A stretch of DNA of 63,416 nt, filler included, from Reclinomonas americana ATCC 50394 (taxonomy: Eukaryota), in NCBI GenBank assembly GCA_048213135.1. It is 11 parts of 4 records of this genome, joined end to end, with 100 filler letters (N's around TTAATTAATTAA, not from the genome) between each part and the next. Parts side by side here need not be neighbours in the genome. Positions count along the whole stretch, not along the records: positions 41,320 to 45,804 come from PS015766.1; positions 45,905 to 52,733 come from PS015767.1; 9 more parts are not named here. One strand, given 5' to 3'. Positions 1 through 63,416 of this stretch are shown here, piece after piece. Position 1 is the first letter of the stretch. Every line of letters begins with the position of its first letter. The notes below the pieces were generated by a model. The model was given only the letters and a program-made list of their open reading frames with translations, was not told the origin of the DNA and made no database searches. Made by a program: the position numbers and the translations under genes.

Positions 1-231
1 CCCGAGGCCCTCATAGAGGGGGCACTGGCCGTCGCGCGCGCCATCGACGCCAACGCGCCGCTGTCGGTGCGCGCCGTCAAGCGGGCGATCCGGCAGGGGC
101 AGGACATGCCGCTCGCACAGGGGCTCTCCTACGAGCGCGCATTGTTCAACCTGCTCCGGGACAGCGAGGATCGGCAAGAGGGGCGGCGCGCCTTCCGGGA
201 GAAACGCAAGCCATCTTATCAGGGACGTTGA
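1..231 (+). CDS. Enoyl-CoA hydratase/isomerase family, 3' end (5'-partial)
   Basis: Frame 1 reads ...IDANAPLSVRAVKRAIRQG...SEDRQEGRRAFREKRKPSYQGR*, the typical crotonase C-terminus; TGA at 229-231. Confidence 0.85.
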   Translation, partial: PEALIEGALAVARAIDANAPLSVRAVKRAIRQGQDMPLAQGLSYERALFNLLRDSEDRQEGRRAFREKRKPSYQGR

Positions 232-243
232 GGCAGAACGACG

Positions 244-1386
244 ATGTTGCTTTCCGACAAAACGGCGATCGCGGGCGTCGGTGCCACCGCGCAAGGCAAG
301 CTCGAAGGCCGCACGGCCCTGGATCTGGGGATCGAGGCGTTCAAGCGGGCGTTGGATGATGCAGGGCTGCGCAAGGAGGAGGTCGACGGCCTGCTGACCA
401 TGCCGGGAACGACCTCGCCGGAAGGCAGCCTGCACTATCTGCGCTTCGGCGAGGCCGTCGGCCTCAACCCCCGCTACACCGGCAGCCTGACCATGGGCGG
501 CGGAACCGCGGGTGCTCTCGTGCAGATGGCGGCGATGGCCGTCTCGTCGGGGCTCGCCTCGGTGGTCGCCTGCGTCTTTGGCGATACGGCCAAGACCGGG
601 GGTGTGAAGTTCGACCGCGCGAGCGGAGGCGAGGTGCCCTGGTCGCATTGGGGCATGATGGGCGCCGCCGCCAACAGCGCGGTCGCCGCCGACCGCCATA
701 TGCATGTCTACGGGACTAGGAGCACGCAACTGGCCGAGGTCGCCGTCGCCTGCCGTTACCACGCCTCTCTGAACCCCGACGCGGTCATGCGCGAGCCGAT
801 CACGATCGAGGAGCATCAATCCTCGCGCTGGATCGTCCGGCCGCTGCGCCTCCTGGACTGCTGCCTGATCTCCGACGGCGGCGTATGCATCATCGTGACC
901 TCGGCCGAGCGCGCGCGGGACATGCGGCAGCCGCCGGCGCTGATAGCGGGCATGGGGCAAGCCTATACCGCGCAAACGCTCGAGGCGAAGGACTGGTGGT
1001 ACGTTCCGCACCAGCGCAATGCCCTGGCCGACGCCTTCAGGATGGCGGGATGCACGACCGCCGACATCGACGTCGCGCAGCTCTACGACAACTTCACCAT
1101 CTCGGTCATCCTGTGGCTGGAGCATGCCGGCTTCTGCAAGGAAGGCGAAGGCGGAGCCTTCGTGGAAGGCGGGCGCATCCGGCTCGGCGGCGAGCTGCCG
1201 GTGAATACCGCAGGCGGAAATCTGTCGGAAAGCTACATGGAAGGCTGGCTGCACATCGTCGAAGGCGTCCGGCAGGTGCGCGGACAATGCGGGCCGCGCC
1301 AGGTGCCGCAGGCCGCACATTGCCTGGTCACCGGCCGCGGCATGGCGCTGAACTGCGCGAACGCCATGATCCTTCGCAAGCCCTGA
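244..1386 (+). CDS. Thiolase-fold protein, SCP-x/Ltp2 type (probable retro-aldolase)
   Basis: TAIAGVG start, LDCCLISDGG, AQLYDNF and NTAGGNLSESY motifs; followed by a DUF35 gene. Confidence 0.85.
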   Translation: MLLSDKTAIAGVGATAQGKLEGRTALDLGIEAFKRALDDAGLRKEEVDGLLTMPGTTSPEGSLHYLRFGEAVGLNPRYTGSLTMGGGTAGALVQMAAMAVSSGLASVVACVFGDTAKTGGVKFDRASGGEVPWSHWGMMGAAANSAVAADRHMHVYGTRSTQLAEVAVACRYHASLNPDAVMREPITIEEHQSSRWIVRPLRLLDCCLISDGGVCIIVTSAERARDMRQPPALIAGMGQAYTAQTLEAKDWWYVPHQRNALADAFRMAGCTTADIDVAQLYDNFTISVILWLEHAGFCKEGEGGAFVEGGRIRLGGELPVNTAGGNLSESYMEGWLHIVEGVRQVRGQCGPRQVPQAAHCLVTGRGMALNCANAMILRKP

Positions 1387-1404
1387 ACCGGAGGTAACGG
1401 TATC

Positions 1405-1851
1405 ATGAGTGACGCCAATCCGAGCGCCAAGGCCCCCCCGGCCAAATCCTTGCCCGCTCTCTCCTCGCTCAACCGCCCATTCTGGGAGGGCGCCGCACGC
1501 GGCCGCCTGATGCTGCAGAAGTGCGGCGCCTGCGGCCATGTCCGCTTCCCGCTCGGCCCCGTCTGCACGCATTGTCTCTCACCGGAGACGGAATGGGCAG
1601 AGATGTCGGGTCGTGGAACGGTCCTTTCGCATCTCGTCTTTCACCAAGTCTACAGCGCGGCCTGGCGAAACGACGTGCCCTACAGCGTCGTGATGGTCGA
1701 GCTGGACGAAGGGGCGCGCCTGTTCTCGAACATCGTCACCCACGACGGCTCGGACATCGAGAGCGATCTCGTCGGAAGCCGTGTCGAGGCGGTGTTCGAC
1801 ACCCTGTCCAATGAGATCGGGCTGCTGAAGTTCAAGCCTGCCGCGACGTGA
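1405..1851 (+). CDS. DUF35 Zn-ribbon/OB-fold acyl-CoA-binding partner
   Basis: PFWEGAARGRLMLQKCGACG...CTHC, SGRGTV, VELDEG; directly downstream of the thiolase-fold gene. Confidence 0.9.
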   Translation: MSDANPSAKAPPAKSLPALSSLNRPFWEGAARGRLMLQKCGACGHVRFPLGPVCTHCLSPETEWAEMSGRGTVLSHLVFHQVYSAAWRNDVPYSVVMVELDEGARLFSNIVTHDGSDIESDLVGSRVEAVFDTLSNEIGLLKFKPAAT

Positions 1852-1900
1852 CGGTCCCCGCCATACCGCCATAGCAACCATCCCGAACCAGGAGCGGTCC

Positions 1901-2982
1901 TTGGCCTCGAAGCTGTTTTCTCCGTTCACGATGCGCGAGCTCAAGCTCGCCAACCGGATCGTCGTCTCGCCGATGGGGCAATATTCGGCTGACGAGGGCA
2001 GCGCCACCGAGTGGCACCTGATGCATCTCGGCCACCTCTCCGTCTCCGGCGCCGGGCTGCTCATCACCGAGGCCACCGCGGTCAACGAGCCGGGCCGGCT
2101 CAGCAAAACCGATCTCGGCCTCTGGTCCGACGCGAACGAGAAGGCGCTCAGCGAGGTCGCCGGCTTCTGCCGGCGGCATGGTGGCGCCAAGCTCGGCATC
2201 CAGCTCTATCACGGCGGGCGCAAGAGCTCGATCTCGACGGCCTGGCAAGGCCAGAGGGCGATTCCGGTCGACCATGGCGGCTGGGCGCCGCACAGCCCCT
2301 CCGAGATCCCCTATCCGGGCCGCAACACGCCGCACCCGCTAGACGCGGAGGGAATCGCTGAGACCATCCGGGATTTCGCGGAGGCGGCCAAGCGGGCGGA
2401 CCGGATCGGCTTCGACCTGATCGAAATCCACGGCGCACACGGCTATCTGATCCATAATTTCCTGTCCCCGCTCAGCAACAAGCGCAGCGACCGCTATGGC
2501 GGCTCGCGTGAAGGCAGAATGCGCTTCGCGATCGAGATCTACGAGGCGATCCGGAAGGTGTGGCCGCAGCACAAGCCGATCGGCATGCGCATCTCGTCGA
2601 CCGATTGGGCCGAGGGCGGCTGGTCCCTCGACGACAGCGTGGTGCTCGCCCGCGAACTCAAGGAGCGCGGCTGCGACTACATCACCGCATCGAGCGGCGG
2701 GTGTGTACCCGAACAGGCACTCGCGGTGCGGCCGGGCTATCAGGTGCCGTTCGCCGAACGCATCCGGCAGGAGGCGGAGATCGCGACCATGGCCGTCGGC
2801 CTCATCACCGAGGCACGCCAGGCTGAGGATATCGTCGCATCGGGGCAGGCCGACATGGTGGCGCTGGGACGCGGCATGCTGTTCAACCCGCGCTGGCCGT
2901 GGCACGCGGCGATGGAGCTCGGCGAGCAGGTCTTTTACCCCCCGCAATACGAGCGATCGCACCCGCAGATGCGTGCGGGGGA
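1901..2982 (+). CDS. NADH:flavin oxidoreductase (old yellow enzyme, YqjM-like); 3' end in gap
   Basis: NRIVVSPMGQYS, EIHGAHGYLIHNFLSPLSNKRSDRYGGS, YQVPFAERIR; TTG start after GGAG. Confidence 0.9.
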
Positions 2983-3002
2983 NNNNNNNNNNNNNNNNNN
3001 NN

Positions 3003-3954
3003 GCCGAACCATCCCACGATGCGCGATGTTCGAATCAGTCTCGAACTGCGCGACCGTGACGATCGGGCCGGAGGCAATCTCCCCGGCGCTGAGTTCGGCG
3101 ATGCAGGCCTCGACCGAGCGCCGCATCGTCCATGCATTGACGATGGCGTCGACCTCATCGACCCGGACGATGCGGTCGGCGAGCCTTGTGAGGTTTCCCT
3201 CTCGCCCCAACTCCGGCACGCCCATGATATCGCACAGCCGGACCCAGTGCTGATCCTTCGCCGAGCACATCAGCAGCCAGCCATCCGCCGCCTGGAAGGC
3301 GTTCCACGGCGCTGCCATCGGATGACGGTTGCCCGCCCGCGTGGTTTCCTTGCCGCCGTAGTGCAACGGCAGAAAGGTCGCCAGCGAATTGACGCCGCAT
3401 TCATAGATGCTGACATCGACACGCTGGGCGACGCCGTCCCGCCGGCGCACGCGCAGCGCGGCGAGGACGCCGGAGGCCGCATAGATCCCGGCATGGAACT
3501 CGAGAACGGCCACATCGCTTAGCGTCGGCGGAGCATCGGAGGGGCCGGTAATGTCGGCGACACCCGAGACGGCCTGCATGAGCTTCTCAGGCCAGCCTGT
3601 CATATCGGCGGATGCATCTCGGCCGAAGGCCGTGATGTCGCAGACGATCTGGTCGCCTCCGAGCATATCAGAGACAGCGGAGCCGACGGGGCTCACAAGA
3701 TCCGAGGACAGCAACACGATGTCCGCAGCTGCGACGGCCTGGCGTAGAAGATCGCTGTCGCCGTCCCAGAGCAGACTGCGTTTGCCGGCGAGCAGCGTGG
3801 CGCGGCTCGCCCATTTGTCCCGGAGAGGAGCCGCCTCCGGCTCGACCACGATCACGGTCGCCCCGGCTTGCGCCAGCAGGAGGCCACACGCGGCTGTCGC
3901 ACGTCTGTCTCCGATTTCCAGAACGACCATATCGGTTAGCGCAGCGTCCGTCAT
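3003..3954 (-). CDS. Class III CoA-transferase (CaiB/BaiF family); 3' end lost in gap
   Basis: LLAQAGATVIVVEP, GKRS, ITAFG, GNRHPMAAPWNAFQAADGW. Confidence 0.85.
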
Positions 3955-4055
3955 CGTTCCCTCTAAAAAACATTGACTCCGCCTAGCGGAACCGGTTCCA
4001 ATATTGACGGCCATCCGTCAATGGCACAAGAAAAAAGCGCAGGGAGAGAGACATC

Positions 4056-5077
4056 ATGGAGAAACCATCGGATCGATTGGGCAAAATGGCGGTAAGCGAC
4101 CGTCGTAGCGTCATAGGCGGCCTCCTTGGCAGCGCCGTCGCGACGACCTTGCTTACGGACAGCGCTGCCCGTGCGCAGCAGCAATGGCCTTCGACGACGC
4201 TGAAGCTCGTGGTGCCGTATACGCCCGGCGGCGCGGCGGATACCCTCGCCAGGATGGCGCAGGACGGCGTCGGCAACAGCCTCGGGCATCCCATCATCGT
4301 GGAGAACAAGCCGGGTGGCTCCGGAATTCCCGGCACGGATGCGGTCATCCGGTCGGCGGACGGACACACCTTCGGGCTCATCGTCTCCGTTCACGCATCG
4401 AGCGTCGCGCTCAAGATGGCGGTGCCCTACGATCCCATCGCAGATATCGCCCCATTGACGATGCTCGGCCGGGTGCCGCTGGTGCTGGTCGTCCACCCAT
4501 CGGTGAAGGCGACGACCGTTCCCGAGTTGTTCCAGGAAGTCAAAGCGAGCGGGAAGAAGACCTTGCGGCGACCTCCGGCGCCGGCACGGCCGGCCATTTC
4601 GCCGTCGAGCTTTTGAATCTCGAAGCCGGCATCAAGATCGAGCCCGTTCACTACAAGGGCGCCGCACCGGCCGTGCAGGATCTCATCGGCGGCCAAGTGC
4701 AGATGCAGTTCGCCACGATCAGCTCGGTGTGGCCGCATGTCGAAGCCGGAAAGCTGCGCGCGCTAGCCGTTTCGACGGCCAATCGCACGACGCTGCGCCC
4801 CGAAATTCCCACCGTGAAGGAACAGACGAAGATCGACGGCTTCGACTTCGCCGAATGGTATGGGCTGATCGCGCCTCCAAAGATGGCAGCCGACCATATC
4901 GGGAAACTGCGCGCTGCCCTAGTGAAGGCCATAGACTCGAAGACCTTCCAAGACAAGGCTCGCCTGCTCGGGATCGAGGCGAAAAGCTCGAGCTCAGACG
5001 AAATGCGTCAAATCATCAAGGATGACATCGAGCGCCTAACGGCTCTCGTGCAACGGGCCAATATCAAGCTCGAATGA
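4056..5077 (+). CDS. tctC: TctC/Bug tripartite tricarboxylate transporter substrate-binding protein, with a frameshift near 4563
   Basis: VVPYTPGGAADTLAR...ENKPGGSG in ORF 4056; ATSGAGTAGH...VHYKGAAPAVQDLIGG in ORF 4184; Tat-like RR signal. Confidence 0.85.
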
Positions 5078-5233
5078 CCGATCCCGGTAAATCCAACGTT
5101 ATCCCGGACGGCGTTTTTTGGGCCGACTCCATGCCGTCGTTGTCATTTTGCTCCTCTTGCCTGCGCGGCAAGAGGGGCTCCCTATCACTCTGGAACATTA
5201 CGAATTCCCCCGCTCCAGAAGGATTCGCCCGCC

Positions 5234-5694
5234 ATGCGCCAGATCGCGAACGACCCTGATTTTCAGTTCGGCCTCGGCATCGGGGCTCTAGCCCTCGTCG
5301 GCCTCCATGCCAGCACGAGCCTGCGCTTCGGCACCGCCATGCGCATGGGGCCGGGATTCGTTCCGAGCCTCATCTCATGCCTTCTGCTCGCGACCGCCGC
5401 GATTTTCGTGCTGCGCGCGGTCGTGCGGGGGGCTCGCCCCCTACAGGGCGCCTGGGGGATACGGCCGATTTTCTGGGTCCTGACGTCCGTCGCGTGGTTC
5501 GCATTGGCGCTGTTCCCGCTGGGGCTGGCGATCACCATCGCGGGGCTGGTGCTGATCGCTGCGGTTGCCGAGCGCTCGGCGCGCATCGTCGAAATATTGC
5601 CGCTCGCGTTCGGCCTGTCAGCCGTCCTGAGCGGCATTTTCGTTTTCGCGCTGGGCCTTCCGATCCCCCTCGCTCCCGTCGGATGCTCCGCTGA
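5234..5694 (+). CDS. tctB: TctB small membrane subunit, apparent 1-nt deletion near 5680
   Basis: MGPGFVP motif and four hydrophobic segments; restoring one base gives ...MLR* with a TGATG overlap into tctA. Confidence 0.8.
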
Positions 5695-7196
5695 TGTACG
5701 AGTCGTTCTCGCTGTTCCTGACCGGTCTTTCCACCGCGCTGCTTCCCACCAATCTGATATGGTGCTTCATCGGCGCGCTCATCGGAACACTCGTTGGCGT
5801 ACTGCCCGGCCTCGGGCCCATCGCAACTGTCGCGATCCTTCTCCCCGTAACCTACCATCTTCCCCCGATCGCCGCGCTGATCATGCTCGCGGGCATCTAT
5901 TACGGCGCGCAATACGGCGGCTCTACCACGGCCATCCTCGTCAATATGCCCGGCGAAAGCTCCTCGGTCGTAACCTGCATCGACGGGCATCAGATGGCGC
6001 GGCGGGGCCGCGCGGGCCCTGCTCTGGCCGTGGCCGCACTTGCCTCCTTTTTCGCGGGCTGCGTCGCGACCATCGTCATCGCGCTCTTCGCGAAACCGCT
6101 GTCGGAAGTCGGGCTTCTGTTCGGCCCCGCCGAATATTTCTCCCTGATGACGCTGGGCCTGATCGCCGCCGTCATTCTGGCCCATGGGAGCCTGGACAAG
6201 GCGCTGGCCATGATCGTCGTGGGGCTGCTGCTCTCCTGTGTGGGCACGGACGTGGCCTCCGGCGTTCCCCGCATGACCTTCGGAATCCAGGCGCTGAACG
6301 ACGGCATCGGCTTCGTGCCGCTTGCAATGGGCCTGTTCGCCGTTGCCGAGGTGATCAAAAACCTCGTGAACCCGGAAGAACGGGCCCTGATACAGGACAA
6401 GGTCACGAATCTCTGGCCATCGCGGGAGGATTTCCGTCGGGCGACGCCTGCGACCGTGCGCGGCACCTCGCTCGGCCTCGTCCTCGGCATGCTTCCCGGC
6501 GGCGGCGCGATGCTGAGCTCGTTTGCGGCCTATGCCCTGGAAAAAAGAATCTCGAAACAGCCGCAGGAATTCGGACACGGCGCCGTCGAGGGAGTGGCTG
6601 CCCCGGAAGCCGCCAACAATGCCGGCGCGCAGACCTCCTTCATCCCGCTGCTGACGCTCGGAATCCCGTCGAATGCCGTCATCGCCTTGATGGCCGGTGC
6701 GATGATGATCCAGGGCATCCAGCCCGGCCCCCAGGTGATGCGGAGCAATCCCGAGCTCTTCTGGGGCCTGATTGCGAGTATGCTGGTCGGCAACGCTCTC
6801 CTTATCGTGATAAACCTCCCCTTAATTGGAGTCTGGGTCAGCATCCTGAAGGTTCCCTACCGTCTGTTTTATCCGTTCCTTCTCGCCGTCTCCTGCATTG
6901 GCGTCTACAGCGTCAGCAACACTGAGTTCGACATCCTCATAATGTTGATCTTCGGCTTTGCCGGTTATGCGATAATGCGTTGGGGATGCGAACCGGCCCC
7001 GCTCGTGATGGCTTTCGTGCTCGGTCCGCTCATGGAAGAAAACCTGCGGCGCGCCATGCTACTTTCGGAAGGATCCCCTTCCGTCTTCTTTACGCGTCCG
7101 ATCAGCCTCTCGTTGCTGATCGCGGCCGGGCTCCTTCTCCTCCTCGTTCTGCTCCCCAAGCTGCGGACGGCACGCGAGACCGTCTTCGTGGAATAA
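5694..7196 (+). CDS. tctA: TctA large permease
   Basis: GVLPGLG, IYYGAQYGGSTTAILVNMPGE, PEAANNA, LTLGIP motifs. Confidence 0.95.
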   Translation: MYESFSLFLTGLSTALLPTNLIWCFIGALIGTLVGVLPGLGPIATVAILLPVTYHLPPIAALIMLAGIYYGAQYGGSTTAILVNMPGESSSVVTCIDGHQMARRGRAGPALAVAALASFFAGCVATIVIALFAKPLSEVGLLFGPAEYFSLMTLGLIAAVILAHGSLDKALAMIVVGLLLSCVGTDVASGVPRMTFGIQALNDGIGFVPLAMGLFAVAEVIKNLVNPEERALIQDKVTNLWPSREDFRRATPATVRGTSLGLVLGMLPGGGAMLSSFAAYALEKRISKQPQEFGHGAVEGVAAPEAANNAGAQTSFIPLLTLGIPSNAVIALMAGAMMIQGIQPGPQVMRSNPELFWGLIASMLVGNALLIVINLPLIGVWVSILKVPYRLFYPFLLAVSCIGVYSVSNTEFDILIMLIFGFAGYAIMRWGCEPAPLVMAFVLGPLMEENLRRAMLLSEGSPSVFFTRPISLSLLIAAGLLLLLVLLPKLRTARETVFVE

Positions 7197-7318
7197 CGGG
7201 AATGTCTGCTGCAGTAACAATCTTGCGAGACCGCCGCTGCGGTAGCGGCATCGGACAGCGTTAGTCCGGACTCAAAAGCTTATCAGGCGCGTAAATATGC
7301 CGAGTGAGGTATAGATCG

Positions 7319-7510
7319 ATGAAGATCCTTGTGCCCGTGAAGCGGGTGGTCGACTACAACGTGAAGATCCGCGTCAAGGCGGACGGGTCCGGCGTCGAGC
7401 TGGCGAACGTCAAGATGTCGATGAACCCGTTCGACGAGATCGCGGTGGAAGAGGCGCTGCGGCTCAAGGAAGCCGGCAAGGCGACCGAGGTCGTCGTGGT
7501 CTCGATCGGC
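7319..7510 (+). CDS. etfB: Electron transfer flavoprotein beta subunit (5' part; rest in gap)
   Basis: [51 protein letters not shown]. Confidence 0.95.
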
Positions 7511-8175
7511 NNNNNNNNNNNNNNNNNNNNNNNNNNNNNNNNNNNNNNNNNNNNNNNNNNNNNNNNNNNNNNNNNNNNNNNNNNNNNNNNNNNNNNNNNN
7601 NNNNNNNNNNNNNNNNNNNNNNNNNNNNNNNNNNNNNNNNNNNNNNNNNNNNNNNNNNNNNNNNNNNNNNNNNNNNNNNNNNNNNNNNNNNNNNNNNNNN
7701 NNNNNNNNNNNNNNNNNNNNNNNNNNNNNNNNNNNNNNNNNNNNNNNNNNNNNNNNNNNNNNNNNNNNNNNNNNNNNNNNNNNNNNNNNNNNNNNNNNNN
7801 NNNNNNNNNNNNNNNNNNNNNNNNNNNNNNNNNNNNNNNNNNNNNNNNNNNNNNNNNNNNNNNNNNNNNNNNNNNNNNNNNNNNNNNNNNNNNNNNNNNN
7901 NNNNNNNNNNNNNNNNNNNNNNNNNNNNNNNNNNNNNNNNNNNNNNNNNNNNNNNNNNNNNNNNNNNNNNNNNNNNNNNNNNNNNNNNNNNNNNNNNNNN
8001 NNNNNNNNNNNNNNNNNNNNNNNNNNNNNNNNNNNNNNNNNNNNNNNNNNNNNNNNNNNNNNNNNNNNNNNNNNNNNNNNNNNNNNNNNNNCGAATTACG
8101 TCGTGTTGAGCGGCTTTCTGCCGAAAGCCGGTGACTCACATGGCAATTGTGGAACTTCGCCCCCGATGAGCCTGC

Positions 8176-9364
8176 TCAAATTTGGTCGATGCCCGGCAGA
8201 TCCGCGATCGGTACATAGACGGCGCCGTCCATGATGCGGCGGGCCGTACGGACGAAGCCAAGTGCTTCGAACCGAACACCTTCGAGCCCGTTTGAAGGTC
8301 GCGTCCGAACGGTGATGTGCATGGAACCGGATGGGTGGCCAATCCTGAGCGTCTCCGAACCCGCATCCCGCGAACCCAATGCTTCGTTGGCGATTGTATC
8401 GGGAATCTGGGTCGCCGCAGCAATGCACATGGAGCCTGTACCGGCCATTGCCTCATGGCAATGATTCATGAAGATCATCCGGACCCTGATGTCTACATCC
8501 GCTGCAACGATGGTCTTGCCGTCGCTGCCAACGTAATCGGTCGGAGCCGCGACGATCATCACGAACGGCAGCAGAGGACTATCGTCGTCAATCTTGCGCC
8601 AATCCCGAGTATAGCCCATGAGAACGCCCGCCTTCCCCCGGATCTCGCGCAACAGAGCGATCAGCTTTGCATCACCGTCGATAGCTGCCGGAAGTTCGCT
8701 GCCGCTCATGCCAATGTCGCCGGCGCGCACGAAGATCGCGGGATTGGCGACATCGCAGATCGTGCCTTCCAGCAAGCGACCGTCCTCCAGGACGATTGTG
8801 TCGACCCGGTTGCCAGTCGGCAGGATCGAGCCGCTCTTAGCCCCAGTCGTTTCGAGATAGTCCAGAAAGACCGCCGAGCCGGTACCGTTGACGCCGGGAA
8901 TGGCCGTATCTCCCGCAACCCTTGCCTTTCCGTTTCGCAATGCCACACGCGAAAGGAGAATTTTTCCAGTATTAGTATTGTGAATGCGAATCGTCGCAAC
9001 CTCACCCTCGGCTTTTACCAGGCCTTCTTCGATCGCGTACGGCGCCACCGCAGCAGATATATTTCCGCAATTCCCCTTATAATCGACAACACTACGATTT
9101 ATCTCGACCTGTACAAAGGTGTAGTCGACGTCGGCTTCTGGAATGCTCGGCGCGCCGATGATTGCGATCTTCGACGTCAATAGGTTACTTCCGCCGAGGC
9201 CATCGATCTGCATGGGATGGGGTGTTCCCATCATCCTTTTGAGAAAGGCGTCTCTCAAAGGACCGGGTGCAGGAATGTCGGTTTCACGGAAAAATACCTT
9301 TGCTGGTGCCTCCGCGCATGATGGTGCATGGAACGGCGATTTGTTCATCTTTGACGTCGAGCAT
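8176..9364 (-). CDS. PrpF-family isomerase/tautomerase, with a frameshift at the A5 run 9290-9294
   Basis: The upstream frame gives MLDVKDEQIAVPCTIMRGGTSKG; the main frame has QIDGLGG, TSK, GNCGNISAAV, GHPSG, RTARRIMDG. Confidence 0.88.
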
Positions 9365-9702
9365 TGCTACGACCCTTGATCCGCGATCTGCCTGTCAAGA
9401 AAAAGTGAACTGCGAGCTTCACCGACGAGTTTTATTCTTGCCGATCGAGGCGTCTGCGAGCCGGGCTTTCCCGCTCGCTGCGCCGAACGCACAATGCTCG
9501 CATAGCCACTCTCCCACACTCCGCCGCCGCCCCTTTCAGAGGGCTTCGCATTCGAAAACCGAATTCCGCAGTGAGCGATTGGAAACTCATCCGCGCAAGT
9601 TATATAATGAAACTTGGTCCGTCTAGTGAGACGGGCCGCCGAATCCGTTATAACGGCATTCACAGATCAAGGCAGGCAACAAGCGAACCCGCGAAAGAAG
9701 CA

Positions 9703-11691
9703 ATGGCGAAACGAGCAGCTGTTCATATCGAGCGAAGGCACGGCATCGCCTTCCTCATCATCGACAATCCGCCTGTGAACGCCCTTTCGCTCGACCTGCG
9801 CCGAGCCCTGATCGAAAGCATGTCGGCCCTGTCGTTCGATGCTGCCATGAAGGCGATCGTCCTGGTTGGCGGCAACGGAACCTTCGTCTCGGGATCTGAC
9901 CTGCGGGAGTTCGACAGGCCGCCAGCCGAGCCGACCTTGCCCGACGTGATAGCATCGATTGAGGACTGTCCGAAGCCGGTGATCGCCGCGATCGACGGGG
10001 CTGCGCTGGGCGGAGGCTACGAACTCGCACTCGCTTGTGACTTCCGCATCGCCGTGGCCGAAGCTGTGATCGGCCTGCCCGAGGGAATGTTCGGGATCAT
10101 CCCCGGTGCAGGCGGCACGGTGCGCGCGGCGCGCCTGACGGACGCGGCCACCGTGCTTGAGATCGTTTCGTCATGTCGGCGCGTCAAGGCGCCGGAGGCG
10201 CAGCAGCTTGGCCTGATCGACCAAATTGTCGGCAATCTCCGTTCGGAAACGGAGAACTTTGCCAAAGCGCTGGGCCCTTGCAAGCGCAGGCTGAGGGATA
10301 TGCCGGCCAAATTCGTCGATCCCGCCGCCTTCGAACAAGCAGCGGAAGGAGCGCTAAGACGCGGCCGTGGCCGGCCTCATGCGCATGAGCAGGTAGCCGC
10401 GCTGAAACGCGCCCTCAGCCGGCCGTTCGACGAAGTGCTGGACGAGGACCGGGCTGTTTTCCAGCGCCTGCGGCAATCGGACGAGTCGGCGGCGCTCCGC
10501 CACCTGTTCTTTGCCGAGCGCGCGGCTGCTCGCATCGAGGGGCTCGCAGGGGTGAAGCCGCGGCCCATCGCAAGCATCGGCATCGTCGGTGCCGGCACCA
10601 TGGGTGCCAGCATCGCAGCCGCCTTCCTAGCCGCTGGCATGCCGATAACGCTGGCGGATTTCAAACCCGGAGCGCTGGACGCAGCGCGAGTGCGGATAGA
10701 CTGCTTTCTCGCCAGAGCGGCTAAGCCGGCTGCGCTCGCCACGACGACCGAGCTCGCCGATCTCGCCGGCTGTGATCTCGTGCTCGAGGCGGTCTTCGAG
10801 GATATGGACGTCAAGCGGGATCTGCTGCGCAGGCTCGACCAGTTGTTGCCTGCGGAGACGATCATCGCCTCCAATACCTCCTATCTCGATCTCGACGTCA
10901 TCGCCGCGGTCATGTCGCGGCCGGACCGCGTCGTGGGCCTTCATTTCTTTGCGCCGGCCCATGTCATGAAGCTGCTGGAGGTCGTCCGCGGAGCGAACAC
11001 AGCGCCGGAAGTGCTGGCGACGGCTCTGAAGCTCGGCCGCATGCTCGGCAAGGTCGCCGTCGGTTCCCGCGTCGGCGAGGGCTTCATCGGTAACCGCATC
11101 TATAGCGCCTACCGGAGCCAGTGCGAAACGATGCTGCTGGACGGAGCCCTGCCCGAGGAGATCGACGCCGCGATCGAAGCGCTTGGTTTCGCCATGGGTC
11201 CTTTCTCGGTCTCCGATCTATCCGGGCTCGACATCGCTTGGGCCCATCGAAACCGCAAGCAGGCCGAAACTGGCGACAGGAGCGATCTGCCCGTACTCGA
11301 ATGGCTGGTCGAGGCCGGCCGCCTCGGCCGCAAGTCTGGCTCCGGCTGGTATCGCTACGAGAACGGCCAAAAGCTCGTCGATCCGGCCTTGGCCATCCTC
11401 ATCGGGAAGGCGCGTGCCGAGCGGCAGGTGACGGCACGTTCGTTGTCTCGCAAGGAAATTCAGGATCGGGCCATGGCCGCGATCGTCAACGAGGCGCTTC
11501 TCGTCCTAGAGGATGGCATCGCGGCACGCGCCTCCGACGTCGATCTCGTGCTCGTCCTCGGCTACGGCTTTCCCCGGCATTTGGGCGGGCCTCTACGCTG
11601 GGCCCGCATGCACACTCGCGCCGAGCTGGAAGCGAATCTCGACCGGGTCGCAGGCGGGCGAAGACGCGGCGACCTGACTCGCCTCGACTGA
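9703..11691 (+). CDS. Bifunctional enoyl-CoA hydratase/3-hydroxyacyl-CoA dehydrogenase (FadB/PimF-like)
   Basis: DNPPVNALS, ALGGGYELAL, GAGTMG, EAVFED, SNTS, GLHFFAPAHVMKLLE, GFIGNR. Confidence 0.93.
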   Translation: MAKRAAVHIERRHGIAFLIIDNPPVNALSLDLRRALIESMSALSFDAAMKAIVLVGGNGTFVSGSDLREFDRPPAEPTLPDVIASIEDCPKPVIAAIDGAALGGGYELALACDFRIAVAEAVIGLPEGMFGIIPGAGGTVRAARLTDAATVLEIVSSCRRVKAPEAQQLGLIDQIVGNLRSETENFAKALGPCKRRLRDMPAKFVDPAAFEQAAEGALRRGRGRPHAHEQVAALKRALSRPFDEVLDEDRAVFQRLRQSDESAALRHLFFAERAAARIEGLAGVKPRPIASIGIVGAGTMGASIAAAFLAAGMPITLADFKPGALDAARVRIDCFLARAAKPAALATTTELADLAGCDLVLEAVFEDMDVKRDLLRRLDQLLPAETIIASNTSYLDLDVIAAVMSRPDRVVGLHFFAPAHVMKLLEVVRGANTAPEVLATALKLGRMLGKVAVGSRVGEGFIGNRIYSAYRSQCETMLLDGALPEEIDAAIEALGFAMGPFSVSDLSGLDIAWAHRNRKQAETGDRSDLPVLEWLVEAGRLGRKSGSGWYRYENGQKLVDPALAILIGKARAERQVTARSLSRKEIQDRAMAAIVNEALLVLEDGIAARASDVDLVLVLGYGFPRHLGGPLRWARMHTRAELEANLDRVAGGRRRGDLTRLD

Positions 11692-11945
11692 CGCAACCGG
11701 CAACCAGCGGAACCGCTCCGGCTCCTCGCTATGGTCAGGCCCCGATCAATGTCGGGCTTGAGACGATACGGTATGGAGCCTGGAAGCCGAGCGTCCCGAA
11801 GCGGACGAGGTCCAAAGCCAGGCGTTCAACCGCATCGTTGTCTGTGGTGGCGTCATGTCGCGCAGGCTGGCTGCTGGACGCATCGGCATGCATGGCGAAG
11901 CATTTAGATGGCCTAAAGGAGATGGCGCCCATTTCCCGCATGCCG

Positions 11946-14189
11946 CTACGCGATCGAGGCCATCATCCCGTCGTAGTGCGCGGGCGCGAGCTCCTTGATC
12001 ATTTCCAGAAGATAGGCTGCATTTTTCTGGCTCTCCTGAACGAGCCCCGGTTCAAAGCCTTGGCCGGTCCGGTGCGACAAGTCGTTCGAGAATTTGTAGA
12101 TCGCAGACTTCTTGGCCTCATCAAAGGTGACGGAGTTGAGCTTCGCATGCAGCTTTTCGGGTGCGGGTGCCTGAAAGTCGAGGAAGGTCTCAAGCACCTT
12201 TCGAACCACATTGGGGATGTGATAGCAGCCGGCGATCGTGCCGTCGTTTTGGAAGCGCGCGAGAACCTTGAACAGGAAGTGGTACTCCGTCGGGTGATCG
12301 ATCAGCGCTTTGTCCAACGCGCCGATGGTCGACGTGCGGCTGTCGGCGTCCGTGCGGCAAACCAGCATATAGAACGCGTTCTTGCGCTCGGCTCTTGGCA
12401 AGGTCTGGAGCCAATTTAGGAGCAACCGGAGAAAGCTGAAGTTATGCGTGAGGATGAAAACCTGCTTCGCGCCTTTAACGGCAGCCTTCAGGAAGCCGAA
12501 CGCCTGGTAGACCGAGCTTGCGTCTAGGCTGGATACCGGATCGTCGATGACGACAATGCCATCGGCTAGGTCGAAATCTTGATCCTCCAGCTGCACGATG
12601 AAGTAGATGAACGCGATCGCAGTTCGCTCTCCTTCGCTCAGTCGCTTGGCAACCCTGCCGTTCCGTAGGACTCGATAGCCCTCGTCGCTTGAGTTGAAGA
12701 CCAACTCGCTGCGGCCAAGGAAAGCGTGAAGCAGCTTCGTCAGCCGCTCGCCGGCCTTATGCGCATTCGAGATCTGGGCGCGCTTCTCTGCTGTAGAGGT
12801 CTGGAGTGCCTCTAGGCTCGGCTTCCCCTCGGCCGGCGACCCCTCGGTTGCGAGCGTGATCTGATCCTGCTTGTCGCGGATCTTCTGATCATAATCCGCG
12901 ACGTCGGCCTTGATGCTGGTCAGGTAGTGCTGCTCGATCTCGGCCCGTGCCTTGTCGCTTGCCTGCCCAAGCCCCGCCGTCTTTTCATTCTGATCCTTGA
13001 TTACGGCCGCGAGCGCCGCATGGGCTTCCGCGACTGCCGATAGGTCGACCTCCAGGTCGAAAGAAAGGGCCTCCGTCCTGGCGGCTAGCTTGGCGGCTAG
13101 GCGCTCCAGGACCGCTTGCACCTGCCGGTCAGCTTCCTGCTTGGCCGCTTGCCAAGCCGCAACCGCAGCGTCGTAGCGGTCCCGCAAGTCGCTGTAGAGC
13201 GCGAGCCGATCGGGAAGCACTACGGCATTGAGTGGCGCCATGAGGGCACCGATTGACGCCGCGCACGCTTCGATTGCCGACTTGAGTGCCTGGTCTTCGG
13301 TGCTGAAGTGAGCCTCAAGTCGGCTCCATCGCTCCGTCGGAACCGGTTGGCCGCAGAATTCGCAGTCGGTACTGCCATGTTGTCTGTGGAGCGCGTGCCC
13401 TTGTTCGACCCACGAGGCGATGTCGGGATGATCTCGCAGGCGCTGGATTGCATCCGAGATCGCCGACCGACTGCAAAGACTCGATGCTTCCTGCAGCAGG
13501 GAACTGACTGCGACCGTCATTGGAACGGCGCTGTCCCCGACCGTGACCTGTAGCTCGCTTGGGGAGGCGACATCGTCCATAGGCTCCTGCCGGAGCGTCG
13601 CGCGGCGGAGTTCGAGGTCCGCCGCAGAGAGCGTCAAGTCGGCCGTTAGCTTTACGAATGCGGCCTCGGCGTTGTTCTTTCGATAATTGCGAACCGTGCT
13701 GCCACTGGTAGCCTCGCTGATCGTCTTCGCTATCGCGGTGAAGACCTTGCCGCGGCTCGTCTCCAAGGTGCTGATCGCGTCCTTCGCGGCGTTGATCAGC
13801 TGCGTTCGACTGGAAATTTCGGCCTGTTCGATCACCAGCTCGTCAGCGATCGCCTTGTTTTCCTCGCCGACGACCAGGATCGGCTTGAGCGCGCCATCGA
13901 TGGGTCCAATGTTGAGCTGGACGTAGTCGGCATTGAAGACGCGGACCCTTCGGTGTGCCGCCCGACCATGAACGATGTCGCCGGATTCGCTCTCGATTCT
14001 GTATTCGAGCGTCGGATAGTCGTCGTGCGCGCCGACCCCCAAGCATTCGAATAGGCGGGAGAGCGTCGTCTTCCCCGAGCCGTTGTCTCCATAGATGAGA
14101 TTGTATCGCTCGAATTTCGGAAGCTGTGCGCCCCAGGTGTAGTCCGCAAATACGCCCAGATTTTTCAATCTGCCGACTTTAGTGAGCAT
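11946..14189 (-). CDS. RloC-like AAA_13 ABC-ATPase with zinc hook and C-terminal HEPN-type domain (747 aa)
   Basis: Walker A GDNGSGKTT, coiled coil with CEFC hook, signature LSEGE, Walker B VVIDDPVSSLD, LTHN, C-terminal NVVRKVLETFLDF...SNDLSH; G-rich RBS before ATG 14189. Confidence 0.8.
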   Translation of the reverse strand: MLTKVGRLKNLGVFADYTWGAQLPKFERYNLIYGDNGSGKTTLSRLFECLGVGAHDDYPTLEYRIESESGDIVHGRAAHRRVRVFNADYVQLNIGPIDGALKPILVVGEENKAIADELVIEQAEISSRTQLINAAKDAISTLETSRGKVFTAIAKTISEATSGSTVRNYRKNNAEAAFVKLTADLTLSAADLELRRATLRQEPMDDVASPSELQVTVGDSAVPMTVAVSSLLQEASSLCSRSAISDAIQRLRDHPDIASWVEQGHALHRQHGSTDCEFCGQPVPTERWSRLEAHFSTEDQALKSAIEACAASIGALMAPLNAVVLPDRLALYSDLRDRYDAAVAAWQAAKQEADRQVQAVLERLAAKLAARTEALSFDLEVDLSAVAEAHAALAAVIKDQNEKTAGLGQASDKARAEIEQHYLTSIKADVADYDQKIRDKQDQITLATEGSPAEGKPSLEALQTSTAEKRAQISNAHKAGERLTKLLHAFLGRSELVFNSSDEGYRVLRNGRVAKRLSEGERTAIAFIYFIVQLEDQDFDLADGIVVIDDPVSSLDASSVYQAFGFLKAAVKGAKQVFILTHNFSFLRLLLNWLQTLPRAERKNAFYMLVCRTDADSRTSTIGALDKALIDHPTEYHFLFKVLARFQNDGTIAGCYHIPNVVRKVLETFLDFQAPAPEKLHAKLNSVTFDEAKKSAIYKFSNDLSHRTGQGFEPGLVQESQKNAAYLLEMIKELAPAHYDGMMASIA

Positions 14190-14358
14190 CGATCCCCCCG
14201 ATCCGACAGCCTCTTCGAGCCGTTGCCTGATCAGATTGGCAGATGTCATATCAGCGTGCCAGCGCTCTATCGTCTGTTGGGGCGGACGCGAGTCATGGGG
14301 AGAGGTTACAGGAGGACCTGCCGCATGCACATTTACCTCGACATCGAGACCAAGCGCC

Positions 14359-15750
14359 TCAGGCGGCCGCGACGAGTTGCGACTGAAGATAGTCGCGGTA
14401 GCTCGCCAGGGACGGGCTGACGATCTGGATCTCGGCCACCAGGGCGTCGAATTCCTGAAGCGTGGCGGCGTAGGTTCGGCCCGGTGCGTCGGGCTCATTT
14501 CCCCGCAAGCGCCCCCAGATCGCCTGGTCGATCTGTCCGCGAATGTCGGGGTCGAGTAGATCAGGCCGCTCGAAATAGATCATACGCCGGGCCAGCTTCT
14601 TCAGCCGCGGGTCTTGGAAGCGATCGATCAGCGCCGGCCGATCCTGCCAGGCGGCGGCATGGAATCGCCGGCACAAATCCTCGTCCCAGTCTTGGATGAA
14701 GCCCTCGTAGATCTGGAACTCGACGTATTTTGACTTCGGCCAGACCCTCTCGGAGGCTATGGCTGCAGTGACCAGGCGCTGAACAAAAGCCGTGTCTCCG
14801 CCCACATCGGCGGCCCTCGTCTCCAGATCAGCCTCGGTGAAGTCGCCGAGCAGGGCGTGATCAATCTCCCAAAGCTCGGCGAGGATCGGCGAGCCATTGG
14901 CCTTCATGCGCAATACCGGCCCATCGGGCTTTCCGACCTCGATCATCAACTCCGCCGACGACATCCGCCGAAGCGCGGCGAGGTCCGCCGTCAGGTCCAG
15001 GCAGTAGCGAACGTTCTTGTCGGTGGGCTTGAAGCCGATCGCTGTTACCGGGTGAATGTCCTGGACGCCCCTCTTGAACTCGAACACCGCGAACGCATTA
15101 CGTTCGGCGATAAAGCTCAGAACCTCGGCCTTATTTGAGAACCGCATGAAGCTCGACCACAGGATTGGCGCTTCAGCAGCGATCAGCCGGCAAAGCGCCA
15201 GAGTAGTCGCGACGTCGGCAGACGCGGTGTGCGATTGACCGGGATGGATTCCGTTGGCCTGGGCGAGGTCGGCTAGGCGGAACACACGCCGGCCGTCCGG
15301 ACCTCGGATAGTCTTGAGAACGTCGGGCTGCAAGGTCCCAACCACCCGCGCCAGCTTGATAAGGTCGCCGCGCGAATTGCCATCCCTGTTTGTGACGTAG
15401 ATCGGCGCCCGCAGGGACTCGTAGAAGGCTTGGCGCAGGACCTCTTCGTCATAGCTGATTGAGTTGAACCCTATGAACATCGACGGGGTCCAACGCTTCA
15501 TCGTATCGTAGATGCCGCCCAGCATGGCGTCGTAGGACGGCCGCAATGGGTCGATCAGGTTCGCGTAGTGGTGGCCCGTGACATGCAGGGCGCCGGGTGA
15601 GGGCAGGATGTGGGGGCGTAGGCGCCCCTCGAATTCGACCTGCTCCTGCACCTCAAGGCTCGCGTCGGTGTGGACCGCGGCGAACTGCAGAATCTGGTCG
15701 AACCGTTTGTTGAGGCCCGTGGTCTCGAGGTCATAGATCACGAAGCCCAT
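14359..15750 (-). CDS. Exonuclease I (SbcB-like DEDDh 3'-5' ssDNA exonuclease)
   Basis: YDLETTG...DQILQFAA, GFNSISYDEE, HTASADV, C-terminal F(Q)DPRL; 463 aa. Confidence 0.85.
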   Translation of the reverse strand: MGFVIYDLETTGLNKRFDQILQFAAVHTDASLEVQEQVEFEGRLRPHILPSPGALHVTGHHYANLIDPLRPSYDAMLGGIYDTMKRWTPSMFIGFNSISYDEEVLRQAFYESLRAPIYVTNRDGNSRGDLIKLARVVGTLQPDVLKTIRGPDGRRVFRLADLAQANGIHPGQSHTASADVATTLALCRLIAAEAPILWSSFMRFSNKAEVLSFIAERNAFAVFEFKRGVQDIHPVTAIGFKPTDKNVRYCLDLTADLAALRRMSSAELMIEVGKPDGPVLRMKANGSPILAELWEIDHALLGDFTEADLETRAADVGGDTAFVQRLVTAAIASERVWPKSKYVEFQIYEGFIQDWDEDLCRRFHAAAWQDRPALIDRFQDPRLKKLARRMIYFERPDLLDPDIRGQIDQAIWGRLRGNEPDAPGRTYAATLQEFDALVAEIQIVSPSLASYRDYLQSQLVAAA

Positions 15751-15762
15751 CGACGCGCCCGC

Positions 15763-16275
15763 CTATGACCGTTGGATCCGATAGACCAGGGCGCTGGCGC
15801 TGACGTTGAAACGCTTCGCTAGGGCCTGCACCGCCTCGTCGTCCTCCAGGTCGAGGGTTCGCTCATCGAGCGCGGCAGCGAGCAAGGGTTCTGGGATCAA
15901 GAGTTCTGCGGCGAAGTTGTTCGCCTCGATCTCCCGGTCGTCTATGCCTTGGGACGCCAACGTGTCGCGACGGAGGATGCCTTTGTCGACATGAACGCCC
16001 TCCGCCTCCAGGACATGACGGTGGAGGATCACGTGGCCAAGTTCATGCGCCAAGGTGAACCGCTTGCGGGTCGGCGCATGAAGGGAGTTCACGCCGATCA
16101 TTGCCTGGCCGTTTTTGATAAAGGCCATGCCGGACAATTCGCCGTCGAACGGCGCGTATTGCACGATGGCGCCGGCCGCGCGGGCGATGCGGTCGAGAGG
16201 CACGGGCGCGGATTTGACCGCGTTGGCCTCAAAGAGCCGCAAGGCTTCCGCCCTGGCTTTCACCTTATCGGCCAT
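15763..16275 (-). CDS. ImmA/IrrE family Zn metallopeptidase (CapP-like), 170 aa
   Basis: RKRFTLAHELGH (HExxH), EIEANNFAAELLIP, LAKRFNVS. Confidence 0.9.
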   Translation of the reverse strand: MADKVKARAEALRLFEANAVKSAPVPLDRIARAAGAIVQYAPFDGELSGMAFIKNGQAMIGVNSLHAPTRKRFTLAHELGHVILHRHVLEAEGVHVDKGILRRDTLASQGIDDREIEANNFAAELLIPEPLLAAALDERTLDLEDDEAVQALAKRFNVSASALVYRIQRS

Positions 16276-16277
16276 GG

Positions 16278-16604
16278 TCAGCGCTTCCCGGCGATCTGAA
16301 CGAACCGCTGCACCGCGGCGTGCTGCTGGTCGCTGAGCTGGCTTCCGTGCGTAGTGATCGGCGCCTCGTCGTCGGCGAAGACGAACGTCTCTGGAATCAG
16401 ATCGAGAACAGATGGGCATTCGAGCGCGTTGGCTAGCCGAAAGACGTGGTGCATGAGGACTTTCTGACGGCCGGTTTCGATATTGGCCAGCGACGCGCGA
16501 GTCAGGCCGATCTGCGCGGCGATCTCTGCTTGGGTCTTGCCGAGCTTGCCGCGCACGCGCGCGACATTCCGGCCAAGCTGCCGGTAAACTTCCATGTCGT
16601 CCAT
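16278..16604 (-). CDS. XRE-family HTH repressor (CapH-like)
   Basis: KTQAEIAAQIGLTRASLANIETGRQK; stop is 2 nt upstream of the peptidase ATG. Confidence 0.9.
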   Translation of the reverse strand: MDDMEVYRQLGRNVARVRGKLGKTQAEIAAQIGLTRASLANIETGRQKVLMHHVFRLANALECPSVLDLIPETFVFADDEAPITTHGSQLSDQQHAAVQRFVQIAGKR

Positions 16605-16610
16605 AGGAAC

Positions 16611-16722
16611 ATAATGACAACCTCGTGAAGCGATGTCAATCCGGCTGACATTCAATGTGCTTTTCATAAACAATTCCGCTTAATTTGGTGTGTGTTGTTG
16701 ACTTTCCTGCGAGTCGCTGTCA
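16611..16722. promoter_or_regulatory. Divergent promoter region with two TGAC-N16-GTCA boxes
   Basis: Minus strand TTGACA(16639-34)-17 nt-CATTAT(16616-11)-6 nt-ATG. Boxes at 16615-16638 and 16699-16722. Plus-strand TTGACT at 16698. Confidence 0.6.
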
Positions 16723-16781
16723 CTCCTATTGTCGCGGGCCGGCATCGCGGCCCTTTCACACCAAGATCGAGGTATCCACCC

Positions 16782-17489
16782 ATGACCCAACTCATTCCCC
16801 AGGAGGAGGACGCCCTCGACCGCGACGCCGCCGGCGTTTTCTCGGTCGAACTCGGCGACGAAACTTTCGAGTTCCGCCGCGTGCGCTTCGACGATCGCAA
16901 GGTCGTCGGCCTGCAGATTGCTGAAGCCGCCGGCGCCCATCCGATCGAAGCGTTTGCCATCCTGCGCCATCTGCGCTCGGGCGAGCTGGAGTCGATCCGC
17001 CCCAGCGAGCCAGTCGACCTGGGTGAAGCGGGTGTGGAGCGGTTCTTCGTGATCCGCGGCGACGACCTCCACCGCTTCACGGTGGAGGGCCTGTCCATGG
17101 AGTGGCCTAAGGCGAAGCTGGCCGCCAAGAACATCAAGTTCCTGGCCAAGGCCGCCGACGGCCAAGTGTTGGTCCTCGACGCCGAGGACGGCGACGTCGT
17201 CCTCGACGACGACGATCTGGTGGACCTGGCCGCCAAGGGCGTGGAGCGGCTGATGCTGCGCCGCCCGCCCAAGACGGTGACGGTCTACTACAAAGAAGCG
17301 CCATTCGAACTGGAGCGCGGCGCCTACACCACCGAGCAGCTGATCGCGGTGTTCTCGGTGCCGGCCGGCTACCTGCTCGACCTGATCGAGCGGGACGGCG
17401 AGTTTCGCGAACTGAAGCCCGGCGAGTCGATCAAGATCCGCGAGGGTCTGGAGTTCTCGTCGCACCCGCCGGTGGGGCACTCGTCGTGA
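16782..17489 (+). CDS. Multi-ubiquitin-like protein, three beta-grasp repeats (BilA/BubA type)
   Basis: Three ~70-aa repeats ending VDLGEAGVERF, VDLAAKGVERL and IKIREGLEFSS; C-terminus PPVG-HSS; GAGG RBS. Confidence 0.85.
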   Translation: MTQLIPQEEDALDRDAAGVFSVELGDETFEFRRVRFDDRKVVGLQIAEAAGAHPIEAFAILRHLRSGELESIRPSEPVDLGEAGVERFFVIRGDDLHRFTVEGLSMEWPKAKLAAKNIKFLAKAADGQVLVLDAEDGDVVLDDDDLVDLAAKGVERLMLRRPPKTVTVYYKEAPFELERGAYTTEQLIAVFSVPAGYLLDLIERDGEFRELKPGESIKIREGLEFSSHPPVGHSS

Positions 17490-17818
17490 GGGACCCGGCG
17501 CTGGAACTGCGCAAGCTGCGTCGGATCTGCCGCCGGGCCGAAATCCATGAAGATGGCGGGCAACCGCTAGTCCATCTTCCGGAGTTGCGAGTCCAGTATG
17601 CGGGCGGGATGGAGACGGTCGATGGCCTTCTCTGCCCCGGCCAGCACAGCGGCTACGTCTCGCGGCTTTTCCTGTCGAAGCCCTTTCCCGCCCGCGGCCA
17701 GAACTGGACCACCCACAACATCCTTGGCGCGCCTTGGCACGCCATGTCGTGGAACGGCGTTGATCCCAGCCTCGGCTGGGACGAAATCCTGGGCGCCCAT
17801 CTGAGGCCTCTGCAATGA
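17486..17818 (+). CDS. Small prokaryotic E2-like protein (BilB type)
   Basis: GTGA overlap with the Ubl gene; LLCP...GYVSRLF...WHAMSWN...ILGAHL; lies between Ubl and JAB genes. Confidence 0.7.
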   Translation: MRDPALELRKLRRICRRAEIHEDGGQPLVHLPELRVQYAGGMETVDGLLCPGQHSGYVSRLFLSKPFPARGQNWTTHNILGAPWHAMSWNGVDPSLGWDEILGAHLRPLQ

Positions 17819-18330
17819 CCGTGCACCTGAAGATCGACGGCCGGCTGCTGGACGATGTCCGCAAGGACCTGCGCCGACCGCATCCCTTCGCCCACGAACG
17901 CGTGGGCTTCTTCATCGCCGGCGCGGCCGCCCTGGGCGACCGGCTGCTGCTGACGATCCGCGGCTACACGCCAGTCGCCGACGAAGATTATGAGATCGAC
18001 CGCAAGGTCGGCGCTAAGATCGGCTCGGCGGCGATGCGCAAGGCGGTGCAGTCGGCCTACAGACCGGCGGCGGCGCTCCTGCACGTCCATACCCACGGAG
18101 GCCGCGGCAAGCCCGGCTTCAGCCGCGTGGATCTGAACAGTGCTGATGACTTCGTCCCCGGCTTTTTCGAAACCAGCCCGCGCATGCCGCACGGCCTGCT
18201 CGTCCTCAGCAACGACGCGGCCCACGGCCTCTTGTGGCTCGCCAACGACCGGGCGCCGGTCGCCATCGACCAATTCCAACGCATCGACGCGCCCCTGCAG
18301 CGCGAATGGGGGTCCCATGTCTTGGCTTGA
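17815..18330 (+). CDS. JAB/MPN+ metallo-isopeptidase (BilC type)
   Basis: HERVGF glutamate and HVHTH...FSRVD (HxH-x7-S-x2-D) motif; ATGA overlap. Confidence 0.85.
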   Translation: MTVHLKIDGRLLDDVRKDLRRPHPFAHERVGFFIAGAAALGDRLLLTIRGYTPVADEDYEIDRKVGAKIGSAAMRKAVQSAYRPAAALLHVHTHGGRGKPGFSRVDLNSADDFVPGFFETSPRMPHGLLVLSNDAAHGLLWLANDRAPVAIDQFQRIDAPLQREWGSHVLA

Positions 18331-19234
18331 TCGACAAAACTTCCTTGGCGCGGACAGCGACGCCAGATTGGCTTCGGCGACCGTCGGCCTGGTGGGGCTC
18401 GGCGGCGGCAATTCCCACGTGGTCCAACAATTGGCCCACCTAGGGATCGGCGGCTTCATACTGCTCGACGACGACATCATCACCCTGACCAATCTCAACA
18501 GGTTGGTCGGCGGGACCTTGGACGACGTCCGGGCGGAGCGGCCGAAGATCGAGATCGCGGCGCGCGTAATCCGGGCGGTCAATCCGGACGCCCGCATCGT
18601 GATGCGCAAGGCCAAGTGGCAGGAGGTCGGTGACCTCTTGAAGGGCTGTGACATCATCGTGGGCGGCCTCGACCACATCGGCTCTAAGGACGAACTGGAG
18701 GCCTTCTGCCGCCGCTTTATGATCCCGTACATCGACATGGGGATGGACGTTACGCCTTTGCCCGGTGCCGGCCAAAGCCTGGTCAGCGGGCAGGTGGTGT
18801 TGTCCATGCCGGGGGAGCCCTGCCTGCGATGCCTGCAGTTGGTCACCGACGAGCGGCTGAAGGTGGAGGCGCAGCGCTATGGCGTCGCCGGCAGCCGGCC
18901 GCAGGTGGTCTGGCCGAATGGCCTGATGGCGTCGACCGCCGCTGGCCTCGTGGTCCAGTTGCTGACGCCCTGGATGTCTGATCCGCCCCGCAGCGCCTAT
19001 TTCGCCTACGACGCCAACCTGGGCACGGTGGCCCCCTCGGACCGCCTAGCCCGGCGGCGTGGCAAGCCTTGCCCTCACTACCCGGCCAAGGCGGTCGGAG
19101 ATCCGATGTTCGACGTTCGCCGCTATCTCGAACGCCTCGACCAGCCCGCGTCAGTCGAACAGCCGGTCAGCGTCCCGGTTTCTCGCGTGGCCCTTTTGCT
19201 CGACTGGATCCGCAAGCGTTTTGGTCGCGTATAA
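18317..19234 (+). CDS. ThiF/E1-like adenylating enzyme (BilD type), 305 aa
   Basis: VGLGGGNS, DDD..TNLNRL, KIEIA, IPYID, PCLRC; overlaps the JAB stop. Confidence 0.9.
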   Translation: MSWLDRQNFLGADSDARLASATVGLVGLGGGNSHVVQQLAHLGIGGFILLDDDIITLTNLNRLVGGTLDDVRAERPKIEIAARVIRAVNPDARIVMRKAKWQEVGDLLKGCDIIVGGLDHIGSKDELEAFCRRFMIPYIDMGMDVTPLPGAGQSLVSGQVVLSMPGEPCLRCLQLVTDERLKVEAQRYGVAGSRPQVVWPNGLMASTAAGLVVQLLTPWMSDPPRSAYFAYDANLGTVAPSDRLARRRGKPCPHYPAKAVGDPMFDVRRYLERLDQPASVEQPVSVPVSRVALLLDWIRKRFGRV

Positions 19235-19446
19235 GGTGAATAAGCCGGGCGCTGTCGAACTCGCCCCTGATGCGGGTCAAGCCGCCTGAGGTGCAGGCTG
19301 CCGCTCGTGCAGGAAATCGGCCGCCTGCTGGGCATGAGTAGCGGCGGTTAAGATGAATCGCTTGTCGTCTTTCAACACCTAGAGTCGAATCGTACCGAAA
19401 GGTCGAGTGAGATGGCGTCGGCTCGAACGCAGAGAAAGGCTTTCCC

Positions 19447-20133
19447 CTACGACGCTTCCCCCTTTCTCGTGATGAACTTGAAGTCCGTCCGTCCGGCTTT
19501 CATTGCCAAATCGAGAAGGTGTTTCTGGAAGTCGGGAAGCTTCGCTTCTGTCACCGCCACGGCGCCGAGAGCTTCACAATAGGCGATCCCGAGATGGACG
19601 GTCTGACCGAGGAAGTTGAGGAACCGCGTCATGTCGGGCGGATAGGCCAGATCGGTGTCGCTCTCGAAAATCCTATGCCGTTCGCCATCGACATATGTGT
19701 TGATGGCGGTTTCCAGGACCGCGTAGCCGAGGAACACACCTGCGCCCTCCTTGGGCTCGGCCAACAGCGCGTTAAGCTCCGGCCGCCATTCGATCGCCTT
19801 GCGGCAAAGCGCGGGGTTCACGTGACCCACGGCGATGTTGCGGATGTACTTGGCAAACTCGAATCTGCGCTTGTGCGCGGTGATCAAGTCGCCAAGCTCG
19901 GGGTGCGCTTGGTAGAGGGCCCGGCTGATCCCCTCCAGGTCGCTGACATTGGCGCAGGTCACCAGCAGCTGCTTGATGAGGATGAGGCGGGTCGCGGGGT
20001 CGCTCGGGCCCGCCTCAAGATCGCGGTCCCCCGCGATAAGATCGGCGTGAGCCAAGCGCGCTGAGATCGCGATTTGTATGAAGTCCACGACGCTCGCCCC
20101 CGATGTCCGATCAGACCGCCTTGTGTCCGCCAC
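19447..20133 (-). CDS. Putative HEPN-domain protein
   Basis: Helical 228-aa ORF with KYIRNIAVGH (R-x5-H); lies in the defence island. Confidence 0.55.
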   Translation of the reverse strand: MADTRRSDRTSGASVVDFIQIAISARLAHADLIAGDRDLEAGPSDPATRLILIKQLLVTCANVSDLEGISRALYQAHPELGDLITAHKRRFEFAKYIRNIAVGHVNPALCRKAIEWRPELNALLAEPKEGAGVFLGYAVLETAINTYVDGERHRIFESDTDLAYPPDMTRFLNFLGQTVHLGIAYCEALGAVAVTEAKLPDFQKHLLDLAMKAGRTDFKFITRKGEAS

Positions 20134-20423
20134 GGGTCGAAGTGGCTCCTTTAGCCTAGTGCCCGTAATGTCCGCCTACTGGCAAGACTCCAATGTCTGC
20201 AGTTGGCGCGACGCGGCCACTGCGGGCGGCCGATCTGAGAAGGCCCAGCAGACAATAATGCCTTCGAAATGGGGAGATTGAGACCACCATTACGGGCTAT
20301 TCGGCACCATTCGAGGATACTCAAACGCCCTATTGATACTGCATAACGAGCCGTATAACTTCGTCATTATGATCGGCGTAAGGCTTTGAAATCAAACGCG
20401 ATGGTTCTTTGGAGCTTCCTCCT

Positions 20424-20436
20424 TTCGGGCGCGCCA
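20424..20436 (+). mobile_element. Possible att site: duplicated 3' end of tRNA-Arg
   Basis: TTCGGGCGCGCCA matches the 3' end of alphaproteobacterial tRNA-Arg(ACG) as recalled; no full tRNA upstream; sits at the island/core boundary. Confidence 0.45.
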
Positions 20437-20720
20437 CTTCGTTACAGATCTGCGAACTTCCTGCACATTGGCGGGGCCTTCCTTGAAGGCCTGCGCCAGC
20501 ACATGGGTGTTGCCAACGAGACGGACAACGCCGCCAACGTAAGACGGTCAGCCTGAGCGGCCGCTCGATCGTGGTTTCCAGTCAGGAAGACGGATTCTTC
20601 GACATCCTCGACGAATGCACGCATTCGGGAACGCCCTTGAGCTAGGGCACGCTCGTCAGCTTGATTTCGACGCGGAACCAGCTGACGCTCTGGCGGTTGC
20701 GCCGCCGAACGCGATCGCGA

Positions 20721-22778
20721 TCAGTCGGCGCCCGACACGACCCCTCCGGCGCCGGTAGCTTCGCGTATCGCGATCCGCAGGCGCTCCGGTGCGACCGGCT
20801 TGTGCAGCACGATGCGGCCGGTCGCCGTCAGCTCGCGCAGGCGCTCCGGCGACGTGTCGCCGGTCACGATCAGCGCCGGCACGGCATGGCCGAGATACCC
20901 GCTCAGCCGAGCGATCGCCTCGCTTCCGCTCATCCCGCCCGCGAGCCGATAGTCGGCGATGACGAGATCGATGGGCGGCCCGCCCGCCGCGGCATGGCGT
21001 CGGCGGAGCTCCTCTACATCCTGCCCGGCGAACACCTCATGACCCCAGGCGGCCAGCAAGATCGCGAGGCCGTCGAGAATCTGGGCATCGTCGTCCAGCG
21101 CCATGATGCACAGCGTCGCCGACGGAGCCAGCACGGGCCCAGGCGCGGGATTCGTCGTGGCAGTGGCAGTCACGGGCACCCGCACNNNNNNNNNNNNNNN
21201 NNNNNNNNNNNNNNNNNNNNNNNNNNNNNNNNNNNNNNNNNNNNNNNNNNNNNNNNNNNNNNNNNNNNNNNNNNNNNNNNNNNNNNNNNNNNNNNNNNNN
21301 NNNNNNNNNNNNNNNNNNNNNNNNNNNNNNNNNNNNNNNNNNNNNNNNNNNNNNNNNNNNNNNNNNNNNNNNNNNNNNNNNNNNNNNNNNNNNNNNNNNN
21401 NNNNNNNNNNNNNNNNNNNNNNNNNNNNNNNNNNNNNNNNNNNNNNNNNNNNNNNNNNNNNNNNNNNNNNNNNNNNNNNNNNNNNNNNNNNNNNNNNNNN
21501 NNNNNNNNNNNNNNNNNNNNNNNNNNNNNNNNNNNNNNNNNNNNNNNNNNNNNNNNNNNNNNNNNNNNNNNNNNNNNNNNNNNNNNNNNNNNNNNNNNNN
21601 NNNNNNNNNNNNNNNNNNNNNNNNNNNNNNNNNNNNNNNNNNNNNNNNNNNNNNNNNNNNNNNNNNNNNNNNNNNNNNNNNNNNNNNNNNNNNNNNNNNN
21701 NNNNNNNNNNNNNNNNNNNNNNNNNNNNNNNNNNNNNNNNNNNNNNNNNNNNNNNNNNNNNNNNNNNNNNNNNNNNNNNNNNNNNNNNNNNNNNNNNNNN
21801 NNNNNNNNNNNNNNNNNNNNNNNNNNNNNNNNNNNNNNNNNNNNNNNNNNNNNNNNNNNNNNNNNNNNNNNNNNNNNNNNNNNNNNNNNNNNNNNNNNNN
21901 NNNNNNNNNNNNNNNNNNNNNNNNNNNNNNNNNNNNNNNNNNNNNNNNNNNNNNNNNNNNNNNNNNNNNNNNNNNNNNNNNNNNNNNNNNNNNNNNNNNN
22001 NNNNNNNNNNNNNNNNNNNNNNNNNNNNNNNNNNNNNAAGGCTCGCCGTGAACAGCGCCGCCGCATGGATCGGCTGGCGCAGATCATGGCTCGCCGCGGC
22101 GAGGAAGCGTGTCTTCGCCCGGTCCGCGGCCGTGGCCCGGTCGCGCTCGCGTTCGAGGCCCTCGACCAGGGCAAGGTTCTCGAAGCGCAGCGACACCGTC
22201 TCGCGCAGCGCCCGATAGGTGACGAGGCTGTAGTAGAGATAGACGCCGAGCAGACAGGCGGCGAAGACGAGATAGACCGAATAGATCGCCTCCTCCTGCT
22301 GCAGGCAGCGCAGCACGAAAGGCAGCTGCATCGCGATCAACAGGCCGGCATAGGCAGGCGGATAGGCCGAGAGCGACGGCACCGCCCCGCCCGACATGCC
22401 GGTCAGCACGATGCAGACGAAGGCGATCAGATGCGGCTGCTCGGGCACGAAGCCGATCCCGCCGATCACGCCCCAGAGCAGACTCGACAGGATCGAAAGC
22501 AGCGTGAAGCGATGCGCCCAGACCAAGGGCCCCGCCGCCGCGGCACCGCGTCTGAAATAGCTGCGAGAGACCAGGAGCCGTGCGCCGGTCAACACGTAGA
22601 TCGCGCCGATCCAGGCCAGGAGCTGCTGGCCGGGCACCGCCTCGCGCAGCACATAGGCAACCGGCCAGGGAATGACGAAATTGGCGAGCAGGATCGCGCG
22701 CGACTGGCGAAAGAGCAGGTCGATCAACCCGGCCTGCACGCGCTCCTCTCGCCCGGCAGGTGCGGGCGTTTCCATCAT
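20721..22778 (-). CDS. Membrane hybrid sensor histidine kinase with receiver domain (middle in gap)
   Basis: TM segments, KTRFLAAASHDLRQP H-box, receiver LDDD...ADYRL...VTGD...LHKPV. Confidence 0.9.
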   Translation of the reverse strand: MMETPAPAGREERVQAGLIDLLFRQSRAILLANFVIPWPVAYVLREAVPGQQLLAWIGAIYVLTGARLLVSRSYFRRGAAAAGPLVWAHRFTLLSILSSLLWGVIGGIGFVPEQPHLIAFVCIVLTGMSGGAVPSLSAYPPAYAGLLIAMQLPFVLRCLQQEEAIYSVYLVFAACLLGVYLYYSLVTYRALRETVSLRFENLALVEGLERERDRATAADRAKTRFLAAASHDLRQPIHAAALFTASLXXXXXXXXXXXXXXXXXXXXXXXXXXXXXXXXXXXXXXXXXXXXXXXXXXXXXXXXXXXXXXXXXXXXXXXXXXXXXXXXXXXXXXXXXXXXXXXXXXXXXXXXXXXXXXXXXXXXXXXXXXXXXXXXXXXXXXXXXXXXXXXXXXXXXXXXXXXXXXXXXXXXXXXXXXXXXXXXXXXXXXXXXXXXXXXXXXXXXXXXXXXXXXXXXXXXXXXXXXXXXXXXXXXXXXXXXXXXXXXXXXXXXXXXXXXXXXXXXXXXXXXXXXXXXXXXXXXXXXXXXXXXVRVPVTATATTNPAPGPVLAPSATLCIMALDDDAQILDGLAILLAAWGHEVFAGQDVEELRRRHAAAGGPPIDLVIADYRLAGGMSGSEAIARLSGYLGHAVPALIVTGDTSPERLRELTATGRIVLHKPVAPERLRIAIREATGAGGVVSGAD

Positions 22779-22849
22779 GCGTTCACCCGGGGTCTGCGAT
22801 CCGGCCCTGCGACTACCCCGGGTGGATCAGGAGCGCGACAATCTCCGCG

Positions 22850-23265
22850 ATGATTCGCCTCCGCTTTTCGCAAGCCCCGCCCGGAACGGGCCGATCCGGC
22901 CTTCGCATCGTCCTCGCGGACGATCATGCCCTGATCCGCGAGGGCCTGAAGCTGCTGATCGCGACCGAAGGCGAGCACGAGGTCGTCGGCGAGGCAGCTG
23001 ATGGAGCGAGCCTGCTCCGGCTGCTGGCGGCGACTGCGCCGGATCTCCTGGTGCTCGATCTCGGCATGCCGGGGCTGACCGGACTGTCCTATATCCGCGG
23101 CTTGCGCGAACGCTTTCCCCGCCTGCACATCCTGATCCTGACCGCCAATACCGACATGCGGACGGTGGAAGGAGCCCTCGCAGCCGGCGTCGCCGGATAT
23201 CTCGTCAAGGGCGGCGATCTCGACGAGTTCTTCGCCGCGCTCGCGGCACTGCAACGACGCGAAAC
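22850..23265 (+). CDS. NarL/LuxR-type response regulator (3'-partial)
   Basis: IVLADDHALIREGL, LDLGMPG, GYLVK. Confidence 0.88.
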
Positions 23266-23309
23266 NNNNNNNNNNNNNNNNNNNNNNNNNNNNNNNNNNN
23301 NNNNNNNNN

Positions 23310-23321
23310 TTAATTAATTAA
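23310..23321. other. Artificial contig linker TTAATTAATTAA flanked by N runs (also at 27435, 30047, 36951, 39937, 41264, 45849, 52778, 56153, 62135)
   Basis: Identical 12-mer giving stops in all six frames, each flanked by ~44 N. Confidence 0.98.
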
Positions 23322-23749
23322 NNNNNNNNNNNNNNNNNNNNNNNNNNNNNNNNNNNNNNNNNNNNCCGATGCGATCGGGAATCACCACTGTGATCGGCAA
23401 CTTTGGCAGGCTTTTCCTATGACCGACAATACGGCAGATGCCGTAGTGCCCGGTTCCAAGAGCCGAGAGATTTGCCGTTTCCGATCAAGGATCACCGGCG
23501 CGAATCTCGTCATCAAGATGACCGACAACCGCCTCGAAAGTTCATAGTCTCAAGACATCGCATCGGGCGTGGCATCGACTTCCGATACCGGCTCCCGCAA
23601 ACCTTACCGTGACAACAAAAAGAGGGAGGCGGATTCCTGGTCCGCCTCCCTCAAGTCGTACTCTTTTGGAGGCTGAGAACCAAAGCCGGTTTCAACCAGA
23701 TGATAGATTACCAACACCATCGGCAGATGCTGTGAAGAAAATCACGAAT

Positions 23750-24436
23750 TCATCTATTTTCTTGCTGATGATCCATGACACCGAGCGCCTTGCTGACTTC
23801 CGAGCGCAAATACGCTTCGTCCACGATCGTGATGAACCCATCGGAGTTGTCGACGACGCCCATCTTCGCCAATTGGCTCATCTGCTTCGTGACCGTCTCG
23901 CGCTGCGACGCGATCTTGCGCGCGAGTTCGGCATTCGTCGGCATCGGCGAGATGCGCAGCCGCCCGTGCCCGTCGCGGACACCGTAACGAAGCAGCTCCG
24001 AATAGAGCCGCATCTTCATCGGCAGCAATCTGTTCTCGATGTAGAGCCGTCTCATCGTCCGCAGGTGGCCGCACAGCGTCTTCGCCACGAGTTCGGCGAA
24101 GTCCGGCAGGCTCCGCAGGGCGTCGCGGAACTGCCCCTGGCTCATGACGAGGACCGTGGTGTCCTCGACGGCCTGGAAATAGGTTGCCGGCTCGTCATTG
24201 CCGAACGCCGAGAGATCCCCGACGAAATCCCCTGCTTCCAGCTCCGGGAACGGCACGTCGTGCCCCTGCGGCCCCAGGAAGAAGGTCGCAACCTTTCCCG
24301 CCTCGATCAGATAGATATTATCCGATCTATCGTCCGGCTGTTTGATGAAGGAGCCCTTGGCGAACTGCCGCTTCGGGAAGCGGCCACCCAGAAACAAACC
24401 TGGCAGCGGAATCAACGTCGCGGTTCGACTGGCCAT
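23750..24436 (-). CDS. Crp/Fnr family transcriptional regulator
   Basis: IYLIEAGKV, GDFVGDLS cNMP-binding fold; ELARKIASQRETVTK HTH; start position uncertain. Confidence 0.85.
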   Translation of the reverse strand: MASRTATLIPLPGLFLGGRFPKRQFAKGSFIKQPDDRSDNIYLIEAGKVATFFLGPQGHDVPFPELEAGDFVGDLSAFGNDEPATYFQAVEDTTVLVMSQGQFRDALRSLPDFAELVAKTLCGHLRTMRRLYIENRLLPMKMRLYSELLRYGVRDGHGRLRISPMPTNAELARKIASQRETVTKQMSQLAKMGVVDNSDGFITIVDEAYLRSEVSKALGVMDHQQENR

Positions 24437-24753
24437 CAATATCGCCGTCCCCCGGGGCGCCGCAGCAAATGTGGCAGACCCCATGGGTGCACCGCGGGAA
24501 ACCGCGCTGCCCCGGCTCTTCTTCTGTGCACCCACGATTGTAACGCCTCCCTGCCCCCTGGCCTCTCCAGACACCGGGGCGCGGATGGCACGCCCGACGG
24601 TGAATTCCTGGTCGGCGCCGTCCCACCGACCCGTGAACCAGTCATCCGAGCGCTGCGGTGTGCAGTTCACTCCCACAACTTCGGCTCCACCGCGGCTTAT
24701 CCAACAAGTCGATCGCCCACGAACCACCCAAATGGGGTATATGGTCGACGGGA

Positions 24754-25056
24754 TCAGCCAGTAGCATCGATACTGAGCGACTCCATAAATCTATGACGCG
24801 AGGCGCGTTCCTCGTTTCGAGACAGATACTCATCCAGCTTGAGACGGCGCTTCAGGCCGATGCCACTGTCATCCTCGATGAACTCGATGCCATTGGTCAC
24901 GAACAGCGATCGAATCCTGTTTTTCGTTTCAAGCCGAACGCGATCCTTGTTCTCGAAATCGCTGATCGTGCTCTCATTGACGCGAACTTGCCGGCTCAGC
25001 TGCTTGATCGACCAGCCCATCATCGCGCGTGCACTGCGACATTGTTCGCCGTTCAT
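24754..25056 (-). CDS. Small XRE HTH protein
   Basis: QCRSARAMMGWSIKQLS...TISDFE...GIEFI, a common alphaproteobacterial family. Confidence 0.8.
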   Translation of the reverse strand: MNGEQCRSARAMMGWSIKQLSRQVRVNESTISDFENKDRVRLETKNRIRSLFVTNGIEFIEDDSGIGLKRRLKLDEYLSRNEERASRHRFMESLSIDATG

Positions 25057-25130
25057 CTGCCAACCCTGACCGAAACGATCTGCGCTTCCTGGAGAATTTC
25101 AGAGCCACCCCCTCTCCGGGTGGCTAGCCG

Positions 25131-25166
25131 CAAAGCGAAAGGGTCCCCGGCCGAAGCCGGGGACCC
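25131..25166 (-). terminator. Rho-independent terminator of the porin gene
   Basis: GGGTCCCCGGC-(4 nt loop)-GCCGGGGACCC hairpin followed by TTTCGCTTT on the minus strand, 10 nt after the stop. Confidence 0.8.
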
Positions 25167-25175
25167 CGTCATGCA

Positions 25176-26603
25176 TCAGAAGTCGCGCTGGATGCGGAGG
25201 CGACCGGCCCAGGCGTCGTCGTTCTTGATCAGGCGGCCACCGGCGCCGACAGCCAGGCGAGCGCCTGTGTTGTCGACGGCCAGGACCGGCTGACGCAGGT
25301 CGGTACGGGTGTAGAGAACCTCGACACCGATATCGAGACCGGAAACCGGCGACCAGATCAGGTTGCCAGCGACGATCAGCTCCTTCGGGTCAAGCGGACG
25401 GGCGACGAGACCAGTGCCGCCCTGGTTGGCGAGCGTGTAGCCGAGCTTCAGCTCGGAATACGACGCAACCAGCTCCGAGCGCAGGGTCGGAGTCCAGAAG
25501 TGACGCAGAGCGGCGACGACCGACCAGCCGGTCGCGGTCTTGACACGGCCCAGCGCATCGACGCTCACGTCGGCGATCGCCAGGGTCGAACCACCGGCAA
25601 CACCCGAGCCAAGACGACCCGGACCGATCTGACCACCCCAGCCGAGATAGCCGAGCGCGCCGTCGGCATAGGCGGCCTGCAGGAACAGGTGATCGCCAGC
25701 CGCCAGCATCGGCAGGTTGATCTTCACGCCACCCTGGACAGCCCAGCCCCACTCATCCGAGTTCCGCAGAATGACGCCGGCATTGGCAAGGCCGTTCATG
25801 TTGACGTCACGCTGGGTGACGGCACCCGACAGCTGAGCCGAACCCCAACCCTGATCAACGCGTAGCGAAGCAACGACGTCGGGGAAGTTCTGGCCGTTCA
25901 GGAAGGCAGTGGAACCGGGGCTGACAACGCCGTTCTCGCGACCGCCAGTGCCGGAAATACGATCTTCGAGCGAGATCGTCGCCGAGAAGCCCGAACCGAA
26001 GGTGGCGGTGTAGGCCAACAGGTTCAGACGCGAGTCAGCCGTACGGATGGTCGAGAAGCTGAGATCGTTGGCATAGAAGTCGAAGAACGACTGAGCGCGA
26101 CCGGCAGTGATCGGACCGAACTGGATGAAGGCCAGGTCAACCAGCGAAGCGGTCGAGTTGCCGAACGCATCGCCGAAGCGGGTCGGGCGATCGCTGGCGC
26201 GAGCGTTGCCGGGGCCGACGATGCCCTGGTTTCCGCCGTACGAGGTGGTGTTGTTGTAGAAGCTCGTGCTGTTGGTCAGCTCGTAGCGGAAGAAGGTGCG
26301 CAGCGTGCCATAGGCGGTCGCGGTGCGGGCGTCGATGTTCAGGCGACCGCGAGCGCGGGTGCCGTAGCTGTCGTTGGTGTCACCGAACCGCGAACCGACC
26401 GTATACTCGGCGCGGACGCGGCCGCCGACGCGCAGGCAGGTGTCGGTGCCCGGGATATAGAAGAAGCCTGCACCGTAGGCGGAGCAAACACGAACGTACT
26501 CGACGGGAGCGGCCTTCCGTGAGGGAAGGTCAGCAGCGCCGGCACTGGTGGCGACGGCGAAGGCCGCCGTAGCCATGCCCAATGCTGAAACGAAGCTCTT
26601 CAT
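25176..26603 (-). CDS. Omp2/RopA-family porin
   Basis: Signal peptide, ADLPSRKAAPVEYVRVC...FFYIPGTDTCLRVGG, C-terminal RIQRDF. Confidence 0.95.
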   Translation of the reverse strand: MKSFVSALGMATAAFAVATSAGAADLPSRKAAPVEYVRVCSAYGAGFFYIPGTDTCLRVGGRVRAEYTVGSRFGDTNDSYGTRARGRLNIDARTATAYGTLRTFFRYELTNSTSFYNNTTSYGGNQGIVGPGNARASDRPTRFGDAFGNSTASLVDLAFIQFGPITAGRAQSFFDFYANDLSFSTIRTADSRLNLLAYTATFGSGFSATISLEDRISGTGGRENGVVSPGSTAFLNGQNFPDVVASLRVDQGWGSAQLSGAVTQRDVNMNGLANAGVILRNSDEWGWAVQGGVKINLPMLAAGDHLFLQAAYADGALGYLGWGGQIGPGRLGSGVAGGSTLAIADVSVDALGRVKTATGWSVVAALRHFWTPTLRSELVASYSELKLGYTLANQGGTGLVARPLDPKELIVAGNLIWSPVSGLDIGVEVLYTRTDLRQPVLAVDNTGARLAVGAGGRLIKNDDAWAGRLRIQRDF

Positions 26604-27110
26604 CAATGCCTCCAATTGAATTGGCCTATGCCGTGGCTGAGTCTTTTTGAATCAACCTGCATTATTGGTATTATTTTCGGGTATTTCAGATGGTGGAAAT
26701 GTTCACATAACTGAATAGAGTCGCAATATGTTGCATAGCGAGCACATGTGACGTTATTCACTCCGAGAGAATGTGATAAAATTCACGTATCGATGTTCTA
26801 AACATACATTACGTTGCGATCTCATCGAATAAGCACTCGGTGAAAACCTGAGCTCAAGATAAGTCTTCACCTGAGACCAGCGCTTGTTCCGGCCCGAGCG
26901 GACAAACAAGGCCGGGCGACATGCGACGCTCAAAGACTGCGTGGGAGCAACGCGTAGGCAGACGATCTGTCGGTCCGGCATCAGCGGCCGGTCGGAACCG
27001 CAGCGTCGTTCGCAATCTCCGAAGCGGTCGCAGAGACATAGCGGCCGGCAGATGCACTGGCGGCGATCACCAGACGGACATCTGCACGCGTCACCGCATC
27101 GACTGAAGCC

Positions 27111-27939
27111 TCAGCGCCAACTGCGGCGCCACAGCACGAAGACGCCGCAGGCGGCCAATTGCGCCGCGACCAGCAGATAGGACCAGTCGAAGCTCGCCGT
27201 CCGGCTGGCGATGAAGGCGAAGATGAGAGGACCGCAGAACGAGCCGGTGAAGCCGAAAAGGTTCGCCGCCGAGGTGACGTCGCCGATCTGCGTCGGCGGC
27301 GCCAGCCGCGCCAGCTCGGCCATGTAGACCCCGTTCCAGCCCAGCGACGTCGCGCCGATGAACGCGACCGAGCAATACAGGGCCCATGACNNNNNNNNNN
27401 NNNNNNNNNNNNNNNNNNNNNNNNNNNNNNNNNNTTAATTAATTAANNNNNNNNNNNNNNNNNNNNNNNNNNNNNNNNNNNNNNNNNNNNGAGACGCCGG
27501 CGATCGTTCCACCGAGGGGAACGCCGGCCTGCCGGATCGAGAAGATCAGGTTGCGATGGGTGGGCGGCGCCGTGCGCATCAGCATCGTGCTGCCCGCCGG
27601 ATTGTTCGGCGCGGTGCCGAGGCCGAGCACGAGCGCACCGGCGAAGCCGAGAGCGGCAATCGGCTGCGATAGCAGGATCAGGCCGAGGCACATCGCCGCC
27701 AGGCCGATCTGCAAGGTCCGGATCGGGCCGTGATGGTCGAGCATCGGGCCGCCGCAGGCCAGGCACCAGCAAATGCCGATCGAGACGGCGGAGGAGACGT
27801 AGCCGATGCTCTCCGGCGGCAGGTTCCAGCGCTGCGTCAGGATCGGGCCAAGGAGCGGAACAGCTGCGGCAGCGAAGGAGCTGACGACCTGCACGAGGAG
27901 CGTCGCGCTCAAGGCGCTCCCCCACAAAGGCAGCTTCAA
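27111..27939 (-). CDS. MFS transporter, split across a contig linker
   Basis: N-half 27491-27939 (RNLIFSIRQAGVPLGG) and C-half 27111-27390 (GWNGVYMAELARLAP) are on the same strand and in order. Confidence 0.8.
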
Positions 27940-28201
27940 CGCGATCCCCTCCCAGCGTCGTCACCGCGTGCTCCGGCCAGCGGACCGCCCTTCGACAGCG
28001 CCGTGCACGATTTCGGCCTATGCTGGTCTTCCGTGAATCTGCCGTTGCGGTCGAGGGCCAGGCACGCCTTGCCTGACCTGCAGGATTTGCATGCAATCGC
28101 TTCAGCATGGCTGTCGGCGATGGCCCGACAAGATCACTGCGCCCGAGCCAGAAAGGCTCGGGCGCTACAGATCTGCGACTAACGAGGCCGCGCCCCTGAG
28201 A

Positions 28202-29747
28202 TCAGGCGGGCTCGCCGCCCTTGGGCTGGATCGGCTTGGCGGGCGGCTGAGCAGCCTGCTTGGCGGTCCTGCCTGCAGCGTCTCCGAGCGAGGCGGCGAG
28301 AAGCGCCTGGGTCGGGTCGGCGCCCTTGAAACCGGCCTGGGACAGGATCTCGTCGAGGATCGGCTTCTGGGCGGTGAAGCTCAGCAGCTGGCTGGCGAGA
28401 TCGCCCATCGGGTTGCCGTTCGGCTCGCCCGCGCCGCCGCCGAGCGCGCCGGCCAGCCCGCCGGCGCTGAAGATGCGGATGTCGGAGATCTTCTCGATCG
28501 GCTTCATCGCCTGCGCCAGCGCCTGCGGCACGATCTCGACACGCGCCTTCGCCAGCTCGAAATCGATGATGTTGGCGGCGAGCGCGTTGCGCGCCTCGTT
28601 CTTGGCGCGCTCGGCCCNNNNNNNNNNNNNNNNNNNNNNNNNNNNNNNNNNNNNNNNNNNNNNNNNNNNNNNNNNNNNNNNNNNNNNNNNNNNNNNNNNN
28701 NNNNNNNNNNNNNNNNNNNNNNNNNNNNNNNNNNNNNNNNNNNNNNNNNNNNNNNNNNNNNNNNNNNNNNNNNNNNNNNNNNNNNNNNNNNNNNNNNNNN
28801 NNNNNNNNNNNNNNNNNNNNNNNNNNNNNNNNNNNNNNNNNNNNNNNNNNNNNNNNNNNNNNNNNNNNNNNNNNNNNNNNNNNNNNNNNNNNNNNNNNNN
28901 NNNNNNNNNNNNNNNNNNNNNNNNNNNNNNNCGCGAGCTGCTCGGCCTTGGCGCCTCGGCCGGTCTCGGCGGTCTTGTTGGCAATGTCGCGCTCCTGCGT
29001 CAGCTCGGCATCGCGCTGCTCGCGCTCGATGGTCAGGCGCCTGAGCGAGGCTTCGCGGTCCTTGGTCGCGATCTCGACCTCGTTGTCCCTGACGATCTGG
29101 TTGCGCTCGCGCTTGCGCTCCTCGGTGATCTTGGTGAGCGCGGTCAGGCCTTCTGCATCGAAGGTGTTGTTCGGGTTGAAATGCTTGATGTCGGTCTGGT
29201 CGAGCCTTGTCAGCGAGACCGATTCCAGTTCGAGCCCGTTCGACTGCAGGTCATGCGCAACCGCCGCCTGCACCGACTTCACGAATTCGGCGCGCTGTTC
29301 CTGCAGATCGCGCAGCGACATGGTCGCCGCGACCGAGCGCAGGCCGTCGACGAACTTTGCCTCGACCAGCGCCTTGAGGGCGTCGGCGTCGTTGGTCCTG
29401 TCGCCCAGGGTCTGGGCGGCGAGCGCGATGTTCTCCGCATCCGGCTTCACCCGGACATAGAACTCGGCGGTGATGTCGGCCCGCATCCGGTCCTTGGTGA
29501 TCAGCGACTCGTTCTCGGCGCGCTTGACCTCGAGGCGCAGCGTGCTGAGCGAAACCCAGGAATAGGAATGGAAGATCGGCAGGATGACAGAGCCGCCGTC
29601 GAGCACGACCTTCTTGCCGCCGAGTCCGGTGCGGACATAGGCCTTGTCGCGCGTCGCCCGCGTGTAGAGCGACGTCATGATGATGCCGATGACGACGATC
29701 GCCGCGACGATCACGCCGGCGATGATGCCCAGAGAAATGAAGTCCAT
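28202..29747 (-). CDS. yqiK: Flotillin/SPFH protein (YqiK-like), internal gap
   Basis: N-terminal TM, VRTGLGGKKVVLDGG, LITKDRMRAD, NGLELESVSLT, FNPNNTFDAEGLT, MKPIEKISDIRI. Confidence 0.9.
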
Positions 29748-29749
29748 GG

Positions 29750-30002
29750 TCAGCCCCTGCTGGAGTCAACGCTGCCGAGTTCCTGCGGCGCGGGAATGGC
29801 TTGGAACAGACCGTCCGAGCCGTCGACGATCACGACGACAGCCCCGGTCTCGATACGGTGGCCCGGCGCGGCCTTCGCGCGCAGGGTGTGGATGTTGTCG
29901 TAGCGGTCCTTCACACGCACCGCGCCGGGATGGCCCTGGTCGAGCGGTCCGATCGTGACGGTGCCGACGAGGCCGATGAAATCGGCCTGGCTCAACGCAT
30001 TG
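29750..30002 (-). CDS. YqiJ/DUF1449 NfeD-like OB-fold protein (3' part)
   Basis: SQADFIGLVGTVTIG...GHPGAVRVKDRYDNIH; immediately upstream of the flotillin gene. Confidence 0.8.
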
Positions 30003-30102
30003 NNNNNNNNNNNNNNNNNNNNNNNNNNNNNNNNNNNNNNNNNNNNTTAATTAATTAANNNNNNNNNNNNNNNNNNNNNNNNNNNNNNNNNNNNNNNNNN
30101 NN

Positions 30103-30760
30103 TGGCCTTCAGGCGATGGCCGGCCGCGATCGCCACGCCGAGCGCCGCACGGGCCTCCTCGGCGATCTTCTCGATCTCGCGCACGGCCTGCTGGGCGATG
30201 GCGGTGGGATTGGCCCCCTCGGCGGCATCGACCGCATTGTTGACCACGCCGGCGATGACGCGCCCGAGGCGGGCGAGGATACCTTCATTGGACATGGTGG
30301 TCTCCTTCTGGGAATGGAGGCCGGCCTGGACGCCGACCAGGACGTTGATCGACGTGCCGCTGAAGCACAAACGGGCTTCGGCAAAATCATCCCAACCGCC
30401 GCGATACCCATCCACCGAATAGGGGATGACGACGCGGCCACCGATGGTGGCGATGCTCAGGCTGTCGGGGCCCTTGACCGAGAACAGCTTGGAATCGAGC
30501 GGGATGTCGTCGATGGGGGCGCCGACCGCGCGCTTGCTGTGGTCGCGCAAGGCGAGCGTCGCCATGCGCGATGGCAGGCCGGTGCGGGCCCGGATTTCCT
30601 CATAGGCTTCCTCGTGAAGCGCGACGAGATTGGCGCCTTTGGTGCCGTCGAGGATCGCCAGGGCCTGACGATAGGCGACAAGCGTTCCATGGAGCGCCTC
30701 GCGGTCCTCGGGAGCTGGCGACAGAACCAGCGCCATGGTGGTGTGCGGCTTTCCGACCAT
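30103..30760 (-). CDS. PspA/IM30 protein (3'-partial) with an in-frame N-terminal TnpB-like WED/REC domain; internal PspA start at 30295
   Basis: PspA N-terminus MSNEGILARLGRVIAGVVNNAVDAAEGANP..QQAVREIE is preceded, with no stop, by 155 aa resembling the TnpB N-lobe; AAGGAG RBS at 30307-30302. Confidence 0.8.
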
Positions 30761-30795
30761 ACCGATAGTATAAAGCACTTCTTTAGTGCTTTCAA
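30761..30795 (-). promoter_or_regulatory. Sigma70 promoter (apparently leaderless) with inverted-repeat operator candidate
   Basis: TTGAAA(30795-90)-17 nt-TATACT(30772-67)-6 nt-ATG(30760); AAAGCACT-N5-AGTGCTTT at 30772-30792. Confidence 0.8.
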
Positions 30796-30883
30796 GAGCC
30801 GCTGGTTGCGCTGCCGCAGAAGGCCCTATTGCCGGTTGCTGCGCGGCGCCCCTGACGAGGAGCCCGGGCGAGCAAGCCGGTTG

Positions 30884-31591
30884 TCAGACAGCCAGGGCCG
30901 TCAGCAGGCGCGTGCGGTCGTCCTCGTCCTCGGCATCCCCGCTCAGCACGATCCGCCCGCGCTCGATCACGACGAAGCGGTCGGTCACCGAGAGCGCCTC
31001 GTGCACGTTCTGCTCGACCAGCAGCACGATGCAGCCGCGCTCGCGCAATTCGCGCACGATGGCAAAGACCTCGGCGACGATCATCGGCGCCAGTCCCTCG
31101 CTGGGCTCGTCGACCAGCACCAGCCTGGGCTCGCCGACCAGCACGCGCGCCATGGCGAGCATCTGCTGCTCGCCGCCCGACAGCGTCGTGCCGAGCTGGC
31201 GGCGGCGCTCGCCGAGGCGCGGAAAGCGGTCGTAGATCTGGTCGATGGCGGCGCGCTCGGCCTTGGCTGCCCGGCCGCGCACCTGCAGCAGGCCGAGCTG
31301 CAGGTTCTCCTCGACGGTGAGGCCGGGAAAGATGCGCCGGTCCTCGGGCACCAGCCCGACGCCGGAGAGGCAGATCCGGTCGGGCGCGAGCCCGTTCAGG
31401 GCTTGGCCGCCGAGCGTGATCGCGCCCTCGCTCGGTTTCACCCAACCGGCGATCGTCTTGAGCAGCGTCGTCTTGCCGACGCCGTTGCGGCCGAAGATGC
31501 CGATCACCTCGCCGGGCGCCGCCGAAAGGTCGATTCCCTGGATGACGTGGCTCAGGCCGTAATGGCTGTGCAGTCCGTTGATCGCGAGCAT
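30884..31591 (-). CDS. ABC transporter ATPase (LivF-like)
   Basis: GRNGVGKTT, LSGGEQQM, VDEPSEGLAP. Confidence 0.93.
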   Translation of the reverse strand: MLAINGLHSHYGLSHVIQGIDLSAAPGEVIGIFGRNGVGKTTLLKTIAGWVKPSEGAITLGGQALNGLAPDRICLSGVGLVPEDRRIFPGLTVEENLQLGLLQVRGRAAKAERAAIDQIYDRFPRLGERRRQLGTTLSGGEQQMLAMARVLVGEPRLVLVDEPSEGLAPMIVAEVFAIVRELRERGCIVLLVEQNVHEALSVTDRFVVIERGRIVLSGDAEDEDDRTRLLTALAV

Positions 31592-31592
31592 G

Positions 31593-32336
31593 TCAGTGAT
31601 GTCCGAAATAGGCGGCCTGCACCGCCGGGTCGGCCCGCACCATGGCGGGCGGTCCCTCGGCGAGCTTGCGGCCCTGATGCATGACGACGACATGGTCCGA
31701 GAGGTCCATGACGAGCCCGATATCGTGCTCGATCAGCAGCACGCTGACATCGCGGCTGAGTTCGCGCACCAGCTTCGCGGTGTCGGCCGTGTCGGCATGG
31801 CTCATGCCCTGCGTCGGCTCGTCGAGCAGCAGGATCTTCGGCTCCGATGCCAGGCAGACCGCGATCTCGAGCCGGCGCTGGTCGCCATGCGAGAGATTTC
31901 CGGCGAGTTCGTCGCGCTTGTGGCCGAGCTGGAAGCGCTCGAGCATCTCGCCGGTCTTGGCGAGCGCCCGGGTCGAGCGGCCGAGCGGGAGGAAAGCGCG
32001 CGCCGTCGGCTCCAGCACTTGCGCCGCCATGCGCAGGTTCTCGGCCACCGTCAGCTCGAAGAACAGGTTGGTGATCTGGAACGAGCGCGACAGCCCGGCC
32101 GCCTTGGTGCGCGCCGGCGAGGCGCCGGTCATGTCGACGCCGTCGATCAGGAGCTGGCCGGATTTCGGCTTGAGCGCCCCGCTGATCAGGTTGAACAGCG
32201 TCGACTTGCCGGCGCCATTCGGCCCGATCACGGTGGTGATCCGGTTGCGCTCTGCACTGAAGCTCACCTTGTCGACCGCCTTCAGGCCGCCAAAGGCGAT
32301 GCCCAGCTCGCGGATTTCGAGGACGGGACCGCTCAT
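31593..32336 (-). CDS. ABC transporter ATPase (LivG-like)
   Basis: GPNGAGKST, LSHGDQRRLE, LLDEP, VQAAYFG. Confidence 0.93.
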   Translation of the reverse strand: MSGPVLEIRELGIAFGGLKAVDKVSFSAERNRITTVIGPNGAGKSTLFNLISGALKPKSGQLLIDGVDMTGASPARTKAAGLSRSFQITNLFFELTVAENLRMAAQVLEPTARAFLPLGRSTRALAKTGEMLERFQLGHKRDELAGNLSHGDQRRLEIAVCLASEPKILLLDEPTQGMSHADTADTAKLVRELSRDVSVLLIEHDIGLVMDLSDHVVVMHQGRKLAEGPPAMVRADPAVQAAYFGHH

Positions 32337-33376
32337 GGCTTGGCACTTCCCGCTTCGAGCCGGGCCGGGGCGAAAGACGGCGCGGCCGGCTTTTGCGCAC
32401 CGGCGAGCAGGCGCTGCTCGATGCGCGGCCGGATGAAGCCGACCAGCCCCTTGGGCAGGAACATCACGCAGACCATGAAGATCAGGCCGATCACGATGAG
32501 ATGGTGCTCGGTCCAGCTGCCGATGATCGACTTCAGCAGGACGAGTAGCACCGAGCCGTAGATCGCGCCGATCAGCGTGCCGACACCGCCGAGGATGACC
32601 GAGATCACCGCATTGCCGGACGTCACGAAGAACATCAGCTCCGGCGAGACGAAGCCGCGCAGCATCGGATAGAGCGCGCCCGAAAGCCCGGCGATCAGCC
32701 CGGCCAGCACATAGGAGAACATCCGCGCCCGCCAGACCGAATAGCCGAGGAAGGGCACGCGCTTCTCATTCGCCTTGAGCGCCGTCAGCACCCGCCCGAA
32801 CGGCGTGTCGAGCAGATAGGCGGTGATTCCGTACAGTCCCATGATGATCGCCAGCACGACCAGGAAGAAGCCGACCGGATTGCCGGCCGAGACCGAGACC
32901 GGGCCGAAGCCGATCTCGATGACGGGGATGCCGATCATGCCGTCGGAGGCGCCGAGCTCGCGGGTGTTGTAGACGACCTTGGCGACGACCTGCGCCAGCC
33001 CGAAGGTGATCAGCGCGAAATAGACGCCGCGCACCCGGTTGGCGGTCAGGCCGCCGACGATCGAGGCGATCAGCGTCGCCCCGCCCGCCGCCGCCATGGC
33101 GAGCCAGAAGGACGGCACCTTCAGCAGGGTCAGCGCCGAGACATAGGCGCCGATGCCGAAATAGAGCGCCTGTCCCAGCGAGAGCGCGCCGGAATAGCCG
33201 AGCAGCAGGTCAACAGAGAGGGCGAGGCCGGCGAAGATCAGCGCCTCCGTGCCGAGGCGAAGGTAGAAGGTGTCGCCGCTGGCGGCGCCGATCGCGGCGA
33301 GCGCTAGCGCTGCCGTGACGAGGACAAGGGCGAGCAGATGGCTCGCGCGCATCGACAATGTCAGCCGGTCACGCAT
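32333..33376 (-). CDS. ABC permease (LivM-like)
   Basis: LLLGYSGALSLGQ, RGVYFALIT, TPFGR, ILGGVG. Confidence 0.93.
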   Translation of the reverse strand: MRDRLTLSMRASHLLALVLVTAALALAAIGAASGDTFYLRLGTEALIFAGLALSVDLLLGYSGALSLGQALYFGIGAYVSALTLLKVPSFWLAMAAAGGATLIASIVGGLTANRVRGVYFALITFGLAQVVAKVVYNTRELGASDGMIGIPVIEIGFGPVSVSAGNPVGFFLVVLAIIMGLYGITAYLLDTPFGRVLTALKANEKRVPFLGYSVWRARMFSYVLAGLIAGLSGALYPMLRGFVSPELMFFVTSGNAVISVILGGVGTLIGAIYGSVLLVLLKSIIGSWTEHHLIVIGLIFMVCVMFLPKGLVGFIRPRIEQRLLAGAQKPAAPSFAPARLEAGSAKP

Positions 33377-34259
33377 GGCCGAGCCTCCCGAACAGGCCCT
33401 GCGGGCGGAAAACGAGGAAGGCGACCATGGTCCCGAACACGATCGGATCGGTCCAGACCGGCGAGATCACCAGGCTGGCCAGCGCCTGCACCTGCGTCAG
33501 CAGCAGGCCGGCGACGACCGCGCCCCAGATCGAGCCCATGCCGCCGACGATGACGACGGTGAAGGCGAGCAGGATGAAGTCGCGCCCCATGGTCGGGAAC
33601 ACCGAATAGATCGGCGCGAGCAGGACGCCGGCAAGACCTGCGAGCGCCACGCCGAAGGCGAAGGTGCCGGCATAGACCAGCGCCACCGGCACGCCGAGCG
33701 AGGCCGCCATATTGCGGTCGAAGGCGGCCGCCCGCACCATCGCGCCGAGACGGGTACGATAGACGACATAGGCGACGCCGTTGACGATCGCCGCGCCTAC
33801 TACGATCAGGAAGAGCCGGTAGTTCGGCACGATGATGCCGGCGAGTTCGGTCGCGCCCGGAATGGGCGTCGGCGGACGCTGGGTGTTGGGGCCGAAGGCG
33901 ACCTTGAGCAGGTCCTCGACCACGAGCGCGAGGCCGAAGGTGACGAGCAGCGTGGTGACGTGCCGATCCCGGCTGTCGAAGACCGGCCGGATCAGCAGGC
34001 GCTCGGCCGCCATGCCGAGTGGCACCATCAGGACCGGCACCAGCACGAGCAGGAACCAGAAGCTGATCCCGGCCGCACCCAGCGCGAGGGCCGCATAGGC
34101 GCCGATGGCGTAGAACTCGCCATGGCTCATGTTGATGACGTCGAGCATGCCGAAGATGATCGTCAGCCCGAGGGCGACCAGCACCACGGCGACCCCGAGC
34201 GCGAGCCCGTTGACGACCTGCGGCGCCAGCACGAATTGGAGGTAGTCGAGGGCATTCAT
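33369..34259 (-). CDS. ABC permease (LivH-like)
   Basis: ALGLTIIFGMLDVINMSHG, RTRLG, VVIVGGMGS, RPQGLFG. Confidence 0.93.
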   Translation of the reverse strand: MNALDYLQFVLAPQVVNGLALGVAVVLVALGLTIIFGMLDVINMSHGEFYAIGAYAALALGAAGISFWFLLVLVPVLMVPLGMAAERLLIRPVFDSRDRHVTTLLVTFGLALVVEDLLKVAFGPNTQRPPTPIPGATELAGIIVPNYRLFLIVVGAAIVNGVAYVVYRTRLGAMVRAAAFDRNMAASLGVPVALVYAGTFAFGVALAGLAGVLLAPIYSVFPTMGRDFILLAFTVVIVGGMGSIWGAVVAGLLLTQVQALASLVISPVWTDPIVFGTMVAFLVFRPQGLFGRLGHA

Positions 34260-34323
34260 GTCATGTGCTTTCGCGAGGGCGGTGTGACCCCTCCCATGTG
34301 AAGGGAGGGGTCGGCGCCTGTCC

Positions 34324-35505
34324 TCAGAACCTTGTGCAGGCGTCGGGGCCGATCGCCTTGTCGGCGTCGACCTTGTCGATGATGTCGAACTTGCCCTTGG
34401 CGACGCGCACCACATACATCGGCTGCATCGCCTGGTGATCGCCGGCGCGGATGGTCTTGGCGCCCTGCGGAGTCTGCCAGCTCAGCCCGCGCAGCGCCTC
34501 GCGCACCTTGTCGGTCTCGGTCGAGCCCGCCTTCTCGACGGCGGCCTTGTAGGCGAAGAGCAGGCCGTAGCTGTCGGCGCCGTAGAGATCGGGATCGGCC
34601 TTGTTGGCCGCGCGGAAGGCTGCGACGAACGCCTTGTTCTCCGGTGTGTCGATCTGCGGGGAATAGCCGACGCCGGTGGCGAAGCCCTCGGCGGCCTGGC
34701 CGATCGCGCCGATGTTCTGCGAGGTCACGGTGCCGGAGGCGCCGACGACCTGCAGGTTGGTGAGCAGGCCGAAATCCTGCAGCTGGGTCAGCAGCCTGAC
34801 CGTGTCGTTGCCGGCGACGGAGGTGTAGAGCACCTGCGGCCGTGAAGCGCGAATCTGGCCGAAATACTGGGTGTAGTCCTTGGAATCGAGCGGCGCGAAC
34901 ACCTCGCCGCCGGTCGGCGCACCGGATTTCTCAGCGCTGCTCTTGAAAGCGGCGACGGTCGAGCGGCCCATCTCATAGTCGGGGCCGAGATAATAGACCT
35001 TGGCCTTCGGCTTCTCCTTGGCGAGCCAGGCGGCGAGCGCGACCGATTGCTGCTCGGCGCGCGCGTTCACGCGGAACATGTTCGGCGAGCATTTGTCGGT
35101 GGTGATCGAGTCGGCGAAGGAGACCGTCGTCGCCGCGAGCTTGGCGTTGCGCTCGGCCAGCTGGGCGACAGCGAGCGTCGAACCGGAATTGACCGTGCCG
35201 GTGAGGAAGTCGACCTTCTCGACCTGGAACAGCTTCTCGGCCTTCTGCACGGCGACGGCCGGGTTGGCCTCCTCGTCCTCGAAGACCAGGCTGACCTGCC
35301 TGCCGGCGATGCCGCCCCCTGCGTTGATCTCCTTGGCGGCGAGCTCCAGGCCCCAGCGCACCTGCTGGCCGATCGGGGTATAGGTGCCCGAGAGCGGCGT
35401 GACGACGCCGATCTTGATCGGGCCGCTCTGAGCGAGCGCACCGTCGGTGAGCGCCGTCGCAGCGAGCAGCCCGGCGGCGACAGTGAGATATCCGGTCGTC
35501 TTCAT
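34324..35505 (-). CDS. ABC substrate-binding protein (LivK/PBP1 type)
   Basis: Signal peptide, IKIGVVTPLSG, EINAGGGIAGR. Confidence 0.92.
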   Translation of the reverse strand: MKTTGYLTVAAGLLAATALTDGALAQSGPIKIGVVTPLSGTYTPIGQQVRWGLELAAKEINAGGGIAGRQVSLVFEDEEANPAVAVQKAEKLFQVEKVDFLTGTVNSGSTLAVAQLAERNAKLAATTVSFADSITTDKCSPNMFRVNARAEQQSVALAAWLAKEKPKAKVYYLGPDYEMGRSTVAAFKSSAEKSGAPTGGEVFAPLDSKDYTQYFGQIRASRPQVLYTSVAGNDTVRLLTQLQDFGLLTNLQVVGASGTVTSQNIGAIGQAAEGFATGVGYSPQIDTPENKAFVAAFRAANKADPDLYGADSYGLLFAYKAAVEKAGSTETDKVREALRGLSWQTPQGAKTIRAGDHQAMQPMYVVRVAKGKFDIIDKVDADKAIGPDACTRF

Positions 35506-35553
35506 GGTCGTTCCCTCGGTTCTGGTTGTTGTTCTACGGTGTCGGTCGGGCGA

Positions 35554-35579
35554 ACCCGCACGGGCATGCCCGTGCGGGT
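35554..35579. repeat. Perfect 26-bp intergenic palindrome; further stem-loops at about 34287-34312 and 39406-39441
   Basis: ACCCGCACGGGCATGCCCGTGCGGGT is self-complementary; the 39406 element has a 13-bp stem. Confidence 0.75.
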
Positions 35580-35590
35580 CATTTGCCGGC

Positions 35591-36394
35591 TCATCGGCCG
35601 GTGAACTGCGGCGCGCGCTTGGCGTGGAAGGCCTCGACGCCTTCGCGGAAATCGTCGGACTGGCGCAGGCGGCTATAGCAGTGCCCTTCCAGCTCGATCG
35701 CGATCGCCAGCGTCGAATCCTCGGTGTCGTTGAGCAGCTTCTTGGCGGTGCGCTGGGCGATCGGCGAGAAGGAGCGCAGCTCGTCGACCAGCCGGTCGGT
35801 CGCGGCCTCGAGCTCGGCATCGGGCACGCATTCGGTGGCGATGCCCCAGTCGAGCGCCTGCTTGCCGGAGATGCGCTTGGAGCGCATCACGATGTCCTTG
35901 GTCCGGGTGATGCCGACGATCTTCTGCAGGCGAGCCGAGCCGCCCGAGCCGGGGATCTGCCCCAGCTTCTGCTCCGGCAGCGCGTATTGGCAGGTCTCAG
36001 AGACGATCCGGAAATCGCAGGCGAGCGAGATCTCGAAGCCGACGCCGAAGGTGTAGCCGCGATTGGCGACGATCACCGGCTTGGAGCAGCGCGCCGGCGC
36101 GGCGATGTTCCAGGCGAGCTTGGAGACATGCTCGGGCGAGGCCTCCAGGAAGCCCTTGATATAGCCGCCGGAGGAGAAGTGCTCGCCGACGGCCCGCAGC
36201 ACGATGATGCGCACGCGATCGTCCTCGTCGAGCGCCTCGAACACCTTGCGCAGCTGGTCGCGCTGAGCCATCGCGACCGTGTTCATCGGCGGCCGGTCGA
36301 GGATGATGTCGGCGCGCTCGCGGGCAGGATCGATCTCGACGCGGAAGCCGTCGAGGCCGGTGAGGCTGGCGTGGATCGGGGTGACTGCGTTCAT
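35591..36394 (-). CDS. Crotonase-fold enzyme, probable 2-oxoglutaroyl-CoA hydrolase (HmfE-like)
   Basis: FSSGG, FGVGFEISLACDFRI, LPEQKLGQIPGSGGS; context with CoA ligase and Mo-hydroxylase. Confidence 0.75.
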   Translation of the reverse strand: MNAVTPIHASLTGLDGFRVEIDPARERADIILDRPPMNTVAMAQRDQLRKVFEALDEDDRVRIIVLRAVGEHFSSGGYIKGFLEASPEHVSKLAWNIAAPARCSKPVIVANRGYTFGVGFEISLACDFRIVSETCQYALPEQKLGQIPGSGGSARLQKIVGITRTKDIVMRSKRISGKQALDWGIATECVPDAELEAATDRLVDELRSFSPIAQRTAKKLLNDTEDSTLAIAIELEGHCYSRLRQSDDFREGVEAFHAKRAPQFTGR

Positions 36395-36423
36395 GGCTGT
36401 GGCTCTCGATTTCAGGGTTGGGG

Positions 36424-36906
36424 TTATTCGGCGGCGAGGTCGGGTCGCTCGGGCTCGTACTCGCCGGCGACGAGCTGGCGGCGCAGCAGCTTGCCGACCG
36501 GTGATTTCGGGATCGCCTTGACGAACTCGTAGCGGCGCGGACGCTTGAAATTGGCGAGGCCGGAGAGCTTGCAGTGCCGGTCGAGCTCCTCGGCTGATAC
36601 GGCCGAGGCGCGCTGCACGAAGGCGACGACGATCTTGCCCCAGCGCTCGTCGGGCAGGCCGACCACGGCCACCTCCGACACGGCCGGATGCAGCGACAGG
36701 CAGCTCTCGATATCGACCGGCGAGACGTTCTCGCCGCCGGTGATGATCATGTCGTCGACGCGGCCGGTGACGAAGAGGTCCCCGTCCTCGTCGAAATAGC
36801 CGGTGTCGCCGGTGAAGTACCAACCGTCGCGCAGCGACTTGGCGTCGGCTTCGGGCCGGCGCCAGTAGCCTTCGAAGGCCTCGTCGCTGGCGGCGAGGGC
36901 GATGAT
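36424..36906 (-). CDS. Acyl-CoA synthetase 3' part (probable furoyl-CoA ligase, HmfD-like)
   Basis: GWYFTGD, GRVDDMIITGGENV, PDERWG, PKSPVGK. Confidence 0.8.
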   Translation of the reverse strand: MIALAASDEAFEGYWRRPEADAKSLRDGWYFTGDTGYFDEDGDLFVTGRVDDMIITGGENVSPVDIESCLSLHPAVSEVAVVGLPDERWGKIVVAFVQRASAVSAEELDRHCKLSGLANFKRPRRYEFVKAIPKSPVGKLLRRQLVAGEYEPERPDLAAE

Positions 36907-37006
36907 NNNNNNNNNNNNNNNNNNNNNNNNNNNNNNNNNNNNNNNNNNNNTTAATTAATTAANNNNNNNNNNNNNNNNNNNNNNNNNNNNNNNNNNNNNN
37001 NNNNNN

Positions 37007-39394
37007 GGCGAGTGCCGCAAGCCTGGCGGGTGTCAGCGGCAGGCTGATCTCGGAGGCCCCGAGCGCATCCGCGACCGCATTTGCCAGGCAGACCGGCGTC
37101 GACATGCAGTTGCCCTCGCCGACCCCCTTGGTGCCGAGCGGCGTGAAGGGCGAGGGCGTCTCGATGTGCAGGATCTCGATATCCGGCGTCTCGGTCGCGG
37201 TCGGCAGCAGATAGTCGGCGAAGGTGCCGGTCAGGAAGGCGCCGTCCTCGGCATAGGCGAGCTCCTCGTAGAAGGTCGCGCCGAGGGCCTGGGCGAAGCC
37301 GCCGCGGATCTGGCCCTCGACCATGCCGGGATGCAGCACCCGCCCGCAGTCATGCATGGTGACGTAGCGGTCGATCCGGACCTTGCCGCTGCTCGGATCG
37401 ACCTCGACGCTGGCCATGTCGAAGATGAAGCCATGGCAGAGCGAGGAATTGATCTCGTCGCCCTCGCTCGGCGCAGTGAGCTGCGGCGGCGTCCAGAAGG
37501 CGGTCTCGCGGATCGTCTGGTCGACGCCATCGGGCAACAGCGCCGGCGACCAGTGGCAGAGCGCCGCGATCCGCCCGAACGGGATGGTCTTGTCCGGGTT
37601 GCCCTTGGCGAAGACCGCGCCGCCGGCAAAGCCGATCTGCCCGGGCTCGGCCTCGAGCTGGTCCGCAGCGATCAAGGCGAGCTTGTCGCGCAGGCGGGTC
37701 GCAGCGAGATGGGCGGCCCCGGCCACCGCCGCGGCAAAGCGGCTGGAATAGTTGCCGGAGGCGATCGACCATGCGTCCTTGCCGGTGTCGAGATCGGCGA
37801 CGACCCTGATGTCGCGATGCGGCAGGCCGAAGATGTCGGCGACGACCTGCGCCAGCACGGTGCGATGGCCCTGGCCCTGCGGCGTCGAGGCGACATGGAC
37901 GCTGACCGAACCGACCGGGTCGATCGAGACCGTCGCCGTCGCCTGCGCGCCGTTCTTCGGCCCGGCCTTGCGCCGCTCCTCGGCGGTCAGCACGGTGGTG
38001 ATGTAGCCCATATTGGAGACGCTGGGCTCGACCGCCGCGGCGAAGCCGATGCCGTAGTGCCTGCCGGCGGCCCGCGCTGCGTTGCGGCGCTGTTCGAGCT
38101 CGGCGAGACGGCCGGCGACGGCCTGCTCGACCGCGGTCTGGTAGTCACCGGAATCGTAGAGCGCGCCGGTCGCGGTGCGATACGGGAAGGCGCCGGCCGG
38201 GATCAGGTTGCGGCGGATGACGTCGAGCGGATCGAGCCGCAACTCGACGGCGATGCGCTGCATCAGCCGCTCCAGCGCGAAATAGACCTGCGGGCCGCCG
38301 AAGCCGCGCACCAGCCCGGTCGGCGCCTTGTTGGTCAGCACCACGCGGTTGCGCATCGCGACATGCCGGATGTCGTAGGCGCCGGTCATGTTGCCGTGCA
38401 TCCGGTAGAGCGTGGCCGGCTCCGGCGCACGAGGATAGGCGCCGCAATCCTCGATCTGGTCCCAGTCGAGCGCGCTGATCCGCCCCTGCGCCGACACGGC
38501 CGCCTTGAGCGTGGTGACACGGTTGGTCGCCGCCACCGCCGCGCCGAGATGCTCGAGCCGGTCCTCGATCCATTTCACCGGTCGCCCGGCGATCCGCGCA
38601 GCGACGCCGATCAGGACGGCATAGGGCGCGACGCCCTGCTTGACGCCGAAGCTGCCGCCGGAGTCCGGCGGCATGCGCAAACGCAGGCGGTTGCCGGGAA
38701 CCTTCAGCGCCCGCGCCAGCACGGTATGGATGCTGAACGGGCCCTGGAAATTGGCGAGGATGTCGTAGACGCCCTCATGCGGATCGTACTCGGCGACGAC
38801 GCCGAAGGTCTCCATCGGCGCGCCGGTATTGCGCGGATAGGCGATGCTGACCGAGATCGTGTGCGCGGCTGCGGCGAAGGCGGGCTCGGGCTCGCCATAG
38901 CGGAAGCGGCGATCGCTGACGAGATTGGCGCCGGCCTTCTCGTGCAGGACGGGCGCCTCCTCCGCCATGCTGGCGACGGGATCGACGATCGCCGGCAGCG
39001 GCTTGTACGCGATTTCGATCGCATCCAGCGCATCCTCGGCGAGATAGCGGTTCTCGGCGACCGCGATCGCGACGGGCTCGCCGACATAGCGCACGCGCTC
39101 GACCGCCATCGGCCAGTTCTCGGCGGCGATCTTCAGTCCGGCGACCATCGGCGTGGTCAGCCTGGCAAGATCGCGTCCCGTGACGATCGCCACCACGCCC
39201 GGTAGCGCGGCGGCGGCCCCGGTCCCGATCGAGAGGATGTCGGCATGGGCGTGCGGCGAGCGCAGGATCGCGGCGTGCAGCGTGCCCGGCCTGGTGCCGA
39301 GGTCATCGATGAAACGTCCGCGACCGGTCAGCAGGGCAGCGTCCTCGACGCGCTCCACGGACTGGCCCGTCCAGGAAATGGTTTCAGCCTTCAC
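37007..39394 (-). CDS. Xanthine dehydrogenase-family molybdopterin subunit (probable HmfA-like furoyl-CoA dehydrogenase large subunit); 3'-partial
   Basis: RVEDAALLTGRG, RSPHAHA, GGSFG, RGFGGPQ, QGQGH, EGQIRGG, KGVGEG. Confidence 0.85.
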
Positions 39395-39522
39395 CGGCGT
39401 TCGGCTCCCGTGAGGCGCTCTTACGGAGGCGCCTCACGGGAAGGTTCGGTCATCGGCCGGCCAGGTTCGATCCCGCTCAGTCTCGGAACTTACCGAATAG
39501 TCTCAAATTCGAAGAAAATGCC

Positions 39523-40437
39523 TCAGCGACCCAGCCGCGCCACGCTGCGGAACTCGCTCGGCGCCACCGAGCAATGGTCGCGGAAGAAGCGCGTGAAGTG
39601 CGCCGGCGCGCTGAAGCCAAGCCGGTCGCCGATCGCGCTGAAGCTCTCCTCGCCGTCGACGACGGCGCCGACCGCGAGCTCGACCTTCAGCACATTGAGA
39701 AAGACATGCGGCGTCACGCCGGTCGAAGTCTCGAACATCCTGAAGAAATGTGCCCGCGACAGGCCGGCCTCGCTGGCCAGCCGCTCGATCGAAAGCGACG
39801 CGGCGGGATTGGAGCGCATCAGTGAAATCGCCCGGCGCACCCGGAAATCGACCGCATTCGAGCGCGCGATCTCACGCAGCGAGGCGCCGATCNNNNNNNN
39901 NNNNNNNNNNNNNNNNNNNNNNNNNNNNNNNNNNNNTTAATTAATTAANNNNNNNNNNNNNNNNNNNNNNNNNNNNNNNNNNNNNNNNNNNNCGATCATC
40001 AGCTCGGAGAGCAACTCCTCCTGCCGGCGGTTGGCGCCGGGCTCGTGCACCATCTCGGCGGCGAGATCGAGCGCGGTCTGGCGGATATAGGCGCTGACTT
40101 CGCCGGCGGAGTGCTCGAAGAAGCCGGGCGAGCCACTCGCCGCCCAGTTCGGCCGGAAGCTGCGCAGCCACTCCGGCTCGATATAGAGCGCCAGGATCAG
40201 CGCGTTCTTGCGGGAGGGATCGTGGACGTAGGCATGCGTCTCCCACGCATTGACCAGCACGGCGAGATCGTCGGTCAGCGGCGCGACATGGTCCCCGACC
40301 AGGAACTGCGTGTCGTCGCCGTCGACCTTGAGCAGGACATGGCAATGCGGATGCGCGTGCCGGACGAGGCTGCGATCCATGTCGAGCAGCGCCACCCGGC
40401 CGAAAGCTCCGTGCGCGATGCGCAGGGCATCCGACAT
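39523..40437 (-). CDS. AraC-family regulator, split by a linker
   Basis: Cupin HAHPHCH at the N-terminus; LSRAHFFRMF and LGFSAPAHFTRFF HTH at the C-terminus. Confidence 0.9.
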
Positions 40438-40560
40438 GCCGTTTCCTCACCCAGTATCGTGTCGTCGGGCGGCCAGCCGCCAGAGGCCGGGATATTGGAC
40501 GGCAGCCGGCCGTCTTTCAAGGCAGCCGAACCGACCGCTTTGTCGCGGGTGGTACAGGAC

Positions 40561-41219
40561 TCAGACCCAGCCGCCGTCGACGACATAATGCTGGTTGGTG
40601 CAGGCGCCTGCCTCCTCCGAGGCGAAGAACAAGGTCGCGCGGGCGATATCCTCGGGCACCAGGCGGCGCTTCAGGCATTGGCGGCGCATCAGCTCGGCCT
40701 CGCTCTCTGGCGTCAGCCACAGGTCGATTTGGCGCTGCGTCATGATCCAGCCCGGCGCGATCGCGTTGACGCGGATGTTGTGCTCGCCGAAATCGCGCGC
40801 CAGCGAACGCGTCAGCCCGAGCACGGCCGATTTCGCCGCCGTATAGGCCGGCATTCCGCCCTGGCCGATCATCCAGGAGGTCGAGCCGAAATTGACGATC
40901 GCGCCGCCCTTCTTCGCGATCATGTCGGGCAGCACCGCCTGCGCCGCGAAGAACTGGTGCTTCAGGTTCACCGCCATGCGCTCGTCCCAGTATTCGGGCG
41001 TGACCTCGAGCGCGTCATGGCGCTGGTCGTGCGCCGCGTTGTTGATGAGGATGTCGACCGGTCCGAGCGCAGCCCGGATCGCGGCGATCGCCTGGCGCAG
41101 CGCCGTGATGTCGGTCAGGTCGGCGCGCTCGAAATGGACACTCGCGCCAGCGGCAACGAGTTCCGCCGCAATGGCGCGGGACTCCGCCTCCTTGAGATCG
41201 ATGAAGCCGACCTTCGCGC
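40561..41219 (-). CDS. SDR oxidoreductase, sugar dehydrogenase-like (5'-partial)
   Basis: NNAA, NFGS, YTAAK, VVDGG. Confidence 0.88.
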
Positions 41220-41319
41220 NNNNNNNNNNNNNNNNNNNNNNNNNNNNNNNNNNNNNNNNNNNNTTAATTAATTAANNNNNNNNNNNNNNNNNNNNNNNNN
41301 NNNNNNNNNNNNNNNNNNN

Positions 41320-43828
41320 GAGTGGCGGCAGCGTGTCGGCACAGAATGGTGTGACTGGCGCGACTGTGAGCGCTTCTGGCCAGGTGTCTGGCGGCAGCGT
41401 GAGCTCGTCTGGCACTGTGTCTGGTGGCCTTGTGAGCGGCGGCAATGTGACGTCGTCTGGCTACGTGTACGGTGCGTCGGTCAGCACTGCTGGTGGTGTC
41501 AGTGGCGGCAGCGTGTCGGCACAGAATGGTGTTACTGGCGCGACTGTGAGCGCTTCTGGCCAGGTGTCTGGCGGCAGCGTGAGCTCGTCTGGCACTGTGT
41601 CTGGCGGCCTTGTGAGCGGCGGCAACGTGACGTCTTCTGGCTACGTGTACGGTGCGTCGGTGAGCACTTCTGGTGGCGTGACTGGCGGCAGCGTGAGCGC
41701 TTCTGGCCAGGTGGCTGGCGGCAGTGTCAGCACTTCTGGCAGTGTTTCGGCTGGCGGTGCCATTACTGGCGCGTNNNNNNNNNNNNNNNNNNNNNNNNNN
41801 NNNNNNNNNNNNNNNNNNNNNNNNNNNNNNNNNNNNNNNNNNNNNNNNNNNNNNNNNNNNNNNNNNNNNNNNNNNNNNNACGTGTACGGCGCGACGATCA
41901 GCACCTCTGGCGGCGTCAATGGCGGCAGCGTGTCGGCACAGAATGGCGTGACTGGCGCGACTGTGAGCGCTTCTGGCCAGGTGTCTGGCGGCAGCGTGAG
42001 CTCGTCTGGCACTGTTTCTGGCGGCCTTGTGAGCGGCGGCAACGTGACTTCGTCGGGCTACGTGTACGGTGCGTCGGTGAGCACTGCTGGTGGTGTGACT
42101 GGCGGCAGTGTTAGCGCGTCTGGTGGCGTGAACGGCGGCAGCGTGAGCTCGTCTGGCACTGTGTCTGGTGGCCTGATTAGCGGCGGCAATGTGACGTCGT
42201 CGGGCTACGTGTACGGTGCGTCGGTCAGCACTTCTGGTGGTGTGACTGGTGGCAACGTGAGCGCGTCTGGTGCCGTGAATGGTGGCAGCGTGAGCTCGTC
42301 TGGCACTGTGTCTGGTGGCCTGATTAGCGGCAGCAATGTGACGTCGTCGGGCTACGTGTACGGTGCGTCGGTGAGCACTGCTGGTGGTGTAACTGGTGGC
42401 AACGTGAGCGCGTCTGGTGCCGTGAATGGCGGCAGCGTGAGCTCGTCTGGCACTGTGTCTGGTGGCCTGATTAGCGGCAGCAATGTGACGTCGTCGGGCT
42501 ACGTGTACGGTGCGACGATCAGCACTTCTGGCGGTGTCAATGGCGGCAGTGTTGGCGCCTCGGGTGGCGTGACTGGCGCGACTGTTAGTGCGTCTGGCCA
42601 GGTGGCTGGCGGCAGTTTCAGCACTGGCGGCGACATCTACGCCGGCGGAGTCATTACGGGTGGCAGTTTGACCACCACCGGCAGCATCAAGGGCGGCTCA
42701 ATTAGCGCGTCTGGTGCCCTCACTGGTGGTTCGATCAGCTCGTCTGGCCTTGTGAGCGGCGGCAGTTTGAGCACGTCTGGTTCGTTCAAGTCCAGCTCTG
42801 TCAGCGCTTCTGGCGCTATCTGGGGCAACAGCTTTAGCACCGCCGGCGACATTATTGCTGGTGGTGTGATTACCGGCGGCTCTCTGACGACTTCTGGTAC
42901 CCTGAGCGCCCCGCTGATCAGCACTGCTGGTCTCATTTCGGCCGGCTCGTTCTCGACCACTGGCTCTGTGTTTGCGTTCAGTGTGGTAGCCCCGCCTGGC
43001 ATGGGTGGCAACGTGTCGCCGTTCCCATCAGTCGGCGCCACCAATGGCCGCTACAACGGCTTCTTCAACGTTGTCAACGCGAACTCCATTACGACTCCTA
43101 GCGTCAACGCCACCACCGGTGTCACCACTGCTGGTCTCACTGTGAACAACACGGCCGACATCCAGACTCTGAAGGTCAAGCAGGTGGCGAGCTTTATGCA
43201 GACGGCGTCGTTCACTGGCGACGTGTCGATGATGGCCGACCTGACGGTTTATCAGACCTTGACGGCGGACACGTTGGTGGTGCAGACTGCGATTTTCGAC
43301 AAGCTGGCCGCCAATCTGGCCTCCATCCGCAGCCTGGCCGTTCCTCTGACGCAAGTTGTCATGCAGCAGACTACGGAGACTCCGTATACGCTGTTCGGCA
43401 GTCTGGTGTACCCGACGTCGTACCTGCGCGTGGTTGCCGACGCCGCCACCGACGTGTACACGATGGACATTTTGCACCCGAGCATTGGCGAGCAAGAGGG
43501 CTTCACCTATGTCGTGCGCAACGAGGATCAGCAGGCGTCTGTGCGCATTTCTGTGGATCCTTCCCTCCTCAACAATCCGTGCGGCGACGACTGCCGCTAC
43601 TTGGCCTTCACTGTGCCACCTCGCACGACAGCCACGTATGTGTTTGTTTTGTGCAAGGCTGCACCGGCGTCGAATGCTGAGGCCGACTACACGAGCACTG
43701 CTTGTGCTTCGGGCCTGGACGGCGACACTTATCCAGACGTCGGCTACTGGGTGCTTCTCCAGAGCACGCCGATCAGTGCATCGGATCCGGTCAACCCGGG
43801 ACCATCTGATTCCACCGCTCAGCAGTAG
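41320..43828 (+). CDS. Intronless Gly/Ser/Val 11-residue repeat protein with globular C-terminal domain (5'-partial)
   Basis: Open frame of more than 800 aa; unit GxxVSxxGxVx with higher-order 49- and 60-aa repeats; TAG at 43826-28. Confidence 0.75.
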
Positions 43829-44015
43829 GAATTCTGACAGTCAACAACCACAACACATCACTCGAGCGCCTTCTCGTGTATTCATTATCGCAGTTGGTGT
43901 ACAGCAAGCGCATGATGCAAGTGAAGTGTGTTGGTATTTTGCGTAGCTGTTTATTGATCATGATGATGATGATGATTTGGAGATTTCAACTTGGTTCTCA
44001 TTGCTCCGTTTTCGC

Positions 44016-44565
44016 TCACATGAAATGCTTCGACAGCTGCGGTCCCGTTTGCCTTGCATAATGCGAGTCGCCTTTCAGAGCGTAGAGCATGGAAGTCGGG
44101 CGGTCGAGTCGCTCAAAGACCATGCGGCAGATTGGTTGACGATGTCGCACAATGAGATCGTCTTCGTAGGCTCTGACTTCAAGCACGCATGTCGTACCGC
44201 GCGCTGGTTCGGTGCACGATGAGCTGCTGTGCATCAGCAGTTCGCAAACAGAGGCACATGTCGATAACGTACCACCCTTGTCAGAGCTCCAGCCACCGCC
44301 AGAGCCAAAAAAGCCAGCGTAGTGCGCACGAAATTCACCAGTGGTTGAGTCGTGCGCTAGCATTTCGCATCCGTAATCGGGCGGAACGCAGAGCAGCTCG
44401 TACGTGTTGAATATGTAAAATCTCTGTTCGGCCAACCGTCGTAAGCCACGTGTGGGAGTAACATTTGCACCACAATATATAGTACACGTACGCCTTTCTC
44501 GAGCCACAAGAAGCCTTCGACCTTTGTGATTCAAGTCAGCAACTCCTGAGGATACATATGCGCGT

Positions 44566-44619
<54 letters not shown>

Positions 44620-45778
44620 GACCGNNNNNNNNNNNNNNNNNNNNTGCTGCCTTTCAGAGACACGGACAGACAGACAATGCACTGTTGCGCACCACACACC
44701 TTGATCAAGGTCCATGGTCAGCATCAGACCATTGTCGATGAGCACCGACTCCAGAGGCAGAGCCTCGTGGGTCTTGGTATATAGCAGAGCACCCTCCGAC
44801 GTGTACAGGTCTTGCAGCTCTGTGGTTGTCAACACGTCACGTGTGCCAAAAAACATTACTTGGTTCAGGCTGAGTCCTGTGTCGTGGCGATGTCTTCGGT
44901 GCTTCGGGAGATGGTAATAAAATGGTACGGGCGAGTCAAACCTGCCACCACAACGACGTCAAAGCTGTTGCTTGTCACTTGGCACCACACATCGCCTTCG
45001 TAGCCTGGTGGAATCTTGTCGTACCGGCTGGAGTAATCGCAGATGCACCGAGTGTTCACGTCTGCAGCAAGGCAACGCAGTGAGCTGCGAGGAGCACGCA
45101 ACTGACGGTTGACAACAGCAACGATGTACCTGCGCGACCAGTACTGCTTTTGGAGTTCGTGTATGCAGTCATGCCAGCCGGAAGCTTGAACCTCTGCTCT
45201 AGTCTAACCAGGTACACAGTGTTGCGCTCCAGCACCGTTGGCGTGCTCAAGTCGATCACTGCACGCATTGTGAGGAACGGCTTCGGCGGTGTGAATGCAA
45301 GCAAACAGCACATCATGTTGTAATCGACGCAACATGGTCCCCGTCGAAACTTGTCCAGCAGCTCAGCCACCGTCTCGGATTGCAGCGGCAGAATGCAACC
45401 AGGAAGTTTGCATGCTAATACACACACACACACACACATGCAGCTCATTAGCGACAGCCACCTCTGTCGACGTCCCTCTTTCGGGGAGAGCGCACCTTCG
45501 CTGCTGAGAGTGAGATCCAGCGATGCCGGTTGCAAATGCTCGATTCTCACAGACTCGTCTGCATTGCAGATGAGCTGGCCTTGTGCCATCATCTCTTTCA
45601 TGCTGTAGAGAAGTGCGCGGTTAGGGGGGTGGTGGTGGGGGTGGTCCTACAATCACAGACAGACAGATGAACTCAACGTGTCGTGCGACAGTGCGCCGCG
45701 TACCGCCGGCTCCGCCGACGGCACACGCCTGTGCCTCGACTGCACAGACAGCGATTCTCCACTCGCAGACGACGCCAT
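44016..45778 (-). CDS. Multi-exon two-domain dCTP deaminase, bacterial type (copy 1)
   Basis: Spliced: GALSHDT|MKEM, QPASLDLTL, NSKSSTGR, DKIPPGYEG, GEFRAHYAGFF, VLEVR, LSKHF; GT-AG introns. Confidence 0.8.
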
Positions 45779-45913
45779 TTGTACACTTGTTCACTTTTCT
45801 CACANNNNNNNNNNNNNNNNNNNNNNNNNNNNNNNNNNNNNNNNNNNNTTAATTAATTAANNNNNNNNNNNNNNNNNNNNNNNNNNNNNNNNNNNNNNNN
45901 NNNNCCAACGGTC

Positions 45914-48288
45914 TCATGTGCGCGGCGGGACCACGGGCTTGAAATGTTTCGACAACTTCGGCCCGCTCTGATCGGCGTCTGCATACAACACACAGAGCTC
46001 AGCACACGATGAAGAAGCACATGTATGCTATAGGCGAATCGAGGACGCAACAGTTGCTGCCAGTAGCCGTCGAGTACGGTCGCGAGGTTGTCCGGTCAAG
46101 CCGTTCGTATACCATGCGACAAATCGGCTGGCCCGCTGCTGTGAGAGTCTCGGCGCCCATGTAAACAAGTGCAATGTGCGTACCTGGCGATGTCTGACGA
46201 TCATATCGTCCTCTGACACACAAAAACAAATGAACGCTTGTCAGATCGAAATTACCCTCGCTGCGAGCTTGCAGGCGCCGCAGCGCCGCATCTCACCGAA
46301 TGCCCGAACTTCCAGCACCCCCGGTGTGCCCATCTCTGCGGCACCGAGAAAAGCACGTGTAAGTGCTATGTGCGCAACGATTCACAAAAGCACGAGAGTC
46401 ATCGCACAACTTCCCGATTCTCGGACTCCGAAGCCCGGATCAAAAAAGCTGCAGTTCGACATGAGCTCAGCTCACGCTTACTTTCGTGCGTGCACTTGAG
46501 CAGCGCACTCACACCCACCCTGCATAGTGCGCACGAAATTCGCCAGAGGTGCTGTCGTACGGTACCATTTCGCTGGCATGCAGCAGATGTGAGTCAAGCG
46601 GCAATTAAAGTCGACACTTTGCTGTCGTGGAGCAACCACTAACCACGCCAAGTCGTGCGGCTGCAATGAAGGTTGCGTGTCACACTAAGCACCCAAGTAG
46701 AAATGACAAGGAGGCTGTGGGGTAGCGTACCACGACAATGCATTCAGACGTGCAGAATATGTAGAGAGAGCCCCGTTGCAGCCAGAGGAAACCGTTCTTC
46801 TGCATGCAATCGGTGACAGACAGGAACGTGAAGTGAGAGGATATGCGAACGTGAAGCAACACATACAGCCGCACGAAACAGGGCGGGGAATTGGGTCGAA
46901 GAAATCATCGGCGTCGTGCGCTGCCACCTGTCAATGTGTCAGCGAGAAAAACGACGCGATGCGCCTGCGAAATGCGTTTCACCATGGTCAAGTCCAGTTC
47001 CTTGAACGTCTTCTTGGCCACAAAGCCGACAATGTCTGCCAGTGTGTCAACGTTGCACTGTGCGTGAGACGTTTTCGACCACGACAAAGCACCCCACCCA
47101 TCCATCCACCCACTCACCTTGGTCCAAATCAATGGTGAGTAGCAGCCCATCATCCATCCAGACATCGTCCAGTGGCACCGGTACGTGTTCTCTAGTGTAC
47201 ACCAGCGGCTGTGCGGCGTACAGAGAGCGCAACTCCTCCTGTCGCAACACCTGCAGTGCATCCACCGGTACTTAGTCGCCAAAAGAGCGCACGAGGCATA
47301 GGCGAGAGGCGACCATGTATAACTTGTCGCTCGCCGTAGAAGATTGCCTGGTTGAGACTGAGGCCTGCAGTGACCACACAGTTGAGTACAGTGTGAGCAG
47401 CCGACGCAGCGTCGAGGTGCACATGCAACCTTCTTGCACCACACAGTTGAACGTGTTGGCCGTGAGTTGTACCCACACATCGCCCTCGTAGCCAGCGGGG
47501 AGCTTGTCGTAGCGCGGGGTGCGATCACACATGGATCGCGTGGTGACATCTGCAACGTGTGAGCACCGGCAGAGTGAGTTCTGCCTTCTCTTTGCGCGGC
47601 GGACACCGTACCGACTCGGCCGGTTGAACTCTTGGCATTGGTGTAAGCGGCGATGCCCGGCGGCAGTCGGAAGCGTTCACGAAGGCGAACAATGTACAAC
47701 ACTCCGCGATCGAGGATAGTGGGCTGCGAAATGTCGATGCCTGGCGCGCCGCTATTCGTCAAGTCACCGAGATGGCAAGGGGGGCCGACGACACAGGGCG
47801 ACGCAACGTGGACCACGTTTGAACTGCGTCAACAGCTCGGCAATGGTCTCGGTCTGCAGTGGCAAGATCGAACCGGGCAACTGCGAAGCACACGCAGGTA
47901 AGGACATTCGGTGACGCCCGTCATGCGCACGTAGCTCGAGGCGAAGAAGTGAACCTTGTATGCTGCACACGCGTACACGGGCGATGAGGGAATAGATCGA
48001 TGCGATCAATAACACCGCGATCAAACTGACCTTCGTCGGCGAGTGTGAGATCAAGCGAAGCCGGTTGTATCTGCTCGTCGTCGAATGGTGGTGCACGCGA
48101 CGATGCAGAGGGTGCACTGCTGACAAGCCAGCCATCGTGGATCAACGCACGCATTCTTCGCACACACATACACACACACGCACACACACAAGAGTTCACT
48201 TGTCAGCATGCATCATGTGACTGCGCGACTCGTGTGCACGCCTCACGAAACGTGTCGTAGGAGAGAGTGCCGTGTTGTGGTACCAACG
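45914..48288 (-). CDS. Multi-exon two-domain dCTP deaminase (copy 2; 5' end in gap)
   Basis: GTLSYDT|MRAL, IQPASLDLTL, NAKSSTGR, GEFRAHYAG|FFDPGFG, GVLEVRAF, GSNY..GPKLSKHF. Confidence 0.8.
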
Positions 48289-48609
48289 NNNNNNNNNNNN
48301 NNNNNNNNNNNNNNNNNNNNNNNNNNNNNNNNNNNNNNNNNNNNNNNNNNNNNNNNNNNNNNNNNNNNNNNNNNNNNNNNNNNNNNNNNNNNNNNNNNNN
48401 NNNNNNNNNNNNNNNNNNNNNNNNNNNNNNNNNNNNNNNNNNNNNNNNNNNNNNNNNNNNNNNNNNNNNNNNNNNNNNNNNNNNNNNNNNNNNNNNNNNN
48501 NNNNNNNNNNNNNNNNNNNNNNNNNNNNNNNNNNNNNNNNNNNNNNNNNNNNNNNNNNNNNNNNNNNNNNNNNNNNNNNNNNNNNNNNNNNNNNNNNNNN
48601 NNNNNNNNN

Positions 48610-49617
48610 AGAGTCCAGCACAGAGTCGAGCACCGGCGACATGGGTGAGCGATCCAGCCACGCCTCAATCGCCGATCGCTCGTACGTGACACTGCGATGC
48701 GCGCGAGCGATGTATTTGTGAGCGGAGAAGAGATGCACGGACACATATGCATGCACACAGGCGCGCATACCCGTCCGCAGCAATGACCGGATCGTCCATG
48801 ACCGACAACGAAATGGGGCACTTGAACTCGTCGGGTGCGCCTGCATCGTCGTCACCGGCATCGTCATCATCGCCATCGCCGCCACTGTAGACGCCACCCG
48901 ACCCTATGCACACTTCACGTGAGCCCCTTCCATCCAACACTAACAACACCACAAGAATGACACAAGAAGCCGCGCGCCGAGACACACACCATGCACGCCC
49001 GACCCACTCGCACCACTGCCACTCGCGCTTCCGCCACCCCAGGCCGACACCTCTCGCGGAATCACCCTGCCACCGCCGCCCCCACTATGCGCACTTTTCG
49101 CCTTGGCGAGGAGCCAGGCCTGAATGCGCACACGCAGATCCTCATTGGGTATCAACTCGTTGCTCTCCAACGCCAGCCCCGTCACCACCGGCGAGAACGG
49201 CGAGCGCTCCAGCCACGCCGCAATCGACGAGCGCTCATAAGTCACTCTGACATCAACACGACATGATGAGACGGAGTCACGCTGCTGCCAGTCCTCAGCA
49301 CTCGCGCACACACGCACCCATCACACGCAATGACCGGATCGTCCATCACCGACAGCGAGATGGGGCACTTGAAATCCTCCGGTGCATCCGCCTCCTCATC
49401 GTAGCCCTCTGCACCCACCCCCCACTGTGAGACTTCACACTCTCACACTCGCACGCACACTCAGCTCACCCCAATCAAGCGACGCGACATGATGCGCGCC
49501 CGACGACGATGAACCCGATCCCGATCCCGATGCCTCTCCGTCTGCGCACATACACGTAGAGTGAGAGCAGCACACGCACATGCACTCTCCACCACCAGAC
49601 ACGCAACATCGCGACAT
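48610..49617 (-). CDS. Tandem U-box protein (two U-boxes; 3' end in gap)
   Basis: APEDFKCPISLSVMDDPVIACDG|VTYERSSIAAWL...LIPNEDLR and APDEFKCPISLSVMDDPVIAADG|VTYERSAIEAWL. Confidence 0.88.
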
Positions 49618-49684
49618 CCGCGCAGGGTGTGTCTATGATGAATGTCCTCCGTCCTCCTTCTTGCGTGTTTGTGTCAAAGAGGAG

Positions 49685-50609
49685 ATGGAGTGCGGTCTTG
49701 ATGGTGAGCAGCTGCTTGCGCTGATCTCTGCGGTGGCGCACGTGGAGTTTCCGGCACAGCACGATGACGAGGAGCAGCATGATGTCGATGTGCAAGAGGA
49801 GTCGACCGAGGCCGAGGAGAATGCCAGTGTGCTGCAGGCAGTGCCGGCGTTGGCGGCGCATCGAGGTGCGTCAGGGAAAGAGAGAAAGAGAGAGAGAGAG
49901 TGTGTGCGTGTGTGTGTAAGCAAGAGTGGGAAATGGCCTGACTCTGCTGTTGTTGTTGTTGTTGCAGAGGCCGCGGGGGTGGTGCAGGCGTACCGAGCGT
50001 TCCTGCGAGACGCTGTCGGGCAGAACTGGGGTCAAGTCGAAGTCGAGAGTCGCATGTCGGAGGCTGGAGTTTTGTTGTTGCAAATGCATACACTCTCTCG
50101 CTCTCTCTCGTGTGATGCTGACTCGTAGCGCGCAGGCGTCGGCCGAGACCACCAGTGTCATGGTGCAATTCTGGAACCGGGAGCGCGAAAGGGTCTGTGT
50201 CTGCTCTTGCTTCTTCTTCGTCGTCTTGCTCTGACTTGAGCATTCCGTTATTGTGTTGCAGCTCCGACAGCACCTTGTGCGAAGCACAGTGTGGGGCCAG
50301 CGGTTTGAGAAGCTCAACTGGCGAGTGGATTCGCAGACACAGTCGCGGCGAGTGGCGGCCCTCAATCGCCCGTGTGCCGTGGTCGAGTTGGTCACGTCGC
50401 AGCCGTCGCTTGGGGTTGCGTCTCCCTCTCTCTCCCTTTGTGTGTATTGTCGCTTGCGTGGTTCTCACCTGTGTCGCGCGTAGGCTCGCGGTGCACGAGG
50501 GCAGGAGAGCAGCAAGAGTGTGACCTTTGAGATCACGGCCAGCACGCTGGCAAAGGTGGTCGCACAGCTGTCACACGTGCAGGAGGAGATTGCAAAGTAC
50601 ACGGCATGA
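49685..50609 (+). CDS. COMMD1: COMM domain protein, COMMD1-like
   Basis: FWNRERER|LRQHL..WGQRFEKLNWRVDSQTQSRRVAALNRPCAVVEL...VTFE..L..VQEEI; spliced. Confidence 0.75.
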
Positions 50610-50662
50610 ATAAGCGTTCTACTCTTGTTACTTAATAACTCTCTCTCCCCTCCCCGCCGTTC

Positions 50663-52733
50663 TCATTCATCTCCATCGTCGTCGTCGTCTTCGGCACCCT
50701 CCACTGGAATGTTGACGTGGAACAGGCGAATTCCGGTTTGGTCGAACAGCGATCGTGAGGTGGCCATGGTCGACACGCAAATCTGCGGGGGGCAATGAGC
50801 ATGTCACACGAGGGCAGATGTGTGAGACAGATGTAACGCACCTGGCCCCAGATGTACGCCGTCAGCCAGCTGCTGAGGCTGGGGTGTCGCACATTCGGGA
50901 ACACCATCAGCGGGTGCGGCACCGGCAGCGCACCGACCAGTGTTGTGGATCGGAGAAATTCAAGCACATCGGTCTCTTGCATCATTCTGCGTGCGACACG
51001 GCGGCGGGTTAACAGGCAAGAACAAGATTAGGCGGGCAAGAAGAAGGCGCGCACGAACCGCCCACTGCTGAGGCGCTCCAGCTTTTGCGACAGGGCCTGA
51101 ATGAGCAGCAGGATTGTCTTGAGCTTGGGCGAGAGAACGCCACGAGCCTCGGCGAGCCAGGCGCCATCGGGTGCGAACGGCTGCCCCGGAGAACGCGCAG
51201 CCGCCGGTGGTGATGCTGGTGCAGCAGACGACCCAGACGCTCCCTCGTTGGGGCCAAGCACTTGCTGCAGCACCGTGTCCAGCAACTCATCGACAACCTC
51301 GCGCCGAGCTGCCTCCTCCACGTCTGCCTCGCCGTCGTCGGCCACGGACGCCGCCACAGACTCGCCAACTGTGGCCGCCACAGAGACGCCAGACACGGAC
51401 TGCGGACTGAGCGCCGATGGCGACATGGTTGGTGATCGTGGCGGAGGTGGTGGCGACGGTGAGGCAGCACCGGCAGCTGCTGTGGACGACGCGCCCGCAC
51501 TGTCCACCTGCTCACCATACAAGGCTCTGCGTGCCACGGCCTCGGTGTGTGCCAGAAAATCACTTGCAACACCACCCGTGCCCGCGGTCATGCTGCGTGC
51601 GCGAGCCGGGAACGGTGGTTAAGTATCACGAAAAAAAACAGCAACCAATAAAGCCGGGGACCACTACGCAACGATGGGTCGCCGTACTCGAGGTACTTGG
51701 CGAGGTCAAAGAACACAGACGGGTTGATCATGATTTGGTGAGTGAGTGGCACTGTGCCCCCGTACTGGTACTGCACGCAGTTGACAAAGGCCAGCAGCAC
51801 GAAGTCGGCATACTGGTAGTTGTAGTAGCCGCCCTCGAGCACTCGGCGTGACGTGACGCGCTTCAACAAGGACATGAGAGAGGCGGCAGTGGTGGCCGAC
51901 ATGTTGGTGAGGAAGGGCGACATGTTGGCCAGTGTCTTGAACAGTTGTGGGAAGGTCAGCGTGATCAGTGCGTCGCCGGTGGTGATCAGATGCTGCAACG
52001 CCAGGATCACGAAATCCGCGTGGGAGCCGTCGCGGAAGTACGGAATGCCAGTCGGCAACTTCAAACCGACAAACAGCTGGTGACACAAGGAGATGGTGAA
52101 CTCGCGGTCACAGCTGAGCGTGTGCAGCACCAACGCTCCGTTCTGCACGAGGCCGTAGCGGTTGCCGTCCTCGTTGCGGATGGTCAGCATGAGACACAGC
52201 AGAGGGTACACCAGCTCGCCTGAGGCAAGACACCATGGTGTCAGGAGGAGGACGGCAGGCACGACACATTCGAATCTATACAAACACACACCAATGTCAC
52301 GACGCGATGCCAGGTGCGCCCTGAAGCCGGCGTTCGTCTCAATCAGCAGGTACAAGAAGACCACCACCTCGTGATGGAACGAAAAGTCACGCTGCGAGTG
52401 CGGCAAGTAGGTGTTGTTGACGGTCAGCTTGTCCTTCAGCAGTTGCACGAGGCCGACAAACACGGCCTCAAAGTCGTCGTCGCTCGCAATGTGCTCTCGC
52501 GCAAAGTCCAAGTAAATATTCCTGCACCCGCGCGCGCACACACACACACACACAGTCAGGCATGTGTGGTGTGAAAACTCGCGCCACTTTCTTCTCTGAC
52601 CTCCCGGGTACAGCCGCCGCCGCACTCTCGTTGCCGGCATTCTTGTAGTCCAGGAACACATCGAGAATCTGCGTGACCGGTGACGTGTGAGCGACGGCAT
52701 CACACAGAAAAAAGAAACACACAAGGTCGCAGC
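50663..52733 (-). CDS. HID1: HID1/dymeclin-family protein (5'-partial)
   Basis: LSCDREF, GSHADFVI, LANMSPF, LKTILLLIQAL, TLVGALPVPHP, WLTAYIWG. Confidence 0.85.
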
Positions 52734-52832
52734 NNNNNNNNNNNNNNNNNNNNNNNNNNNNNNNNNNNNNNNNNNNNTTAATTAATTAANNNNNNNNNNN
52801 NNNNNNNNNNNNNNNNNNNNNNNNNNNNNNNN

Positions 52833-55800
52833 NGTGTGCGCGCGTGATCTCATCTGTGAATCGTGCAGTCCGGTGGAGGGACCACTGTGTGGCGCGGTGT
52901 TTGTGGTGCCCACCGAGGCCAGCAATCACAAGGGATTGCCGCACACACTGGAGCACTTGAGTTGCGTGCTGTTCTTCTCCTGTGGAGCTCTCTCCCGTTG
53001 TCTGACTGACTGACTGCGAGCGCGCGTGTGAGCAGTCTTCATGGGCAGCAAGAAGCATCCTCATCGAGGTTATCTCGACAACCTGGCGGTGCTTTGCGGC
53101 ACGTCGGGCACCAATGCGTGGACTGCGGAGGACCACACGGCGTACACGATATACACGGCTGGCGCTGATGGTCTGCTCTCTCTCCTGTCTCTTTTCTCTC
53201 TTGAGCCCTGGATCTCACCACCCTCCGTCGACTGTGTGGCAGGCCTGCTGACCATTACGCCAGTGTTCCTCGACCATGTGTTGAACCCGGTGCTCAGCGA
53301 TCAGGCGTTCACCACGGAGGTGTATCATGTCGACGGAGAGGGCCGACAGCAGGGTGTGGTGTTTTGCGAGATGGAGGGACGGTGTGTGCTGTGCGCCTGC
53401 GTCTCCGGAGAAGAGATATCTGATGATGTGCTTTGTCAGCGAGAACACGGAGGACGACCTGCATGAGAACGCGTTGCGCCAGTTGCTGTACCCGAACACC
53501 GGCTACGCCTTCGACACTGGCGGCCTCACGCCCAGCATTGCAACGCTCTCGAACGAGGAGATTCGCGAGTATCATCGGCGCTTCTATCGCCCCGCGAACC
53601 TCTCCATCATTGTGTTGGGTGCGGTGCCGCTTGATGCGTTCTTTGAGTGTCTGTCGACGGTGGACTTTGAGAGCAGCGCGCAGCGGTGCGTCAGCCCCCC
53701 TGTGCATTTCTTGTGGCGTGGCGACTCATTTTTATCGTCGACGAAAAGCAGATCGGCGAGCGACGACTCGGCCGGCAACCCCGGTGTGGCTGCGGCGTGG
53801 AGCGCACCCATCCCACCGGTGGTGCTGCCGCATGTAGGGTCGCCAGTAGAGTGTCATTTTCCGTCGCAAGGTCACTCGCCACAATCGCGATCACTTTTAC
53901 GCACACCATGCTCATGAAACGCGTTGTGTCTGCTGCAGACGAGGAAGTGGGATCGGTGACGTTTGCGTGGCCGGGTCCTCCGCTGCACGACTTGGCCACG
54001 CAGATGGCTCTCGAGTGCATGCTGTGGTATCTGGAGGACACGTCTGCGAGCCCACTCCGACAGGAGTTTGTGGAGTGTGCGAGTCCAATCGCCAACGATG
54101 TGTCGTGGCACGTATTCGAGTATCCGCAGACCGCATTCAGTGTGTCGTTCAGGTTTGTTCCTTTCTTGTTTGTGGTGGATGGTATGCGCTTTCTCTTTTC
54201 GGTCTAGCTCACTCGTAATGCAGCGGTGTGCGCACCGGCAAGTGTGGCGATGACATTGACTCAAGTCGCGCGAGCGACTGTGAGAGTGACGAAGATGGTT
54301 CTGACGAGGGTGGTGGTGGCGCAATGTCGGAGGATGACGTCACGCTGGAATCGTACCTGTTGCGTCCACGGCCATGCGTAGCGTGCGTTTCTTCGATTGA
54401 TGACACGTTGGTGCCGCACAGCGAGGGGCAGCGGCTGTACGAACGCTTTGCGGCTGTGCTACGCCGAGTCCGCGACGAGGGTTTCCCCGACGGCGTCATG
54501 GCCAAGGCTGTCAGTCGCCTTCGGTGTGTGTTGGAGGTTGCACGCACGCATGCATACTCGCTCCACGTTTCCTGATGTTTCGTTCTGGTGCCTCAGCATC
54601 AAGCACCTGGAGTCGATGGAAAAGAGCCCGTTCTCCTCGGCCACCGATATTCTCCTCCCGGAGTTGATCTTCCCCGACGACGTGACCACTCCCAGTTTCG
54701 TCGTCGATTGTCGTTTCCCTCACCACCCTCGAGTGAGAGAAGGATCTCTCATGCGTCCTGCATTTCCCGCAGTCGGCACTCGCATGGCGAGTGTGGTGGA
54801 ACTGTTGGACGACCTCGAGCACCGGCCGAGCTCGTTCTGGGTGAACTTTTTGGAGACCTGGTTCCTGTCGACTCCGGTACGTGTCTGCGTGCCGCAATCC
54901 CTTTGACTCTCTGTATTCTCATCCCGTGTGGAGCAGCATCAACTAAAGATGATTCCCGACGCTCGGCGCGCGCGCACACTCGAGGAGCACACTGCGGAGC
55001 AGGACACTGAGCGGCGAAGTGCTCTTGGTGCGCTGTCTCGCTTGTGGATGTTCTCCTCCTCTCTCTCTCTTATGCATTCCGTGCCTGGCGCAGGTCCGGA
55101 TGGATTGACGGCATGCGCCGAGCGAGTGCGCGAGGCACTGGAGCACAACCGACCGCGCCTCGATTCCTCTGACCTGGAGCGTATTCACTCCCAAGCCGAC
55201 CGGCGCGCTCATCCCGTGTCGGAACTCCCTTCACGCGTGCAGGTATGGATCATGCATTTCTCGCTGTCTCTTTTGCGCGTGAACCGCTCCGCTGACTCGT
55301 GCGGTGCAGATGATCGAGGATCCAGCCAGGGCACCATTCCCGATCCAGGCAGTGGCTCTCGGCACCACACAATTCGTGCATGCGCGCATGCTGTTCCATC
55401 TCGGTGATCTGCCCGACCATCTGCGTCCGTTGCGCACTCTGCATTCTCTCGTCGACCTGCTGCACTTGTGTTGATCGTTGTCGTTGTCGTTGTTGTCGCA
55501 TGACCACCACGCAGAGCTCTGGTTCTCTTCCAGGAGTTGTTCATGGCCTGCGATTTGCGCGATGCCGATGGCGTGATGCTGCCGTACACTGACGCTGTGC
55601 GCCAGTTGGCACAAGACGTTGCGGTGTATTGCCTTGCGTGCGTGTTTCGATTCCGCTGACTTGAAGTATTTGGGTTCGAATAGACGGTTGCACAATCATG
55701 CTCTGTCGGTCAGGGTGGTGGCACGTTTGGGTGCACGCATTTTGGTGAAGTGCTTTTCATGTACTTTACAGCCGAACCCCGCAAGTGCGTGCTCCTGCTC

Positions 55801-56108
55801 GAGTACTGTGTTTTGCCCCTCGCTGATGTGTACTGTTGCGCGTGCAGGATGCAGCAATTGCTGTCGTGGATTCAGCGACTGCTGGCCGACACGCACTTTA
55901 CTCGTGAGCGCGTGCTGACGACGACACGGAACTTGCTGTCGACCGTGATCGAGGAGCGCCGCGACGGCGACTCGATGTGCGACGCCGTCGCCACTCTTGT
56001 CACGCAGCCGAATCGGGAGTCCTCCAACTGTTGTGTGATCTCCCCCTCTCTTTATGAATTCACACGTGTGTGCGTCTCTCTCACGCCCCATGCACAGATA
56101 TCTCTGTT
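52833..56108 (+). CDS. M16 (insulinase/pitrilysin) metallopeptidase, multi-exon, partial at both ends
   Basis: Spliced GLPHTLEHLIFMGS (inverted HxxEH), TNAWTAEDHTAYT, FTTEVYHVDGEG, GVVFCEM. Confidence 0.88.
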
Positions 56109-56208
56109 NNNNNNNNNNNNNNNNNNNNNNNNNNNNNNNNNNNNNNNNNNNNTTAATTAATTAANNNNNNNNNNNNNNNNNNNNNNNNNNNNNNNNNNNN
56201 NNNNNNNN

Positions 56209-57052
56209 CCTTTCTTGTCGCAATCGTTATGTGTTGCTCACTGACCAAACCGTGTTGTTTTCTCACAAACAGGATGGCACAGTCGGTGATTGTGGCTGTC
56301 GAGCCGATGGGCACGGCGCGCCTTGTGCGCATGAACCGCCAGACGCACATGCAGGAGGCGCTGTTGGATTCGGCCGACTTTTTCGACGCGGCCAACTGCA
56401 CGCAGTGTGTGTCGCGCTCGGCCGCGCTCACCTACGTGGTCATTCCGACTCGCCCGATGATGCCCGGTGGCCGTGTGGGCCGTCGTCTTGCGCTGCTGTG
56501 GGCTGTCAGCATTCGGGAGCGCGGACAGTCGGGCTTTATGTTTCGTTCTTTTCACTTGAGTGTGCGGATCGCGATGACCAGCGTACTGACTCCGAGACGC
56601 GCAGGAACAACATGCTGATCGTTGTCGACCCGACCGACTTGCACGTCATTGCGCAGTTTGCGCTGCCGTCCGGCAACATTGCGCACGGTCGCCCCACCAA
56701 GCCCAACGACAAGACCGCAACCTACGACCCTGTCGAGTTCAGCGTCATGGCCGAGAGTGACGAGGATCTGGCCGCGGCCGACATGGATCCGACGCAGCAG
56801 CCGACCGACATGCCCAATTTCAACCTGTACCTGGCTGCGTCGACGTCGGCCGAGGACGCCAGCACTGCGGGTACAGACAGCGTTGGTGCCTCGCTGTACG
56901 CCTTCAGCCTGGACAGCTCGTCGCCGCCGAATCCCGATCCGACGCCAGTAAGCCGTGCGCAGAAGATCATTGTGCTCGGTCTGTGCGTCGTCATGTTGGG
57001 TGTGACTGTGTTTGCCGCGGTGCTGCTGGTGCGCTCGTTCCGTCGGCAGTGA
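56209..57052 (+). CDS. Unknown single-pass membrane protein (3' part)
   Basis: Spliced ORF ending in IIVLGLCVVMLGVTVFAAVLLV-RSFRRQ*. Confidence 0.6.
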
Positions 57053-57090
57053 TGACGAGGAGAGTTGTTGCACACATTCTTTGTCTACGT

Positions 57091-58942
57091 TCATTCTATG
57101 AGTGCCGAGGGGGCGGGATGCAGCAACAGCTCATCAATGGTCCTCTCCGCGAGTGAAAGTCGCACAGTGGCAGTGCTGAATTTCTCCTGAATCTCTACTT
57201 GCTTGGTGGGATTTGTGGAGACGACCGTGATCCGGCTGCACAAGCATGTGAGCGAGCGGACACACACCCAGCCACATTCCACCCACCACACTCACCCGCT
57301 CGGCTCGAAAAACTTGGTAAAGTACTGGTGATAGACTCGCAACAAGTCCTCGCGCGACACCTGGCGCAACTGCTCCCGATCGGTCTCGTCGTCGTCGAGA
57401 CGCAGACGCTACGAGAGGGGAACAATACACACACAGGCAGCGAGTGAGCTTCGCTCCTCTCACACACACGCGAGACGTGGACAGCCACAGACCAGCAGGT
57501 AACGCGTNNNNNNNNNNNNNNNNNNNNNNNNNNNNNNNNNNNNNNNNNNNNNNNNNNNNNNNNNNNNNNNNNNNNNNNNNNNNNNNNNNNNNNNNNNNNN
57601 NNNNNNNNNNNNNNNNNNNNNNNNNNNNNNNNNNNNNNNNNNNNNNNNNNNNNNNNNNNNNNNNNNNNNNNNNNNNNNNNNNNNNNNNNNNNNNNNNNNN
57701 NNNNNNNNNNNNNNNNNNNNNNNNNNNNNNNNNNNNNNNNNNNNNNNNNNNNNNNNNNNNNNNNNNNNNNNNNNNNNNNNNNNNNNNNNNNNNNNNNNNN
57801 NNNNNNNNNNNNNNNNNNNNNNNNNNNNNNNNNNNNNNNNNNNNNNNNNNNNNNNNNNNNNNNNNNNNNNNNNNNNNNNNNNNNNNNNNNNNNNNNNNNN
57901 NNNNNNNNNNNNNNNNNNNNNNNNNNNNNNNNNNNNNNNNNNNNNNNNNNNNNNNNNNNNNNNNNNNNNNNNNNNNNNNNNNNNNNNNNNNNNNNNNNNN
58001 NNNNNNNNNNNNNNNNNNNNNNNNNNNNNNNNNNNNNNNNNNNNNNNNNNNNNNNNNNNNNNNNNNNNNNNNNNNNNNNNNNNNNNNNNNNNNNNNNNNN
58101 NNNNNNNNNNNNNNNNNNNNNNNNNNNNNNNNNNNNNNNNNNNNNNNNNNNNNNNNNNNNNNNNNNNNNNNNNNNNNNNNNNNNNNNNNNNNNNNNNNNN
58201 NNNNNNNNNNNNNNNNNNNNNNNNNNNNNNNNNNNNNNNNNNNNNNNNNNNNNNNNNNNNNNNNNNNNNNNNNNNNNNNNNNNNNNNNNNNNNNNNNNNN
58301 NNNNNNNNNNNNNNNNNNNNNNNNNNNNNNNNNNNNNNNNNNNNNNNNNNNNNNNNNNNNNNNNNNNNNNNNNNNNNNNNNNNNNNNNNNNNNNNNNNNN
58401 NNNNNNNNNNNNNNNNNNNNNNNNNNNNNNNNNNNNNNNNNNNNNNNNNNNNNNNNNNNNNNNNCAACTGCGGCCGTCAACTCCGCCTCCTGTGTGTCGT
58501 GTGAGTCAGACAAAGCGTGCATGTGAGAGAGGGAAGACATCGACGCACTGTATCAGGCTGCGAGATGGTCGCGCCAGTGAACGAGTGCAGCGTGGAGCGG
58601 CGGCATGATCCTGTCGCGTTGTCACGATCCTCACTGACAGCAAACACGCGACCGGCAATCGCCACTGAGAGCGAGCGAGTGGTGTGAGTGAGACTGTGTG
58701 TGAGAGAGAGCAAGTGCGCAGAAGTGCTCACCGAGACGACGCAGCGGGCGAGACAGGGGCGCCTGTGCACAAAGCAGCAAGTGTGTTAGTGCCACTTGGC
58801 AGAAAGTTCGGAGATGCAAACGCACTTGATTGTGCAGGTAGAGACCCGGTTGCCCCTCGGAAGGCGGCGGCATCTGTGCCTGAGCAGCGCACACGCACAG
58901 AGCAAAGAGGGAAAGGGCGAGGAGGAGAATGCCAACGCGCAT
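57091..58942 (-). CDS. Unknown secreted/membrane protein (middle in gap)
   Basis: Signal peptide MRVGILLLALSLFALCVCAAQA; GT-AG introns; joining across the gap is assumed. Confidence 0.5.
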
Positions 58943-59011
58943 TGTCGAACAAGAGAAATCGAAGATGGACATTGCTCGCACTCACCATCTGTCACTTCAA
59001 TCCCAGCGGCG

Positions 59012-60641
59012 ATGTGAGCGCAGCCAGCCCTTCTCTCTGCCTCGTTGTGTATGCATCTCACCCTCCCTTCCCCATGCAGGCAACACGACGAGGTCGTATG
59101 GCAAGTCATTAACAATGGCTTCTGCTCATTCAAAGTCAAGTTGCGTGTCACTCTCTCGCTCTGTGTGTGCATGCTTGCAGAGAGACGGACAGAGCAAGTG
59201 GAGACGAGATGCATGCATGCTAGTGTGTTAACGAGCGAGATTGCACGCGGAGAGGGCGTTTGGTTGTTGCACGTGCACATGCACATGCACACCTGCACAT
59301 GGCCGACCCTGACCCTTCACTCTCTTTCTTTGTGCAGAACGACGACGCAGAACTTTTGTCGCAACAAGTTCAACTTGACTGGTCTCTGCAATCGCCAGTC
59401 GTGCCCGCTGGCCAACAGCAGATATGCGACCATTCGTGAGGAGCGCGGTCAGATTTACTTGTTCATGAAGACGATTGAGCGTGCACACATGCCGGCCAAG
59501 TTGTGGGAGAAGGTCAAGCTGCCGAAGAACTTTACAGAAGCGCTGACGATTGTTGCGTACGGCGGGAGAATGGAAGGGAAATCTGAGCAAGTGGGGGAAG
59601 CAGGAAAGGAGACTGATTTTTCGTGTGTGGTTGCAACAGATCAACCAGAACTTGCGCTACTGGCCCAAGTACATTCGCAACAAGGCCAAGCAGCGCTTTG
59701 TGCGCATCACGCAGTATCTGATCCGCATGCGGCGATTGCGACACAAGATCCAGTTGCGTCGACTCGGGGAGAAGTGCAATGATGCTGCATTTGTCGACTG
59801 ACTTTTTGTGCAGACCAAAGCTCGTGCGCGTGCACAAGAAGGTGGAGAGAAGAGAGGCGCGGCGCGAGGCCAAGGCCGAGGCAGCAGCGCATCTGGAGAA
59901 GGCGATTGAGAAGGAGCTGCTGGAGAGGCTATCGAAGGGCACCTACCCGGAGATTCTGAACTATCCGCGCAAGGCGTACGAGGCCATTCTGGAGAAGGAG
60001 GCCGGGAAGCAGCTGGGTCGCGTCGGTGAAGAAGACGACGACGATGGCGAGGACGAGAGTGAGTTGGAGACGGAGGATGAGTCGGTGTTGGAGGACGGGG
60101 ATGAAGATGATGAGGAGGAGGAGGTGGAGGAGGACGACGAGGAGGAATACGTGGTCGACGAGGATGACCTGTCCGACATGGAAGACTGTTGCGTTTGGTG
60201 GCGATGCTCTGCGAGCGTGTACTGCAGGCACTCATGCATTGTTCGTGGCAGTCGATGTGGAAAAGGAGCTGGAGGAGTACTCGGAGGAGGACTCGGATCT
60301 GGAAGGCAGAAGCAGTGACGAGGATGGAGACAGCGACGACAGTGATGTGGGAGACAGCGATGACGAGGATGGTGATGATGACGATGACGACGATGGCGCA
60401 CCACCTAGGAAACGCGCCAAGACCGGTGCGGCGGGCGGTAAGAAGGGCAAGGCCGCGCCGCCACCCAAGAAGCCAATCGCACGCAAACGTTGCGTCCCAC
60501 TCGCCTGTGTTTTCCCTTGATTCCACGTGTTTTTCACACATGTATCCATCTACAGGTCGTCCGCACATTGAGATCGAGTACGAGCACGAGCCTGCCACCT
60601 CCACCCAGACATCAGCAGGCCGCGGCGGATCACGGCGCTAA
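59012..60641 (+). CDS. MAK16: Ribosome biogenesis protein MAK16, six introns
   Basis: [56 protein letters not shown], acidic tail, RPHIEIEYE. Introns 59014-79, 59140-337, 59552-639, 59753-813, 60188-251, 60489-555. Confidence 0.95.
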
Positions 60642-60772
60642 TCAGAGTAACGAATACACAAAACACACTTGTGCTGCGTTTCGATTTGTGTACATTTCGG
60701 GTCACATTGGATATACCTCGTGGTGTGTGTTGTGTGCAATGGGCATGCGCGACACACACAACAGCCAAGCGG

Positions 60773-61724
60773 TCACCACCGGTCGCGTGGCCGCAGGCCC
60801 GTGACCTGTTTTGCGTGCAAGAAAACAATCGTGAGCAGAGCGAAGTACCGCCCGGCGCTTTTTCTTGCTTCACATACCGGCTTGATGGGCTCGCCAGTGA
60901 GTGGATTGTAACCGGCGGGGTTCTCCATGCGCTGCAATCTTTGGGCGCGCATCGTCGCTCGCTCCTGCGACGGGAAGTGTGAGCAACGAGCCACTCTCTC
61001 TCGTGTGTGCACGAGAGACGCACCACAGCCTTGGCATCCTGTTCCTGCATGAGACGCTGCTCCTCGGTACTCTTCGGCTGCTGCGACACCAAATCGTAGC
61101 GCACACTCGACACGTTGGTCTTGGAGGTGCCACGCAGCGCGTCCCATCGCTCCGAATCCTGCTTCTCCGCCTCCTCCATGGCCTTCCACCGGTCCTCATC
61201 GCGATTCCGCCGAGACTCGCTGCAAGGGGGTAAGAAACGGAAAAGAGAGGAGGACAAGGAGGGAGAGAGAGACTGACCGAGTGGCGTCATACTGTCGCTG
61301 CTTCCGCTCATACTCCTGTCGTCGACGAATCGCATCCTGCCCCGCCACGTCCGTGTTGAAGCGGTCTGACTCTGCTCGCGCCACACAGAGGCATGAGCTC
61401 ACGCAACGCAGACAACAAGACAGAGAGAGCGACACACGCACCATCCACATACGCCGTCGAATCCCTCGTCACAAACACACTCTCCTCTGGATCATATCGT
61501 GTGAATCCCTCCCGTCGATCCGCCAGTCGCCGCTTCTCCAACAGATCCTTGTCACCCATCTGAGAGAGAAGACAACCATACACGCAGAGAGAGAGAAAGA
61601 GAGTGAGAAAGTGAGAAGTGGCGTGTAATCAAAATGACCGCGTAACTGCTCGCCGCTCTTGCCGATCACGAGGGCGAATGTAGTTGAAGCCATAGGCTGA
61701 AGGCGAGGCAGAAGCTGAGGCCAT
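60773..61724 (-). CDS. Unknown coiled-coil protein ending in GYNPLTGE motif
   Basis: Spliced MASASASPSAYGFNYIRP...MGDKDLLEKRR...YDLVS...GYNPLTGE. Confidence 0.55.
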
Positions 61725-61793
61725 CTTGCGCACACTCTCACTCACACCAAGCAACGTCGTTGAGATGACTCATCACCTCGCATCTGTCCCCTC

Positions 61794-61896
61794 ATGGCCG
61801 ACGACAATGTGCGCACATCGCTGCTGCAGCTCATTGGCGAGTTCATCGAAGTATGCACACATCATATACTCGCTGTGCGTGGCGTGTATGCACCGG
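61794..61896 (+). CDS. REV7: REV7/MAD2L2 HORMA protein, first exon
   Basis: LIGEFIEVCTHHILAVRGVYAP followed by a GTTGCGT donor. Confidence 0.7.
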
Positions 61897-61951
61897 GTTG
61901 CGTAACACACACACACACACAAACAAACAAGACTCATCAATGTTGTCTCTC

Positions 61952-61954
<3 letters not shown>

Positions 61955-61998
<44 letters not shown>

Positions 61999-62089
61999 GT
62001 CTCGTCGTCGTCGTCGTACGTCGTCGTCGTCGTACGTACGTACGTACGTACGTACGTACGTACGTACGTACGTACGTACGTACGTACGG
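61955..62089. repeat. Intronic microsatellites (CT)n, (GTC)n, (TACG)n; also (CA)n at 44566-44617
   Basis: Directly visible tandem repeats next to gaps. Confidence 0.9.
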
Positions 62090-62239
62090 TNNNNNNNNNN
62101 NNNNNNNNNNNNNNNNNNNNNNNNNNNNNNNNNNTTAATTAATTAANNNNNNNNNNNNNNNNNNNNNNNNNNNNNNNNNNNNNNNNNNNNCGGAATGCAG
62201 AATTGGTGAGCTCCTAGTGAAATAGAGAGGACCATACAA

Positions 62240-63416
62240 TCACGTGAGCGACGCACTCTTCAGCAGTTGGAGGAAGGCGTTGCCGCGCTTCGACACCTCG
62301 GGGTGCGCTCGGTCACGAATCATCTGCTCGATGCGCTCCATGATGCGCAGCTCGACAACCTCGTGGATAAACTCGGAGGCGTGCTCGGGCGTGAGGACGC
62401 CCTCCAGCATGGAGAGCACGGCCAGTGGCGAGGCAGAAAGGTTGGGCACGTAGTACCAGCTGCGGATAAAGAAGGAGGCCGTGCGCAGTCCCACACTCGA
62501 CATGAATGCGGCGCGGTGCGCCTCGGAGCCACGAGTGAGCGCCTCAATCGTAGACACAATCAACACGCGTTCCGTTTCGACAATGTCGTGCGTCGTCTCA
62601 CGCCGTTGCACGCGCAACTCCAACTCGTCCCACATTTCAACCAGGTGCAGCACCAGATCGGCATCCTCGACGCTCTTCAGGTTGGCCGGGTGATCTGCAG
62701 ACGCGGGTGGTGAGACTTTTTGTATTCCTCGCCGTTTGATAAACTTCGTGCTCCAACGCAACTCAACACGGCCTCTCGCAAAACCTGCGCAGCACTGAGA
62801 GCATTCCTCCTCTCGGCTGCGTCGCTGACGCGAACCAGGCGGCAGAGCGAGGAAAGCGCATTGCGCGAAGCATTCAACTCGTCCTTGTTGGTTTGGTTGT
62901 CTGCGCACGCGATGAGACGGAGGAACAAGAGAGGAACACGGACGGACTGCAGTGCAGACGCAACTGTGAATGCCGGCGGCGAGCAACAGCAGCACCAGAC
63001 TGACGTCGCTGGTGGACTGGTTCGCCTTATCCTGCTGGAACCAGTCGGCAGCCGTGGCGTTGATACTGTTGAGTGTGGACGACGAGCGGCTGACCGCCCG
63101 CGGGGATTCTCCACGGCGGCCACGTCTCCTCGAGCGGCTGCCACCTGCGCCGCCAGTCACTCCACGGCGCTTGGCCGAGAGCTTCGAGAGGCACCAGTCG
63201 AGTCCACCATCCGCGTGGAAAATCAATTGATTCTCGGGACTGTAGTAGAGGGCGGCGTACAGGCACATGACGCACAGGCGCCGTGCTTCGTTGGATTCCA
63301 CAATAGAGCTGAAGGGCTTGCGAATCGCACGCAGGAGCGCCGACACAATGCCGTATCGCCCAGCGTACCGCCGGCAGTCCTCATCTGTGTACATACGAGG
63401 GTGAGCGAAACACACA
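62240..63416 (-). CDS. Helical ARM-like repeat protein (5'-partial, spliced)
   Basis: ENQLIFHADGGL, NKDEL, HRAAFM-type helical repeats. Confidence 0.5.
   Translation of the reverse strand, partial: VCFAHPRMYTDEDCRRYAGRYGIVSALLRAIRKPFSSIVESNEARRLCVMCLYAALYYSPENQLIFHADGGLDWCLSKLSAKRRGVTGGAGGSRSRRRGRRGESPRAVSRSSSTLNSINATAADWFQQDKANQSTSDVSLVLLLLAAGIHSCVCTAVRPCSSLVPPSHRVRRQPNQQGRVECFAQCAFLALPPGSRQRRSREEECSQCCAGFARGRVELRWSTKFIKRRGIQKVSPPASADHPANLKSVEDADLVLHLVEMWDELELRVQRRETTHDIVETERVLIVSTIEALTRGSEAHRAAFMSSVGLRTASFFIRSWYYVPNLSASPLAVLSMLEGVLTPEHASEFIHEVVELRIMERIEQMIRDRAHPEVSKRGNAFLQLLKSASLT

Follow-up and report, generated by a model that had tools for sequence, protein, structure and literature searches.

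A predicted leaderless promoter with a candidate operator dyad, conserved upstream of a TnpB-derived WED-REC-PspA fusion gene

The gene for a protein that joins a TnpB-derived module to PspA is preceded by a compact and strongly conserved block in which a sigma-70-type promoter and an inverted repeat occupy the same nucleotides. This block is best read as the core promoter that drives three envelope-stress genes forming one operon, namely the TnpB-WED/REC-PspA fusion, yqiJ, and flotillin. It lies in a window of 63,416 nucleotides (the whole stretch of DNA that was analysed) from the Reclinomonas americana ATCC 50394 assembly GCA_048213135.1, and because the window consists of contigs joined by N44-TTAATTAATTAA-N44 linkers, the fusion reading frame is cut at position 30103; the full-length fusion was thus read from a locus that is 99% identical to the window (L001). 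The comparisons cover 39 fusion loci, namely the window, 24 Bosea, Labrys, and Pleomorphomonas loci, and 14 more distant relatives at 33-46% identity. One weak match (L055, from G293) was an Arg-rich spurious frame with no fusion, and it was excluded from every count.

At the window locus, the arrangement TTGAAA-17-TATACT-6-ATG described by an earlier sequence-only reading is present on the minus strand as claimed, and the perfect inverted repeat that it placed in the spacer was confirmed as an 8-N5-8 dyad filling 30792-30772 (Table 1). The promoter agrees with the consensus at 10 of 12 positions, and the consensus scan found no other sigma-70-like site between 27000 and 34000, a region for which shuffled sequences gave a mean of 0.6 sites. 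Its hexamers are near consensus, and its spacer, which is 17-18 bp long in all 39 fusion loci, falls within the 17 +/- 1 bp of sigma-70-type promoters. The layout C-TTGAAA-17-TATACT is also close to the rhizobial sigma-70 consensus, CTTGAC-N17-CTATAT, as given in PMC2873474. From this geometry, transcription would be expected to start at A30760 or no more than about 3 nt away.

Table 1. Features of the fusion promoter and its surroundings, in window coordinates
Feature	Position	Strand	Basis and remarks
-35 hexamer TTGAAA	30790..30795	-	Direct read and consensus scan; C at 30796 precedes
17-nt spacer GCACTAAAGAAGTGCTT		-	Between TTGAAA and TATACT
Left dyad arm AAAGCACT	30785..30792	-	Shares last 3 bases of the -35; arm pairs covary (35 aligned promoters)
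Dyad centre AAAGA	30780..30784	-	1.8-2.0 bits at 3 of 5 positions
Right dyad arm AGTGCTTT	30772..30779	-	Final T also begins the -10
-10 hexamer TATACT	30767..30772	-	Direct read and consensus scan
6-nt discriminator ATCGGT (30761-30766) and ATG start codon (30758-30760)	30758..30766	-	Fusion start
N-terminal 155 codons, TnpB-derived WED-REC module (by sequence and predicted fold) without RuvC or TNB	30296..30760	-	phmmer, AlphaFold2, Foldseek, dN/dS
Internal Shine-Dalgarno AAGGAGA (30301-30307) and ATG (30293-30295) at the domain junction	30293..30307	-	Conserved in the window and 24 close loci
PspA/IM30 (YjfJ-like) part, first 64 codons	30103..30295	-	Pfam PspA_IM30; cut by contig end at 30103
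YqiJ OB-fold fragment	29750-29995	-	Pfam; next contig piece
Flotillin/band-7 gene	28179-29747	-	Pfam; next contig piece
ABC-transporter ATPase gene, upstream, outside the unit	30884..31693	-	Stop 123 nt before the fusion ATG

Taken singly, neither the promoter match nor the repeat is remarkable in the window. Over its whole length, there are four matches (three distinct sites) to at least 10 of 12 promoter positions, compared with 1.3 in shuffles, and 91 inverted repeats with perfect 8-bp arms and loops of 3-9, compared with about 10 in mononucleotide shuffles. What goes beyond chance is the exact superposition of promoter and repeat beside a start codon and, above all, the conservation of this superposition. 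In an alignment of 25 sequences, most columns of the 26-nt block C-TTGAAAGCA..AGTG..T-TA carry 1.0-2.0 bits, while the 40 nt upstream of it carry only 0-0.8 bits per column, and the synonymous divergence of the adjoining coding region reaches 1.2-2.1. The comparison of fusions with plain pspA genes, suggested earlier as a check, came out in favor of a fusion-linked element, as the block is kept in 39 of 39 fusion loci and in none of 12 plain pspA loci, all 12 of which have Shine-Dalgarno-led starts.

Even the 14 distant fusions retain the architecture of -35, dyad, and -10. TTGAAA is invariant in the window and the 24 close loci and is found in 10 of the 14 distant ones, the remainder having TTATAA (L045), TTGAAG (L052), CCTAAA (L053), or TTGTAA (L054). 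The aligned -10 reads TAnnnT in 34 of the 39 loci, with divergent forms in the others (TAGTGC in L053 and L054, TATATC in L019, TATATG in L056, and TAAGTA in L059). In every locus, the dyad arms contact both hexamers in the same register, which is the overlap with the core promoter looked for in an operator.

The proposal that +1 falls at or next to the ATG is likewise supported by the promoter geometry, which is conserved in 38 of the 39 fusion loci: the start codon lies 5-7 nt past the -10, leaving no space for a Shine-Dalgarno sequence. By geometry only, then, these genes have a start codon near +1 without a Shine-Dalgarno. The exception is L059, with about 40 nt from the -10 to the ATG, so that leaderless geometry is not universal. 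The start codon is GTG in two loci (L004 and L058) and ATG in the other 37.

The available RNA evidence consists of assembled contigs, which are unable to define a 5′ end, and it agrees with this geometry as far as such contigs can. An RNA contig of 3739 nt with a depth of 110 (X1) starts at 30747; in the same data, depth is 0 over 30796-30872 and 3-4, within an overall range of 0-6, on the upstream ABC-transporter gene, as opposed to 110 on the fusion. Another RNA contig, with a depth of 3.8 (X14), starts at 30763, that is, 3 nt upstream of the ATG. These two positions bracket the predicted transcription start, and no loose ends are listed at either contig start. A contig from X3, which is probably a DNA run, reads through the promoter region. 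A metatranscriptome contig from X2, a run that may hold DNA and several strains, extends to 30801; this end was discarded as a start marker because it is uninformative, given that related loci stop being alike there and that several differing X2 contigs overlap. We regard it as very probable that this is a functional leaderless promoter.

The reading frame behind this promoter begins with an extension that had been claimed to be a real expressed domain, and that claim is borne out by purifying selection (dN/dS of 0.05-0.22), by phmmer matches to TnpB, and by Foldseek matches to the WED-REC part of TnpB and Cas12f. Sequence likeness and modelled fold both identify residues 1-155 as a WED-REC module of TnpB. 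A phmmer search against 1.84 billion representatives gave 79 matches, and among the 44 that were scanned with Pfam, eight were of the TnpB type, carrying OrfB_IS605 and/or TNB (P0059, P0061, P0068, P0072-P0074, P0077, and P0058, the last counted through sequence likeness only); these have E-values of 1e-5 to 4e-4 and align through their first 130-140 residues. The AlphaFold2 model of the domain (pLDDT 88.9) comprises a strand at 7-13, three helices, and six strands. Foldseek ranks 1-13 are all TnpB, Cas12f, or Fanzor, led by 8ex9_A, with probabilities of 0.63-1.00 (at least 0.96 in 11 of 13), TM scores of 0.37-0.63, and E-values of only 4e-3 to 4e-2. In comparisons with solved structures, the A2 profile matched PspA/Vipp1 only, and the TnpB relative P0068 aligned to Cas12f/TnpB chains only in its RuvC/TNB part. 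The topology of the model agrees with the WED-REC description in PMC10097598, according to which the WED-REC cleft of TnpB holds the TAM duplex.

The remainder of TnpB is missing from the fusion. Pfam found no OrfB_IS605 or TNB match in the scanned fusions, in which PspA/IM30 follows the WED barrel, and the RuvC lobe and TNB zinc finger that define a full RNA-guided TnpB or TldR are thus lacking. No guide (omega) RNA was matched among the curated families of Rfam in 30103-31400 at E<=1. A complex prediction with two copies of the N-domain scored 0.29, against a mark of 0.32, and speaks neither for nor against pairing. P0020, P0076, and P0080 combine WED-REC with other C-terminal parts; single-protein metagenome scans with P0020 and P0031 found no relative, and a phylum-level genome search with P0020 gave nothing beyond the fusions already known. 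At the other end of the module, a GGAG-type motif also precedes the junction ATG in nine distant loci where the pattern located the junction, and this ATG is likely to be a second start, yielding plain PspA.

The PspA part and its neighbours identify the operon. In L001, the full fusion has 368 aa, its stop overlaps the yqiJ start, and fusion, yqiJ, and flotillin are contiguous; judging from flotillin Pfam matches, they are also contiguous in 10 of 12 distant loci. PF04012 scores 29 bits in L001, under the cut-off of 33.9, which 22 of 27 PspA-matching representatives reach or exceed with 34-65 bits. The fusion profile matches Vipp1/PspA structures with an E-value of 3.5e-11, and the part thus shows both the PF04012 match and the ESCRT-III-like helical hairpin of PspA/IM30 proteins. 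The upstream neighbour varies by lineage in identity and orientation, and only fusion-yqiJ-flotillin recurs among the 12 distant loci. In plain pspA homologues, a separate small gene lies upstream, the product of which has an N-terminus that looks ribbon-helix-helix-like (RHH-like) by eye; this impression gained no Pfam, PDB-sequence, or Foldseek match, and hhalign of this gene against the fusion N-domain gave a probability of 0.1. The literature searched, including the article texts of PMC9239133 and PMC11237479, makes no mention of a TnpB-PspA fusion or of an operator of this kind.

The exact dyad site occurs once per genome in the four genomes behind loci L001, L007, L009, and L020, and matches with one mismatch are at the level of a reversed-pattern control. 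Across the order, 7 of 401 genomes hold the exact GCAC-type palindrome, at five fusion promoters and two unrelated places, and 5 of 401 hold the control pattern. Neither the 12 distant loci nor the window's contig contains a conserved neighbouring transcription factor gene. In a quick tree of 38 proteins, in which row L059 is mis-framed, operator type tracks protein clades, a pattern that vertical inheritance alone would also yield. The earlier suggestion that the fusion reads the repeat as a REC-paired dimer, on two TAM-like half-sites and with no guide RNA, is a plausible hypothesis that gains from three of these observations, namely the lack of a conserved transcription factor neighbour, the single site per genome, and cores that change with the protein lineage. 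Tentatively, therefore, we take the fusion's own N-domain as the putative binder and consider autorepression to be plausible.

We think it rather unlikely that the dyad is instead read by a separate dimeric regulator of the HTH or RHH type, encoded elsewhere. Such proteins read most palindromic operators, and an 8-N5-8, 21-bp dyad suits ordinary dimeric repressors; the small RHH-like gene before plain pspA could mean that operons of this kind can carry a classical regulator. In TnpB and its TldR repressor derivatives, stable DNA binding needs a guide RNA and a RuvC-like lobe, and we know of no precedent for a bare, guide-free WED-REC module that binds DNA alone. However, no regulator gene accompanies the operon in the loci just mentioned, and since the site is unique in each genome, a separate factor would serve a single promoter and yet be encoded far away. 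In addition, operator cores diverge alongside the fusion lineages, and the RHH reading of the small gene found no support in Pfam, PDB sequences, or Foldseek.

Whichever protein binds it, the dyad is probably a protein operator, judging from how its symmetry has been maintained. Among 35 aligned promoters, 87.5% of arm cells are paired, compared with 31-51% in slid controls; double changes are found in four of the eight arm pairs (11 cells), and the covariation score of 0.115, compared with 0.045 in shuffles, was reached by none of 500 shuffles. Repeat cores shift symmetrically among lineages (GCAC/GTGC, GGAC/GTCC, ACAC/GTGT, GTGAC/GTCAC, and GTA/TAC), and the dyad symmetry expected of an operator is thus held by compensatory change. 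In 30 of the 39 loci, the dyad is perfect over 6 bp or more, and the other nine have 1-3 arm mismatches. Within the close set, the perfect repeat belongs to close Bosea relatives only, with 1-3 mismatches in Labrys, Pleomorphomonas, and some other Bosea loci; in the Pleomorphomonas clade, they fall mid-arm.

Two further features of the dyad deserve mention. By column information, two A positions and the G of the centre are also conserved, and a simple symmetric operator would not usually have a centre conserved as strongly as its arms. The AAA...TTT share of the symmetry is imposed by the hexamer ends.

These features could be explained if there were no operator and the spacer were conserved through a constraint intrinsic to the promoter, such as its shape or the use of an alternative sigma factor (for example, RpoH), with the Bosea repeat being partly a by-product of A-/T-rich hexamer ends. 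The outer AAA/TTT of the arms does lie within or abutting the hexamers, and the conserved centre and the imperfect repeats of nine loci are in keeping with such a constraint. The -35 of RpoH promoters is CTTGAAA, and all close loci have CTTGAAA without variation, though TTGACA would be equally good for sigma-70. Nevertheless, we find this explanation improbable, as it does not predict paired inner-arm changes in at least four lineages (those with GGAC/GTCC, ACAC/GTGT, GTGAC/GTCAC, and GTA/TAC), and the -10 is without the C-rich motif that sigma-32 recognizes in that position.

It is highly improbable that the repeat is the relic of an ancestral IS200/IS605-type left-end subterminal hairpin, or a nucleic-acid hairpin acting as a terminator or processing site. 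The fusion N-domain descends from tnpB, elements of the IS200/IS605 type have a hairpin-bearing left end just upstream of their genes, and a hairpin would account for the measured covariation just as well as a dyad would. However, with transcription inferred to start downstream of the repeat, the fusion mRNA would not contain it, and X1 shows no RNA depth immediately upstream. The loci cannot have a terminator role in common, because their upstream genes are of different kinds and orientations; the stem would be broken mid-arm in Pleomorphomonas; and the fixed -35/-10 register in 39 of 39 loci favors a promoter-linked duplex function.

Slimmer still is the chance that HrcA, the heat-shock repressor, reads the repeat as a compressed site of the CIRCE type. 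CIRCE, with its consensus TTAGCACTC-N9-GAGTGCTAA, also places an inverted repeat with an AGCACT/AGTGCT core, as in the Bosea arms, beside the promoters of stress genes, and canonical sites are present in the same genomes, but those sites are 9-N9-9 (1-4 per genome at <=3 mismatches, the best with 0-1, and none for a control), the hexamers common to both are separated by 5 nt in the 8-N5-8 dyad and by 11 nt in CIRCE, and the cores vary by lineage, with GGAC, ACAC, GTGAC, and GTA departing from the consensus.

Returning to the operator reading, the mechanism that we propose begins with a housekeeping-type promoter, C-TTGAAA-17-TATACT, from which the mRNA would start at the fusion AUG or no more than about 3 nt away, so that the full-length protein would be made from a leaderless message. 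The spacer dyad is specific to the fusion gene family, with its symmetry under selection. The evidence for these three steps is strong, and the following ones are more conjectural. The dyad would be the operator of a dimeric repressor dedicated to one promoter. Because it spans both hexamers and the spacer has the optimal 17-18 nt, its occupancy should exclude RNA polymerase, and we lean towards a repressor rather than an activator for the putative operator.

The likeliest occupant would be the operon's own full-length fusion, given that TnpB uses its WED-REC module to clamp the TAM duplex and that the PspA coiled coil could pair two copies. Under membrane stress, the PspA part may assemble on the membrane and thereby remove the DNA-binding module from the operator, in parallel to the release of PspF by PspA in E. 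coli. From the same mRNA, the internal Shine-Dalgarno and AUG would produce plain PspA as the bulk effector. The whole chain, autoregulation included, seems to us a serious possibility. More guardedly, a guide-free, RuvC-less WED-REC might have turned into a reader of specific sequences in duplex DNA; fused to PspA, it would be a putative one-component autorepressor that is released by membrane stress and recognizes the palindrome of its own leaderless promoter, with the regulator and plain PspA both encoded by one mRNA.

If the fusion does read its own operator, the TAM cleft of TnpB/Cas12 would have been exapted as a stand-alone, RNA-free DNA-binding domain. This would be a new branch of the superfamily beside Cas12, Fanzor, and TldR, as well as a second, guide-independent route for the domestication of TnpB into transcription control, and it would mean that envelope-stress control of the PspA type could connect straight to DNA in bacteria without PspF. 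Even with another binder, the block is a compact and testable cis-element, in which a 29-bp promoter carries a lineage-variable dyad with natural specificity variants. It could be used for mapping the regulation of PspA-YqiJ-flotillin, a module that is widespread in Hyphomicrobiales. It is also a predicted natural case of a single mRNA with both a leaderless start and an internal start led by a Shine-Dalgarno.

Several known systems resemble parts of this arrangement. Phage lambda cI, transcribed from PRM, is an example of an autoregulated repressor with a leaderless promoter overlapped by an operator. As in the predicted fusion unit, the transcript begins at the AUG and the gene of the regulator has an operator lying across its own core promoter, but the fusion is not an HTH protein, its mRNA is polycistronic, and an apparent second, Shine-Dalgarno-led start lies inside the first ORF. 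MerR-type promoters also have a dyad between -35 and -10, although in that case an over-long spacer of 19-20 bp is untwisted by the activator. The fusion promoters do not belong to this class, as their spacers are 17-18 bp in all loci, which makes occlusion a simpler reading than activation of the MerR type.

The PspA of E. coli keeps the sigma-54 activator PspF sequestered until membrane stress occurs, and a PspA-family protein is similarly proposed here to silence its own operon until membrane stress. In contrast to the sigma-54/PspF system, the fusion has a sigma-70-type promoter, and its putative DNA-contacting part is joined to PspA; it would be a one-component circuit. The nearest operons are those in which CesT/Tir (YjfI) and PspA (YjfJ) are accompanied by band-7/flotillin and YqiJ, as described by Ravi et al. 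2024 (PMC11237479). They have the same effectors, namely a YjfJ-like PspA, a YqiJ/YuaF membrane protein, and band-7/flotillin, but their pspA follows the gene of a small protein of its own, in place of which the fusion has a joined WED-REC behind a dyad-bearing, predicted leaderless promoter. The main text of that paper contains none of the terms TnpB, transposase, and OrfB.

Lastly, TldRs, as presented in a preprint (bioRxiv 10.64898/2026.09.22.753285), are the closest parallel on the protein side: like them, the fusion would be a host-domesticated, TnpB-derived protein that keeps WED and REC and possibly acts at a promoter. Nevertheless, TldRs retain a RuvC lobe in degenerate form and act through a guide RNA on a TAM plus a guide-matched target, whereas the fusion, for which no RNA family was detected, has only about 150 WED-REC residues, joined to PspA and facing a candidate palindromic site.

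On the minus strand, the promoter ahead of the gene for the TnpB-WED/REC-PspA fusion reads C-TTGAAA-GCACTAAAGAAGTGCTT-TATACT-ATCGGT-ATG, with a 17-nt spacer that carries a perfect 8-bp inverted repeat (dyad) around a 5-nt centre (see table). Thus, the TTGAAA-17-TATACT-6-ATG arrangement with a repeat in its spacer, as described in the sequence-only reading, is all present, and it resembles the rhizobial sigma-70 consensus CTTGAC-N17-CTATAT (PMC2873474). In a consensus scan, this promoter, matching at 10 of 12 positions, was the sole sigma-70-like site in 27000-34000, for which shuffles gave a mean of 0.6 sites. The whole window contains four matches of at least 10/12 (three distinct sites) against 1.3 in shuffles, and 91 perfect inverted repeats of 8 bp whose loops measure 3-9, compared with around 10 in mononucleotide shuffles, and neither the promoter match alone nor the repeat alone is exceptional there. 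The window consists of contigs chained by N44-TTAATTAATTAA-N44 linkers, with further N runs within genes, and neighbours across linkers are not evidence of synteny; the promoter's contig (30103-36906) truncates the ORF starting at 30760 at position 30103. The adjacency of fusion, yqiJ and flotillin genes was verified in a 99% identical locus of Bosea vestrisii, where the full ORF has 368 aa and the genes for the YqiJ and band-7/flotillin proteins follow, overlapping or abutting.

Features of the fusion promoter, dyad cores by related locus (L numbers) and linkers of the window
Feature	Sequence	Position	Strand	Remark
-35 hexamer	TTGAAA	30795-30790	minus	
-10 hexamer	TATACT	30772-30767	minus	
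Start codon	ATG	30760	minus	6 nt past -10
Repeat, left arm	AAAGCACT	30792-30785	minus	
Repeat, right arm	AGTGCTTT	30779-30772	minus	
Internal Shine-Dalgarno and ATG		30293-30307	minus	exactly at WED-REC/PspA junction
Dyad core	AAAGCAC/GTGCTTT			
Dyad core	AAAGGAC/GTCCTTT			L048, L049, L051, L056, partly L057
Dyad core	AAAACACC/GGTGTTTT			L047
Dyad core	AAGTGAC/GTCACTT			L052
Dyad core	AAAGTA/TACTTT			L058
Dyad core	GGGACAA/TTGTCCC			L059
Linkers		23266-23365, 27391-27490, 30003-30102, 36907-37006, 39893-39992, 41220-41319, 45805-45904, 52734-52833, 56109-56208, 62091-62190		

The fusions encoded at all 24 close loci (Bosea, Labrys, Pleomorphomonas and related MAGs) have 367-371 aa, and these loci share the block C-TTGAAAGCA[C/A][C/T]AA[A/T/G]G[A/C/G]AGTG[C/A][C/T]T-TA, followed by 6-7 nt between the -10 and the start codon. 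Most columns of the block hold 1.0-2.0 bits, against 0-0.8 bits in the 40 nt upstream, and since it is kept between loci whose synonymous divergence is saturated (dS 1.2-2.1), it is under selection. In a sample of 401 genomes from the order, 18 genuine fusion loci turned up, of which 10 were new (a match at L055 was spurious), and 401 genomes sampled from the class contributed four more. All 14 distant fusions (33-46% identity) share this promoter architecture, the spacer dyad is present in 39 of 39 fusion loci, and the geometry proposed to set the transcription start at or near the ATG is kept in 38, with the start codon (ATG in 37 loci, GTG in two) 5-7 nt past the -10. The exception, L059 (genome G548), is the most distant fusion (33% identity) and retains TTGAAA and a perfect GGGACAA-ATA-TTGTCCC dyad; its start codon follows after around 40 nt in which no obvious Shine-Dalgarno sequence was seen, and it may therefore not be leaderless.

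The dyad cores vary by lineage, with both arms altered together. In 35 aligned promoters, 87.5% of cells are complementary, compared with 31-51% after one arm had been shifted by 1-3 columns; double changes occur in four of eight arm pairs (11 cells), and the observed covariation score was reached by none of 500 shuffles. Judging from these alignments, selection maintains the symmetry itself. Three observations count against this: only 30 of the 39 loci have a perfect dyad of 6 bp or more, with 1-3 mismatches in the other nine (Pleomorphomonas clade, L015, L045); three centre positions are conserved as strongly as the arms; and the hexamers partly determine the outer AAA/TTT. Two further motifs were noted in the promoter flanks. 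GCAACC or GCAATC (L011, L015, L017, L020-L024, and 30803-30808 in the window) directly adjoins the -35 in the Pleomorphomonas clade, lies around 9 nt further upstream in Bosea, and might represent a second site or an UP-like element. One Labrys locus only (L008) has a second 8-bp inverted repeat, CTTCCTTG-N7-CAAGGAAG, overlapping the -35, which is probably due to chance.

For comparison, we examined 12 loci of plain PspA homologues, the closest ones in the same 401 genomes (28-35% identity). All 12 have a Shine-Dalgarno-led start directly behind another gene, and none has the promoter-dyad block. The motif occurs once per genome in four genomes searched, where one-mismatch matches do not exceed the reversed-pattern control. 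The exact GCAC-type palindrome was found in 7 of 401 genomes, five times as a fusion promoter and twice at unrelated places, at the frequency of a control pattern, which occurred in five genomes. The two unrelated sites (L106, genome G228; L110, genome G015) lie ahead of a prophage gene resembling a tape-measure gene and in a low-GC genome that has no fusion near the site. At 12 distant loci the flanking genes vary (Nramp, methyltransferase, xanthine dehydrogenase, CobT, MFS transporter and others); fusion, YqiJ and flotillin alone recur, and a regulator gene was not found as a constant neighbour across them. Directly upstream of the plain pspA homologues (L090-L101) is a gene of around 170 aa without a Pfam family, whose product has an N-terminus (KSVPLSVRVSDEDAAFLA..TPSEKLRALL) that looks ribbon-helix-helix-like by eye and a remainder modelled as a helical bundle (pLDDT 79.6); PDB-sequence and Foldseek searches with it were empty, and no homology to the fusion N-domain was found.

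The PspA/IM30 match spans the fusion from around residue 160 on, and no Pfam family was found for the first 155 residues. A phmmer search of 1.84 billion representatives gave 79 matches. Among the 44 taken into a Pfam scan, PspA_IM30 follows the matched region in 27, and seven, which align through their first 130-140 residues, are genuine TnpB proteins or parts of them that have OrfB_IS605 and/or TNB domains. The AlphaFold2 model of the N-domain (pLDDT 88.9) has a strand, three helices and a six-stranded sheet, the topology of the WED and REC domains as described in PMC10097598, where the TAM duplex sits in the WED-REC cleft. The top 13 Foldseek matches, with E-values of only 4e-3 and weaker, are all chains of TnpB, Cas12f or Fanzor, headed by a WED-REC-only model of ISDra2 TnpB. 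Given that dN/dS is 0.05-0.22 over 11 pairs, the N-domain is translated and constrained. Thus, the premise of a TnpB-PspA fusion holds, as a RuvC-less WED-REC module joined to a YjfJ-like PspA, and the earlier interpretation is supported both in taking the extension for a real expressed domain and in tying the repeat to the fusion (39/39 against 0/12 loci). Other RuvC-less WED-REC derivatives exist among the phmmer matches: a tandem of two copies (P0076), one with a winged-HTH match at the C-terminus (P0080), and one with an unrelated part of around 350 aa containing a TM-like stretch (P0020).

All four sequencing runs aligned to the window are assembled contigs, from which a 5′ end cannot be defined. 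In RNA run X1, a contig of 3739 nt and depth 110 starts at 30747, and the depth is 0 across 30796-30872 and 3-4 in the ABC gene upstream; in RNA run X14, a 324-nt contig begins at 30763; and the probable DNA run X3 reads straight through. These places carry no listed loose ends. A contig end at 30801 in the metatranscriptome X2 is uninformative on the start, as related loci cease to be alike there and differing X2 contigs overlap. These contigs give a weak to moderate hint that transcription starts within a few nucleotides of the ATG and that the operon is strongly and separately expressed. At the junction, AAGGAGA, AGGGAGA or AAGAGG stands 5-7 nt ahead of the ATG that opens the PspA part, and both are kept in 25 of 25 close loci; GGAG-type motifs occupy the same place in the nine distant loci where the search pattern located the junction, and the methionine is visible by eye in four others. 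This conservation suggests a plain PspA isoform, so that one mRNA may yield two products, the leaderless full-length fusion and plain PspA.

The dyad spans both hexamers and the spacer is optimal, while MerR-type activation requires 19-20-bp spacers; thus, it would most simply be a repressor site. That the site is unique, confined to the family, diverging with it and without a conserved regulator gene nearby favours one of the operon's own products as candidate binder. Only the WED-REC module among the three products descends from a structure that contacts duplex DNA, and we tentatively propose, at somewhat less than even confidence, that the fusion N-domain binds the dyad. In the E. coli PspA-PspF system, PspA keeps the operon that encodes it silent until the membrane is stressed, and this logic suggests that the fusion might repress its operon until the membrane recruits its PspA part.

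A dedicated factor encoded elsewhere might bind the dyad instead, which we consider unlikely but worth serious attention. It is improbable that promoter-intrinsic or alternative-sigma constraints account for the spacer conservation, given the symmetric double changes in the arms. A relic transposon-end hairpin, or an RNA or DNA hairpin, is very improbable, since the repeat would lie outside the fusion transcript if the start is as inferred, and the upstream genes vary between loci. A compressed CIRCE/HrcA site is scarcely credible: the Bosea arms share the AGCACT/AGTGCT core with the CIRCE consensus, but the geometry is 8-N5-8 rather than 9-N9-9, the cores differ in other fusion lineages, and the same genomes also contain canonical CIRCE sites (L102-L105 in G001-G004; 1-4 per genome with at most three mismatches, control 0).

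PspA(YjfJ) operons with band-7/flotillin, YqiJ and a separate small upstream partner have been described (PMC11237479; PMC9239133); the main text of these papers mentions no TnpB, transposase or such fusion, and a full-text literature search on PspA together with TnpB found no relevant paper. A promoter with an operator is a known kind of element, and what appears to be new here is a system in which a putatively guide-free WED-REC module is joined to PspA and has a dyad of its own. The TldR proteins, which are TnpB-derived nuclease-dead repressors, retain a RuvC lobe, in degenerate form, and work with guide RNAs (bioRxiv 10.64898/2026.09.22.753285), whereas the fusion has a RuvC-less WED-REC module that, in the proposed reading, would act without a guide.

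Follow-up and report, generated by a model that had tools for sequence, protein, structure and literature searches.

Two genes of the eukaryote Reclinomonas americana ATCC 50394 (assembly GCA_048213135.1), predicted to be spliced, encode paralogous two-domain proteins of the dUTPase fold that belong to a family annotated as dCTP deaminase (DCD), with the Pfam domains DCD_N and DCD_C and the architecture of NCBIfam NF005734. We consider it probable, at roughly three chances in four, that the pair are nuclear genes of bacterial origin which gained introns and were then duplicated, and that one of them (copy 2) is the likely enzyme while the other (copy 1) has been altered. According to this reading, the gene would have passed from a bacterium of, or near, a Planctomycetota-type subfamily into a GC-rich, intron-rich eukaryote, spliceosomal introns would have been acquired after the transfer, and duplication would have followed; the copies would since have diverged to their present 58 % identity, with further gain or loss of introns. 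The window analysed is the whole stretch of 63,416 nucleotides, joined from 11 parts of 4 records of the assembly, and both genes lie on its minus strand.

Results

All five motifs named in an earlier sequence-only reading of this DNA were found in the spliced genes, KSSTGR, EFRAHYAGFF, VLEVR and LSKHF being present in both copies, and Pfam DCD_N (PF06559) and DCD_C (PF22569) were identified in both. When twelve exon-bearing open reading frames were compared with the two Pfam models, six scored above the cut-off, two matched below threshold and four had no match. For DCD_N (cut-off 21.4) the scores were 53.7 and 32.8 bits with copy 1 frames and 38.4 and 30.4 bits with copy 2 frames, and for DCD_C (cut-off 22) they were 94.2 bits with copy 1 and 30.0 bits with one copy 2 exon. 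Against a family profile of 424 positions, made from 239 homologues, the spliced model of copy 2 scored 493.9 bits over positions 26-390, and that of copy 1 404.6 bits over positions 20-238 and 269-388, the break coinciding with an assembly gap. Both values are within the range of the family members themselves (5th percentile 391 bits, median 507.5 bits). With NF005734 only single exons were scored, giving 87.7, 40.1 and 40.8 bits against an equivalog cut-off of 283 that applies to the whole protein. The model of the single-domain enzyme, TIGR02274 (cut-off 92.8), gave 20.2 bits with the C-terminal exon of copy 1 and 40-52 bits with full two-domain homologues.

The bacterial character that had been ascribed to the family was borne out within the collections searched: all 99 matches of the homologue search contained both DCD_N and DCD_C, the 80 named genome loci recovered were bacterial without exception, and the DCD_C clusters in the atlas were bacterial as well. 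The solved two-domain relative, PDB 2R9Q, matches a close homologue (E 2.7e-71). The two-domain family is a dCTP deaminase by annotation, and no published activity test of it was found in the literature on PF06559 and 2R9Q. Judged by their titles, the papers under 2R9Q deal with docking benchmarks, TRP channels and an equation of state.

Copy 1 (44016..45778) was modelled by enumerating junctions against five bacterial homologues. The model has nine exons (45778-45678, 45602-45496, 45414-45334, 45258-45130, 45061-44942, 44876-44698, 44521-44492, 44423-44273 and 44203-44016), encodes 361 amino acids and ends in a stop codon at 44016-44018. Its frame is open and all eight predicted introns are GT..AG. 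In the spliced model QPASLDL is found at 45512-45532, KSSTGR at 45134-45151, EFRAHYAGFF at 44307-44336, VLEVR at 44172-44186 and LSKHF at 44022-44036. An in-frame phase-1 intron of 69 nt (44204..44272, GT..AG) sits inside the last long open reading frame; it is the best-scoring junction there, its excision gives a loop of the same length as in the bacterial proteins, and copy 2 has an intron of the same phase within one residue of this position. The interval 44522..44697 was modelled as one intron of 176 nt; within it are a (CA)n run and, at 44625-44644, an N20 gap. About 30 profile positions (239-268) are absent from copy 1 exactly at this gap beside the microsatellite. The equivalent interval of copy 2 holds two small exons (47035-46983 and 46927-46880). 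The acceptor of copy 1 at 44521 corresponds in position and phase to that of copy 2 at 46799, and if the donor of the gap interval were placed two bases further upstream, at a GT, it would fit the phase-1 donor of copy 2.

Copy 2 (45914..48286) was modelled with 18 exons encoding at least 383 amino acids, the 5' end including the start being cut by an N gap (48289..48609). Its exons are 48286-48252 (cut by the gap), 48155-48031, 47962-47955, 47880-47808, 47740-47612, 47549-47430, 47364-47324, 47250-47118, 47035-46983, 46927-46880, 46799-46731, 46660-46644, 46572-46519, 46448-46411, 46335-46297, 46212-46184, 46127-46052 and 45978-45914, the last including the stop. The 17 predicted introns are GT..AG and of 55-96 nt, corresponding to approximately one intron per 68 coding bases, and the frame is open. 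The motifs QPASLDL (48047-48067), KSSTGR (47616-47633), VLEVR (46304-46318) and LSKHF (45941-45955) were located in the spliced model. Two micro-exons were included because they are needed to keep copy 2 colinear with copy 1 and with the bacterial proteins; both are predictions for which homology is the sole basis. The first, of 8 nt (47955..47962), completes A-Y-K where copy 1 has A-C-K; a canonical model can also be built with the donor at 48014 and no such exon, and it has four residues more than the bacterial proteins. The second, of 17 nt (46644..46660), contributes to PHDLAC, compared to PPDYGC in copy 1. Without it the best joins of the flanking exons used non-canonical acceptors, in a scan that allowed AG as well, and with it the whole model is GT..AG.

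Taken over both genes, all 25 introns of the models have GT..AG ends and, apart from the 176 nt interval spanning the gap, measure 55-96 nt. Most of the interruptions shift the frame or contain stop codons, and the exon joins of both models are free of insertions and deletions compared to bacterial proteins. The phase-2 intron that had been noticed after G.LS.DT was recovered in both models, at 45677-45603 in copy 1 and 48251-48156 in copy 2. At least six intron positions are common to the copies and of the same phase, to which the two ends of the gap interval can be added, and the introns therefore predate the duplication, in agreement with the order of events proposed earlier. Eight positions of copy 2 are uninterrupted in copy 1, and one position is specific to copy 1. 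If the gene is of bacterial origin, it follows that all of the approximately 18 intron positions, those delimiting the 8-nt and 17-nt micro-exons included, would postdate the transfer, and the pair would document how introns have been gained and lost in nature. Introner-like elements and a residual likeness between homologous introns were also considered. The best normalised scores in the intron similarity search were 0.09-0.17, compared to a maximum of 0.05 with shuffled sequences, and none of the top 12 intron pairs were positional homologues; both ideas were rejected.

Copy 1 and copy 2 are identical in 196 of 337 aligned residues. They group together as closest relatives, with support of 93 in a FastTree phylogeny of 245 rows, 100 in a quick IQ-TREE phylogeny of 65 rows and 99 in a further quick tree. 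The pair is nested among bacterial sequences. In a surrounding clade of 105 rows (support 97) the members that bear a name number 14 and are without exception bacterial: ten Planctomycetes/Planctomycetota, one Kuenenia, two Myxococcota/Myxococcales and one Spirochaetales MAG. Within a clade of 38 rows (SH-aLRT 98) the two window rows stand with 12 rows from Planctomycetota-phylum genomes and 24 unnamed proteins, and a group of 13 rows around the pair (support 87) includes two Planctomycetota-phylum genomes (L182 and L171). Direct grouping of the pair with Planctomycetota rows has a support of only 86-87. The gene was found in 71 of the 301 Planctomycetota-phylum genomes sampled. The trees support the suggestion of horizontal transfer; a donor of the Planctomycetota type appears fairly well placed. 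That the transfer is old, as had also been suggested, fits the 58 % identity of the copies and the loss of resemblance between homologous introns, which are the sole basis for its age.

It is also conceivable, but in our view unlikely, that the gene is older in eukaryotes, i.e. that a single deep acquisition, or an organelle ancestor, was followed by patchy retention. The 24 unnamed rows leave room for this, as some unnamed proteins of the surrounding clade could be eukaryotic. One of them, P0109 (133 amino acids), is 68 % identical to an exon of copy 1, shares the stretch GFLWLEKGRFYIF with copy 1 and has a tail resembling read-through into an intron; it has the look of a piece of a gene with introns. 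Furthermore, single-domain Dcd1 is described from several eukaryotic supergroups (PMC10733785). However, the best full-length relatives of the pair are intronless proteins, with identities of 46.8 % to copy 1 and 54.0 % to copy 2. In a metagenome scan that included P0109 as a query, 80 loci were kept, among which the locus of P0109 itself was not found, and the best 14 loci listed for each copy were all single uninterrupted matches with identities of 41-53 %. A mitochondrial origin is further opposed by the alphaproteobacterial rows, which lie far outside the clade of the pair.

The copies differ in the active-site region. FFDPGFG is intact in copy 2 (46427..46447), while copy 1 has FFGSGGG (44292..44312), and the contrast drawn in the sequence-only reading was recovered in the spliced models. 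Copy 1 has Gly in place of an Asp found in 238 of 239 homologues, Ser in place of a Pro found in 231 and Gly in place of a Phe found in 206, the last position being Phe or Trp in 238, which confirms that copy 1 is altered. Profile alignment to the structures 1ogh, 3gf0 and 2hxd was used to map the active site. The Asp of D-P-G-F, which is Gly in copy 1, aligns with the Asp of W-I-D-A-G-F in these structures, KSSTGR aligns with R-S-S-L-G-R, and the Glu of L-E-V-R aligns with a residue that varies among the three (E, Q, A). In the single-domain enzymes we take the Glu to be catalytic and the Asp to lie at the deoxyribose and the dUTPase site. The L-E-V-R Glu is present in all 239 homologues, and the K, S, G and R of the loop in 233-238 of them.

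Copy 2 has the complete K-S-S-x-G-R loop, the D-P-G-F Asp and the L-E-V-R Glu, and as every conserved motif residue is kept it is likely to be a working enzyme. At the N-domain position aligned with the catalytic Glu both copies have Gln, compared to Glu in 201 of 239 homologues, and part of the ancestral chemistry may thus be gone from both.

It could be argued that copy 1 was recently disabled, or is an artefact of assembly without function, in which case damage would account for both the absent segment and the replaced Asp. The replacement of the near-invariant Asp, Pro and Phe and the absence of some 30 profile positions agree with this, as does a longer end branch (0.64, compared to 0.34 for copy 2, in the quick IQ-TREE phylogeny of 65 rows). 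We nevertheless find it improbable. The frame is open over nine exons with canonical introns throughout, and the missing stretch coincides exactly with an N20 gap by a microsatellite, in an interval that holds two small exons in copy 2. Among the 55 columns conserved at 90 % or more, 52 are kept by copy 1 and 53 by copy 2. Of 12 relative-rate tests, 11 assigned the larger number of unique changes to copy 1, but the difference was significant (p < 0.05) in only one, and faster evolution of copy 1 was not accepted as robust. As nearly all conserved columns are kept, the acceleration is not robust and the near-invariant Asp is replaced, the pattern points to a specific change of the active site over decay. 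An altered nucleotide binding is the most likely consequence for copy 1, with a changed range of substrates or products or a role as a non-catalytic partner. More specifically, copy 1 might be a paralogue with a new function, either an enzyme for another nucleotide (e.g. a ribo- or modified cytidine triphosphate) or a partner that regulates copy 2 and has no catalysis of its own, a proposal we offer tentatively.

Arrival of the genes by way of a virus, and not directly from a bacterium, seems very improbable. Ten viral contigs carry relatives of the two-domain DCD, and transfer by giant viruses has been proposed for the single-domain Dcd2 (PMC10733785). The seven near-full viral loci (309-374 residues) are, however, only 28-40 % identical, compared to 44-49 % for a Planctomycetota genome; three short partial viral matches (117-146 residues) are 42-45 % identical to the copies.

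In the window the two genes adjoin each other across an artificial linker. The copies are on different contigs, joined between the start of copy 1 and the stop of copy 2 by 100 bases (45805..45904) consisting of N44, TTAATTAATTAA and N44. This linker occurs ten times in the window, bacterial-to-eukaryotic contig joins being among the occurrences. Bases 1-41219 are bacterial DNA from at least six contigs, with genes for TctB, PrpF, Porin_2, parts of a Liv-type ABC transporter and molybdopterin dehydrogenase. Eukaryotic genes in the window are U-box and Hid1/Dymeclin on the contig of copy 2 and M16 peptidase and Mak16 on later contigs. A search with a Hid1 exon found no match, and Mak16 was 66-79 % identical to proteins of fungi, plants and animals alike, none of them a close relative. 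An Acanthamoeba-like amoeba, which intron size and GC had suggested as the host, received no support. Despite the bacterial contigs in the same record, bacterial contamination or a chimeric assembly with artefactual introns is contradicted by the sequence to the point of being negligible, since the 25 GT..AG interruptions, mostly incompatible with an uninterrupted frame, restore a full-length, family-colinear frame in two independent genes, the contig of copy 2 carries U-box and Hid1, and the GC content of the DCD contigs (0.58) equals that of the other eukaryotic contigs and not that of the bacterial ones (0.61-0.69). The GC3 of the pair is 0.64-0.67, compared to 0.56-0.75 in these eukaryotic open reading frames.

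Discussion

The R. americana pair has the architecture of the known two-domain DCD and is colinear with it along the profile. It differs in being eukaryotic, in its 8 and 17 introns, in the Gln that takes the place of the usual N-domain Glu and, in copy 1, in having G-S-G-G-G for D-P-G-F-G. The single-domain, homotrimeric Dcd enzymes (E. coli Dcd, TIGR02274; the M. jannaschii DCD-DUT, 1ogh) belong to the same fold superfamily. They consist of one domain of about 180-200 amino acids, compared to two domains in the pair; each DCD half aligns with them, and corresponding positions are found for the Ser/Arg loop, for the Asp and for the Glu. By homology, each protein of the pair would be an internal pseudo-dimer, in which the KSSTGR loop of the N-domain and the D-P-G-F...L-E-V-R segment of the C-domain would form one composite site deaminating dCTP to dUTP. 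The dUTP would in turn feed thymidylate synthesis.

Prokaryote-like dCTP deaminases are known from other eukaryotes. Dcd1 and Dcd2 of Dictyostelium, found also in many other eukaryotes, are functional, and each of them rescues an E. coli strain in which dcd has been knocked out (PMC10733785). Their best bacterial matches include Planctomycetes and Myxococcota and, like the pair described here, they are bacterial-type, intron-bearing genes in eukaryotic genomes for which gene transfer has been invoked (PMC10733785). They are single-domain enzymes, however, with listed bacterial homologue ranges of 519-531 nt and a Dcd1 construct that starts like a classical Dcd; the account of Dcd1 and Dcd2 in PMC10733785 does not treat the two-domain family. 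With the pair, the pattern of bacterial-type dCTP deaminases in eukaryotes extends to a second enzyme family of distinct structure. The sequence-only reading had started from the premise that eukaryotes normally make dUMP through dCMP deaminase and, as a statement of the sole eukaryotic route, this is too strong because functional single-domain dCTP deaminases have been documented in many eukaryotes (PMC10733785). If copy 2 is active, R. americana would have the bacterial route from dCTP to dUTP beside, or instead of, dCMP deaminase, a route already demonstrated for the single-domain enzymes in social amoebae (PMC10733785).

Copy 1 is a natural variant without the Asp that nearly all its relatives keep, and could be used to reveal the role of this residue. 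It also has an N-terminal extension of 26 residues, rich in Ser, Arg and Ala, which might direct the protein to an organelle.

Gene models and family assignment

The window shows a bacterial-type nucleotide-metabolism gene that has settled in a eukaryotic genome, carries introns there and has been duplicated, and this finding is real and well supported. Copy 1 (44016-45778, minus strand) and copy 2 (45914-48286, minus strand) were modelled by enumerating GT/GC..AG junctions between adjacent coding pieces and scoring each join against five bacterial homologues. The models have 9 exons and 361 amino acids for copy 1, and 18 exons and at least 383 amino acids for copy 2. Frames are open in both, and the predicted introns are GT..AG in 25 of 25 cases and 55-96 nt long, the single exception being a 176-nt interval with an assembly gap. 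The sequence-only reading lacked an in-frame 69-nt intron of copy 1 (44272-44204, minus strand) and micro-exons of 8 and 17 nt in the copy 2 model. Its five family motifs were all found in the spliced models, as were the phase-2 intron after G.LS.DT common to both copies and the difference between FFDPGFG (copy 2) and FFGSGGG (copy 1).

A stretch missing from copy 1 coincides with a gap of 20 N's and an adjacent (CA)n run, and copy 2 has two small exons exactly there. Direct, in-frame splicing of this region is possible, but exons concealed in the gap are likelier, because the acceptor 3' of the gap agrees with the copy 2 acceptor in position and phase. Copy 1 starts (45697-45778, minus strand) with about 26 Ser/Arg/Ala-rich residues which the bacterial homologues do not have; this extension could be an organelle-targeting peptide.

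The exon ORFs of both genes match both halves of the two-domain DCD family, annotated as dCTP deaminase. Six of the 12 exon-bearing ORFs exceeded the Pfam cut-off for DCD_N (PF06559) or DCD_C (PF22569), two were sub-threshold and four had no match; NF005734 (NCBIfam), named on three exons, is the same family. A close homologue matched the structure 2R9Q (E 2.7e-71). Against a 424-position profile of 239 homologues, whose family members themselves score 391 (5th percentile) and 507.5 (median), copy 2 reached 493.9 bits over positions 26-390 and copy 1 reached 404.6 bits, split over positions 20-238 and 269-388.

Genomic setting

Ten linkers of 100 bases (N44-TTAATTAATTAA-N44) interrupt the window. 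Positions 1-41219 comprise at least six linker-joined contigs with intronless bacterial genes, sharing a record with eukaryotic contigs, and 13 of their 25 large ORFs were assigned a Pfam family. These include NADH:flavin oxidoreductase, TctB, PrpF, a FadB-like enzyme, Porin_2, parts of a Liv-type (branched-chain) ABC transporter, a periplasmic binding protein, enoyl-CoA hydratase and molybdopterin dehydrogenase. On one bacterial contig (11946-15762, minus strand) an 877-amino-acid AAA_13 protein (E 5.5e-133) adjoins an RNase_T/Exonuclease-C ORF, possibly as a defence-type module.

From 41320 on, the contigs have a eukaryotic character, with a Pfam family in 6 of 46 ORFs: a U-box gene split over two ORFs (48668-49320, minus strand), a Hid1/Dymeclin-type gene (51588-52781, minus strand), an M16 peptidase (53285-54204, plus strand) and Mak16 (59018-60315, plus strand), which has 66-79 % identity whether the protein compared is fungal, plant or animal and so gives no placement of the host. 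Tail to tail with copy 1 is an intronless ORF encoding at least 836 amino acids (41320-43828, plus strand), which is incomplete at the start of its contig and has Ser/Gly/Val-rich repeats and a non-repetitive C-terminus. A Pfam search of it returned no family, and the only Atlas leads, to clusters of hypothetical or tail-fibre-like phage proteins, were weak (score 0.92; recognition 2102, under the 2300 mark).

The record is a mixture of organisms, and gene order over linkers is without weight. The two copies are on separate contigs, each at the extreme contig end and head to tail over a linker. A tandem pair is a plausible candidate arrangement. Contig GC is 0.57-0.60 in the eukaryotic set versus 0.61-0.69 in the bacterial set, and GC3 of the two genes is 0.64-0.67. 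Bacterial contamination is excluded as the source of both genes by their introns, by copy 2's eukaryotic neighbours and by this GC3.

Relatives and origin

All 99 matches to the last exon of copy 1 were two-domain DCD proteins (41-55 % identity); the 12 named by organism were from Planctomycetes (9) and Myxococcota/Myxococcales (3). At least 518 stretches in prokaryote species-representative genomes encode a relative, and all 80 kept were bacterial. Identity between the two spliced proteins is 58.2 % (196/337), and their best identities to any fetched full-length protein are 46.8 % (copy 1) and 54.0 % (copy 2). Viral relatives are more distant: seven loci matching most of the protein share 28-40 %, and three short partial matches up to 42-45 %. 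Of 80 loci kept from the metagenome scan, the 14 best listed for each copy were all uninterrupted matches.

A full scan of 1.84 billion representative proteins gave 661 at E <= 0.001. The top row, P0100 (2155 amino acids, 18 short stretches), was rejected as a relative; it matches the translated in-frame intron only and is read as a low-complexity artefact. The nearest true match, P0109, is a 133-amino-acid fragment with 68 % identity, having GFLWLEKGRFYIF in common with copy 1. Past R-M-V it continues as unrelated low-complexity sequence resembling gene-caller read-through into an intron; at this site both window copies are without an intron. P0109 may come from another eukaryotic gene of the two-domain DCD family; its own locus was not found in the metagenome scan.

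Trees were built from loci of 300-480 and proteins of 320-450 amino acids, excluding P0100. With FastTree (245 rows) the pair had support 93 within a clade of 105 rows (97), in which every named member (14) is bacterial. A 70 % identity filter reduced 135 rows to 65, and in a quick IQ-TREE of these the pair had support 100 within a 35-row clade (98). P0109 was omitted from the rooted tree and all later ones. Rooted on named Actinomycetota, Nitrospirota, Acidobacteriota and Pseudomonadota, the quick tree gave the pair 99, within clades of 11 (95) and 27 rows (97). The gene was matched in 71 of 301 genomes from the phylum of one Planctomycetota MAG. Adding genes from this phylum produced a 38-row clade (98), in which 12 rows are from the phylum, 2 are from the window and 24 are unnamed; two genomes of the phylum (L182 and L171) fell inside a 13-row group around the pair, with group support of only 86-87. 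Considering the trees, the distant viral relatives and the uninterrupted metagenome matches, the best reading is therefore that the gene was transferred from a Planctomycetota-type bacterium as candidate origin.

PMC10733785 demonstrates single-domain, prokaryote-like dCTP deaminases in many eukaryotes, with intron-carrying genes, enzymes complementing E. coli and S. pombe mutants, and transfer as the explanation given, the bacterial best matches including Planctomycetes and Myxococcota. The kind of event is already known, and one paralogue is unusual. Unlike those enzymes, the window genes belong to the sister, two-domain family, which sections 3, 8, 10 and 11 of that paper do not mention and for which literature searches on PF06559 and 2R9Q found no functional paper.

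Intron history

Six introns occupy the same position, in the same phase, in both copies, and both ends of the copy 1 gap interval fit two further copy 2 introns. Comparison of the introns of both copies found no likeness left between homologous introns and no repeated intron family. The shared positions and unlike homologous introns therefore place intron gain first, followed by gene duplication and then long divergence. Copy 1 has one private intron and is continuous at eight copy 2 introns, mostly in the 3' half, a bias consistent with intron loss from copy 1 by way of a reverse transcript. Three introns, 45333-45259 in copy 1 and 47807-47741 and 46051-45979 in copy 2, open with an identical run of eight bases (GTTGCGTC). 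In two of these, which occupy homologous positions in the two copies, the ninth base is shared as well; the rest of the intron sequence is unalike.

Proposed active site and the change in copy 1

The family profile was aligned to single-domain dCTP deaminases in both halves. The N-domain KSSTGR aligns with their R-S-S-L-G-R loop, and the Asp of the C-domain D-P-G-F with that of W-I-D-A-G-F. The L-E-V-R Glu falls on a position reading E, Q or A in 1ogh, 3gf0 and 2hxd, which we take to be the catalytic Glu, the Q and A entries presumably being active-site mutants. The C-domain Glu is kept in 239/239 homologues, the D-P-G-F Asp in 238/239 and the loop K, S, G and R in 233-238/239; the equivalent N-domain Glu occurs in only 201/239 and is Q in both window copies. 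Because the C-domain residues and the loop are near-invariant and the N-domain Glu is less kept, one main site would be formed, to which the N-domain contributes its loop and the C-domain its Asp/Glu motif.

Copy 2 retains the loop residues and the C-domain Asp and Glu. In copy 1, D, P and F are replaced by G, S and G. Of 55 columns conserved at 90 % or more, copy 1 keeps 52 and copy 2 keeps 53, and a rate excess in copy 1 was not robust (p < 0.05 in 1 of 12 relative-rate tests). As the conserved columns are kept and the rate excess is not robust, copy 1 would be better explained by a directed alteration of its nucleotide pocket, or by a role as partner, than by decay.
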